From contig OZ059899.1 in the NCBI GenBank assembly GCA_964057225.1, positions 7,998,001 through 8,062,000 of the forward strand: a stretch of 64,000 nucleotides of DNA, in the 5' to 3' direction. Of this stretch, positions 1 through 64,000 are shown one piece after another. Both the position numbers and the translations under genes were made by a program. Within the stretch, counting starts at the first letter, position 1; every line of letters begins with the position of its first letter. The notes beneath the pieces were generated by a model. It did not search any database, was not told the origin of the DNA, and saw nothing but the letters and a program-made list of their open reading frames with translations. Source of the DNA: Auanema rhodensis (lineage: Eukaryota; Animalia; Nematoda).

Positions 1-1340
1 GACGTCAGTCTTCTACAGCATGTCGTTCTCTCCTCTTCTTTCCTCTCCCCAATTCCAACTTTCCGGTTGTAATGTTTTCGCTGTCATCGTCAGTTTTTTC
101 ACTACAGCAACATAGACGATGACTACGGCTTCTGCTGTCTTGCTGCTACATGCGTCGACAGTTCCCCCCATCACCGTCATCAGTTGCTGGCAAGTTCCTC
201 AGACAAAGTTAGCATTATCGTTCGTTCACAAAATTTGAAAAAAGAATGAAGACACATCTTCTTTTTGTTTTCTTTTTTCCTGTCTATTGTTATGAGTTTT
301 GATAATTTGCATATTTCATTACTATACTATGAAGCTTCTTCTTGAAATTACTTTAACAAGGTAATTACTATAATTCTATTTCTTCTACTTATAAGTATTT
401 ATAATTCAATTGATTATATTAAACATATACTAATACTTTAACTATATTTTATGTTCAAAAAAAACTTTGAAAAAAATATAGAAATATAGTAATTTTCATA
501 AAAAAAATTATTATATTTATGTAAGAAAGTCGCATGAATGGCAGGTTTTTCAGTTGTCTATCGTTCTAGTTTTCTCGTTGATAGCCAGTAAAACAGGACT
601 ATCGTCGTGTCAAGTTGCATGTGTTAAAAAAGTTAGAAATAAATGACGACATCACACCTGATGATGATGATGATGATACAATATTCTGTTATCAAGTAGT
701 ATCATTAGAATTTTGTACCATTGCTAATAATTATAAATATAAACTCATTTGTTTTATTTTTTTTTTTTCAAAAAACAAAAATGCATATATTTTGGAAAGT
801 TCGCGAAGAATTCTGCCTTCTTTGATACTATCATTAAACAACTTGATCATTTTTCTTTAAATTTTCGTCACTTTCTCAGCAAAATTTCTATTAAAATACT
901 TTTTTTAGTTCATTCACCAATGTCTTAATTCAGAAAAAAATATTTTTTTCCCCAACATCATGTTTTCAAACTTGATTGAAGTATTATTTTCTTCTTCATA
1001 TGAATAAACTAAACCAAATTACGTACACAAAAACTGATAGCTCGAAATTTTTATGTCAAATTTGGACAAAAAAAATCAGAGTATGTCGTTGTGAATGTGG
1101 GGCGGAGAAGGACGGGACGACCTTTGTGTCAGCCGCACCACATACGGTCCGCTCGGGAATCCGACGACGTTAGACCTCTTGAAGTAGACGAGTCAGACTG
1201 TGTCGTTGTTGCTTGTGCTGCACATATAGTTCTCATAAACTCTATTTCCTTCATTTTTTAAAATTATAATTTTATAATATAAATAAATAAAAGTATAAGG
1301 TTTTATTAAATCTTTCATGTAGATTTAGAAGTTCAGAAAT

Positions 1341-3486
1341 TGACCTTCTATTCTGACCTTAGTCAATGACCAGTTCTACTACTTTCACCAGACCTCTATC
1401 CTTTATCCATAACCTCAACTGTATAAACATTCTGCTTTGACAATTGTTTTTTTCACTATTTTTCATATAATTTGTTTTTCTTTTATATGTTATCGTAATG
1501 ACATATTTCGTTGTCTTCATTATTAGGTTTTTTCTCGATTGTACTGTTAGGTTTGATGTTTCATGGTTTTCAAAGATTGATTCATGGCCAAACACTGTTT
1601 CAAACTTAAAAAACTACAGTTTTTGGGAATCTTAATCAATTCTCTTAAATGAAAAACCTCCTTGGTAATCGTCCTGCATTCTACATTTTCGTTTGAATTC
1701 TTTTGTGTTTTTTTCTGCCAAAAATTGCAAAATTTGACGTACTGCCTTGTGCCTTGAACCCAAACGTTCAATCACCACAGTAGAAAGCCTTTGATCGTCA
1801 TCAGAGATGAAGTGTCGGTAAGACGTACGAAGTAATGACTTCAACTTAACACATAGAATACTCTGTCTGGCTGTAGACTGTCTGTATGTAGAGTTGGTAG
1901 TGGTTTTCCGCGATGAATTTGGGTCATTTTGTCCAAGTTTACCTTGGCGCTAGCGCCTCATGGCACCGTCTGTTACTCGTTCGCGTCCGTCCAAGCGTTT
2001 TGGGGGGCGTCCCAGTAGATGTGTCCTCGGGCGGCCTTCTGACCTTATCTGGGTGGCCTAATATGGGTCGAATGGCACGAGAGACACGTTTTCAAATACG
2101 AAGTTAAGAAGGATACACATTAGTATTGTATAGACTAGACGGAGAGATAGAGAGAAAAAGAAAAGAAGGAAGAAAGAGGGTAAAAGGTCAGTTACACCAT
2201 AATGCCCTCAGGCGTATTGGATGTTATTGCAATTCAACCTTCACACACTTTTGTTGAATAGTGATTACTTTCCTTTAAGATGCAATTGTTCTTCTAAGTT
2301 CTGCTTTAAGAGAGCAAAAGAATTGAAAAGAAAGAAGAGAGAATCTAGGATATTTCAAAAATTTAAAAGTTTCGTGTATAGGCCCAATTACTAGTCCATT
2401 TACATTTTACTATATGCATATCATATATGGTTTAATCCATCTGTCTAACTACTAGAAATCCTGATGAATTAATGTTGTTGCTGTTAATGAGCGTCGGATG
2501 AGAGACAGCAACAGGGATAACAGAATCTGAAGGCCATCTAACTCTGATGTAAGTCTCATATCCTATCCGAGATATAGAATAATATCTTTAATGATGACCA
2601 TCATAACGAGTCAGTGAATTTCTGTCATTCTCTCTGAAGCTCTTAAATGTAACAATAAACGATGGTAGTTTGTTAGAATACTGTCTCATCATTTTTCATG
2701 AGCATTGTGTCCATCAGCAACGTCATCAGCATTGTCAACGATGTCCTAGTCTCAATACGCTGTTGTGTCATCAACTTCGCTCATTGTCCTCATTTGTCCT
2801 CAACCGTGCCAGTTCGTCTGTAGTAGTACCATCTCGATCAGTTACAAAGCAGTGGAAATCAACGACGATGTTTAGACCTTCAGATGCACACGCAAATTGA
2901 CGTTGTTATAGATATAGTCTACTTCATGAAAATGATTGAGACCAAAGAGAAGTGAGAGAGATAGATAAAACGATCGAGAGAGGGACACTGAGAGAGAAAA
3001 GAGGAAAAGGGTTCTCAGAGGAACAATTAATGTAGTTGCAGAGTAAGGTCACCATCTACTTGCTATGACCTTTCGGGGCGCCGGCGGCTGGTCCGATGCT
3101 TACCCTTACAACCATTATCTGCGTTGCAAACCTACCGTGACACCCTTTCTTCCTCATGCTTTTGCACTTCCGATTATAGCATAGATAGTTACTGCAAGTA
3201 TTTGTAGTTCTTTGCAGTTTCACCAATTTGCCTTGTGCTTCATTACAATTCAGACGTCTTTTCTCTCTTGGCCACAATCACCTGAGATTCCCAGAATTAA
3301 GATTTGAATACTGTTAATATCTCATGAGGAAACAGTTGTGTTGGAGTAATGTCAACCATTCTCAAATCATTTTTACTAGTTAAATCATCATCTGTTACCA
3401 CGTTTTCATCATCATCGTAGTCAAACGATTCAATTTTGACCTTGATAATTGAAATGTACAAACATCGGAGTAGCTGACTATGACCT
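1341..3486. promoter_or_regulatory. Cluster of nuclear-receptor half-sites (AGGTCA/TGACCT) in the presumed upstream intron of the NR6A gene
   Basis: Perfect half-sites at 1341, 1354, 2040, 2185, 3046, 3066, 3437, 3481. RORE-type AATTTGGGTCA at 1916-1926. TCAAGGTCA on minus strand at 3437-3445. Confidence 0.5.
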
Positions 3487-6359
3487 CCCTTCTAACCCAC
3501 AATATACACATACATCAATTTAACTCTACTCTGTTCTCTTCTTCTTCATCTTCGTTTTCATCATCGTCGTTCTTTCCCTTCTTTCTATTCTCTCCTTTTC
3601 CTTCAAACATTATCCTCTCCTCTCTTCTCCTTTACTCACCCGACTAACTTGGAGCAGATGTTTCCATCTTCAATCTGTGGCTCTTTAGCGTTGTCCTCTT
3701 TGAAAACAACGTTTAACTAAGCTAAACATGATATCTCCTTATTTTTTTGTCTTCAGTTATCTTCATACTATATAATTTACAAAATATCTTTTTTAAAATA
3801 TATTTTTATGATTTCAAATTTCTTGATAACATTATCAAAACAGTTGCTAGACATGTACTTGTCTCTCGTTCTTTTATTTTGAATGCTCTAATTAGTTTAT
3901 TAATATCATAATTTGATTTTAATAGTAGACTGGAAAAACTGCTTTTCTCGTCTCTTACCTCACAATCACCTTCATCTATTTATAGAAAAAGTAAAATTAG
4001 AGTTTAATCTGACAAATAAGATATTTCTCTTGAAATATAATTAAATATTTGGAAATTCAAAACATTTCTGAAATATATGAAGACAGATACTTGGTATGAA
4101 GAATGGTGTCAAGGAAGCATGATTGAACAATCATTTAACGCTCCAAATTTGACTATTTTTCACGCTTTATAATCATGAATTTGAGCAAATCATTGTCATT
4201 ACCAGCTGATTAAATAAGTTATTAAGAAATGTATATTAATCAACATTCAGAGAAATTTATTTTACCAAATTGTTCGTTCTTTATATAAACTATATTATAT
4301 TCCTAACAATATTTTTCAAATCATTTTAATTATATCCCTGAAGATTTAAATTTCAACAACAATTAGAAAGATTTATCTTTTCATATTGTTCTACGTCATT
4401 TTCAATATGAAAATATGAATATCTGCTTCGGTTCGCTGATAAATATTCGACCAGCTTTAGCACCTACGTTCATTTTATTTCAAAAAAAAAGTTATGAAAA
4501 ACCATTTTCAAAACTTTTTTTTCAAAGAACATGAATGCTTTCTCTTTATGATTTCAAATATTTCTATGTATTACAGTCATCAAAAACGTTCCGGATCATT
4601 ATGTATCCATTTGCCTTCTGTTAAACAAATCTTTTCCTTTTTTTTTCAAATTTCATATAAATTCTTTTTTTAGTTTTATCTTAAACACATGAAATAAGAA
4701 GAATATTATATATTATATGAATTATCATATTAATACTATATATTATATATATGAAATCATGTCCTTGAATAGAAATAGCAGATGCTCCAATCATTACTAC
4801 TTTCATTTCGCTATTATCAATTTTTCAATTTTTGCTGTTTCTTTGTCACATTTACATATTTATATTTATTTATTTATATTTTGTAAACAGCAATAATCTT
4901 TTATCATTCATTATAATTTTCATCAATTATATTCTGATTCTTATCTACTAATTTCTAAATCATGGAGTGAGCGATTGTTAGAAAAATAATTTTTTCTCTC
5001 AATTTGTGTTGAAAAAAATTTTTTTTTTCTCGCAATAACATAGCCATTTCACTTCCATTTCTCTACGAAAAAAATCTTATTTGTCAAAACATCTTTTTGA
5101 ACCAAATAGCCTTCCGTTTTTGGCATTATCGCCATACAGTTCACGGTCACCATCTAGCAGCTGTTACTGTCTGTCTTATAAGAAGATTTGTGGAGACGAT
5201 GGTTGGTCTAGAACACAGACCGCAATCACGGCGGTTAATTTAAATTTTCGAAACCGATTTTCCGGACACAGTTTGCCACGACCTCGACGTAACGACGATA
5301 ATGTATCTACGAGAATTCACAATGATGTCGTGTGGCACGCAATAATACATGCGCTTCAGTATGTTGATGACAAACTTACCATGATGCGTTGATAATTGGT
5401 AGTTTAAAGCATATTTCCTTAACTTTTTGAATTACAAATGTCTTAGACTGTTAGCTCTTTTCTTTTCTCTTACTTCTGTCTCTTTTTCTCTCTTTCTTTC
5501 TCCTTCCCCCCCCCCCTCTCTCTCTCTTATGCTTATTCTTCACATTACTCTCTTTTCCTCATAATCTTATCTTATTAAAGCTTTTCATAATACATCTGAT
5601 TGTTCTCATTAATTATTTCATAAATTTGTTTTTAAATTCAAATTAATTGCGTTCATATGTACTGAATATCCATTTCAAGTGGAAATGTATTCAGACTCTA
5701 CATATTTCTGTATCCATAAAATTAAAAATGGATATATGTATTCATATTTTAAAACTACAACTATGTTCTATTGTTTACATTTTCATTTATATAAATTTAA
5801 CTCAAAAAAAAAAAAAAAGAAAAATAAAAAAAATAGAAAATGAGAGTTTGCGATTCAAATTTATTTTCACTATGATTAATAATTACTATTTTAGTCAGAT
5901 ACTTATATGCTTATTCTCTTTTTCATATCCTTTCCTATATATATCTTTCCTTCTTTTTGATCCTCACTCTTTCCTTTTTCCTCAATCTCTCATCAAAACC
6001 CTCATTTTTCTACTTTCATTCATTTTTCTTTTAATTTACTCTCATTGAATTGAAACATAAATGCTGTATTTTAATTTAAAATATATAAATATATATACAT
6101 TTATCTACATAATTAGAATTTATCACATATTTGTTTGTATATTATATAATATAGTTAAGGAAAAATATAACAATTGCCATTTATTTTAATAATCCAAGGA
6201 ATATTGGAAGCTTTCTTATTATTTTTGTTAACTTTTCCTACATTAAACAGCAAAAACATATAGCAAGCTTTTCGTCCTCCTGCTCATCCTACTCTTCATC
6301 TACCTCCTCCTCCTACTCCTTATTTGTCTCATTCATTCTAATTCATATCCTATCTTCTC

Positions 6360-6390
<31 letters not shown>

Positions 6391-6841
6391 CCTCTATCTC
6401 CCTCTATCTATTTCTCTTTCTCTCTCTTTTCTGGAGGCTACAAGCTCAACTGATACTATTCATGAATGGATAGACGAATCAGCTCATATGGACCATATGA
6501 TAAACAAAATCTTAACAAACACCTTTTATTATTAGCTTTGACAACAAAATCATTTTCACCTGCCTACTAATGTCATTTCTCTATCCATTATTATGCATAT
6601 TATTACAACTTTTTTATATATTTTTTGGAATTTTTTCTTTTTTTTTCCCTCAAAAATAATCAACAGATATTATTGAGTTGTTTTATAGTCCAGCATGCTT
6701 TTCCTCATTCTCAATTATTTTTCCTCATACACATATACTTAAAACGATCTCAATTTTTATTTTTTTTTCTGTATTTTTCTTTCAAACCTTTTCATTTTTA
6801 TCATAAAAATCATTTTAATAATATTATTTTATTTTTTTAAG

Positions 6842-7841
6842 GTGTAAAGGCTTCTTCAAGCGAACAGTTCAAAACAAACGAATTTACGTTTGTGTGGGTG
6901 GACGAACTAATTGTCCTATGACCAAAGAGCACAGAAATAGGTTCGTTTCTCCTACAAAATGTATCTATTCAGATAAATTTCCTTTTGTGCTGATTTCCTA
7001 TTACATTTTCATTATTTGAGCAATATTACTAGTATTCCTTTTTTGTGCTTTTTGCAAAATTCAAATTTCATCGCCAAATATGAAAATTAAAAATTTTATG
7101 CGGAAAATTCAAGCAGTTTTTTACTGTGCCATTTCCGACTTTATAATAATTTTTTTTTCGTTTTATAACGTTTTTGCTATATTTTGTCGTGAAGAGAGAA
7201 CGAGATAAAGATAGATTGAGAATAAAGGGAGAGATGAATTTTACTAAATAATCAACACGAAGAAAATCAGCCAATTTTGAACATATAAATATCTAAAAAT
7301 AATATTTTTATTTGAATAAAAAAAAACTTTACGTAATATTGAAGTTATAATAATCTATTAAGAACATATACATATCTACAGTTTAATATATTTATAATTT
7401 AAATAAACTAAAATAAATTTATATATGTATATGTATTATACTATTGATTAATTAATATAAATATATAATAATTTTTAAATATAGTTAATATATAGTTTAA
7501 ATATACTTACATACTTATTTTCAGGTGTCAGTATTGCCGTTTTCAAAAGTGTTTACAACAAGGAATGGTTTTAGAAGGTATAACTTTGAATATATTTTAA
7601 AAATAGTTTTCATCTTTCTTTTTATTTTTTTATCATAAAATCTATTTTTTCCTAATAGTTGAATTTTGAATGAATTAGACAGCTTGTATTCAATCATACA
7701 TTTATCTTGTATACAAGTGAAAAAAAGATTTATTTGTTGTTTTTGTTTTGTACAAAAATATCAGGTAGATATAAAGAATAAAAAAAGGAAATAGTAAAAT
7801 ATGTGAAAAGAATGAAAGATAATGAGAGAGTGAGTGTGATG

Positions 7842-7886
<45 letters not shown>

Positions 7887-9843
7887 TGTATATATGAAAA
7901 AAAGAGAACGATAACGTTAATCTTTTTTTGAGAAAAATAGCTAGAGTAAGAGAAAAAAGTAAAAGCAGAAGCAGAGAGGCGAAGCTGAAAATCAAATGAT
8001 AATATAGAACAAGACATATCGTTTGGAAGCATAATTTGAAGTATATGTCTGTTTACAGGAGGGAACAGATCTCCCTTGACAACGTCATACGGCTTTCCTT
8101 TCTTTGACAATGTTTTGATTTTTTTTTTAATTTTGAAAGAAATAAAGATAAAAGGGAAGAAAAGATAGGCATAAGAATAAGAAAGTTAAAGAGAGCTAAT
8201 CAGCTGTGAATATATGAAAAAATGGAGAAAATAATAAAAAATATATTAAACTATAAAAGTTTTTCTGTATTAATAAAATATTTGAAAATATGAAAAATAA
8301 TTTCTTGAATAAAACACTGTAAAACTTAATAAGAATTATTTTTAAAAATTTTGTTTAAAAATTATATAAATATTTACTTTATTTCTTTTTTTCTTTTAGC
8401 TGTTCGTGAAGATCGAATGCCTGGTGGACGTAATGGCAGTTCAATTTATAACATCTATAAGGTTATTATAATTTTAATATATTTTATAAATAACTAACTA
8501 TAAAAAATGAATATTATAAAAATAACTTTAAAAATTTCAGCAACGTCAACGTAAGGGGAGACGATGTGATGATCGTGATCTGGACTGCTCACCTTTAAGC
8601 TCATCTCCTTCTGATGAGCTATCAATTAAAAGAATTTGTGATCGTGAATCTTCTATTGTTACAAAGAAAAATATGATTCAAGTAAGATAACCTTAAAAAA
8701 TGATTTCCATCATTCCAATTATTTCATAGGACTTGATAGAAATTGACCGGATAGACAAGTTGATAAATTTACGAGGATTACGGGTTCTTCCTTTACAAGA
8801 TGAGGAATTAGCTCCTGCATGTCAACGGCTTAGTAGGATTGGTTAGTAAATTTCTTTATTTTATTTTCCTTTTTGCATTAGGGAATTCTGTATTTTTCTG
8901 TTATTTTCGGTAATAATATGTAAGAAGAAAGACTAATTTTTTGATTTGCAGGAGATGAAATAGTTGAGCAACTTGTTGAATGGACGAAGCTTCTACCATT
9001 CTATCCAGAGTTACCTGTTGAAGTTCATACACATCTTTTAACTCAAAGATGGGCTGAACTTGTACTTCTATCAGCTTGTTTCTATGCTTGTTCAGTCATG
9101 AACTCGAGCGAAGATTCTGATGTATCAACTACAACTATTGATGGTCATGATGAGGTAAACTCACGACACCGTCATATAGATGCTAATCACATCAATGATT
9201 TCAGGTTTCGTTCAGTGATTATCATGTTAATATGAGTCTCTTACAATCACGTCTATCAGCAGTTATGGGAAAATCTATACCACTTGAACATGTTGTCAAG
9301 TAAGTTCTAAAAGAAATATTGAATTGTTATCAAATTAATTTTTTTTTCTAGAGAAGCTGGCTTATTGGTAGAAAAATTCACAAATCTTTTACATTCTTTT
9401 TCAAAAATGAAAATAAGTGCTGAAGCATATGTTTGTATTAAGGCTATAACTTTACTTCATTATAATACATCACCAGGTATTTTAATTTTTTAATTTATTT
9501 GTTACTATTATTTGTTTTAATTTTAGAAGCTGTTGATAATAATAATCATGTAAAAGATGCTCATATTAGAAAAGTTACACATATTCAAGATCAATTTGTT
9601 AAAGCATTACAAATTCATCTAACACAATGTACATCATCAGCAAGACTCAGTGATATTCTTCAATGGTAATTATATCTTTTAACTTTATAGTTTCATTATA
9701 TCTTAATATCTTATAGGCTTCCACAACTACACTCTGCTTCATCAGTTCTTCTGCATTCTAAGATGTTCTACGTACCATTCCTTATTTGCAAAAATCCTCG
9801 TCGATTTGCTGGACAAGAAGCTGATGATACTGATACTGAATAG
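6842..9843 (+). CDS. nhr-91: Nuclear hormone receptor, NR6A (GCNF/HR4) class; 5'-incomplete, first zinc-finger exon not in window
   Basis: Exons 6842-6940, 7525-7577, 8400-8461, 8541-8681, 8730-8841, 8952-9154, 9205-9299, 9352-9476, 9527-9665, 9717-9843 splice in frame via GT-AG. They give GCKGFFKRTVQNKRIYVC...RNRCQYCRFQKCLQQGM, the T-box AVREDRMPGGRN, LBD IGDEIVEQLVEWTKLLPFYPELPVEVHTHLLTQRWAELVLL and C-terminal SKMFYVPFL, all typical of HR4/GCNF. Stop TAG 9841-9843. Confidence 0.9.
7844..7884. repeat. (AG)n microsatellite
   Basis: Uninterrupted AG dinucleotide run within an nhr intron. Confidence 0.95.
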
Positions 9844-12800
9844 ATCATCGATTCGGCATAATACAATAAGATAATCGTTATTTGATTATATTTTTCATTT
9901 GGATTTTAGTGATAGCATTCTTTATTTTATATTTAATCTTATATTTCTTCATACATTTCGCTGTCATTATCTTTCAATATTTCTTATTTTCTTGTTTATT
10001 TGTTTTATTTTCTTATTTTACATTTTATTTTATTACAATTCTAGCATCTTACTTTCACATACCAATTTTCTATTTATCTCTTTTCCATGTATTCGGTTTC
10101 CAAATCCTTAATCTTCATTTCGCTTTTTGTCTTCTATGTCTCATCCATCCACTACCTTTTCCTCCAAATCTGTTGTCACCTGCATCAGGATTTTCAAACC
10201 ATCTTCTTTCGTGCCCTGATACGATAATAGCAGTGTCATATACTAGATAGACATCTTGAAAACTTAGTATACTTGTGAATCAGACTGAAACATTTTCAAC
10301 CTATTCTCTATATAACTCATATTCTAAAATTTATTTTTTCGGATCTAATTCATGTTTAACATCGTTCTTTCATTTCATTATCCGTTCTTCCAAAACTGAA
10401 CCTGCTTTACCAGCAAAATTTTATTGTATTTTTATATTTTTTCCAAAACGGACGGGTAGTCTGCAATAATTATTTTATAATTCTCTTCCTTTTTATTAAT
10501 GAATTTTAAGAAACATAATGAAAACATTCTGGATAAACGATATTTTACTTTATTTTATTTTTATTTTTAACAAAAACTCAAATATACATATACGAAATTA
10601 ATATGAAAAAGTTACATAATTTAACAACATATTATGTACATATCAATACATTTTTATAATTTCATTATAACATGTTTGGAAGGAGATTCAGCTTCCTCTA
10701 CCTCGCCTGCAAAACTATTGTAGCTTTTACAGCATTTTTAAATGAAAGAAAGATTAAAGCAAAAGTTCAAGAATTCATAATACAATCCATATATTGGATA
10801 AACGTTAAAGACGAGCTCACAGATATACAGAGCTGGCAACAATTGTTGTTCAGTGGACAACGAGTCCCCTTTCGGTTAGTAGAAAAGAAGAACTGGCTTT
10901 GATTTTAATTGAATAGACTTTGTTTCAACGCTATGTCGTCATTCTAATTGCTCATCTACATAGTAGGAAACGACATTGATAAAGAGAAAGGGGGGGGGGG
11001 AGAGAGTTCGATTAAGATGATCTGAATGGCATGGGAAGTAAGAGAGAATGAGATAATATACGTATACAAGTAGTACTAAAACAGGAGAATAGGATATGAA
11101 AATCAGAAAGAATTTAAAGATTTCATGTATGCATCTATCTGATTTTATGCTTTCAATCACTATTATCAGATAAACGATTTGATATGAAGATAACTTTTCA
11201 AACCAAAAACTATTCTTACACTCAAAAATTTCAAAATTACAAAAAAAATAAAGAGAACTATTTCGTTTATCTATTAGATTGCAATAGTACATGAAGCCCT
11301 TTAAGACCTGAGTATCAAGTGATTACAATTCTGGTTGCTAATACATCGGCAAAAAGGTTGAAAGCCTGACGATCGTTCCCCCCAGGGAGAAGTAGCTGTG
11401 AACCTTCTGTCTGCTCATCACACCCGGATTCTTTATTCTCTTTTTAGTTTGCTAGACCTCATTCCGATGTTCAACATGATATTTTTGTTTATATACATAC
11501 ATAGATTGGTTTGTTCGTTGACATGATTCCTTTAATGCTCTTAATGTTACAAAAATTGTTCACATTTTTTTTAAATTAAAAAAAAATTAAAAACGTTCTT
11601 GTATATATAAAATATTTTTTGAGTTAAGCTTTAAAATATGGCTAAAAACACACTTTCCCATACTTTTTTGCAGCAATATTATATGAATTTTCCCATAATA
11701 TCAGTGAGAAGTCTTTACATTTTTCTTGAAATTGAACTTCTTTAAAGATTTTTCTATAAATATACTGAAATCGTTTCGATAGAACCTTTGATCAATCTCA
11801 TGTCATTTATGGCTACCATCATCTTTTAGCTTCTATTGATGCCCCTGAGTGGTCGTTGTGTTGAAGCCTTCACTTTTTGCTCTTCAGCTTTCACATCGGT
11901 CATTGACTTCAGTACATCATTCAAATGCTCAAATATTCCATTTAACTTTATGTTTTTCACCTTTCCGTTCATTTTATTTTTTTTCAAAGTTTCATCTTAT
12001 TTTTCATTTAAGAATAACTAGAACTTCAAAACTGTTTACCGGGAAAATGAGTAAATGAAGTATGTTAATCTACTATAATTATATTTTCCATCATCTTATA
12101 ATGTTCTTTATACTCAACATTCTTCAAAAAGCTGAAAGCCTTACTTCTTTAGTTAAGATCAAATATCTTTGTCAGATCTGAAACATTTCAAAGTTTTTAT
12201 TTTAAAAATATAATATTTTTATTTTGTTAAGATAAATAACAATTCAATTTTATATTTGCATTAGAAAAAAATGATTTTGAACTATTTATTGATTATTCTC
12301 TCATTTTATTATAACTTAAAGGTTTTTTAATATTTTATAAATTTAAAATAAAAAATTCAAAATTAATATAACTAAAAGCATTTTAAGTTAAGTGGTTTTC
12401 CTTATGTTACAATAATATATTAAAATGAAAACGTTAAATATTCATTTTTTTTAGAAAAACGCTTATGCTGAAATTGATTTCAGTTTAAATTCATGTATAC
12501 ATATTAAACTAAAAAATTTCTTTTTTGAGCATTTCCAATAAGTCATTCAGCTTTTGGAAAATTCTGATATTCACTCATGTTACTTTCCTTACATATTTTT
12601 CTTTCAAAAATCTTAATAAGATTATTGGTTGAACATGAAAACTATGCTTAAAGAGGACAAGATGACAAAACGACAATATATTCAAGCTCGGCTATTGAGC
12701 TAAAACAATAATGCTTAATAACGAGTGAGAAGAATCCGTCTCAACATACTCTGATGGCATATCTTGAAAACGCCCATTTACGTGTATTTTAATTACAACT

Positions 12801-14377
12801 TGATTTTTCTCAACAAAAAATCTCAAAATACGTTCTCAGATCCGGAAGAGGTTTTGGTCGTCGTATCTCGTTTTCATTGATCAGATAGAGCTTTAGCGTC
12901 TTTGATTGTGCTTGATGAAAATCTAACCAATCTCATCTATTTCTCTTGTCCATCTTCCTTTTTATTGAAATCAACAATCGCCATAACATCACGTTAGTTC
13001 ATTTTCTAAATTTCAAGATTATCGACTTAGCAAGTTAAATATTTCCCTGACAAGTAAGACTATTTGTATATTAAGCACATATTTTATAACAATTAATATT
13101 CATATATGTGAATTTATATCAAATTAAATATATTTTAATTTGTATAAAATTGAATTATTTTTATAATTATCAAATTTGTTGTTTTTTTCTTTATTTTTCA
13201 CAAATATATTGAAAAATGAATATTAATGAGTTTTGATTATAAGGCTTGCTAGTTAGTTCCAGCTGTTCAAACATCTCACAAATAAATAATTGTAAATTAG
13301 ATTTCACATTATCCCTCTTAATCTTTCGGCTATATTAGATATTTCTTTAAAAGGCTTTTGATATCTACTACCTAGATTCTAAGCGTATTAACGTCTGTTG
13401 TGTCTATAATGTGAATATTTGAGTTTTTTTAAAAAAAAATAATTTTTTTGCTTTATACATATTACTCAAATATTATGTATTACTCTAATTTATCAACCGT
13501 TTATCGTCTAAATCTCATAATAAATGACGTTTTCACGTAAAATATTACGTTGGTACGCTTTGTATTTATGTATTTTCTTATTCAATTCTCAACCATTTTA
13601 ATAATATTTCTATACTTTTAGTATATTTTATTATTTTATTATATTATATATTATATAAACAATTTATAATTATAGTATTCATTTATAAAAATTAATATAA
13701 TATATTTACATTCATTTCATGTTCTTCATATATACTTTTCTTCTTCATCATTTTTTTTTCATCCATCTCTTCCATAATCAATTTTTATATGACGTCAATC
13801 ACCAAGTTTTTCAAAACATATTAAATCATTTTGTTTTTATAATAATAATAATAATTTTCCATAAACATTTCGATATAAATGCTTATATAGTTTGGATTTT
13901 CGAATTGAGTAATACTGAAGCTGAATCTTAATTTAGTTTCGTAGTCTCACACCGGTTAACATCACTCATTCACATTCATTTTGATTTTTTTCCGGAAAGA
14001 TGTCGGAAGCAGTATAAGGGAAAAATTCTTAGATAACAAATTCTAAACAACTTCACTTACAATTTTTTTAAGATTCATCTGCTTAATCCATCGGTAAATC
14101 ACTTACAGCTTTTCCTTATATGCATATATCTAGTCAAATATATGCCACTTAGAACTTTCCTTTTAGCCAATTCTACTACTTTTTCACAGTTCATTCTATT
14201 TCATTTTTATTTTTTAAATGTTTCAAAGTATTCTCTAACTGAATTCATGAAGTAACATTAAGAAAAATTCTCAAAAAAAAAAACTAATGGGAAATATAAC
14301 TTTTGCCAAAAACCTATCAGATTTCTATATATCATATATTCTTTAATTCTACTTATACAAATCCATATACATTTTAT

Positions 14378-14691
14378 CCTTAAGGTATCATTTTCACTCA
14401 GATTTTTCAAAATTCGTTAAACTGTCTGTTATTTTATAAAAAAAAAATATTTTTTGAGAAGAATTTCCGAGACAAAAGAGTTAAATTCAAGACAATTTTG
14501 AGCTTTTATAGCTTTTTCGGAGCACAAAATGTTTTTGTCATTTCCTCTAAGCTTAAGAAGACTTTTTAGTGAAACTAATATAAGAACAACTCAGCTAAAA
14601 AATTTTAGTAAAAATGGTTTTCTTCGTAATATTCTATTTTATTTTTCACCTTTGTTCTGTCTTAAGTATTAAAAATCAGGTGAAATTAAGG
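14378..14691. mobile_element. Degenerate MITE-like element with imperfect terminal inverted repeats
   Basis: Left end ccttaa-ggtatcat-tttcactcagattttt versus reverse complement of right end ccttaa-tttcacct-gattttt. TTAA at both ends; no ORF. Confidence 0.3.
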
Positions 14692-17604
14692 ACAAATATC
14701 CAGTTTTAAATTATGAACGCTTTTAATTTTTATAAAATATTATATTCTTATTAATATTAAATATAAAAATGAAAAATTTATATACTTATGCATGACGCTT
14801 TTGATTCACATTACTCAAAATATGGAAGAAGGAAATTGAACTTGGTTGACAACAGAAAACAAAGGAGTTTCCTTCTTTCCACACACGAGAGTTCACTTAC
14901 TAAATTTAAGAAGAAATTTTCTGTTGATGAATCTAAAATCTCAGGAAACGATGACAACGTTGATGAAAACGATGAAGCTGTTGCCCTTTTTTGAGCTTTG
15001 AACCAATAAAATGGGCAGAAGAAGTACGTAAACTATGTATAGACTCAAAACAAGTAAACGAACAAGTTTAATAGCTCCTATTCATATATGACAAGTAAAA
15101 AACGGAACAAAAAAACGATTTTGTCATCTTCATATGAGAACTATTTCATGAACATATTTACGTATATAAATAGTATATATATAGTATATAGTATTTAGAC
15201 ATATAATATATACTATATAGTATAATATTGATACATATATATATGTATATGTATGTATGATATACAAGATCTGATGATATATTTCTTTTTCATTCAGCAT
15301 TTTGTTTTAACAAAAAAAAAGAAAAAGAAAATGAAATAGAGAGGGTTCTGAGCAATTGTATTTCTCTCTTTCTCGTTTTCTCTGTCTTTCTTCAAATAAT
15401 TCATACTTTCTTTCTCTCTCATCCCTTTTAAATCTTTTTTTTTCCTACTTCTTATCCTTCTTTTCTTTCTCTTTTAGTCTTTTTTCTTATGTATCCGACC
15501 TTTTTTATTTTCCATTTAATTAAATAACGTCATTCATTCCCTGAATTTCATTCATATAATACATTTATTCTTCGTTATCTGATAATGAAATGATTTGAGC
15601 TTCGGACTCCACGTATGCAGCTCATGCAAATGATGATGAGCTGTTGATTTAAAAATCGGAATGTTTGACCTTCTCACTTTCATATAATTCTTCTTTTCTG
15701 ATCCTCATATCCTTTATTTCACATTTCCGTGCTACTTCAAATGTATGCATATATGGCTGAGAAGCCCATTGAATCCTGAGAGTTTCCTGCCCTAACTCTC
15801 TTTATTATGCTGTCTATCTCGATAAGATGTCGTCCTTCTTTCCGTCATAGAGAAGAGCTGGGTTCAGAGAGCGGTATAAGGGGAAAGTTCGGATAATCAA
15901 AAATTGGTCGTTGGTTCATCCTAATGTTTCTTCAATGTTTTTTGTTATAATTTCCAATGACACTCCTTCAACTTTGAAGAAGGGCAAAATTCAAGTATAA
16001 TTCATAATTTCACTTACATATGCGTGTTTTGGTCTTCCCCCTTAACTATTGTCATAGCGACAATTCTCTTTTCTCAGATCTTATGAACTTAACTTTCTTT
16101 TCGTTTTGTTCTTAAAGCTCCTTCGTTGTATTTTACATATATTTGTATCTTTATACTTTTTTTCAAATCTTGTATGTTAATAAAAGGACATTCAGGAGTC
16201 TGAGTTACATGTATTCATGTAAATGTGTGTATGCGTGAGAGAGCAGTAGAAACAAAAAAAAATTGGAGATACCCAGTCAAGGTAATCCCAAAAGAAAATC
16301 CTTTATGTATGTATAATACTTGGATGACAAAGCCAACAGAATGAATAGTAGAAATCTGAAAAGCATATTACTATTCAAGCCCAAAAGAAAACATCAAAAC
16401 TTCATATGGTTTATTCGTCTTATTTCTTAAAATATGACAACTTACTTCATTCATTTAATGTACTCACGAGACAACGAAATATTTGAAGTTTCTTTTGGCT
16501 TGTGATAAATTAATTTTTTCTATTTTTCCTTTGTTTGTGTTATTTACATTCTTGGAATGGAATCATCATTATGTACTAACATACATATGCTGTTCGATTT
16601 CAATTTATTTTTGAGTTTGATAAAAGCAAAAAAAAAGAAAAAAACATTATTTGTTATATTTTTAGTTATCCTACTGTTTTTTTCCTTTAGTAAACTCCTC
16701 ATCATTTTGGAAAAAAATGTTTAAAGAGTGCTTAACAAGAATTATAAATATTTGAAAATTAAACGAAAATAAGCTTTTTGTGCTCTATGTTCATCAGTTA
16801 TAATAAAAACGATGTTTAATAGAATAACTATTATTCACGCAAACGTATAATTTTCAAACTATTTATCTTTACATATTCAATTTTTGGTTTAATTTTTGAT
16901 AAAAAAACATTTGTTTCCATGTATTTATTTTTTATTTTTTTTAGTTTTGATGTACATTATGTATGTTATACATTCACTAATTTTTTTATTTTAGTCTTCT
17001 TATAGCTAGCTTGTTTCTCGATAATCTTTAACGAAACATGTATTATTTTCTTTTCATCTCAATACTATCATAGGTTTCTAGTATTACTATAAACGTATAT
17101 GTATATTGATATCTATGTATATACATAATATTTAGTATATGACGTTACTATCGTCATTCTATGTATGTTTTGTTTTAGAATATTCATGTCTCAAGTATAT
17201 TTAAACAGTATTTTATTCAATTATCTTTTTTTTTGTTCTTATAAAAAATTATATTTTTTCCTGTTGCTCTACCTTCCCCCCCCCCCAACCCTCTCTCTCT
17301 CTCTCTTTTTATCTCTCTACCTCTCTCGCTCTCTCTCTATGTTACTGCTCTTATTCCATTCCCTCCCTTGTTTTACAACATTAGCTCTTTCGCACGTTTA
17401 TTCATTTGAATAGAAAAAAAGCAATACTTCCACGTGTTCACGTTGGATGTACATGCACATACTACATATGTCAATCCTGCTGCTGTTCAGAACTCATTTC
17501 TCTTTCAGAAAAGCAGAGAACGGTTGTATTCATGTTTCTCACTCATACTCTCGTTCCCGTTCATCCACTTTCCCTTTTTCATCTTGCCTCTTCCAAGGCA
17601 AGCC

Positions 17605-20189
17605 ATGAATATTGCCCAGCTGATTAATGGCCAATCATTAGAAGCTCGTCAACCCGCAAAGGCGGTGAGTGTGTATGCCAGTTCGATACTTTTCTGTCTC
17701 GATCTTTCCTTGTTTCCTTTTACTCAATGATTATATCATGTAGATCCATTTATTTGTCCTAAATGTTCCACTATTTTTGTATGGTTAAACTGAAAACAGA
17801 GGAATTTTGAATTCACCCATCTCATGACTCCCACAGAACTCTTTTCTTCTATTTTTCGAAATTGTACTGAATGTTCACCTGATCTTTGTTGCCTTTTCAT
17901 CCTTTCCTTTATCTTTTTACTGCTTTTCAACACTAATTATTTAAGTTTTATTCTTAACATCTTAGGTTTTCGTCTCCTGAACCAGGTCGCCCGAATTCTT
18001 AATAAAGGAATGGCTTATGTACTTTTCATGCAGCATAAGCTGCTGCTAGGAAACAACTTGATCAGCAGGAGTGTAATAACATATCATATGATAATTTCTT
18101 TAAAATCTTGAATTATTTCTTCATTACTCGTTTATTATGCTTTTTCAATCTTTTGTTTAATTTCATAGAAGCTTTATATTTTACCCTTTTTTTCTAACAA
18201 AAAGTGAATTTCAGAAATGATCCAAGACATTAATCAACCCAGTTATCATCGCTCAGCTTGTGTAATTTTTTTTTTTGTAATTTTATTTTTAAAATATTTA
18301 TATTATAAAGAACAAAACAATATTTCAAATGTTTATGCAATAAAGCTTTTTTTGGCGATAGTTAGCACAAAAACTAAAACACCCCCAGTTTATTTTTTAA
18401 TCCTATTTTCTCTTCTAGCTTCAGATGTTATCTCCTTCACCTACTCTGTCTCCGGCACCAGTACGTCCGAACAGATTAGAAGCTCCTAGATCATTAAGAC
18501 GGTTAGTTTTCTTAAAGTAAAATCATTTTTTAGATTATGTTATTATATAATATACATATATATACATATGTATATAAATTTGAGAAATTAGAAAAAAAAC
18601 ACTTGAGAGTTACTATTCTTCTTTACATTATTTTAACCATTTTGTACTTTTTCTTTTATAGCTGCCGTTCCGCTTCACCAGCACCTCCGAGGGCTCCAAT
18701 GCTTTCCGTAGAACGACAACTTTTAATTAGGTAAATGTTATATACAACACACATGTAGATATTTGTATTTATTTATTTGAGAACAAAAAAAGAAATTTGA
18801 ATTTTTCTCTTTTAAAATTCGTCATGTTCAATATCCTTTAAATGAATTCTATTCTGGATATTCTTTCATCACTTACATATATCAAATTTCAAAATCATGA
18901 AGTAAATTCGATCAACATACCCTTAATGGATTGAAAAGTTTTATTCACTATTCTAATAGTTCAAAAACTTTCATTCACCCCCCCCCCTCTCTCTTCTTCT
19001 CCTCCCACCTCTACAAGGAAATGTTTCTTAGAGCTAAGATGATTAGACACCACTCGTACTAATAAGATTAGATTTAAAGTTCAAAAAAAAATACATACAT
19101 GTATGTGTATCATCTATACGATTTTACGAGAATCATATGGATCAAATTCTTATTCGTGACATTTTAAATCATCTTTTCCTGCCATGAGATCATTCTAAGA
19201 CAATCCTTGACAGCTTTGTCATACGTCACAAAGTTCATAATGTTCAAAAAAATTGACAGCACGTTACTCCGCAGAATCATGCAGTCATCACTGTTTGAAT
19301 ATTCAAAACGTTTGCTAAAGTTTTTCTGGAAAAATAACGACGAATAATGCAAAGTGATGGAATGAATATAATCGAAAAAAAGGAAGATTTAGCATATACT
19401 ATTGTTTTATAATATTTAGAATAAAATGAAATATAACTCATTTATTTGCAGGAAATCATGGCAACGTATATCACGAGGAGCATTTGGAGACATCTGGATG
19501 GGCGATCTAACATCACGTATTGGGGTTGATGTATTTGGTGAAGATTCGACTAGTTGCCGACGTCATACACGTCATTTTCTAGAGCTCATTCAGGTAATTT
19601 TAATATTTTATTACAAAAAAAAAAGAATTTTTGATTCATATACACTTTTTTTATTTTTTTTATTTATAAAATTGAATATATGAATGTTTTATTAATATCA
19701 TAAAAAACATAAAATACATCAATTGTTTTATGTATAAAGTTTATTTAAATAAATTTTATTTTATAAACAAATATACATAATTAATTATAATTAACTATTT
19801 ATAGTCATGTGTTGATAACATGAATGATTTGGAAACTGCTCTGAAGCCTTGGTTGGATACCTTAGGAAGAGGACATGCTGGTTTCAAAATCAAGTATTTA
19901 ATCTGAATTATAACTTTGTATAAGCATTTATTCAAGAGCTCGTCATTGGGAAGCTTTTGGTGAGACCTTAGCTGCCACGGTAACTCAATGTTTGGGGCAT
20001 GGACGAAATCATAAAGAAACTATAAAAGGATGGATGGTAATCATATACTGAATTTAGAATTTGTTTCTTAAAAATTTATTTCAGATTTTGTCTTCGTTTC
20101 TAGCCGACCGTTTGGCAGCTGCTTCTCGAGCCGGTCATTCTCCTATGCTCACTCCTCGGGTTCAACTTATGACCTTTGTGCAACCATAA
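17605..20189 (+). CDS. Nematode globin (glb family) with S/P-rich N-terminal extension
   Basis: Exons 18419-18501, 18662-18730, 19452-19593, 19805-19893, 19937-20036, 20085-20189 read ...LLIRKSWQRI (A-helix SW)...VDVFG...RRHTRHFLELIQSCVDNM (E helix)...LDTLGRGHAGF (proximal His F8)...HWEAFGETL...KGWMILSSFLADRL. Candidate phase-0 first exons: 17605-17664 and 18217-18261. Confidence 0.85.
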
Positions 20190-21068
20190 ACAAATATTAT
20201 TTTTTAATCAAAACATTTTATTAATTTTGAAAATTAATAAAACAAAATCTAATAATTGTGATGTAAGTATGTATATCTTAATCCCTAGCATATTTCAAAA
20301 AATTTAAATGTTTATGAGACTTTTGAGAGAGAAAAGCATCAATGATTGTTTTCCTCAAATTGTATCCTTTTATTGTGATGTTATCATCTCATCATTTTTA
20401 ACAAAAAAAAATTCATTATAATAGAATATGTTTTTTTCTTTTTTTATTATTATTATTTATTTTATTAATGAGCTATGTAAATATTTGGATCTCTTTATGT
20501 GCCAATATTAACAGCTAAAAACTGTGTACTACTTATTCTTAATTGTGAATGATTTATGATGATTAAAATGTTAAATCAAAAGTATTCTTTTCATTTTTTT
20601 TTAATTATTTTTCAGAAGAAAATATAAATAATTAGATTAAAATTATAAACAAAAATATATTATTAATCTTTAACTATGTACTATAATTGTAATTAAGTAT
20701 GAATATAGAACAACATATTTATTATATGATATATATTCTAAATAATTTATTAAAAACAAAGCAAATATGATTATATTTATTATAACATAATTATAAAAAG
20801 AATTGGAAAAAATGAGAATTATACACATTGTTTCAGTATTTATCCATTTGGCTATGGTTTCCAAGGATACGCGAAACAAACCCTTCTAACAATATACCGA
20901 CAAATGGCTTCGATATTCGCTATTGACAATTTGAAGTTACTCTTCGAATTTTCATTTTTATACTGCAACAGCATGTTCTTCATTTGTCTGTTTAAAACTT
21001 ATTTATCTTAAAATATTTATATATTTATATGTTATTTTCGTTTAATAAATTGAAATTTACAGAATGTT

Positions 21069-24000
21069 ATGACATCATTTGTATTGTTTCTACTTTTATT
21101 TTTCACAAATCCATTACATTTACAAACTATTAATACATATTTTAATTGTTTGAAAGAAGATTGTAATAATGATGGTAAATTTTTTTTTAATTATTTATAT
21201 AATATTTAAATTTAGATAATTTTTCTTTCAAAACATTAACAAACTTTGATATACATGATATTCCATTTATATTTTCTAATAGTTCAAATCAAAACAGTTC
21301 CTCTGTTTCTATTAAACTATTATTAAAAGAAATATCAAATCAAAATAATCTAAATAATGATTATGGTATTATCGTAAGTTTATTTGTTTTATTCATTATT
21401 TTTAATTTGAATTGATATAGATTCTTGAAACGGGTAATGATGATCAAGTTGAATGGTTTGCAACATCACATAAACAATCAAAGCCTTTAACAGGACTATC
21501 TTCATTATCACAACCAAAACTTCAAATAGCTTTTCAAGAAAATTTGCCTCTTTATCACTTCGATGCTTCGAATTTAGAATTCTATCCTGAGCATGTATAG
21601 CAAATTTTTTATACGCAAATAGCATAAAATATCCATATTTTCAGCTTGTGATAATTGAATCTAATTCAAATATTTCATTTCGGTTATTGAAAGTTTCCGA
21701 TTCAATAGATTGCCGTGGTAATGCTCTCATATTTTCTATTGTGCTTTGGGATCACAACGTTCAAGAACACTTCAAAGAATTTATCAATTTTCAAAATTCA
21801 AAGACGTGTTCAGTTAGGAAATATTAGAAGTTATAATAATTTATTGAAATGTTTATTAGATTTGTGAACAACTCAATATCAGCAGAACATGGGTTCGGTT
21901 ATGTCCATTCATCATTGATTCTAAGTAAGTCTTATTTCAATATTTGCATTCATTTCAAGATTATTTTAGAAATTCGCCTGATATTACAACAGATAACTTG
22001 ATTGGTATTAACTTTATATTTTAAAATGTGTTTTTTAAAAACTTTAGAACTTATAGATTCTGATATTGATGAGTTATCTCCTTCTAATTCTGAGCCTGAT
22101 GTCGATAATTCTATTGATAATTCATTTAAATATAGTAAAACGTTAAATACATAAAGAAAATTCTTTTTTTATTTCAATTTCAGATTTTCCAAAACTCAGA
22201 TTAACTGACGATCTCCGCGGATTATTCGTAGATTGTGGCTTCGGTGATATGAGCGACTTTGGTTTTGTAGAATGTAATACGGTATTTGAAGACATAACTG
22301 AGCTTGGAGGTCGATCATATTATTACATAAAATGAAAAAAAAAAGTTTTTTTTTTAGTGAATCCTATATGTGAAGGATCTGAAAATGGATTTCTAATTAC
22401 GTTTGGACGAAATGCTACATTACAACCTGGTCAAGTTTTGCAACTTCAACTGTGTTCTCCGTCAATATCAGTTTGGAATTTTCCGAAAAACTTTCCAAAA
22501 TCAACAGAGGATTATTTAGTTTCAGATCCCATTAGTCCAGTATGGTTTCAGTCTTGTTTAACAGTTTTTTTTGTTTTTTTTAACAGACTTATCCTTCATT
22601 TGTTGTTGATTACCCCGATGAAGTTATGAACTGTGATTCCAAAGTTAAAATTGAGATTAAGCAAATCCAAGGGAATGGTGATCGAGATTTAATTTTTGAA
22701 TGGGATATATCAGATGGTATTTGATTATATTTTGTAAGTTCATTCTTCAAACTAATGTAGGAGATAATCCATTAGCTGAAATACTGATAGAAGAGAAGAC
22801 ACGGCGACTTGAATTTCCAGGACAATTTGTATGTTTCTAATAATAGAATTATCTATTTTTAACTATTTTTCTATTAAATTTAGATTGATGGAAATTTAAC
22901 TTTATCAGTACGAGGATGTAACTACGGAGGGAAATGCTCAGAAAAGAAAGAATTGCATATTACAGTTGTTCAAGTTCCTGGTGTTTTCAGAATTCATATA
23001 ATTGGTAAAAAAAAAAGCATTATTTGAAAATATCTATATATATATATATATTTGGAATAAAAACTAATTTCTAGGATTTTCTCCATTCGTTTATCCTTCA
23101 TCTTTAATACGGCTTCAAGCTCTTCCAGAGTTTAGTACATGTAATGTATATAACATTTCTCCAAATAATGTTGAGGTATTTTCCTAATCTTCAATTTAAT
23201 TAAATATAATAAAATATATATTTATAGTTTTGGTGGTATATTAATGATACATTAGTATCAATGGAAGATAATTATCGTATTCCTTCAAATAAATATTTAT
23301 TAGGATCAACACTTAATATTTCTGTAACTGCTACATTTACAGAAACTAGAGAACAAGTTTATAAAGCAACAGCAACTGAAATTCTTACAGTAATACTGAA
23401 ATTTAAAACTTTTTTTTATATCTTTTATTACAGTATACACCTGAACCCTTATATCTTTCAATGGATTCCGCAGCTTCACGTGAACTTCCAGTTGATCAAG
23501 ATCTAATCTTGGATGCAAGTTCATGTCGAGATTATAATTCAGTTGATTCTATATTAAAACATAATTGGAAATGTGAAATAATTTCAAACAAATCTGATAA
23601 TACAAAACCATGTAATATTCCAAATATGTCAACATTACAATGGGCTCAATCTATATTAGTAATTTCTTCATTTACATTAAAAGCTGGTGAAAGGTTAGTT
23701 AATTTTTATTGTTTCAAACTTTTTTTTTATAAAAATTGTTATTTTTAAGTTATAAATTTACAAATAATATTACATCTTCAAATGGTTTAAATGGAACTTT
23801 ACAAACTATTGTTACTATTACGGAAGCTGAATTACCATTAATTACTATTCAACCAATGAAAGAAAAAGAAGATGTTTTAAGTTACATCAGGTTAATTACA
23901 AATTCAAATTGAAAATATAAAAATTAAACTTTAAGAGTTCAAGCTTTTGTTAGTAGTATAGCATCTCCTATTAATATTACATGGCAAGTTGTTCAATCAA

Positions 24001-27000
24001 ATAATTCAAGTTTGTTTGACAATTAAACTTTATTTTTAACTCGTTAAGCTTTAGGTTGGTTTGAGCTTAAGCATATTTTGAATGAATCCACAGCCGTATA
24101 TGATAATTTACCGTCAAAATCTATGGCTGTTTCACTGATAATTCCTCCAAAAAATTTAAAAAAGTACAGTATAGAATCAAATATAAATCAAATAACTACT
24201 ATTCATATATGTTTAGATATCCTAAATGGACTGGACTTAAACCATCATCTGAATATATAATTCGTTTATTGGCTCGTAATATTCGTGGACCATCATATTA
24301 TGATATAACTGTTCGAACAGCTACATCACCTCGAATTGGAAAAATTGAAGTATTTCAAGAAATCTATTTACTTTTTATTTTTTATTAATTCTCAGATTTA
24401 TCCTATGCATGACATTATTGCTCTAGAAACTCCAGTTAAATTTGAAATTGGTGATGGATGGGATGATTTGGACAGTGGAAAATTACTTTTTCGTTTTGGA
24501 TTTACGGTATAGTAATGTTTCATATTTTATAAATATTGTTTTATTTTATAAATAAATAATGTTATTCATAAATTTCCAGACAATTCATGTAAATCATAGC
24601 CATACCATATGGATGCCTCAAACATCAGCTAAAATAGTATCATTATATCTTCCTTCTGGTATTATATTATTATTTATTTCAATTCATTTATTTTTAATTT
24701 AAGCTTCTCCTGATCCTCCTGCTTGTAAAGACAGAATAGGTTGTAAAGTTGTTCTTGAAGCATGTGATGAAGGAACATGTCGATTAGCTGAATCTGATAT
24801 CTTCAATGTAGCTTCTTCTGAAAATTCATCTCTTGCTGTAGCAAATATAATTTCTTTAATTAATGTTGATATCAGAAATAGTAAGTTTTGCGAATAAATA
24901 AAACTTAGAACTTAAAATGTTTTTAGATAATTTTTTCTCAGCATTAGCCAAAATATATGCTTTACTATTAGAAAAATGTGATGAAAATTTGAAATCTGTT
25001 TTAGCTGATCAAACTGTCCAACAATTATTAAAAAGTCTTGATTCAACAAGGTTTGATTATTAGTTATAACATATTTACTAAATATATGTTTTATTAAGCA
25101 CATCATTAGAATATCGTGAAGTTTTACAAGCAGCTTCAAGTCTTCTTGATTATGTTTCAATTGATGTTGTGAAAAACGTTGTAGAATTGATGCAAACATA
25201 TCGAAGTTTTGTGGGAAAATTGAATTCTAATCCAGGATCACGACGACGAAGAAGTGTTCCAATACCTTTATCATCAAATAAAGAATTGGATTTAGAAGAA
25301 GTAAACTATTACATACATACATTTAATTATAAATTAATAATTAAGGTTGTATCAATGCTTGAAATGACTGACAAAATTATAACAAAGAAAGATGTTCCTG
25401 TTGCTGAAGTTTATTTTTTAGTTCTGAATGATTTTCTGAGTGGTTTTTGTGTTGAAATACGTGGCTCATCTAATCGAGTAATTCAAGCTTCGGTATCATC
25501 AAAATATATATTTAAAAACAAAAATAATCATAATAATTTGCAGGGAAAATTATATACAACCATTCAAGCGCAAAATATCAAAGCAAATGAAGCTGATTTC
25601 TTAAGTAATGTATATCCAATAGCGGGATCAGATATTGAACAGGTATGATATGCATAGTTATCAAATTTAATTTTACTTTTAGATTCACTTTTCCGAAGAA
25701 TTTGCTGAACAATATAAACAATGGAATTGTGGTGATTACACAACATGTAATGATATATGTTTAGCTACAGCTAAAATAAGCATTAATGCTGCTATGTGAG
25801 TAAACGTTTTAAGAAATTTCGAATCTTCTTCGTTCTTTTTACATTTTTTTCCAAAAAAAAACAAAAATTTATGAGCATCAAAAGATTTGAACGAAAAATT
25901 GTCATTTATAGAGTCAACAAACAAATTGAAGATAAACTATTTTCTAATGGACTTGGATTAAAAACTCTTAATAAAAGTGTTTCTGATTTATATAAAGTAA
26001 GATAATTACAATGTATTATTATTTTAGTAATTAATTTCTATATTTAGATTGCTCTAATGGATCCAATGAATGGCTTAAATCTTGAACGACAGTCAGGACC
26101 ACATTTGTATACAATTCGTATTCCAATTAATAATCATCAAGCTTCTAATTATTATAAGGTAAATTATATATTACTCTATCAGTTATACATAAAATTTATT
26201 ATTAAATTAAATTTTTAGTGTTTTTTAATTACTGGTGACATGACATGGGTTGATACAGCATGTAATACTACTGAATATCCTATTAAAATAGGTGGCCAAT
26301 ATTATCAAGAGTGTACATGTTCTATGACGGGATTACTTGGGTAAAAATATTATAAATTTATTATAAATAAATATAAATAATATGTTTAGAATATTTATAA
26401 TACAGCCACCAATTCCTAAACGAATACCACCCCAATCAGAAATTTTTTTTACATTTAATATGGTTAGCATATACTATAATATATATAAATAACTTTATAT
26501 TATTTTAGTCTCAATCTAACTATATATCTAAACAACAATTGCAAAATTTTCTTAATAATCTACAATGGGAGACAGGATTGATAAAAAGATTGGTTAATGC
26601 TAAAGTAATTTCAAATTCAACAAATCCTGTTATTTCAATGATTTTACGTCCTCCATCTAAGCCAGGGCTTCAATCAAATAGCTATGTAATCAATATAATC
26701 AAAATGTCAATTATTTAATTATTTAATTATATTAAGGCTGTTCAAGCGATTCTTAAAACTGTCTACAGTATCAGTGGTTTTAAAGCTTATGATCAAGTTT
26801 ATGTAGAGGATTCAACTCATTCGGTAATAACACGAGGTTAACATAATATTTCATATAAATTTATTTATTATACTTTGTGATATAGAATTGAAAGGTGATG
26901 GAAATGCCAGAAAAATGATGATGTATTTTACAAACAGCAATACGGATGTGGTTGGAAATCGCTCAGAACCATTAGCTAATGCATGGACAGTTAACCTGGC

Positions 27001-27980
27001 TGCTGCTCTTGCTGTATCAGAACTACGTTTCAAAAATCCTGTAATTTTTGGTATAGTATATTTATATAATTTGTAGCTTATTCACAATTTAATTTAGGAA
27101 ATATATTTAATTTTACAATAACAATTCCATTTTCTGAAGAAAAGACAAGTCTTAGTGCAGAAGAAATATCATTGATGATTATGGTCAGTAAATTATTTTA
27201 TATTTTCAAAAAGATTACAAATTAATAATCAAATTATAATTTGTTTTGTTTAAGGAGATGGTTCATTATAATGAAATAGATCTTCGATCTGTAGCCGGAG
27301 AGAAAATAGATCTAAATGATCTAACTGCTGAGAATATAATTGAATTAATAGTTTTAACAGGTATATTTATTGTTATTATTTAATAAAATATACAAACAAA
27401 GTTCAAAATGAATACTACAAAGCTCAAAACAATTACATTGTAGTTTGAATGATTTATCAGTTTATCATACTATAATGCGTTCAAAGTATTTCCGGAATAG
27501 TATAAATTATTATCTTTTCATATCATATATTAGAAATTAAAGTTCATCATGTGCCAAACAAATAGAATATAAGTATATATAATTCTTTATATTTAATTAA
27601 AATTTAATTAATTATAATAAACAAACAAGAATATTTTAATTTTTTAGAAACCAATGTTTTGGCTCTGGTTCTCACAATTGTTGTAGGAGCTTCTGTTCTC
27701 CTTATAATGCTTCTTGTTGGCGGTGCTGCGATTATTAAAATTCGAACGGAAAGGGCAATACAACGGGTAAAATTGCTTTTTTGCTCTTTTTTTCTTTGAA
27801 CTTCTTTGAAATTTTTTTAGGAGCGTCAACGAATTATTGTAATAAACCCAGGTGATTCTATCCGTCCACCAGCTCCGCAGTCAGCTGAACGGATAAATGG
27901 TTAGGTTTTAGAAACAAAGTTCATTTAAAAACTTTTTTTGCATTTTAGTTTCAACCATACAAAATATCAGACATCGATGA
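21069..27980 (+). CDS. Large single-pass membrane protein with PKD/REJ-like region and GPS-like motif (polycystin-1-related ectodomain)
   Basis: Many short exons. Signal-peptide-like start MTSFVLFLLLFFTNP; REJ/PKD-like DLILDASSCRDYNSVDSILKHNWKC (~23500); furin-like SRRRRS (~25240); GPS-like CFLITGDMTWVDTAC...ECTCSMTGLLG (26219-26340); TM VLALVLTIVVGASVLLIMLLVGGAAII (~27655-27735); short tail; stop TGA 27978-27980. Not every internal exon was checked base by base. Confidence 0.75.
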
Positions 27981-28546
27981 TAACGATGATCTAGAAGAGA
28001 ATCAACGTGTGATTATATTTTTTTCTTGAGTACGGATTTTAAGATTTATATTATCTTTGCCATTTTATAAAATTTATTATTATTTCTAAAAAAGAAATCA
28101 TTTGTTTTATCCATGTAAATGATTTTTCTTATTATAGGATATAAATAGTTTTCTTTATTTTCAATCTTTCAATTCTTATCTTTTCATGAACACCATTGAC
28201 TACAGGTTCAGTAGAACAACAAGCAATCATTGATTGATAAAGAAGAATTGTTTGCAACTCAACACCAACTGTTTTTTTTTTGTTTTCAAAGAAAAAAAAT
28301 CTTTTAATCCATATTGCCTTACATAGTTCATTAGATTCATTTTTTTTAACAAAAAGAATGTTATTCACAGTTCCTACTTGTGAATTATTCAACGAACTTG
28401 AAGTTTTTACTACTTTACACAATTTGTTTTCGTGTAATTAAGCTGTTTCTTCTATTTTTATTTTCAATGTTGTACTTCCAAAATAGGACTGGTGTTTTTA
28501 ATTATTAAACTTCACTCTAAATGTGGTTTGATTTAATTACAGCAAA

Positions 28547-29765
28547 ATGAAAAGCGCAATTACGGCTATGAGAGACCTGGCAAGGCCATTTGTGTTTGGA
28601 ATGATCCATGTTCCAGCATTGCCGGGGTGTGTAATTCAGCAGATTTTCTGCTTTATATGACTAGTGTGTATCAAATGAATATTTTGGTGGTTCAGAACTC
28701 CACGAAATGTGAATTCAATGCGAGATATCTTACAAGTGGTTCGACGGGAAGCAACGATCTATGCAGAATCTGAAATTGTATGATCTTTCTAACTAGAAGT
28801 AAATTTGAAAAGTATTCAAAGTTTAGGATGGTATCATTGTCGAAAATATGCATGATATTCCATATGTAAAGAAATGTGGACCAGAAATTGTGTCTGGAAT
28901 GTCATTGGCATGTCAAGGTTTAATCTGATAGTCATATAATACAATTCAAAATTGGTGCTTTCACAGAAGTTAACAACATTCTTGGATCTCGTAGGAAAAA
29001 GTTTACTCTTGGTGTTCAAATTCTGGCTGGATGTAATGAAGAAGCCATGGCAGTCGCTTATAATACAGGTAACATCTTTGTTTATAGTTTTTCTTAACTT
29101 TTATGAAGATATCTCATATCTATCTAATATATCATATACATTTATATAGGATTTGATCTTATTCGAGCAGAAAGCTATGTATTTGCCCATGTCGCTGATG
29201 AAGGATGGATGGATGGCAGTGCAGGTCCTCTACTTAGGTTATCCTATTCGAATTATCTGATGACGATATCTATTCTAGATATCGCAAAAGCATAGGAGCG
29301 GAAAATATTGCAGTTATAACAGATATAAAGAAGAAACATTCGTAAGTTATGTACTATGCAGGAGCTAAGTATTGTGTTAACTTTCATGTCAGATCTCATG
29401 CGGTGACATCTGATTTATCTATTGGAGGGGTTGCTGAAGCTGCTGAGTTCTTCTGTGCGGACGGAGTAATCGTAACCGGAAGTTGTACGGGACAACAAGC
29501 AAACCGTAACGATCTTTTAGGTAATATATCAAATAAAAAAGGTCAGAGAAGATCTCTCGAATATGTTTCCTATTCAGAAGTAAAGAAAACGACAAAATTG
29601 GCTGTACTGATAGGCTCTGGAGTCACAGTGTCGAATGTACAGGATTTTAAAGAAGCTGATGGATTAATTGTTGGATCAGAATTTAAAAAGGGTGGGAAAT
29701 GGATGAATGAGCTTGAACCTCAACGAATTGTTAAATTCATGGAAAATATACAATCTTTGGTCTGA
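28547..29765 (+). CDS. BtpA/SgcQ family TIM-barrel protein (C. elegans F13E9.13-like)
   Basis: Spliced product contains GMIHVPALPGTP, DGIIVENMHDIPY, LGVQILAG, IRAESYVFAHVADEG, TDIKKKHSSHA, ADGVIVTG..TG, VLIGSGVT and ADGLIVGSEFK. Confidence 0.93.
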
Positions 29766-30636
29766 TTTTCTATTTATTCTTTCATTTTCAAATAGAAACA
29801 AAATATACTTGTAAGGTAAAGAATGCTTTTAATCACTTTAGAGAAAGTATAAATTACTTTATTTAATAAAATCTTTCAAACAAACGTATATGATTATTGT
29901 TTTTCAAAAAAAAACCAAATAAAAATTATTTTTGAAATCCAGTTCTATTATGCTGTTTAAGTAAAATAATATCAATTAAATTAAGATGGAAGACATGTTG
30001 AAATAAAAATAAAAATATTATTTATTGTTTTTGTAAGTAGAATTTATTAATGAAAAACTGATATCAATAATAGTTATTATATAGATTATTCATAATTTAT
30101 TGGAAGTTTCAATCTCTCTGTATATACTTGAATACATTACTAATTTGAAATAACGTGTCAATGATGATGAAGAAGAACTCGTGTAAATAATATAAATTTG
30201 AGAAAAAATATTAAATAAAAAAAGGAAATTATTTTTTTTTTCAAAGAACAGATAATTTTATCTATTTTCTCCGTACATATTGTCGTAGCGATAACAGAGT
30301 AAACTAAATCATTTCAATCTTTGACATTCTGATGTTAAAATATAATTTAAAAACATTCAATTTCCAAGTTATTGCCAGAATTATCTGTCAGTTTTCGTTG
30401 TTGTGTTATTTTGGTTCTTTCTTGCTATTTTTCGTCCTCAAAAACTGGAAAGCGAACGAGAAATGGGAGAGAAATAGAGATAGAGAGGATTGTATGATAT
30501 ATATGAAAAAACGTTGGATGTTTATTTGTTTCATAAGGTTGGAGAAATAGAGAGGAGAAAGGGGTTGCAGCCGTATGTGTGATTGTTATTATTATGATCT
30601 TATTTCTAAAAAAAACAAAGAGAGAAAAAGAAGAAA

Positions 30637-30638
<2 letters not shown>

Positions 30639-30680
<42 letters not shown>
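30639..30680. repeat. (GA)n microsatellite
   Basis: Uninterrupted GA run. Confidence 0.95.
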
Positions 30681-30683
<3 letters not shown>

Positions 30684-31451
30684 TCAGAGAGAGACTTTGG
30701 CTATTCTACGGAAGTTAACTAGTTCACTTAAAGGAATCGATAGGGCAAAAATAGCTAATAAGCGCATGGTTGCCATACTAAAATGCCCTTTCGTTCTACA
30801 TTATTATATTACATTTTCCTTTATATTTTTTATTTTTATTGTTGTTATGTAGGTAGTTTGAAGAGCATTGAAAAGAAAAACAAACAGCTAAAGCTGTTGA
30901 AGCTATCTTGTTAATAATGTTATTGTATTATAATTGATTTTATAAATATATAGTTATATATTTAGTAGTTATTTAGTACTATATTTAGATATAGTACACA
31001 TGATACATCATGCTTATCAATCATCATCATCTTACATCAAAAGATCAAATTTAAAATTGTCTTTGAAGCAACTTTAAAGCAAGTTATAAGTGATAATGAG
31101 ATAATTTATGCAAGAAAATGAAACACAACTGAAGAAATTCTGTGACACAAATGAATCTCAAATGAGATACTTTATCCTTTTCTTCTCTCTTTTACCCAAC
31201 AACCCACTCTTGAAATGGTACTTTCTTGAAAGTTAGGATGTGACCACTTTCTCTTTCTCCTTCAGTTCTCTCGATTTTGACGCCTTCGTCCTGGCACTTT
31301 CTCAATGTTTAGGTGTGACCACTTCCCCTATGTGGGACCTTCTTTTCTCTTCCTCACTGTGACCGAGCACAATCACACATTTGCTCCAGTTGAACTAGGC
31401 GCACGCAACGCGACACGCAAACGGGACTAGAGTAGTTAGAGTGAAGCGTCG

Positions 31452-31805
31452 ATGAGCAGAGACGCAGAGAAAGGCGAGAGGTATTATTTTCAACATAAGT
31501 TTTAGTTAGGTATGTAGTTAAGGAAACCGAGAAGGCTAAAGGTTTTCTGGGTAAAAACTAGAACCATCGATGTTAGTTTTGGTAAGTTTCAGTTGATTTT
31601 AATTAGAATTCCGAAAACAGTTAGGTGGCAGCCCAGATCGACAACGAATATAGTACGTCAGAAATGATTCCTTCGTTCTAAGTTGGTTGTCGATCTGGGT
31701 TCTTGGGCTCCGGCATCGTCGGTCCAGATGTAAGTTGATTTAATTAGAGAATTGGTTTAATTGTTATGTTTCAGGTTTTTGCAAAGCCAGAAAAGAAACG
31801 TGTGA
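31452..31805 (+). other. Candidate small multi-exon transcript (orphan peptide or lncRNA) with internal hairpin
   Basis: Possible 30-45 nt GT-AG introns (donors 31481, 31582, 31653, 31730), AATAAA at 31850, perfect 14-bp inverted repeat 31632-31645/31686-31699. No recognisable protein homology. Confidence 0.3.
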
Positions 31806-33253
31806 AGTAACTTTCTAAGTATTTTATGTAAAAAATTTTTTATGGTTTAAATAAACTTTAGCTTTAGAATATTACAATGAGTGTATAAATGTCTAGCTAA
31901 AAGCCACGGAAATTTTTGATTTTCAGTACAATTACAAGCTCTTCCAGGTCTAGGTTGGTCAGAAATTTCAGATCTTTAGTAAAATTCATTTATTGAGCAT
32001 AATTTTTATTCAAAAAAGTTAGCGCACATTTCTCGACCATTTCGACCATGGAATTCGACCACATTTTTTGATATAACGCATTTCGACCTTCTGATCATTT
32101 TTGAAAATTGTTGAAAATGCGACATTTTCGAAGAGTTGAGACACAAAATCAATAAAAATGGCTTAAAAATGAGAAAATTGAGAATAGGCGAAAAGGTGCG
32201 CCAGAACGGCAAAATACCTATTATTATTGTCCACAGAACTATCCTGATGAACATCATGAAGTTCCACGAATTGGTACCTCCTTCTGCTTATTGCTTGCTA
32301 TCTCCTCCTCTTTCGTTTTCTTTTTCTTTTTTTTTCGTTGTCTTCTTCAGATGTTGATGCATCATTCTTTCTCCTTTCTAACAACTACTTTTCATCTTTC
32401 TTTCTCTTCACTCTCTGATCGTTGTTGCTTTCCTTCTTTCTCTCTCTCTGATTCTCATCATGTTTTTTCACTTTCTTCCGTTGCCACACACACCCTTTAT
32501 AGTTAGTTCCAAGAGCGATAACATTGTTGAATGACGTACTTCATCGTCTATGCAAGTTATTAAATATTATAATATACTATCTACGGTTTTAACTTTCAAT
32601 ATATTGCTTGAAATGCGGCAAATTTTCTTCTTTCTACGTATTTTGTGTAAATATGTTTTCTCAGTATGCTATGTGTACTTTCTTCGCAATCGTCAAACTT
32701 TGCTTTGCTTCTTTTTTTCATCAAATGTGCTCAGCTTGTTTTCCAATAAAGTTCTTGGCTGTTCATTCGAATTAGTTATCTAAAACTGAGTATTGTCCAC
32801 TAGTTCATGTTAGAAACGGTATTATTCATAGAAATATCAACAAAATAATATAGTTTAATGTATTATAATGAAGACACAATTATAGAAATATCATTATTTC
32901 ATTGTAAAAAGAATTTTTAAATATTATATATCACTCATCTATTATTACTTTTTCTTTAAGTATACTTGATTTAAATTCCGTATTTATTTCTTAGTCATTT
33001 CAGCCAAAGTTCTCCAGGCTGCTCCCATCGATCGTGCCTCGAATGGCATGTTCTCGATGAGAACATTCTTCTCAGCTTGTTTTTCTTTCCATGCTCCTAA
33101 CTTAACAATTGTTTGATAATCTAGCTTCTATATAAACCTTTTTCATATCGTCATATGCTATTCTTGGTTCTTATTACTATCGTATTGTAAAATAAATTAT
33201 GATTTTAATTCTAAAGAACTATTCAATTTTTTGAATTCTGTTTCAGAATTGAA

Positions 33254-33564
33254 ATGAGCAATCAAAATTCCGTGGCTGACATCCCACAAGCTCATGTTTC
33301 CGGAAACGATATTTTGGTTAGTTGATATGATGATTGTGAAAGATAAATAAATCTACAGCCTCTTCATTATTCTCCTTATATATTAGAAAACATCACAAAA
33401 CAAGCAAAGTTTGTTTTCAGAAGGACAACTTGAAATCAGCTGAAGTGACTATTGCCGACCTGATAGACTTCAACGTTTCTGCTGCTGCTCCAGCCAAAAC
33501 CACTAATTCAACAAATTCCTCTTCTCCCCCACCCACAGCACAAAGCACCCACCTGCTTGACTGA
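33254..33564 (+). CDS. Small (~68 aa) protein of unknown function
   Basis: TTTCAG at 33241-33246 just before ATG. Exon 33254-33316 splices in phase 0 to the TTTTCAG acceptor at 33421, giving MSNQNSVADIPQAHVSGNDIL-KDNLKSAEVTIADLIDFNVSAAAPAKTTNSTNSSSPPPTAQSTHLLD*. Confidence 0.5.
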
Positions 33565-34236
33565 ATTATTTTTTGATTTTGCATGAAATCCTAGTGGGAC
33601 TTTAGAGCATTTTTAACAAGTTCTCTTGTCATCTCTTCCGTTTTTCATTCGCTTCTCACTTCTCAACTATTATTATTCTTGAAAGCTCAACAAATTTTAA
33701 AGATTACCTCAATATAAACCTTGTAGATAATGCTAGTGATAACAATTTTGTACAAAAGAATTATAAATATGTGTATATACATATAAGAAAGTATATATTT
33801 ATAAATTGTGTCATTATTTATAAATCTTAGTTTTTATTAAAACTTTAAACACTAAAAAAAAGTAATTGAAAAGTATAAAAACAATCAAAGAGGATGGTAA
33901 TGATGTAGTTTAAAAAACTCAGACCCGCACAAATAATAGTAATGTTCTCTAAATTCTACAAATGCCTTTTTATTGACTTAACACAAAACCTGTCACAATT
34001 AAGTCGTAGACTGTAATAGATTTCTTTGAAACAACCTGTTCAACAATGTAAAATTTACAAAGAAAGAAATATTAATGGAACTGCTTATTAATACAGCATA
34101 TGTGTACAAGCATGGTTAGATGCCAGAGGGAGAGAGAGAGAAACGGAGATCTTTTGCAGTTTTTTCCCAAATAGGGCTCAAATCAGCATGACGGGCAAAA
34201 CCGCTGACTGGCGAAACCAGGGGCAGATTGCTTGTA

Positions 34237-37116
34237 TTAATATCCTCCAGCATTTGGAAGATATACAGGACTTGCATCAGAGCCTAGGAATGAGCTGGAC
34301 CACATAAGATTACCAGCGCCCAGCATACCCAAAACAGGAGAATTTGAGCGCGAGCTAAAAGTAATTTTATTACTAAACGCTGCCTACGATAACAACTTAA
34401 CCTCATAATTTTCGTAAAATATTCATCTAACGTTTGACATTATGAGAACATTTTCAAAACGTGGTTAACGCAAAGATAAACAGCTTACCTGTCAAATATG
34501 CCCATTTGGTTAGGATACATGTCAAAATCAAACTCTTGTGGAGGATCAGCCAGTGTTTCTTCCCTAAACAATGTGAAAATTATTATTAAATAAAAGAATA
34601 ATATCAGTACATATCAGCTGGACGATAATGATTTTGCTGATGAGTTTGTAATGAAGCAGCTTGAGAATTATGATGAGAATTATGATGAGAATGATGTTGA
34701 TGTTGATGCTGAGGCTGAGGCTGTGGCTGTGGCTGCTCTTGTTGATGGAAATGGTTTCGGTAGTTTATATCATTCGTTTCTTGAGCAGGAGGATGATCAA
34801 TTCCGGGAATATTTTTTGTTATACTCGGTTTCTCTTCGGCATCAGCAAGAATCAATTCCTCCATAAGAATATCTATTCGAGCAACACCCGTAAGCTTTGT
34901 CACAAGCACATCCTCACTCACAGAATTGGCTAATGACTGGAATGAGAAAAATATAAAATGCTTATTATTCAACAACTTTAGCTTACCGTTAAAGGAGTTA
35001 GAACAAAAAAGGTAAGATCGCCAATTCTAGTGATATCACTTGGTTTATTCTTGCGCACATAGTGTTCCAATGCAGAAAAAATTCGTCTTCTCGTCTCAAG
35101 CACTTTTAAAACGGATTGCGATGACAATCCTTTAGCAACAGGGTTGAATAAAATGCAGGCTTTCAAGGCCACAAATTCTGCATCATCCATCTTTAAAAAT
35201 CGCATCGGTGCAACCAGCTGATCCATAACTCTCTCACAATCACGTAAAAAGAAATACTGCTCACTGTAAGAAAAACTGCTTTTTCAAAGATAATCAATAA
35301 AAGCGAAACTTTTTCGCCCTGCTTTGTCGAGTTGGTCTTGGAATATAACTGTCGTTGAGAAGTCTCAGAAAATCAGCAGCTTCTTTAGAACGGTAAGCAA
35401 CGCAAAGTACCACGTGTTGTGCAGCGAAATTTTTCAAAAGCGCTGTCTAAACGACAAGTTTAAACAACCAATAATAGATGTGTTGTTTTACTTGATCATC
35501 AGCTGATAGTTCAACAAACGGTTGCAGTGTCTTAGCCCATTCAATAACTAACAGTAGCTGACTATGCATAGATTTGAATATATCATTAACAGTCGCTGCT
35601 CTAGAACCATTGTTCGATGATAAATTCTAAAATTTCAAAATGTATAAAAATAATTTCGATTAGATTACTAAATCTTCAGGTTTTATAGTGTACTCTACGT
35701 TTCCGGTCTGTTGAATTACAGTATCTCTCAGATTTTGAATAGTAGATTCAGATTGCAAAAGAAAATCAATAATGGCTGAAGGCATAGACCAAATATCATC
35801 TGAACTCGTAGGAGAGTAAGAAGCTGGAATATCAGGTGATGTTCGTTTAGGTGAATCTCTCCTGCAATAAATTAGATGAGAGAAGGATACTTATCAACCC
35901 TAGTTTACCCTTCTTCACTACTTTGGTGTCGTTTCATGCCAACAGGTCTTCCATTCGAAGTTGTAGAGTTAGCTCTGTTTCGTTTTCCAATCACATCTCT
36001 CTCGTTCTGTAAACGATTGAGAAAATATCACAATAAACACTAGCTTTCAATGTTAACATTCCAACATTTCCTACATTTATTACTTTATAGATTAATTTTT
36101 AACTTCAAAATTGAAGGATTTTGACAATAGTGAGTCCAGGATGATTTTTGACAAGATACTTTACAAAATTTCAGCCTGACCTGAACCTGCTCCTCTCGCA
36201 TGCCAGCATTGATACATCGGGTATAGCGACAAAATCGACAGACAGCCCTATTATCTAAACAGACAATAAATACAGTCTTTTAATGAGAAAAAGAGTGGTG
36301 AAATTCAATTAATTTTTATAGCCCCTAGTGCTTAGCTTGATGTTTGTTAGAAAACTGTGTCTAAGATAATATTGGTAACGCGACAACTGGCATACTGAAA
36401 GTGGGAGGCCGGAGACCAAACAAAACATCTGCATTACACTTTATTTATACGTCAAGAAGACCAGTTTCAATTCGAAAGAGAGTTCTAACCAATTTTTGCA
36501 CAGAAGATGAACTCACGTTTTGATATGTCACAGCGTCGTTCGAACCTACACTCATAATTATATCCGCGTCTGATGGTCCTACGGAAAAATCCTAAAGAAA
36601 ACAGCTATTCAAATAGAACAGTACTCAAAGTTGCCGAACAAATAGACGCACTTCACAAACTACAAACCTTTACATCCGTTGCAAGCAATAGCTCCATAGT
36701 GTCTTCCGGTAGCGACATCTCCGCACACTAAGCATGTTGAACAGTCGCGCGGTTCTTGTGTGGATACTCCTACAAGTAGATGTGTTTTAACTAATTTTAT
36801 ATAGAGGAAATAATTCAGATGAGAGGAACGGTTAGAAAAATATTCTTTCTTCGATCTAGATAACATTTGAACACTTAGAAATTAAAACCAAAACATTAAC
36901 AGTGGACAACTATCTTCATATTTTTTTAAACATTTTTTAATATAGCGGAAGATAAATGAGAATAGCATATATGTCAAGAAAAATAAAAAATGCTATACAC
37001 TTTTATTTGTCTGATAAGACAAGAACATTAGAAACCCAAGGTTAAAATTATTTAAAACTGATCAACTAACCTTCCATCAGTCCTTTCGTTTCATCAATCT
37101 CGAGCTCTCGTTTCAT
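34237..37116 (-). CDS. nhr-35: HNF4-type nuclear hormone receptor
   Basis: [48 protein letters not shown]...[51 protein letters not shown]...[30 protein letters not shown]-rich C-terminal region. ATG at 37116, TAA 34239-34237. Symbol from recalled similarity of the DBD. Confidence 0.85.
34655..34740 (-). repeat. Coding low-complexity repeat (QP)n/(QH)n/(HHNS)n in the receptor C-terminal region
   Basis: Translates as [28 protein letters not shown]. Confidence 0.85.
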
Positions 37117-40100
37117 TACCCCCTAAACTTGAAAGAAGTTAATATGGCGAAGATGGTAATGAAAAACAGACATAAAGTAATAGTCAACACATAAGAGGAA
37201 TATATGTAGACAAGTGATAAGAACAAAAGCAAAAAAAGATGATGGCAGTATGTGTGTATGTCCGTCCGTATATATGTGTGGTAGGTGGTGGGGAGGGGGT
37301 AAGAAAACAAGTAGCCCTCTCTCTTTCCTTCCAACCAACACCCTACAACCACACAGGAAGAAGAGAAGAAGAAAAGCGAATGAGAAAAAAAAAGAGAAGA
37401 TCAGAGTGGACGTTATCAGCCATTCGGCAATTATCTAATGATAATTCATTCAGTTTTTATACGAAACATGAGAAAACTACACTGAAACAAGACAAGACGA
37501 GTTAAAATGTTCGGTAGATGTAACGACACGAAAAATTTTCAACGCAGTGAAAAGATAATAGATAGTCAAGCTAAACGTCAAAATATAACAGAGACCTATT
37601 AATTTTAAATGAGATGTGATTTGATGGCTCATAGAAAGGACATTATTATGATAAAATTAACACTGAAAAAACTATTTAAGACGACCAATGCAATATTCAA
37701 ATAAAAAAAACTAAAGACCATCATAACCTAGCAAGTAATATTCCATTATATGAGAATAATATCACTATTGTTATCTAGTATTGTATTTGCTTCTGTAGAA
37801 AAACATTGATATAACAAAATAATAGATATGTATAGAGAGGAGTGATTGTAGATATTAGATGTTCCAGCTTGAGTAAAAAATCAGAAGTTCCAACAGTAAG
37901 TTTAACCGACACGCTAGTTGATTCTCTCAGAATCGTTGGCGCCTCTTGCCCCACTTATTTCTTATGTGTCCACTATCGAAATAAAATAATTGATAACGGG
38001 ACAAGGAAAGAGAGAGCAGAGAGGGCAGACCCCGAAAAGTTGGCGGCGGTGACAATAGTAATAAGACAGGAGAGGGACAAAGTGCAAGCCTGCGCAATAG
38101 AGGTCACGCGTCGGCATGAGACTTCCACCATACCTTTTTGTGCTTTTCGCAAATTTTTGAAATTAATTAAAGCTTTTAAACTTCTATTTCTCTAAATAAC
38201 AATAACTGTTTCTGTAATTGTCGAATATTATGATAAAAAAAAGTAAAAACATCATTTGAGGTGAGAAAAAGGCAAGAATTCTGGTATTATAAGCAAGAAC
38301 AATTGAAATAGGTAGTTGAAAGCCAAATTAGAGATTCGGGAATCGAATTAACCACGACTGTAGGATAAAGACAAATAGGAGCTAATTTGTCAGATACAAG
38401 ATGGGCTTGTTATTCAAGAAATCAACGAAAATCATTTCGGGCAGAGAAGATTCGAAAACAAAAACGACTGCATAATTACCATGGAAACTTGAATATCACT
38501 TTAATTAATGATGAAAAAATGGGAAATACCTAGTTGGTTGATGACTCATTTGCATGAACAATAGAAGGATCAAGGTCTACCATAAAATGTAGTTATGAAC
38601 ACTTTTAGTTGTAGAGAAGATGTTATAAGATAAGAAAAATCAATATTAGACCTCCTTGGGTTAAGTGTATTGACAAGATCAATGAGACTACGATATCCTT
38701 ACGTTAACTTTACGGAAACAGAGTAACTTCTTCATACAAAAATAAGAAAAAAAGAGAAAGAAACTGTTTATGAATTGCCTAACAAGCCTGATAAAGAACA
38801 GTGATAGTACACGCTTGATAAATCATGACTGTTCTCTGTAGTAAATTTTCTGTATAAATCAAGAGAGACTGCGCATTGTAGTATAGCAAACGACTAAACT
38901 GACCAACTAATGTAGAAGCAAACAGCAAGACGGAAGAAGAGTAAAATCAAAAAAATGAGGATGTTGGCATGAACAGCAGTTCTCAACGACCTGTGATCGC
39001 TCGGAATGACTAGAAAAAGAACAGCTGCCTTGGAAAATCTAAAACAGAGATGTTTTCGATGACGTCATATGTCCTTTAACCGTGAAAACGGCAAACAGAC
39101 GAACCATGAACCCACAGAAACACTAGAGTTTACTTTGAAACAACACAAATTGATTAAATAGTGAAAGCTAATTACTGTCATAAATCTAGAAAGATAACGA
39201 AAAGATCGAAAAAGAACGTGGATGAGGTAATTGACTCAGCGGCCACTCTCGCAACAAATGTTTATCAATTAATGAATATTTCTGAAATTTTCTGTATATT
39301 TAATTCACTCTCTCAGGAGACCATTGAAACAGTGAAGTTTGAAGTATAATAAGGAAATATTTTAAAATGATCAAACAACTAGCGCAAATCAGATGATATG
39401 CAATGTAATCGGAAAGGCAAAGCACAACAGTGATACTAAAACCGGACTAACATTATGTTGCTTTTTAAGAACACTATTTCAATTGTAAAAATTTAAAATG
39501 AGACATAACTTGCAATGCTTGAAAGGGTACATTGTATCCGAATATCAAATGAAGATACTAGCTAAATAATTGCTCAAAAGAGTCAGTGAAACAAGTAGTA
39601 ATAAAAGTTTAGTAAATAAATCGGTATTAATTAATATGAATGACCGTGGCCTATTTAAGTAGTGTGGTTCGATTGATAAAAGATTAAATGAGTTATCGAT
39701 ATTACCACAATTATAGAGAGCAATATAACTCAGCTGTTAAATAAGGAAATATGACATGCCAGAACAAATATAATAAGTTAGCACATCCTAGAAAATGCCA
39801 CACTCTTATGTATTTCATTTACTCCATTTGCTCAAAACTGAAACCACACACAGCGTTCGTTTTAAGACGCGAAAACAATTGTTTTCTGATTTTAAATAAT
39901 TCATGCCGTTAGGTCAGCAAGAAAGATCAACAGATCGATTATTTATTTTTTACAATAGCAAAAAATAAAGTGTAATCGGGCACAAAAAGTTATTATACTT
40001 ATTAACATAAGTTAATATAACGGCTTTGAGGTTTATCAAATCTATATAATAACATAAAGGTGCAAAGTACATATATTGAGTTGTTCTCTAATAAACATGA

Positions 40101-40391
40101 TTTGTTATAGTTATGATGATCTACCTAGAAATGAAATTGGTTCCCAGTATGGACTTCGCGCCCTTTACTATATCTACACTGTAATAATATGACTTATACT
40201 CAATATCGGGATCAGTAACATATATCAACTTTCTTACTTTCTTTTGAGAGAGACCTTAGCTAGTGCTTTTAGTTATTATTAATATAATACTTATCGAATC
40301 ATCAAATAGCTCATGACTTTCGGTATATTATTTTAGTGCGTTGCTTGGCGTTTTTAAGTAGGCAAGTAGCTTCAACCTCTTTTGTTACTGT

Positions 40392-42723
40392 ATGTCTTTG
40401 CCCATTGAGCCAGAGTTGAACTCTAGCCGAGGAAGATACGAATTAAGTGATATCTATTTAGTATGCTTTTTGTAAATTTTTTAATAGTTTCTCATTATTT
40501 TTTTTCAGAGTTCTAGGGACGAACCTGTTGGGAAAAAACCAAGACATATCATGTATGACGAAGAGGTTGTGGAGAGACCAAAGTATGTTAATATACATGT
40601 ATTTAAATATTAATTAAACTAATGATTATGTTCATATGTAGAACTATGGGAGGACGCGTGCAAATGAAAATGGATAGGTTCAGAGATTATGTCGGGAGAT
40701 CCTGTTGTTCCTGTGTCGAAAGAGTTAGTTAAAAAAAGGAAGCTGTTTTATTTACTTCGTTATAGATGCCAGCCATTGTACTTGTCATTGTTGCATGCCT
40801 TGTTTTCGCTCTCCTGTTAGCTCTAATTCCAGCTGTTTTTATTCTAACAAATGCTGCCTCTAGTGAAGCCTTGGCTCAGATAGGTGAAGTCGAAATGAAT
40901 GTATTAATAACTATTAACTATCTGGAGAAACATTTTCATTTTTTAGGGATTGAGGAAAGGTTTCGGACTCCCTAGAATTGATCCTGATGATGAAGACGAT
41001 TTGCTGATTCACGGATTCCCAATTCACGAAGTCTTTCCTCTTAACGTATCCATTTGTCCTGGATTCGGATTCAGCTGTACCTCTGAGCCAGTAAGGTTTC
41101 TTATAATTAATTATGCTATTTTGCTTTTTTAGCACATTACTATTGGAACTAACCGCCGCTGTGATGGAATTCAAGACTGTGCCGACGCTTCTGATGAAGA
41201 AAATTGCAATGGTATGATCGAGCCAAATGATTAAAAAGAGAATTTGTTTTTAGACTGCAGAACAACTTTCTCTTGTATGTTGAATCCTGAGTCTACAGTT
41301 TCTAAGTTGAAGATATGTATTCGCCCTTCTCAATTGTGTGATGATGTCAAGCATTGCCTTGATAGTTCTGATGAAACTGCTCTTTGTGGTATCATAATGA
41401 TTATTATTAGAACGGAACCAAATTATTTTTTTAGAAAGAGAATGCTCGGAAGACGAGATGTCTTGTAAGTCATACAGTGGGAAGTCTATTTGCATTCCCA
41501 ACTCTTCCAAATGCGATGGTGTAAAGGATTGCAAAGGAGGAGATGACGAAAAGAACTGCGAGGAATGCACAAGAGGAGCTAGGGTATGAAGTGCATTTGA
41601 ACTTTGGCTATTTTTTAATTTGCAGATGTGCAAATCAACAGGAAAATGCATTGACTCTCGTTTCATTTGTGATGGATATACTCAATGTGCTGACGGTTCT
41701 GACGAGGAAGTATGATGTTTTCCAAAACGTTGAAGCTAGGTATTTTTTAGGAGTGTGATTGCCGTTCCTGCAGTGGCTCTACTAAAGCTCTATGTACCGA
41801 TGGTACTTGCATTGATCGCGAGAAGGTTTGCAACGGAAATATCGATTGTGGAGATGGAATGGATGAGAAAAACTGCGCTGGAAGCTGTCATTATGACGAA
41901 GAACCCGTAATTCGAAATCTTTTATGATTTTTAAAAATTTTTTGTCATTAGGAAGAGACTGTGTTGTGCCGTGACGGAAAAACTCATACAGTCTCCGAGG
42001 CATGCTCTGGCAGAATCGATGAGTGCGTATCCCTTTGCCCTACTTGCTCCAGTAGTCCTCATCTTTTCCAATGTCTTGATGGCTCTTGCATCAACAGATT
42101 TAAGGTTTCATTATTTTTAATTTAAGAATTTAATACTTTAAATTAGGTGTGCAACGGTGTATCTGATTGCAATGGAGGAGATGATGAAAAAAATTGCAAG
42201 TGCACTGTGAGTTCAATATATATTTGTATAAATTTATGAAATCTTGCAGGATGACAAATTCACTTGTGCTTCTGAGGATCAATGCATTGATAAAAATCGT
42301 CGTTGCGATGGTGTCCGCGACTGCTCCGATGACTCTGACGAAAAAGATTGCGATACTGTAATTTTTATTATTTTTAAAATTTTAATTTTATTTTTAAGTG
42401 CCCAGAAACTGCTCTCCGCTGTGAACATGACCGCTCTTGCCTTCCCCTTATTGCTCGATGTGACGGAGTTGTAGATTGCCCTGATGGTTCTGATGAAATT
42501 AACTGCTCATGCTATGGTTAGTGTTTAGTGTACAAGTTTTCCGAAAGATAATGGATCTTCAGAATGCACTGGAAAGCATATTCAAAATTACATGTGTGAA
42601 TCATCAAAACGTTGCATTAGAAGGGAGGAAGTATGTTCTCCATACTCTGTTTGTCCCAACGCTACTCTGATTGACAGACGCTATTGTGCTGATTTAGCAA
42701 TTAAAAAGAACTCTTTTTATTAA
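40392..42723 (+). CDS. egg-1: EGG-1/EGG-2-type type II membrane protein with eight LDL-receptor class A repeats
   Basis: Short cytoplasmic N-terminus, one TM ([24 protein letters not shown]), then CPGFGFSC...[16 protein letters not shown] and seven more CDG..DC.D.SDE..C-type repeats. Stop TAA 42721-42723. egg-1 and egg-2 cannot be distinguished. Confidence 0.85.
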
Positions 42724-42939
42724 TTTCAAATCCAAACTTACGAAATCTGTAATTAACCTCATGCAGTTACTTATGTTAACTTGATCTCATTTTTTAATAA
42801 GGATTGTAGCCAATTTTTTACTCTTTGGCCATGTTTTACCCTTAAATAATAAACGTTTTTTAATTTTATCGTTAACGCTCATAGTTTCACGTGCATTCAA
42901 ATACTACGTGATTATGCTATTTTCATCTACAACAACAAC

Positions 42940-44264
42940 ATGAACCGGTTCATCAAAAGCTTGTACTATCCGTTTTCTGTACGCTCGGAAGTCTTTACAA
43001 ATTTTTGTGTTTCTCCATAATTGTTTTTTGAATTAGGATTGTGAAGCTAATGTAGATCCTATGGAGGTTCAAGACGTTGAAAATCTACAATTAAATGTAC
43101 CCGAGTCGGATGGGGAAGATAACTGCAAAAGTTTTTAAAATAAGTTTTTAATTATCTAAACAGAATTATAGTTCCGATTGAATCTCTATACATAGAGAGA
43201 GGATTACCTGCCTTCGTGATGAATAATCGGAACCCTAAGAATGATTCTTTACCTGTCATGTTGGAAGAACTTAATGTAAGTGTGAAATAATGTGTATGTT
43301 ATGATGTAAATTGTTGATAGGATTTGCCTTCTCTGTCAAAATCTAATGAACGCTCTTCGGTTACAACACAGATTAAAGAAAATCGCAAGAAAGAAAAAAA
43401 ACCATCTCAAGTCATAAATGATCTGTCTGATGCAAATCGTACAACAGAATACAAGAAATCGGTTAAATCAGTGATATCTTATCCAAAATTCTTCAACGGA
43501 GTGGTAACCAGTTTTGTTCTGACCTAGGTAACAATTAATCTTTTAGAAGCTACCACAAGCAGAATCTCATTATTTCGCAAATAACACGGTGGAAGAGAGT
43601 GTTTGTCATGGCAATGAGATGGTAACTTCTGATGAAAGTAATAATAAAATTGATGAAAATGAAATTGGGGGGTCAGAACTGCAAGTAATATTACGTAGAT
43701 CAAACATTTTGTTATTAATTAATTCTATAGAGTTTCTCAGAAGATACTGATAATGATTCGACTAGTATAGAGTCAAAATATGTCGTAAGTTTAGTTTTTG
43801 AATTGTATATAGTTTCTTATATATATGTATGTATTGATCTTTAGGTTTCCGATTATTTCGGCTTTCAAAATTTGACAGGAAAGTTCAATGGTGCTGAACT
43901 TAAATGTTGTCCATCAATTACAAGAAGACCAATACGTATATAGATTTCAAAGTAATAACACCTGATATTTTACTTCAGATGAATTGTACAATGCTTTCAA
44001 AAGTGGTAATGAACATTTATCTCCCCAGGTAGTAGTAATTTTTTTATCCTTGGTCATAGATTTCGTTTTAGAAAAGCTATTTTCAAAATGAAATTCGAGT
44101 GAAAACAAAAGTTTGTTTTTTTCTTGTAATCTTGTTAATTCCATTATTTTTTAATCTCGCTTAATTAACCAGTTTGTACTTGTGTTTAGATCCCCAAAGT
44201 TCCCGGTCATGCGTTTGAGTATGTTAACTTACCATCAACCTCTGAGCTTTACGAAGACAGCTAG
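42940..44264 (+). CDS. Multi-exon acidic/low-complexity protein of unknown function
   Basis: Short exons flanked by GT-AG (MEVQDVENLQLNVPESDGED...; VSDYFGFQNLTGKFNGAELKCCPSITRRP; IPKVPGHAFEYVNLPSTSELYEDS*). Start uncertain (42940 or 43061). Confidence 0.6.
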
Positions 44265-45267
44265 GGATGATGAACGAATCTCTGATTTTAAATACTCCGA
44301 GGAATTATTTATATTATGTTATATGAAGATTATACATATTGTTTGAAAGTTGAGATAGAATTCTCATTTATTCATATGAAATTTTCTATTTAAATTTTAC
44401 CTAATTTAGTCGACTGTTGACAATACGGCTCCGTTTTAAGCACAGCTGGAAGTCAACTAATTTGGCGTTATGCTTGACTTTTACTAGTTGCTTACCACCG
44501 TGCTAGCTGCCGAGCCCTTTATCCCAGCTAACTGCAATTAATTGTTGTGTGCATGCGAAACAGGTGTTTCCACCCTGAGTGGTGATGGTATTAACTCAGA
44601 TCTCGAAGTATAGTGCAGTTCAGTACTCTACTTTCCTTAAAAGCCTGTGTTTTATTTCAGACATTTTAGTTACACTTCATGATTTTTTAATTCAAACAGT
44701 AAGCATTTGTTTCCTTATAAGTCTTGAATGAACGATATTAAAGTTTGTTCGTTCCTTTTTTCTGAATCTGGAAATTCTTAATGGATTGTAAATATTTCTA
44801 ACGTCCACTTATGGCTTATGGCCGTTTTGAATTCGCTTCATTGGTTTATCGGTCAATGATGTGATGTCTCGCCGTGAGGTAGCTAGAAGTATAACAAATT
44901 GACAGCTTTCTTTAAAAAAAACAATTCATTTTGCTTTATTTTTTTAACTGATTGATTCTTACAATAGAACTTACTTCTATTTCATCTTTATTTTCTGCTT
45001 GTCAACCATATGCCTGCTTCTAGTTCATGAAAAACATTTTTGATTGTTAGATCATAGATAGAAGTAAATTATTATTTTCGGACCTTACTAATTCGCAATA
45101 TTGCTTTTAAGATTACAACATAAGCTTCAAACAATAGCTTCACTATCCTTCTTTCATATTTCAAGAAAACTACTCGTTATTCCTTAAAATTATATATTCA
45201 CCTCTTTCTTCCTTATTTGTATTTTTCCTTATTTGTATTTTTTTAAATTTAAGAATATTTAAACGAA

Positions 45268-45741
45268 ATGGTTATGATGGAACATGAAGAAAAAAGGAAA
45301 CTAGTAAGTATTCCCCCCCCCCTAGTCACACATGAAATAATATCTCTATAATATTTTGAAGTTATAAATAATGTTTAAATTTCAGTATGATGATATAAAG
45401 AGCACAGGTGGCAGATTTCTTTCAAATACTACAGCTCATGGTTTACCTCAAATTCAATTGAGTTTTTTTCTTATTTTTCCTGTTTTCTCTTCATTTCAAA
45501 TAACAGTTATTAGACTGTTTGTGTTTTCTTGCTCTAAGTTAATTATAATCTTTTCAGAAGTCAAAATCATTATTTGGTAGATGGTTCTGGTTTTTTATAT
45601 GGTTATTGGCTGCATTAGTTTTTCTCATAACTGTACGTTAATTGGAAACAAGATATGAGACTGGAAGTTTCCATTTTCTAATTTCAGGCTCTATTATTGT
45701 GGGGAAAATACCAACATCAAACACCAATGACGTCTGTATCG
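45268..45741 (+). CDS. Alternative degenerin N-terminal module (HG motif + TM1) upstream of deg-1
   Basis: Exons 45268-45303, 45386-~45460, 45558-45632, 45688-45741 encode ...RFLSNTTAHGLPQIQL / KSKSLFGRWFWFFIWLLAALVFLIT / ALLLWGKYQHQTPMTSVS and end in phase 0, compatible with the 48763 acceptor. One junction (45461 to 45558) is out of phase with the obvious GT donor. Confidence 0.65.
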
Positions 45742-48333
45742 GTTAGTTATATTTATTAAAATTTCCGTAAAATACAAGTATACCTATTCAAAAACATTAT
45801 ATTACATACTAGAATTCTCCAGTGCAATTTCTAGACTTTAGTTTTCTATTACTTTACCTCTTTTTGCACACCAAATTGAGTCATCTAGTTCCCCAGAGAG
45901 TATGAGGAGTTGAAAACCTAACCGAGATTGCTATCGGGAAACAAATTTCGTATGTTGCTTTTTGTGGTAATTGAAACCACAAACACATCTACACATTTAC
46001 ACATAGTAACATTGGAAGATTAGTTTCTTTTTTAGAATATTGACGGGAAAACAGAATAAAAACATTTCGTGTTACATCATTAATTTTGTAGCTTATATAT
46101 CGCTCTCCTAGTATAACTTTACTCAATTCTTATATGTATTTTGTCTTTACCTCTTTTGTTCTTAACTTTTTCATTAAAAAGCCGGAAAATAGACTCAGTA
46201 ATATACGAGGTCCTTGGAAAGTGGACGAGCTAAGTTGATTGGTACCCTTGACAAGTTTAGTGAAACCATGTCCTTTTAAGTTTTCATAAGTATTTTGAAA
46301 GCCAACTGGAAATAAGTTGTATTTTGAAATTGAGCTGTTGTAGAATATTCTTTTTAAACTTTGATATAAGATATTATCTCAATTGAATTTGATTAGTTTC
46401 AAAATGTCTGATATTAATGTAATTGTTTGTTTTGAGAATAATCATGTTCGATGAACATTACTATTGAACTTTTAGGATAAAGCACTTGAGTATATTCTTT
46501 TTTTTGTTCTCAGACTTATCTGTTTAAATTGACTTTTCCAAAATTCATTTTGATTACCTTGTAGCAAAATCGCTGACCCTGAAACGAAGTACTCAGTTAA
46601 AAGTTCTATAAAAGTGTAGCTCTTATTTAGTTGGAACAACGAAACGAAGCCAAACTATTTTACTAAAATCACTATTGCTTGTATAGTTTTGGCTCTTTGT
46701 TAGTATATAACTTTATTTTCAACAGTAATAGTAGCTATATTACACCGTCCACTCTTCAAGATGTCTGTTCAAGCTTGAAATTTCAAACCTCTTCTATATC
46801 ATTGTTATTATTCATCATAAGACATTCAAAATTGAAGTTGTTATTATTTATTTCAAAACCTTTTAACTTTAAGTAACCTAACTTCATTTACCTTTATTTA
46901 ATATACCAGTTAATGAATAAAATCTCTTGAAAATATATTCTAGAGCCAAGAATATAATAATGTCTATCAGATTGTGAATTTTGCCCAACCCCCCCTCATC
47001 ACATGGTTCTAAATTTTGGATATTCATGAACGTTTTATTCCCTCTTAGGTTTTGTATAGACAAATATCCATGAATGCATAATTTATTTCTCATGTAACAC
47101 CGTCATCTCAACTGATTTTGGGTAACAACTTCTGCCGGCCTATTAAGTTACAAGTTGTATGTTTCTTTTTTCTTTTCTATGATGTTTTTTCACTAGCATT
47201 TTCCTCATACAAGGATATAATCACAAGTTCTTTTTGTCTTCTACAAGCACCTTGTGGCATATTTTCAATGATAAGCTGTATTATGTTCTATTATTCATAC
47301 ACATACAACTTGCATATACTTATATCATCCATTATTTTTTGTTTTTTTCGTTGATTGCTAATTTATGAATGTTTTCCATTTCATACCACTAAAAAATGAT
47401 TAACTGAAATATAATTAATTTGCTTGAGAAATCTGAATACTATATGTTACTTTGTGTTTTGAAAATTTCGTGGAGGGTTTTAAGGCTCATCACGTTCTGA
47501 AATTATATGCTTTTACAACGGTTGCTTGAACCAATTTACAAAATGTCATCGGAACAATCGTTTAACTGTTTTTTGTTTGGTCTTGCCATAGAAAAAGCTA
47601 AAATAGCTTTTGACTTGATACTAAAAGATGATAAAATAAACTCTTTGATGAGTACTTTTGACTCCAATCGGTTCGATATCTCTTGAATTTTGAGAATCGT
47701 TTCTCTTTCTTCTTATTGATGACCACAAGCTTCCACTAGTTTAATTAATCACTCTTACGATCAAAACGCTATCCTAATGCTTTCTGTTTTCATCATATTT
47801 CAGAGTAGTTTAATGCAATTCATAATTTTGAAAAACCTATTATTATTTTATATTTAAATGTTTTTCTCTCATGCCCTTCAGTGTGTTCATATTCTTTCTC
47901 AATTTTCTTTTTTAGAACAAGAGTTTATTCGTTGTATTTAACTCTTGTTGGCTATATGTAAAGCTTAAGTTTAACAATTCAATCAACCTTTGTAACTTTA
48001 TGGAATATATTCTGAGATTCGTAAAAGCTTTTTTGTTACCTAGAACATAATGAAACGAACTTGACTGCATAGCCCTTTTATTTAAACTTGATGAAAGACA
48101 GAAAAAGATCACATGTAGAGATGATGTTATCCTCCCATCCCTTCTCAAAAGAAAAGAAACGATCTTTCATTGCTAGCCAATGATATATAATATATATATC
48201 TATCTTTAGTTTTCCTTTTATACTTTTTTTTTCGAGACTAAATATATATTTCTATCATAAATCTGAATACATTCCAGAATAAAATTGTTACTTGAATTTA
48301 TTGTCCAGCTTTAACTTATTCAAGTTATTGTCA

Positions 48334-51300
48334 ATGGCACCAGGGGTATTATCAACGAATTCTCCTATTCCTCCTGGATATAACGATTATATATACGAAA
48401 AGAACTTCAATGATCAGTTTTCTTCACGAACATCAAGACGTGAATCATTATCTGCTCAAAATGAAGTAGCAGAAAATCCTCGTAATCTTTGGACAAAACT
48501 GTATCTGTTCCTCGATAACACTACCGCTCATGGAGCTAAGCGAATTTTAATTGCAAGAACACGATACAGTCGATGGTTTTGGATATTATTAGTGATATTC
48601 GGAGTTCTCGCATTTAGCTTTGTTGTAATGAGGCTTACTCAAAAGTATAATAGCAAGGAGAAAATAACCAGTATCACTGTATGTTTTTGATTAATTTTTG
48701 TCAAAAATTAAAAATATAAATTCTATTATTTCTTTTCACGCTTGTACCTTTGTATATTTTCAGCTCAAATTTGATCAAGTGGATTTCCCAGCTATTACGT
48801 TTTGTAATTTAAATCCATATAAAAAAAGTTTAATCAACATGGTGCCATCAATTAGAGATACGGTAAGTGCATAATAAGTTCAATTTGTTGATATCTCTCT
48901 TCTAGATGGATGTCTATGATAATGCCAAATCACACAGTAAATTGGAAGGCGAGAATGAGAAGAAGAAAACAAAATTCATGAGAAGACAATATGCAGAAGT
49001 TGCTGCTCAACGGGTATGAATCACTTACTTAGTAGTAGCCAGTGAAACAATAACAGTTGATGAGTTTCTACTTCAAGGTTGATTTCAGGTAAAACAGCTG
49101 TTTGAAAAAGAAATAGAAGAAGGCCTTAAAGAATTGAATAACCAAAGAACTGATCTTAACAGATCTCACATAGTTCATGATACTGCTTCAAGAGAGAAAA
49201 GACAGGTGAATCAAAAACCCCCTACTCAAACATCAATTTTCTAGAAAACATGAGTTTATTCTATGTTGCTCTAGCGGTCATTTGAAATAAAGCGCAAGAC
49301 CTGTCATTTTAAACAAAATGAACATTCGATACGGTTGTCTACAAACTTTTTTGCAGGTTCCTCGACGACGTTATGAAGCTATTGAAGCTCATTGTAGATG
49401 TGTTGGAAAGCCTGATATGGAATGCATACGATTTGAAACTCCGCCGAAAAATGATGTTTGTGATTTAAACAACTTGCAATTCATATAAAAATAATTATTA
49501 AAGAATTCAAAATGTGTATGTACATTTGACAGTGATATGATGGTTGCTTGGCCTTGTTTTAATATCAGGTGGGTTAATGTCATTTTCAACATTAAATTCA
49601 TTGCATTTACTACAACTTTTATGTTGTCACCAATATGTAGTTTGATTCGAATAGAAAATGCGTTCAATGACAAGTACATACATCATAACTAAACTACACT
49701 TTCACAATGCTGCCATTTAAATTTTTATAAGTGTAGTTTCATACCTTAAGATGGAATTTAATTAAATACTCACGATCTACATACCAGATCTATTTATGAG
49801 ATCGAAACTGACTTGATCTAGCTGATCTAATAAGATGTCAAAATTTCGTACTTTTCCGCTTTGAAAAATCAGTTGGTTTATCGTTTTTCAGCATCTGGTA
49901 TGATCATGTCTGTCCTTTTTGCACAGATGAAGGGCATTGTGAGGCTACCTCTAGCGATCCAAACTTTCCTAGTATGGATTGGCCATGCAAATGTCGTAAT
50001 AGAACAACTCCCTTAGAGTCAGGTGAAGATGTAAGTGCTTTGTATAATATTTTTCCTATATTTTGCTTCAATCATATTTAGTTCAGCTTTTCTAATCTTT
50101 TTTCCTTTTTTTAACATTACCCTTTTTATTATTTTTGCTTGCTTTACGCTTCCTTTCAGCCGTTAGAAAAGAAATATGGATTTTCAAAGGTGATCTTAGT
50201 TGCATAGATTGGTAGTATTCAGAGTTTGACATAGCTCGCACTATTTATCACACAGTTTGAATACTATTTTAGATTTGTTGAGCCACTTGTCCTTAGCATA
50301 CATAGCATGAATGTTTAGTATATGTTATCTGAGATGTTTTTTTTATTGTTTGTTATAGTTACATTAATCTGTACTAATTCTTGTAGATAGATCGTTTGTT
50401 TGTTTGTTTTTTCAAGTTTTAAATCTCTTGTATAAGAAATGTCTATATAGATAGTTTGTCAATCATTTTACAATTTCCAGACACCATATTGCATAGGAAA
50501 AGAGCCTGTAGTGATCCGAAAATTATGGACAGAAGACAATTCAACAACAGAAGTGCCTACATCAACCACTACAAGTAAGTTTTCGATTCTTTGTCGCTTC
50601 AAACAATTTTTGCTTTTTTTTTATCACATTTTTCGTTAGCACATGCACCTACTACTACTACCACAATCACTCCTTCTACGACCACCACTACAGAACTTCC
50701 AACAACCACTACAACTTCAACTACCACGACTTCAACTACCACGACACCGTCGTCTACTACTTCAACAACTACCCCTGCAACCACAACAGAATCTCCGCAA
50801 ACTAGTATGTAGAAATGCTTTGCACTTATAATTTTTTAAAACTATCTTCTTTGTTTCTACTTGGTTTATCTGTATAAGTAAGGCTATCTAAAAAGGTTGC
50901 ATACTTTTATACATACTGTACAGTATGTGCTTTCTGTACATTTTATGTTTGGGTGAGTGAAAAATAGAAAGATCTTGTGGATCTTAGAATGGAAAATATG
51001 TCTTTATTTATAATTGAAGTTTTAAAAAATTAGCTATTATGTTAGATTTTGAAATGACTAATAGCCGCTCTTATTCGTTTTCATCTAATGTATTTTAAAG
51101 CATCGCGGCCGGTAAAACCTAATCAACGTGCCATTGTGAGCAATCCAGAAACAATCAAAGCTTTTGGATTCAGTGTAAGTTTAAGTTTTGTTTTGCAATC
51201 ATATTTTATGGATTTTTAGGGAATGACTGATGGCGTTGCTATGTTAACGAAGGCTAAGGAAAATCTGATGTTCACTATGGCTGCTCTATCAGAGGAACAG

Positions 51301-52712
51301 AGGATAGCTTTAAGTCAAAGTAAACATGAGTTCATTGAAATGTGCTCATTCAATGGCCGAGAATGTGACATAGAACAGTAATGATCTTAATTAATATATT
51401 TAAAGAAACTTCATGTTTTCAGAGATTTTCGATTGCATGTTGATCCCGAATTCGGAAATTGTTTTACTTTCAATTATGATGTAGAAAATAACTATACTAG
51501 TAGTAGAGCGGGTCCTATGTATGGTTCGTACATCAAGATTTAACATAGTATTTGTTTTTGATTCAGGCATTCGTATTTTGTTATTTGTTAATACTTCGGA
51601 TTATATGTCAACATCGGAATCTTCTGGAATTCGGCTAGCCATTCATCCACCTACACAATATCCATTTCCTGACACTTTTGGTTATTCAGCTCCTGTTGGA
51701 TTTGCTTCAAGTTTTGGAATGAAAAAAGTTTGTTTAGCATTTCTAGTTCAATTTTAGTATTTGTAATTAGAAAGTAATGCATCGTCTGAATTCACCACCG
51801 GGTGAATGTGTTGTTGCCAGAGAAGTCGATCAGACTGATTATATTTATCATGGTTATGATTATCAGCCGGAGGTATGTAGTTGACAGAAATAAGTTTCCC
51901 TCAATTTAATAATTCAGGGATGTCATAGAAGTTGTTTCCAAAACCGTCTTTTGGATGATTGTGCTTGTGGAGATCCACGATTTCCTGTGCCACCTGGTAG
52001 AAGACATTGTTCTGCCTTTAACGCGACAGCTCGTAAACTAAAATTTATTTAAAATTATGAAATAAATTGATCAATTGTAGGTGATTGTCTAGCTGATAAA
52101 ATTGGCAATGTTGGGGATTTCCATCACATAACTGATCGAATGACGGATTGCGTTTGTAAACATTCCTGCACTGAAGTCTTACATGAAGTTACATTCTCAG
52201 CGAGTAGGTGGCCTTCCGGTGCTACTGATGTGAGTTTAAGTGTAACTTAAAAAGTGTTTACTATATATTGCTTAGTTAGGGGATTGTGATGGAATGACAG
52301 AAGTAGAATGTGAGCATTATTATAGACTGAATGCTGCTATGGTAGAGGTTTGTCTACTCTGTAACACATGTAAATCTTTAATTTTTTTCAGGTGTTTTAT
52401 GAACAACTAAATTATGAATTGTTGCAAGAATCGGAAGCTTATGGAATGGTTAATCTTATTGCCGATTTCGGTGGACATCTAGGATTATGGCTGGGTTAGT
52501 ATGAATATTTTTTTAAATCTAACTGTATGCTTTAAGGATTCTCCATGATAACTGTGACCGAATTTTTCGTTTTGATTGTTGATTGTTTATCTGTTTGTTT
52601 GAGTTCTCGAAGAGAGAAGAAAATGGAACGCACGAATACACTGAAGAAAGAACGGGAGCAACGTGCTATAGATAAAATGGATAAAGGACATGATGCTTTT
52701 GTTCAAATATAA
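48334..52712 (+). CDS. deg-1: DEG/ENaC degenerin sodium channel subunit
   Basis: [48 protein letters not shown], Thr-rich insert, [74 protein letters not shown] and C-terminus DAFVQI* match recalled DEG-1 along its length. Confidence 0.93.
50640..50805 (+). repeat. Thr-rich coding low-complexity exon of the degenerin ectodomain
   Basis: ACN-rich repeats encoding [28 protein letters not shown]... Confidence 0.85.
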
Positions 52713-53101
52713 TTTCTCAAAACATAACCTGTGATCTCAATTTTCGAAGTTTTCTTTATTAATTGCCGTTAAGTAAAGTACATTCAAAATTTTTAGAAGT
52801 TTACTCGTATATCAAGGATCATGGCTTCTAAGATTTCTTCAACAGAAAGGTTAATAGCTTTATATGAACAAGGTCAAACAACAAAGTAGGAAAATACCGG
52901 GATGTTTATGTGATTTATGACTGGCAAATTTTAAAAAAATGGTAAAAGAAATCAGGTTTATGAAACCCGCATGTAAAGTGGCAACAATGGTATATAAAGA
53001 TACAAACATTTAAAAACAACAACTATGTAACAAATGAAGCCGCTTCTTTGATTACGCTGAAATATTCAGCATGAAGTCGCCATAAAGAAAACAAGAGAAA
53101 C

Positions 53102-55118
53102 CTATTGAGTATCAAATTCGTCAAAATTATCAAAGTTCAATTCCATATCAATTGGTTGCTCATTACCATATTGCAACGCATTGCATTCACTGAACATAGT
53201 TGTGAATAAGGGAGGTATACAATTTTCTGAGCTATCGACGTCTAAATTTTGGTTTTGTTGGATAGGTACGGGTGAACTGTATACGGGTGATGAAGTTGAA
53301 GGTGATATGCTACGAAAATAAATGTAAAATATTTATTTATATTAAATTTCCTAACCATGGTTTCACGCTCGCATCAGCATCCGGAAGATTCATGGAAGAA
53401 AAAGATACAGGAGGTCCATTAGCTGCTGACTCCATGAATAACTTCTGAATCATCTAAATTTGCATATTGTAAAAGATATGTATATTTTTTTAAAATTTGG
53501 TGCAAACTGTGAAAAGCAAGAAACGTTACCTTTACACCATCATCGGACTCTAGGTTTTCCCTTATTTGATCATACTTGTAGGGACTAGGAACGACCATAG
53601 GTGCTACAACTACGCCCCTGTAACATTTGGGCAAACATAAGGAAAAATAAAAGCATGCTCATAAGTAAAGAAAAAGAAGGCACAAGCAGTCGTGCAGGCA
53701 AGAAAACTTAAAATCTGAGACTAACACACTATCCAACACGACCTTCATTGCAGCTTCTTGAACTTTTAGGATCTGTGCCTGTGTCATGACAGCTGGGACA
53801 TAAATAAGCGTACTAAAGTGATAAGTGAGCGGTGACAACGCAGATACAGTGGTGAACATAAGTGTTTTTACGAGAAGTAAAGAAAAACCTACCCTAATGT
53901 TTGTTTCGGAGCATCTTGATCTTGAATTGGCTCAGGAGAAGTTGGTAAGGCAGTCTTCTCTGACGTGGACAAAAATTCCTTCAAAAAAGGCGATAAAAAC
54001 TCCTTCAAAAAAAAGCCATAAAATTGTTGAAAGATGTAAAATCTCACATCAGGGGGAGCTACATCCGTTTTTCTCTTGCGGTTAGCTGAAACTCGAGATA
54101 CTTGAGAAGGGTCTATAACTTTTCGTATTGCCCGAAATGTCTGGCAGCCTTTTCGCAAACATCTATAAATTCTCATGAAAACAAGGAAAACAATTAGGAT
54201 TAACCTGTACGCAGGATATTCACGGATTTCCGACTTATATTTACTTTTTCGATAACAAATCTTCATAGGAAACTGGCACAAATGGCAGAGTATTTCATCT
54301 GGTACTTCAGTCGCTTGTCCATTAAAAACAACATGACTAACAGTCTGAGATAATTCTGGACCAGTATTAAGAGCTTAAACATTGCAGTAATTGAGTGTAT
54401 CTAATAAATTAAGATACCTTGTCTTCCGGTTAGCGCAGAAGTACATTTATCACCGGGAATAGATATCCTATTAATCCGATTAAGTTCATTTTGACGTGTC
54501 AACTGAATAGGAGGCCTTTCTTTTGCAATTCGGGGAGCGGTACTTCGAGAATTTGATAAAAATGGCATATTTCGTGTATTTATGGTAGGTGACTTTGCCT
54601 GATAAGTAAAAATAATTTCAAAAGACACCAGATAATTTACCTGTAGAGACGAGAGAGCATCAGCTAGTGATGGATTAATAGAAGAAAGTGTTGTATTAAT
54701 GTTGACCGAGGGCTCAAACCTCCTCTCAGGTTGTTTCAACGGAATATCTGAGAAAACTTTGAAAAATATGGAAAATAGACATTATCACAAACTCACTCGA
54801 TGAGAGTGAACGGGGTGTACTACATGCTTTATTAACTGATATATCTATAAAAAAAACATTAGCCTCTATACCTAAAAGAATTTAACAATTATTAAATAAC
54901 CCATGTCTTCTCAATAACGGAGGATTCGAAACATCCGTTTTCGACATTGACAAATCATCTAAAAAACCGAAATCTTCGTTTTTGAAAGTAATATTGTTAT
55001 CAATCTATAACGAAATAGATATATGCGAAATTATAATTAATGATCTAACCAGTTGGTCTTCAATGATATTAGGAGCTGTTGAAACGGATTCAGTTGATGA
55101 CAACGGAATATTAAACAT
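53102..55118 (-). CDS. Unknown S/P-rich protein with a C4 zinc-ribbon-like motif
   Basis: ATG at 55118 directly after TTTAAG. Spliced CHLCQFPMKICYRKSKYKSEIREYPAYR-CLRKGCQTFRAIRK (~54290-54120), then basic NRKRK; acidic tail ending DNFDEFDTQ* (TAG 53104-53102). Some central exon phases unresolved. Confidence 0.7.
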
Positions 55119-55391
55119 CTTAAACAATTAAATAACAAATCAAACGAACTTTGCATATAAGCGCATTTCTAATTTTTTTCATTGTCTTTAAACAAATTTG
55201 GTCCCATAAAGAAAATAATTTAAAGTTGGCGCAATTATTATCTGCCACTGCAGACGTAAGATGGTTGTGATTATTATGACAGGTAAACGGTATGGTATAC
55301 TTATTTCTGTTCTAAAGATTGATTAAAACTGAATTGAGTTAGATCGTTTAATTGTTATGTTTTAGTACTAACATCTCTAATCCGGGACAAA

Positions 55392-58300
55392 ATGGTGGTA
55401 ACTAAGCAGGATAAAACGGAAAGCAGAATGCTTCAGCTGAATGCTATGGTGAATATAGAAATAATTTGTCATATCACTGTCATATTTTTAGAATCATTCT
55501 CGAGCTGGTGATCGTTATAGAACAAGATCTTTGAGTAGCTTCTATGCTGCAAATGAAAGTGATACTCAAGATAGTATATCTTTCCAAATGTTTGTATACA
55601 TACAATTTACTTGTTCATACGAACTTTCGTTTTAGCAGTCGAGCTAGTTCAGTGGCAGATTTTCCTCTGGATAACAGAGGAATGCCTATCGTATCGAAAA
55701 GTATGCTTTCTGGGGATGGGGACTTCAGAAAAAGTTTCAAGAAGAAAATAAGAAAGTTGGCTGAACGAGAGAGGAGGTAAGACGATTTAAAATATAACTA
55801 ACCGATAAAAGTATTTCATTGGGTGTAAGTGTGCACGTATTTTCTTCTTCCTCTTGATTATCCTTTCTTGATTTTTTAAATGGCGATTTAGCCATCTAAA
55901 AACCGTGGTTGTTTTAAGTGAGTCAAAACAATAAAACAGAACAAAAGAAATTAGTGTTTGAATCAAGGGAATGAAATGAATTTAGATTGTTTAATTTTTA
56001 TATTTCTGAATTTTAATTCGAGAAACTATTTTGTTATACTGTTGAATGGAAAGATAAGTGCATGAGGAGAGATTAGAGTGTCGATATGAATAATATAAAC
56101 CCAAGAATGAAAAAAAAAGAACTCTATTAAGCTCTTGAAAGTATTTTTAAATGAGAGGATGTTGCTGAGTGTTTGGTTGTGTTGCGGCCACCATTCCAAA
56201 TGTCTAGCACTAGCACAAGGGCGAATCGATCAATATCGCAGATCACTGCCGCCAACAACCTACCAGCCATGTATCCAAACCGGGAGAGTGATTAAAATAA
56301 TTAATTTTCATATTACTCATTTGCTGTATGAAATCGAAAGATAGGATATCAAACTTTTAAGAGATACATCGGTGAATGATGTGTCCGACGACGCAATCGA
56401 AGAACCAAGAGGCGATCCCACTAGAACAATGAATAGAAAAAAAACAGGAGTAAGTAACTATTTTGGAGGTTATATTATTTTCTTAGAATTTGTCTCGTCT
56501 TATCGAAGCCACTATGGATGATAAAGACAATTCTACGAGAATGTTAACTTTGGATTCTCAAAAGCAACATTTGAAGGTTTCAGTTGTATGTTGACTGTAT
56601 TAATAATGGCATTTTCATAGGCAGCCAGAATGAAATTATTAGTAACAAGAGCAGCAATTGATTTACAACCAAAACTGGTTGAAAAAACAATTGAGCGTCT
56701 TATCGCTCAGTCTCAAAAGGTACTGGAAGCATAATTTCCTTAAATTTCTTTTTTAGATAGATGCTGATTCACCTGGAGCTTTTTCTCTTCACGCTTCCGC
56801 TATTTTAGAACGTGAAGTTGAGCTCGATGGAGTTCGCCACACCTTAAGTATCTAATCTTGTTAATTAATTCGTATGGTTTATCCTTATCCAATGTTTCAG
56901 GTCCCATGACTGACGAAAAGATGAAAAAATTAGTAATCCAATGTAGGAATGACTTACCATTAACACAACAGCTACTGTATTCGAAAAAGTAAATATTTAT
57001 TTCTCTGATAAGATAACTTGTTAACTTTAGATATGATAACAAGTGGAAGAATAGATATACCGATATCTTTCAACAAAGCATTAATGGTAAAAAAGAAAAA
57101 AAACCAGATAATCGACAAGGATGGGTTCTTCCACTCAAGAAAGTCTGTGAAAAGGTGCTATGATATTTGTATATTTTTTAAACTAGTAAATCTTGAAGGC
57201 GGGTATATCTTCCAGGTTTTTTACTGAAAACACTACATTGTCTCTTCCTGAAGCAAGAGCTCAAGTATTGCTCAGCAGATTGGCAGGAGCAGAACAACCC
57301 AGTAGATGGTTGTCTTCAACGGACTATAGGGCTATTAAGTAGTTTTTTAATGGTTGAGAAATCTACAAATCATTTACAGTAATCCAGCTATAACTAATTA
57401 CATGGTGTCTGATTTCGATCCCAGAGGAATGCAATCTAGAATATCTATGTATGTGAATTCAGTTATGGCTGACAAGGATCATATTAAGGTTGCTGGAAAA
57501 TGTGAGTGCTTTTTCTTTTGGCATAATTGTTGAGCTTAGTTTATAACAACATTCAACTTGGTAAGCGTATGTTCGGCCCATCCAAAAAACAGCAGATCGA
57601 GAGCTCTATCATCGGAGGAATGGAGAGAAGGTTTGCAGGCATATGCTTTTAGTCTACTTTCTTTATTTATCAGATTTGAAATTCTGGATAACCAAGTTAA
57701 TCATATTCCCAGCGATCATGAAGCTTCTGCCAATAATAAGGATAAGTGCAGAAATCCAAGTTTGTTTTGGTTATTGTTTTTCAGTATATAATTATATATA
57801 GATGTTCATTGTCGTGACTCAACACGTGTGGTTTTATCATATAAATCAGAAGAGTCTCAATCTGATTTTATACATGCTAATTGGGTAAAAGGAGGTCCTT
57901 TGTTCAATAAATTTATTCTCACACAAGCTCCTATGGAAAATACTATTGGTTGTTTACTTTGGATATCCTATATTCATTTCAAGAATATTTCAGCTGATTT
58001 CTGGAGAATGATTTGGCAGGAACGCGTTCCATATATATTTATGCTTACCAGCCGGAAGGAACCTGAAAGATGTACTGTGTATTGGCCTAGGTTTGTTGAT
58101 ATTCTTTTTCAATATTGAATTTTTTCTGTAGACGTGAAAATTCTATGCCCATGCATGTTGCTGGCTTACGCATTGAAAACGTCGGTGTAAACTCCACATG
58201 TGACCCTTTGTTCACAGTTACTTCTATTAGGATTAGTGGTCCTAATGGAGAACAAGTAATAATACAGATATTTTGTTTTATTATAATTTCTACTTTCAGT

Positions 58301-59022
58301 TCAATGTGGAGCATTGGCAAGGTAACATGAATAATTCGAGCAATCTTCTTTCCCCCTTAAATCTACTGAAAATTGCTCGAAATTCAGAACTTCCTGTTGT
58401 TGTTCACGATTGCTTAGGTTTTATTTCTTGATAATATGTTTATTAGGGTTATTTTTAAGGAATATCAAGAGCAGCTAGTTTAGTAGCTATTGAAGTTGCT
58501 ATTTGTAGTATTATTAAAGGACCATCGTATACTCACCTTGTACAAAAAGCTGTTCAATTCGTCAGATCTCAAAGACTTTTTGCTGTAGAAACTCCTATGC
58601 AATACATTTTTATTCACCGATGTCTTCATGCATTCTTTTCTGATATGAAAACCGATAAAGTTGAACAGGATTACGAAAGGTATATTCTGTGTTCAATTGT
58701 ATAACCTATTATTTTGTAGATGGCTGCAAGAACGTGCGAACAGAATGTTTTTAGAAGATATTGATGCACCAGTATGTTTACAATTTTTAGATCTTACTTA
58801 ATTCTTATTAGGTGCCTGGCTATCGAATGCTTTCTCCCAGGGTTGATCCTGATCTTCTGCGTCAAGTAAGAAGACCTCGACGACCAAATTACAGAAGGTG
58901 GGTAATTGTTTTTTGTTTACAAGATGAATTGTTGTTTCAGAGAAGCTCCTGATTGCGTTGGCGAATGGCCTGTTCCATTGGAATCAAAAGCTGCTAGGAG
59001 ACTACATCTTCTTGATAACTAA
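55392..59022 (+). CDS. egg-4: EGG-4/EGG-5-type protein tyrosine pseudophosphatase
   Basis: N-terminal LQLNAM...RSLSSF...KSFKKKIRKLAERERR, DAIEEPRGDP, SPGAFSLHA, VAGKFYNNIQLGKRMFG...IIGGMERRFEILDNQVNHIP; PTP motifs DFIHANWV and TQAPMENT..DFWRMIWQE; degenerate active site VVHDCLGISR; tail PGYRMLSPRVDPD...REAPDCVGE. Stop TAA 59020-59022. egg-4 and egg-5 cannot be distinguished. Confidence 0.9.
56148..56323. ncRNA. Candidate structured intronic RNA in the long egg-4/5 intron
   Basis: GC-rich island with nested complementary arms: 56175-56188/56248-56260, 56157-56162/56271-56276, 56221-56224/56236-56239, 56148-56155/56316-56323. Confidence 0.35.
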
Positions 59023-59467
59023 CTCAAACGAAACGTTCATATGTACATTTCATTTTTATCATTTTTTATTTTTTACGTTTTACATACTGTAATATTGCTC
59101 ACTTTCAATTTTAATTATAAAACGTTTTCTTTTTTTTTCGTTTCTATTAATACTGAATAACAAATGGCTCTCCGAAACTTTTATCTATATAAAGTTTCTA
59201 TTATTTTTTTATTAACGAGTTAGAAGAGAATACACTTCATGTATCCAGGAGTTTAACGTTTCCATCATTGAATTATTGCAAATCAAATTATGGAATTCGT
59301 TAAATTATTGTATAAATACGAAATTGCCTATTATTGTATTTATCAGCATACATAATGCGTATTGATTTTCGTTTTAACGTCACGTTAATGACGTTATGAA
59401 AAAAATGTTTAAAGTACAATCAATTTATTATTCTTTTTTTGTAAATATTAATTATAATTATGTTTAG

Positions 59468-61449
59468 ATGTCCCCTGGCAATGGGCATGTTTTACGATTG
59501 CCTAGTCGAACTTCTACTATTGTTGTTTCAAGCTTAGGTGTCGGATTTGTATTAATTGGATGGTGCATTCGAAGGTATAATTTCGAATTTTTATGTTCTT
59601 TTTACTTATTTTAAAATTATAGATGGCTTTCATCGAATTATAGTTCGAAAAAAAAAACAGCCCCTATCCCTGCTCCTACAACAGATCCCGATTATGCCTC
59701 TAAACCCCTTGACAGTGGTAGGCGTTCTCGAGAAAACTTAAACAAAATTTTTAGGCCGAACATCTCGGGCTCGGTGCACACCTTCATTCAGTGAACGTGG
59801 AAGTACACGACAAAGTCTTCGCCGTGGACAATCTACTGTTCTTCCTTCAGATGCTGATTTACTATGCAGTAAGCTCAATTATGAGATCAAAGGAAATAAT
59901 TTTTGTAGGCGTTGAAACTTGTCAAGATTTGCTGCGAATGGCCGAAAGATCTTTGAGTGCATTAGAACTTGTGAAGAATCGAAGTGAAAAAGACAGGTTA
60001 GTGCCTACATAGTAGCTGCTTCAGTTACTAATATATTTTTTATTTGTTACAGATTTCGCGCAGATTTATTATCCTCAGCAATCGATCGTTTAAGAGTCTT
60101 GGAGACGGACTTGAACAGACTTGCTAGTGAATGTGTTTTAGAGGAAACTAAGGAGGAAGGTTTCTCATCTGCATGGAGTGGGCACTATTCAGGGCGACCT
60201 GGAACTCTTTCAGTTTTTTCTGATGATTCGTTCATGTCTGCGTTAGAAGATATAGTACGCCGTGTTAAAAGTTATATCAACTTATATGCATATGTTATAG
60301 CCTGTTATGCTAGAAGAAGAGGATAGAGATTTGTTGGATTTGAATGAATCCGAGCTTGTTTTTTATCAGCAGGGATTGGAAGCTGCTCAAAGCGGAGAAG
60401 TAAAATTATCGTGTTGTTTTGACTTACCTAACTAAATCTTTGAAGGTAACTTATCGTAAAGCTCGCACCGATTTGTCTCAATGTGAGAACGAAGTTGAAT
60501 TTGCTGCTAAGTTATGGTGCTTACGTCAAGCTTTTCAAGTAAATTTTCCCCGCCTTATTTTTAAAATTTTTCATTTTAAGCTCATTTTTGCTGATGAACA
60601 TAAGAGACTTTGGCTTGCAAAAGCGGGAAGAAGTTTGTTAGGAGATTTACTGAGACATTCAAGAATGGTTGAGAATGCTTCTAATATATATAATTAAGCA
60701 TTTGTAATATTTCAGCCAGAGCCTAGATCATTCTATAAAGCATTTGATGAAATTATGGAGTTTTTTGCTGATGAAGCTAATTTGGAGCAAATGAAAGATG
60801 AATTAAATTCACGAGGGGTCAGTTAATCGTTTAGGTGGTTCAAACTGTAATCTTTCTAGGTTAGAGAAGTGGGTTTTTGGGATGTGGTTCTTGATTTTGT
60901 ACTTCTTGATGGATTTGAAGATTTGAAACAACCTCCATCTGCTATTTATACAGGTTTTCTGGAATAATATAATGTATATCAACTATTAATATTAGTAACA
61001 CGTAATGTTTTCCTGTCACAATCCATGAAGCTATCTACTTTGTCAACGGTGGTTTGGTCAATGTCTAAAGCGAAACGACAGAGACTTCAGGTATAGTTTG
61101 GAACTGTACGAGTTTTTACAAATTAAGTTAATTTAGTATCAACATGGATTTATTTCTCATTTTTATAATATTTCTGAAGTTGTGATTCCTTCTCTTGCCC
61201 TTGGGTTCTTAGGAACTGATGAGCGTTTGAAAGAGCTTTGTCATTACTTTAAGGTTATTGCTTATTTTTTATAATTTAGTAATTTTTTAATTTTAGGAAC
61301 AAGTACTTCAGTTAGTTGTCGATGTTTTCAATCAAAAGCGTGTTCGATATACCTCACTCTCAGAACTTTCAGAAGATGTCTGGGTCGTGATTCAAAATCG
61401 CGCAGAGGCCTTACAAAACAGAATAGGAACTGAGTTAATTCCTGCATAA
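59468..61449 (+). CDS. miga-1: Mitoguardin (MIGA/FAM73) mitochondrial outer-membrane lipid-transfer protein
   Basis: N-terminal TM (IVVSSLGVGFVLIGWCIRR), FFAT-like SDDSFMSALED, then FAAKLWCLRQAF, VGFWDVVLDFVLLDGFEDLKQPPS, HGFISHFY, LALGFLG, LCHYFKEQV. Stop TAA 61447-61449. Confidence 0.92.
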
Positions 61450-61903
61450 CTTAGTTAGTAAACTTATTTCTTCTGAAGCAATACCGTTTCTGTGATTCTT
61501 TCTGTATTTTCCATATTTGTTGAAGAGTTTTTATCTGATTTGATTGGAGGATTATCACCATTTTTCTTTTAATAATTTAATGCCAATACCGTTAGGTCTT
61601 TTTTAAAGCTGATCTCGTACATAAGAGGTGTTTTTGTTCTTGTTTTATAGTCGTTTTTTCACCGGTATTATGATTATAGCTCGTAGTTTTTTCATCTTCT
61701 AGTTTCATATATTAATTATTCCTTAGTACTGGTAGTGTACACATTGTTTGTTGTGTCTTTATCAGATATTTTATACTTAATAATTATGTACCCTCGTAAA
61801 TGTTTTTTGCACAGTGATAATATTATTTTATATTTCTTTTTCGTGGTTTCTGGGCCATCATACCTGTTTTTGATAGAATGTTCTTATTTATTTTTTATTC
61901 TAG

Positions 61904-63958
61904 ATGCCAGAAACCGTTGTTTCTAATTCAGCAGATCAGGTACTGATAGATAAGATTAAATCCATTGAAAGTCAGGTTCGTCAAAAAGCTGTAGGAGGAT
62001 AGCTACGTGTATTTTCTATTTAGGTAAAACGATGCTGCGATTTTATACCTATTGTTCACTGGGGATTTGATGAATCTGTTCAAGAAAAACTAAGACAGAG
62101 AAAGCATAGACTAGTTAATCAAAATTTATCAAAAAGTCAGTTTTTTTTGTGTAAATAATAACCATTCGTTATTTTACAGAGGAGAAACAGATGATGACTA
62201 ATGAGAAGAAGCAACGTTTTGCTAGAACAATTGGTGGTGTTCACACAACAGTTTCTGAAGTTTTAGATTGGATGAGTACTAGTATTGTCCAGAATACAGA
62301 TCCTAAAGTAGCATTTGTTCGAATGATGGTTTTAATAATGTATGTCTTAGAAAGCTGAGGTCAAAAAATTAGAGCTCAAACAAACCAAGACGAAGAATAA
62401 CTTGAAGACTGAAAAACCGCCCAAAAAAGTTATTACTCCGGTATGCCTAATGCTCCCTTTTTTTTGAATATTTCTATACTTTAGGCAAAAGAACTAGAAT
62501 CGGAGGATTCATCTGATGAGGAGGAAGAGCAAAATAAAAATATGCAGAAACCAACTCCATTAAAAAAAATCGAAAAGCCTGTTGCGGCAGTTAAGTAATA
62601 TAGTTAATGATCATTTTCTGTAGTAATTAATTCACTTAAGGCCCACTCCTAGAAAGGAGAACACGGAAGAGAATGAAGAAAAGGAAGATGGGAGTGTAGA
62701 AATGTTAGATAAATCAATGGAACATGATAGTGACTCTACAGATGAGGAAACTGAGCAGGTTTAAATCGAGTTATTAATTTGATTACTTTGATTTTAATAG
62801 AAATCCAAGAAAGGTAATCAAACTAAGCGTAAACCTACAGCCAGCCTAGGTGAAGTCCCTGCTAAGAAATCTAAGATTGACAAGGTTTAAAGTGTATACA
62901 GGTTTTCAAAATATGAGAATGTTTAGGAATTAGAGAAGTTCGAAAATGTTGATATTTCAACCTTAGATCCCATTGAAAGCCGTAAAGTAGCTATGCTGAA
63001 ATTACAAAAGAAGATTGAAACTATGAAGAGTAGGTTAAGCGCTAGAAATGAAAATATTTTCATTTTTTCAGTTTCTCGAAAAGGCAGTAAAGGCGCCAGT
63101 GTTACCAATATGGAAGAAGAGAGGAAGATGAAAAGACGAATGAGTAAATTGAAAGGCAAACAAAAAAGAGCAGAAGAGAAAAAGGGTAAAGAAGTAAAGT
63201 AAGCTCAATTTTTACTGTCGTCATCGAACATATTATGTATTGTTGCAGAGCTGAAAGTATACCTGAAGCTAAATCTCCAAAAGAAGAAAATCTTCCTAGA
63301 ACAGAAGAAGGGAATGTAGTATATTCTAAATTTGACTTCATTGTAAAAGATGATAAGAAGAAAAAGAAAAGAGTATTGTTATATTCAATTTTTTCTTTTA
63401 TATACTACTCATTCAGATGAGCACTTCAGAAAAACGTGATAAATTCAGTGGAAAAGATTACAAGTCATTGTTGACTAAAGTGAGAGAGCAAGCTATTGTA
63501 TAATAATATATACTTGAAATGCCTTATAGGTCGAAAAACGTGAAGAGAAGATAGCAAAGTTGCGCGAAACAGAACCTGAAAGGGCAAAAGAAATGGAACA
63601 AGACATTAAATGGAACCGAGCTCTCAAAAAGGCTGAAGGAATCAAAGTGAAGGTATTGTTTTATTGACTATTTAACAATATATATACAAATATATTTGTT
63701 AGGATAATGCTGAATTATTGAAAAAGGGATTGAAAAGGAAGGAGAAACTGAAAGAGAAGAAATTGACTAAATGGAGTAACCGTGAAGAAAGAGTCAATAA
63801 TGAGCAAAATACTGTAAGCCTTTTTCTGTTATCGATTTGATTATTTATATGACAATTTGTAGAAACAAGAAAAGCGCAATACAAACCTTCAAAAGAGAAT
63901 TGATGATAAAAAGAAGAGGAAGTTACAGTCATTAAGAAAGAAAGGCAGAATTCTTTAG
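61904..63958 (+). CDS. SURF6/Rrp14 nucleolar ribosome biogenesis protein
   Basis: K/E-rich. SURF6 motifs VVYSKFDF, KWNRALKKAEGIKVKDNAELLKKGLKRKEK...KW..R, KQEKRNTNLQKR and KKGRIL*. Stop TAG 63956-63958. Confidence 0.9.
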
Positions 63959-64000
63959 GAAATTTTTTCATTTTTATACTTGTATGTCGTTATTTCATGT

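Follow-up and report, generated by a model that had tools for sequence, protein, structure and literature searches.

In vertebrates, ASIC1a and ASIC1b are generated from alternative 5' regions of one gene, and the alternative part of the ASICs also extends through about one third of the ectodomain, starting from its proximal end. Among the degenerins of C. elegans, predicted del-1 isoforms differ in their amino-terminal domains alone, and four splice variants are predicted for unc-8 (PMC7933985); both sets are predictions and concern other degenerin genes than deg-1. For deg-1 itself, a preliminary description of the locus analyzed here had stated that an arrangement with two alternative N-terminal modules was not known. 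RefSeq and UniProt nevertheless already hold a C. elegans isoform of this kind (P0028, 'Degenerin deg-1', 758 aa, NP_001360711.1, UniProt A0A4V0ILZ4), the N-terminus of which contains RFLNNTTAHGLPRISKARNQMGRVFWVF and joins LKFDD. From LKFDD onward this protein equals the other C. elegans isoforms save for two internal indels. A literature search for a described N-terminal isoform of deg-1 yielded no paper, and the arrangement is already recorded in RefSeq and WormBase-derived entries for C. elegans. Since the C. elegans RefSeq entry joins an orthologous alternative N-terminus to the same LKFDD exon, the alternative start of deg-1 reported here confirms a known arrangement and does not count as a new one.

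The window, i.e. the whole 64 kb stretch of Auanema DNA that was analyzed, contains a degenerin gene that, as read from the genomic sequence, very probably has two alternative 5' exon sets feeding one shared ectodomain. The name deg-1 given to it earlier was upheld, as the query-derived match P0005 is C. elegans DEG-1, and P0037, the annotated protein of Auanema sp. JU1783, ranks with the DEG-1 orthologues (63% identity in a family search, versus ~40% for MEC-4/10-type proteins). In tblastn searches with P0005 and P0037 the full lengths of both proteins were covered in the window. C. elegans DEG-1 residues 15-770 were matched across 48376-52709, with the Cys-rich ectodomain and the TM2 pore segment present, and the identity to P0037 was 61-96% in those non-repeat exons that are conserved and 46% in a single variable stretch. 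DEG-1 was the best full-length match over MEC-4, MEC-10, DEL-1 and UNC-8, and by sequence comparison the gene is the deg-1 orthologue. The full-length family was found through C. elegans DEG-1 as query; a word-based protein search with the U2-containing ORF or the D exon gave no match, a result that is only weakly informative because of the length window of the search.

Features of the deg-1 locus in the window (U, upstream module; D, downstream module)
Feature	Position	Strand	Splice signals	Content
U1	45268-45303	+	donor gtaagt	first coding exon of the upstream module, MVMMEHEEKRKL
U2	45386-45460	+	acceptor tttcag	contains FLSNTTAHGLPQI; pre-TM1 TTAHG motif, YDDIKSTGGRFLSNTTAHGLPQIQL
U2/U3 intron	45461-45557	+	no in-frame GT-AG pair (donors and acceptors enumerated)	
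U3	45558-45632	+	acceptor ttttcag, donor gtacgt	contains RWFWFFIWLLAALVFLIT; linker and first part of TM1, KSKSLFGRWFWFFIWLLAALVFLIT
U4	45688-45741	+	acceptor tttcag, phase-0 donor gttagt	end of TM1 and post-TM1 linker, ALLLWGKYQHQTPMTSVS; terminal TSVS
Predicted intron of the upstream-module transcript	45742-48763	+		from phase fit and the C. elegans isoform; D exon inside
D exon	48334-48678	+	phase-0 donor gtatgt	single-exon downstream module, own ATG 48334, 115 aa
Shared exon	48764-48862	+	phase-0 acceptor	Pfam ASC, E 1e-6
Remaining deg-1 exons	48906-52709	+		ectodomain, Thr-rich insert, TM2, C-terminus

The upstream module (U1-U4, 45268-45741, forward strand) codes for a short N-terminal segment followed by a TTAHG motif and then a TM1-like helix. 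The four-exon unit had been proposed before, and its exons, translations, splice signals and phases could all be read in the sequence. Exon U1 stands as proposed, while its start codon is shifted: the alignment to JU1783 (locus L003, 7346-7372, donor gtgagt) shows that ATG 45277 is kept and that the previously chosen ATG 45268 is a TTG there. In both the U and the D module TTAHG is followed by a hydrophobic stretch of ~22 residues, as in the pre-TM1 region of DEG/ENaC channels, and 32 residues separate RWFW from the phase-0 end. As originally claimed, U4 and the D exon terminate at equivalent positions of the alignment, each in phase 0, and both fit the phase-0 shared exon. The start of the latter had been placed one nucleotide too early, position 48763 being the G of the acceptor AG. 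The shared exon is 85% identical to C. elegans DEG-1 residues 116-149. The D exon matched the DEG/ENaC family profile ASC, Pfam PF00858 (E 2.5e-9, profile positions 1-56), and could be aligned with the N-terminus of P0037 over 118 residues at 79% identity. When the D exon was searched against the whole 64 kb by tblastn, the best two non-self matches were U3 (E 0.007) and U2 (E 0.012), which are colinear with it. Searched against Pfam, U2 and U3 (25 aa each) gave no match, the U exons being individually too short for a profile; their family homology is therefore based on the tblastn match to the D exon together with their similarity to the U module of C. elegans.

The junction between U2 and U3 deviates from the other introns. 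The flanking exons that had been proposed on either side of a gap between PQI and RWFW were recovered, but an in-frame GT-AG join at the expected place is absent. The canonical pair 45462/45557 (GT 45462, AG 45556-57) would shift the reading frame in the window and run into a stop seven codons further on. Readings that stay in frame are TT-AG 45458-45557, AG-AG 45461-45557 or GT-GA 45462-45558, so that the 3' end of U2 may lie at 45457, 45460 or 45461. In JU1783 this intron is 139 nt long and likewise 1 mod 3, with the same offset. Since no in-frame GT-AG pair exists in either Auanema-group species, the sequences imply a non-canonical U2/U3 junction in both. Several other solutions were rejected. 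In-frame GT donors at 45482, 45506, 45517, 45521, 45523 and 45538 would add 7-24 odd residues, and these donors are not conserved in JU1783; micro-exon solutions also lacked conservation in that species. Reading U3 in its alternative frame works in JU1783, where that frame is open, but the frame is closed in the window.

Conservation of the module was analyzed in JU1783, where locus L003 is syntenic, with an LDLa gene upstream as in the window. Each exon was used separately in searches and comparisons, and substitution counts were pooled across U1-U4. In blastn of window positions 43000-49000 only U2 (82%), U3 (79%) and a stretch beginning with the D exon (48334-48988, 70%) matched JU1783; by alignment all four exons U1-U4 were found, splice signals included, whereas the non-coding DNA around them can no longer be aligned. 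U2 shares 80% nucleotide identity between the two species, with 13 of the 15 differences at third codon positions, which also take 12 of the 19 differences in U3. Nei-Gojobori counts in the proposed frames gave a saturated pS of 0.83 and a pN of 0.11, as opposed to pS 0.21 and 0.06 and pN 0.26 and 0.31 in the shifted frames. The upstream module is under purifying selection. The JU1783 annotation uses the D start alone (P0037), and the upstream alternative start module of deg-1, absent from this closest annotated relative's annotation, constitutes a gene-model correction for the present genome. The region upstream of the D exon did not align to JU1783, and therefore no conserved promoter or trans-splice site can be named.

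A search for the upstream module in related nematodes, suggested in the preliminary description, found it in JU1783, C. elegans, C. briggsae, P. pacificus and Cylicocyclus nassatus. It lies on the same strand and 5' of deg-1 in all five loci examined (window, L003, L004, L005, L006). In C. elegans (L006) the U exons span ~10920-12182, followed by the D exon at 20150-20497 and the shared exon from 20539. The C. briggsae locus (L004) has U at 11147-13102, D from 16309 and the shared exon from 16701, and in P. pacificus (L005) U extends from 5657 to ~6100, including the piece LLGKYRNQRPSTLVE that matches U4, with D from 10001. C. nassatus P0020 is another U-type module. Neither Thelazia nor one paralogue from P. 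pacificus showed a second TTxHG motif within ~10-12 kb upstream. Exon-wise comparison of the window U exons with the C. elegans U module gave scores of 66/62/28 (U2 66, U3 62), which were higher each time than those with the C. elegans D module (37/23/23) and with the D exon of the window (47/49/24). Because these scores favor the C. elegans U module and the position of the intron in TM1 is common to both, the upstream module is, at the sequence level, orthologous to the C. elegans alternative N-terminus and did not arise by recent copying of the D exon in the window.

These data bear on three other explanations. The upstream exons might be a decaying partial duplicate with a broken U2/U3 junction that gives no full-length protein in this species, and the missing canonical in-frame splice between U2 and U3, with the early stop after the canonical pair, is what such a remnant would display. 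Yet the same junction occurs in JU1783, and saturated synonymous change with few amino-acid changes is found solely in the frames that require the non-canonical join. This substitution pattern would not persist in a dead fragment, next to non-coding DNA that can no longer be aligned. The preliminary description had itself named an orphan pseudogene fragment as the outcome that would count against it; the retention of U1-U4 with their splice signals and the excess of pS over pN contradict this, and we consider such decay improbable.

Still less probable is that U1-U4 belong to a small gene of their own, the product of which would be an independent single-pass membrane peptide. Gene annotations do place orphan mini-proteins over the module, of 66 aa in P. 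pacificus and of 91 aa in C. nassatus, and with the last intron retained the window frame would stop six codons after U4. The C. elegans annotation, however, joins the module to the body of deg-1, the window, JU1783 and C. elegans all keep a phase-0 donor at the end of the last U exon, and the constant location 5' of deg-1 on the same strand argues against independence. To regulated, mutually exclusive splicing of two cassette exons from a single promoter, instead of alternative starts, we assign a similarly slight probability. The common downstream acceptor and the same end phase would suit it, but the D exon opens with its own ATG, at which the D-type proteins of C. elegans and JU1783 also begin, and the two AG sites inspected shortly before it, which would give exon starts at 48276 and 48309, lead straight into stops from the phase-0 U4 donor. 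Of the term 'mutually exclusive' used previously, the two alternatives were thus confirmed, but 'alternative 5' exon sets' describes them better.

With two alternative 5' exon sets, upstream-start transcripts would use U1-U4 and have their phase-0 donor at 45742 joined to 48764, with ~3 kb that include the D exon spliced out; this junction of U4 to the shared exon (45741 to 48764) is predicted for the present species. Transcripts starting or trans-spliced just upstream of 48334 would instead use the D exon and donor 48679, and the U and D sets would then probably have separate promoters. Both mRNAs would share the ectodomain, TM2 and the C-terminus, and the two DEG-1 subunits would have different cytoplasmic N-termini, different sequence on either side of the conserved His-Gly motif, and a different TM1 together with the residues that directly follow it. 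The earlier proposal of one locus for two channels was borne out as far as two N-terminal/TM1 modules and one shared ectodomain are concerned, by selection and by orthology to a C. elegans isoform joined to the shared exon; the two isoforms may differ in channel properties or in the cell types in which they act. The new points are modest, namely that the module is old (four genera) and strongly constrained, but this age and constraint argue that the second isoform is functional and worth study in C. elegans. Evidence and doubt seem evenly balanced for a wider view, in which two DEG-1 versions differing in N-terminus and TM1 would occur across rhabditines (Caenorhabditis, Auanema, Pristionchus, strongylids), the upstream version would be a physiologically distinct channel subunit, and the Auanema-group version would need a non-GT-AG intron kept through saturating synonymous divergence. 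If true, reported DEG-1 physiology may cover only half of the deg-1 output.

The closest known counterpart is deg-1 of C. elegans (NP_001360711.1 versus NP_509311.1/P24585), which is laid out like the window locus, with several exons in the upstream module, one exon in the downstream module and an LKFD exon common to both. Its U module carries the same signature RFL-NTTAHGLP-I, the same TM1-internal intron position, an 18-residue last U exon and 32 residues from RxFW to the junction. In contrast to C. elegans, the window U module has an extra intron with non-canonical ends between the HG motif and TM1, its cytoplasmic N-terminus comprises ~26-29 residues before HG versus 47, and U and D lie 2.6 kb apart versus ~8 kb. 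The upstream isoform is annotated in C. elegans, whereas its window counterpart is known from genomic sequence. ASIC1a/ASIC1b and ASIC2a/ASIC2b are likewise pairs of subunits, each pair made by a single DEG/ENaC gene, in which the N-terminus and TM1 differ and the remainder is common. Unlike in the ASICs, the deg-1 swap ends ~10 residues past TM1, directly before the shared LKFD exon, and does not include the proximal ectodomain. The comparison with ASIC1a/1b drawn in the preliminary description therefore holds for the function, with a smaller swapped part in deg-1, and since the arrangements arose independently, the likeness is one of function and does not make the arrangements homologous.

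An exhaustive protein search with the D exon, the downstream single-exon start module, returned 21 matches only, among them a 770-aa protein that was identified by cluster look-up as the C. elegans degenerin DEG-1. Since residues 15-770 of C. elegans DEG-1 align to 48376-52709, the gene name deg-1 given in the preliminary description holds. With C. elegans DEG-1 as the seed, a family search retrieved a protein of Auanema sp. JU1783 (P0037), to whose N-terminus the D exon is 79% identical. The upstream neighbour of deg-1 in the window is an LDL-receptor class A repeat gene (40766-43700, + strand); as such a gene also precedes deg-1 in JU1783 (L003, 2983-5275), the two regions are syntenic, which assigns the window to an Auanema-like rhabditid. 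A Thr-rich, mucin-like coding stretch within the deg-1 ectodomain (50591-50812), likewise found in P0037, matches a segment of variable length among C. elegans deg-1 isoforms (18-residue indel). A DEG-1 degenerin fragment of Parelaphostrongylus tenuis (P0007) is labelled 'pseudouridine synthase deg1' in NCBI and UniProt, which looks like a gene-symbol mix-up.

Two start modules of deg-1, ending in phase 0 at an equal position, had been described, and exon reading and a script check confirmed them; in each, 32 residues lie between RWFW and the junction. The shared exon also stood, except that it starts at 48764, 48763 being the final intron base. In profile searches Pfam ASC matched at E 2.5e-9 in the D exon and at E 1e-6 in the shared exon; the 25-residue exons of the upstream (U) module are too short for scoring. 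In tblastn against the whole window, U3 (E 0.007) and U2 (E 0.012) were the top non-self matches to the D exon, and were colinear.

Coding features of the deg-1 start modules (U1-U4 by sequence reading and script check), in-frame readings of the U2/U3 intron, and corresponding loci
Feature	Position	Strand	Remarks
U1	45268-45303	+	encodes MVMMEHEEKRKL; donor gtaagt
U2	45386-45460	+	encodes YDDIKSTGGRFLSNTTAHGLPQIQL; acceptor tttcag
U3	45558-45632	+	encodes KSKSLFGRWFWFFIWLLAALVFLIT; acceptor ttttcag, donor gtacgt
U4	45688-45741	+	encodes ALLLWGKYQHQTPMTSVS; acceptor tttcag, donor gttagt
D exon	48334-48678	+	own ATG, 115 aa, donor gtatgt
Shared exon	48764-48862	+	both modules end in phase 0
U2/U3 intron, TT-AG	45458-45557	+	12-residue HG-to-RWFW linker
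U2/U3 intron, AG-AG	45461-45557	+	
U2/U3 intron, GT-GA	45462-45558	+	
C. elegans deg-1 (L006, X chromosome)	~10920-12182; 20150-20497; from 20539		U in three exons; standard first coding exon; shared exon
C. briggsae (L004)	11147-13102; from 16309; from 16701		U; D; shared exon
P. pacificus deg-1 (L005)	5657 to ~6100; from 10001		U; D

Comparison with JU1783 indicates that the U module is constrained coding sequence. When 43000-49000 was compared with L003 by blastn, only U2 (82%), U3 (79%) and a stretch from the D exon (48334-48988, 70%) matched, the remaining upstream sequence having diverged past detection; in the alignment of both loci U1-U4 and their splice signals are all visible, and the ATG at 45277 is kept as start codon. 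Third codon positions hold 13/15 differences in U2, 12/19 in U3 and 12/18 in U4. The proposed frames gave pS 0.83 and pN 0.11 in Nei-Gojobori counts pooled over the four U exons, as against pS 0.21 and 0.06 and pN 0.26 and 0.31 in the two shifted frames. This third-position bias and pS/pN pattern would not be expected of a pseudogene fragment.

Each of U2 and U3 shows constraint in its own frame, which requires the linking intron to have a length of 1 mod 3. Close to the U2 end there is a single GT (45462); spliced to the consensus acceptor ttttcag, with the exon starting at 45558, it would remove 96 nt and lead to a stop after seven codons. An in-frame GT-AG pair is absent at 45458-45558 of the window and in JU1783 (L003 7518-7660), where the intron has the same frame offset. 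Among the in-frame readings, TT-AG gives a linker between the pre-TM1 His-Gly (HG) motif and RWFW that equals those of the C. elegans U module and the D modules, and its intron start, TTGAGTTT (in JU1783, TTAAGTTT), is close to the nematode consensus for donors, the first base excepted. The flanking coding sequence is under purifying selection on both sides, and U2/U3 is putatively a conserved non-canonical intron.

Contrary to the statement that no such arrangement was known for deg-1, existing C. elegans annotation contains it, and that of the window is its orthologue. Residues 1-95 of isoform P0028 (758 aa; NP_001360711.1, VTW47535.1, A0A4V0ILZ4) form a different N-terminus, ...RFLNNTTAHGLPRISKARNQMGRVFWVFVWLAFF..., spliced to the same shared exon, beyond which it is identical to the standard isoforms except for two optional internal segments. 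The proposed look into related nematodes found the upstream module in JU1783, whose annotation lacks it, C. elegans, C. briggsae, P. pacificus and Cylicocyclus nassatus. In P. pacificus it is annotated as a 66-aa orphan gene (L005 5546-6005) and in C. nassatus as a 91-aa orphan 'unnamed protein product' (P0020); in both cases deg-1 first exons have probably been mis-split. The TM1 intron of the P. pacificus module (L005 ~5995-6005) has an apparent GC donor, CAG/GCAAGT, at the conserved position. In Thelazia and in a P. pacificus paralogue, the 10-12 kb upstream showed no U-type module, a weak negative. The P. pacificus locus of paralogue P0010 holds two tandem ASC-family genes (L001 1-5044 and 10001-16730), between which no second HG module was seen. 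Scored against the U module of C. elegans, the U exons reached 66, 62 and 28; each value was lower with the D module of C. elegans (37, 23, 23) and with the D exon of the window itself (47, 49, 24). Because a TM1-internal intron and an 18-residue last U exon are also common to the window and C. elegans, the duplication is older than the split of these genera. No paper describing the alternative N-terminus was found in the literature searched, and a deg-1 physiology paper states only 'deg-1 cDNA' and names no isoform. The interest of the U module is modest, lying in deep conservation, the lack of a functional study and one conserved, putatively non-canonical intron.

Most likely, the U module and the D exon serve as alternative sets of 5' exons. 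An ATG of its own opens the D exon, and both AG sites checked just 5' of it (giving exon starts at 48276 and 48309) lead to stops if entered from the phase-0 U4 donor, so a productive U transcript would have to leave out the D exon and splice 45741 to 48764, as in NP_001360711.1. The two proteins would have ectodomain, TM2 and C-terminus in common and differ in the cytoplasmic N-terminus, the residues beside the invariant His-Gly, and TM1; the reading as one locus for two channels is supported by the constraint and by P0028. As the pre-TM1 His-Gly region and TM1 affect gating and permeation in DEG/ENaC channels, it is plausible that the two forms differ in channel properties, in assembly or in the cell types that use them. 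ASIC1a/1b and ASIC2a/2b work like this module swap; however, their alternative part takes in the proximal ectodomain too, unlike that of deg-1, and the two arrangements are of independent origin.
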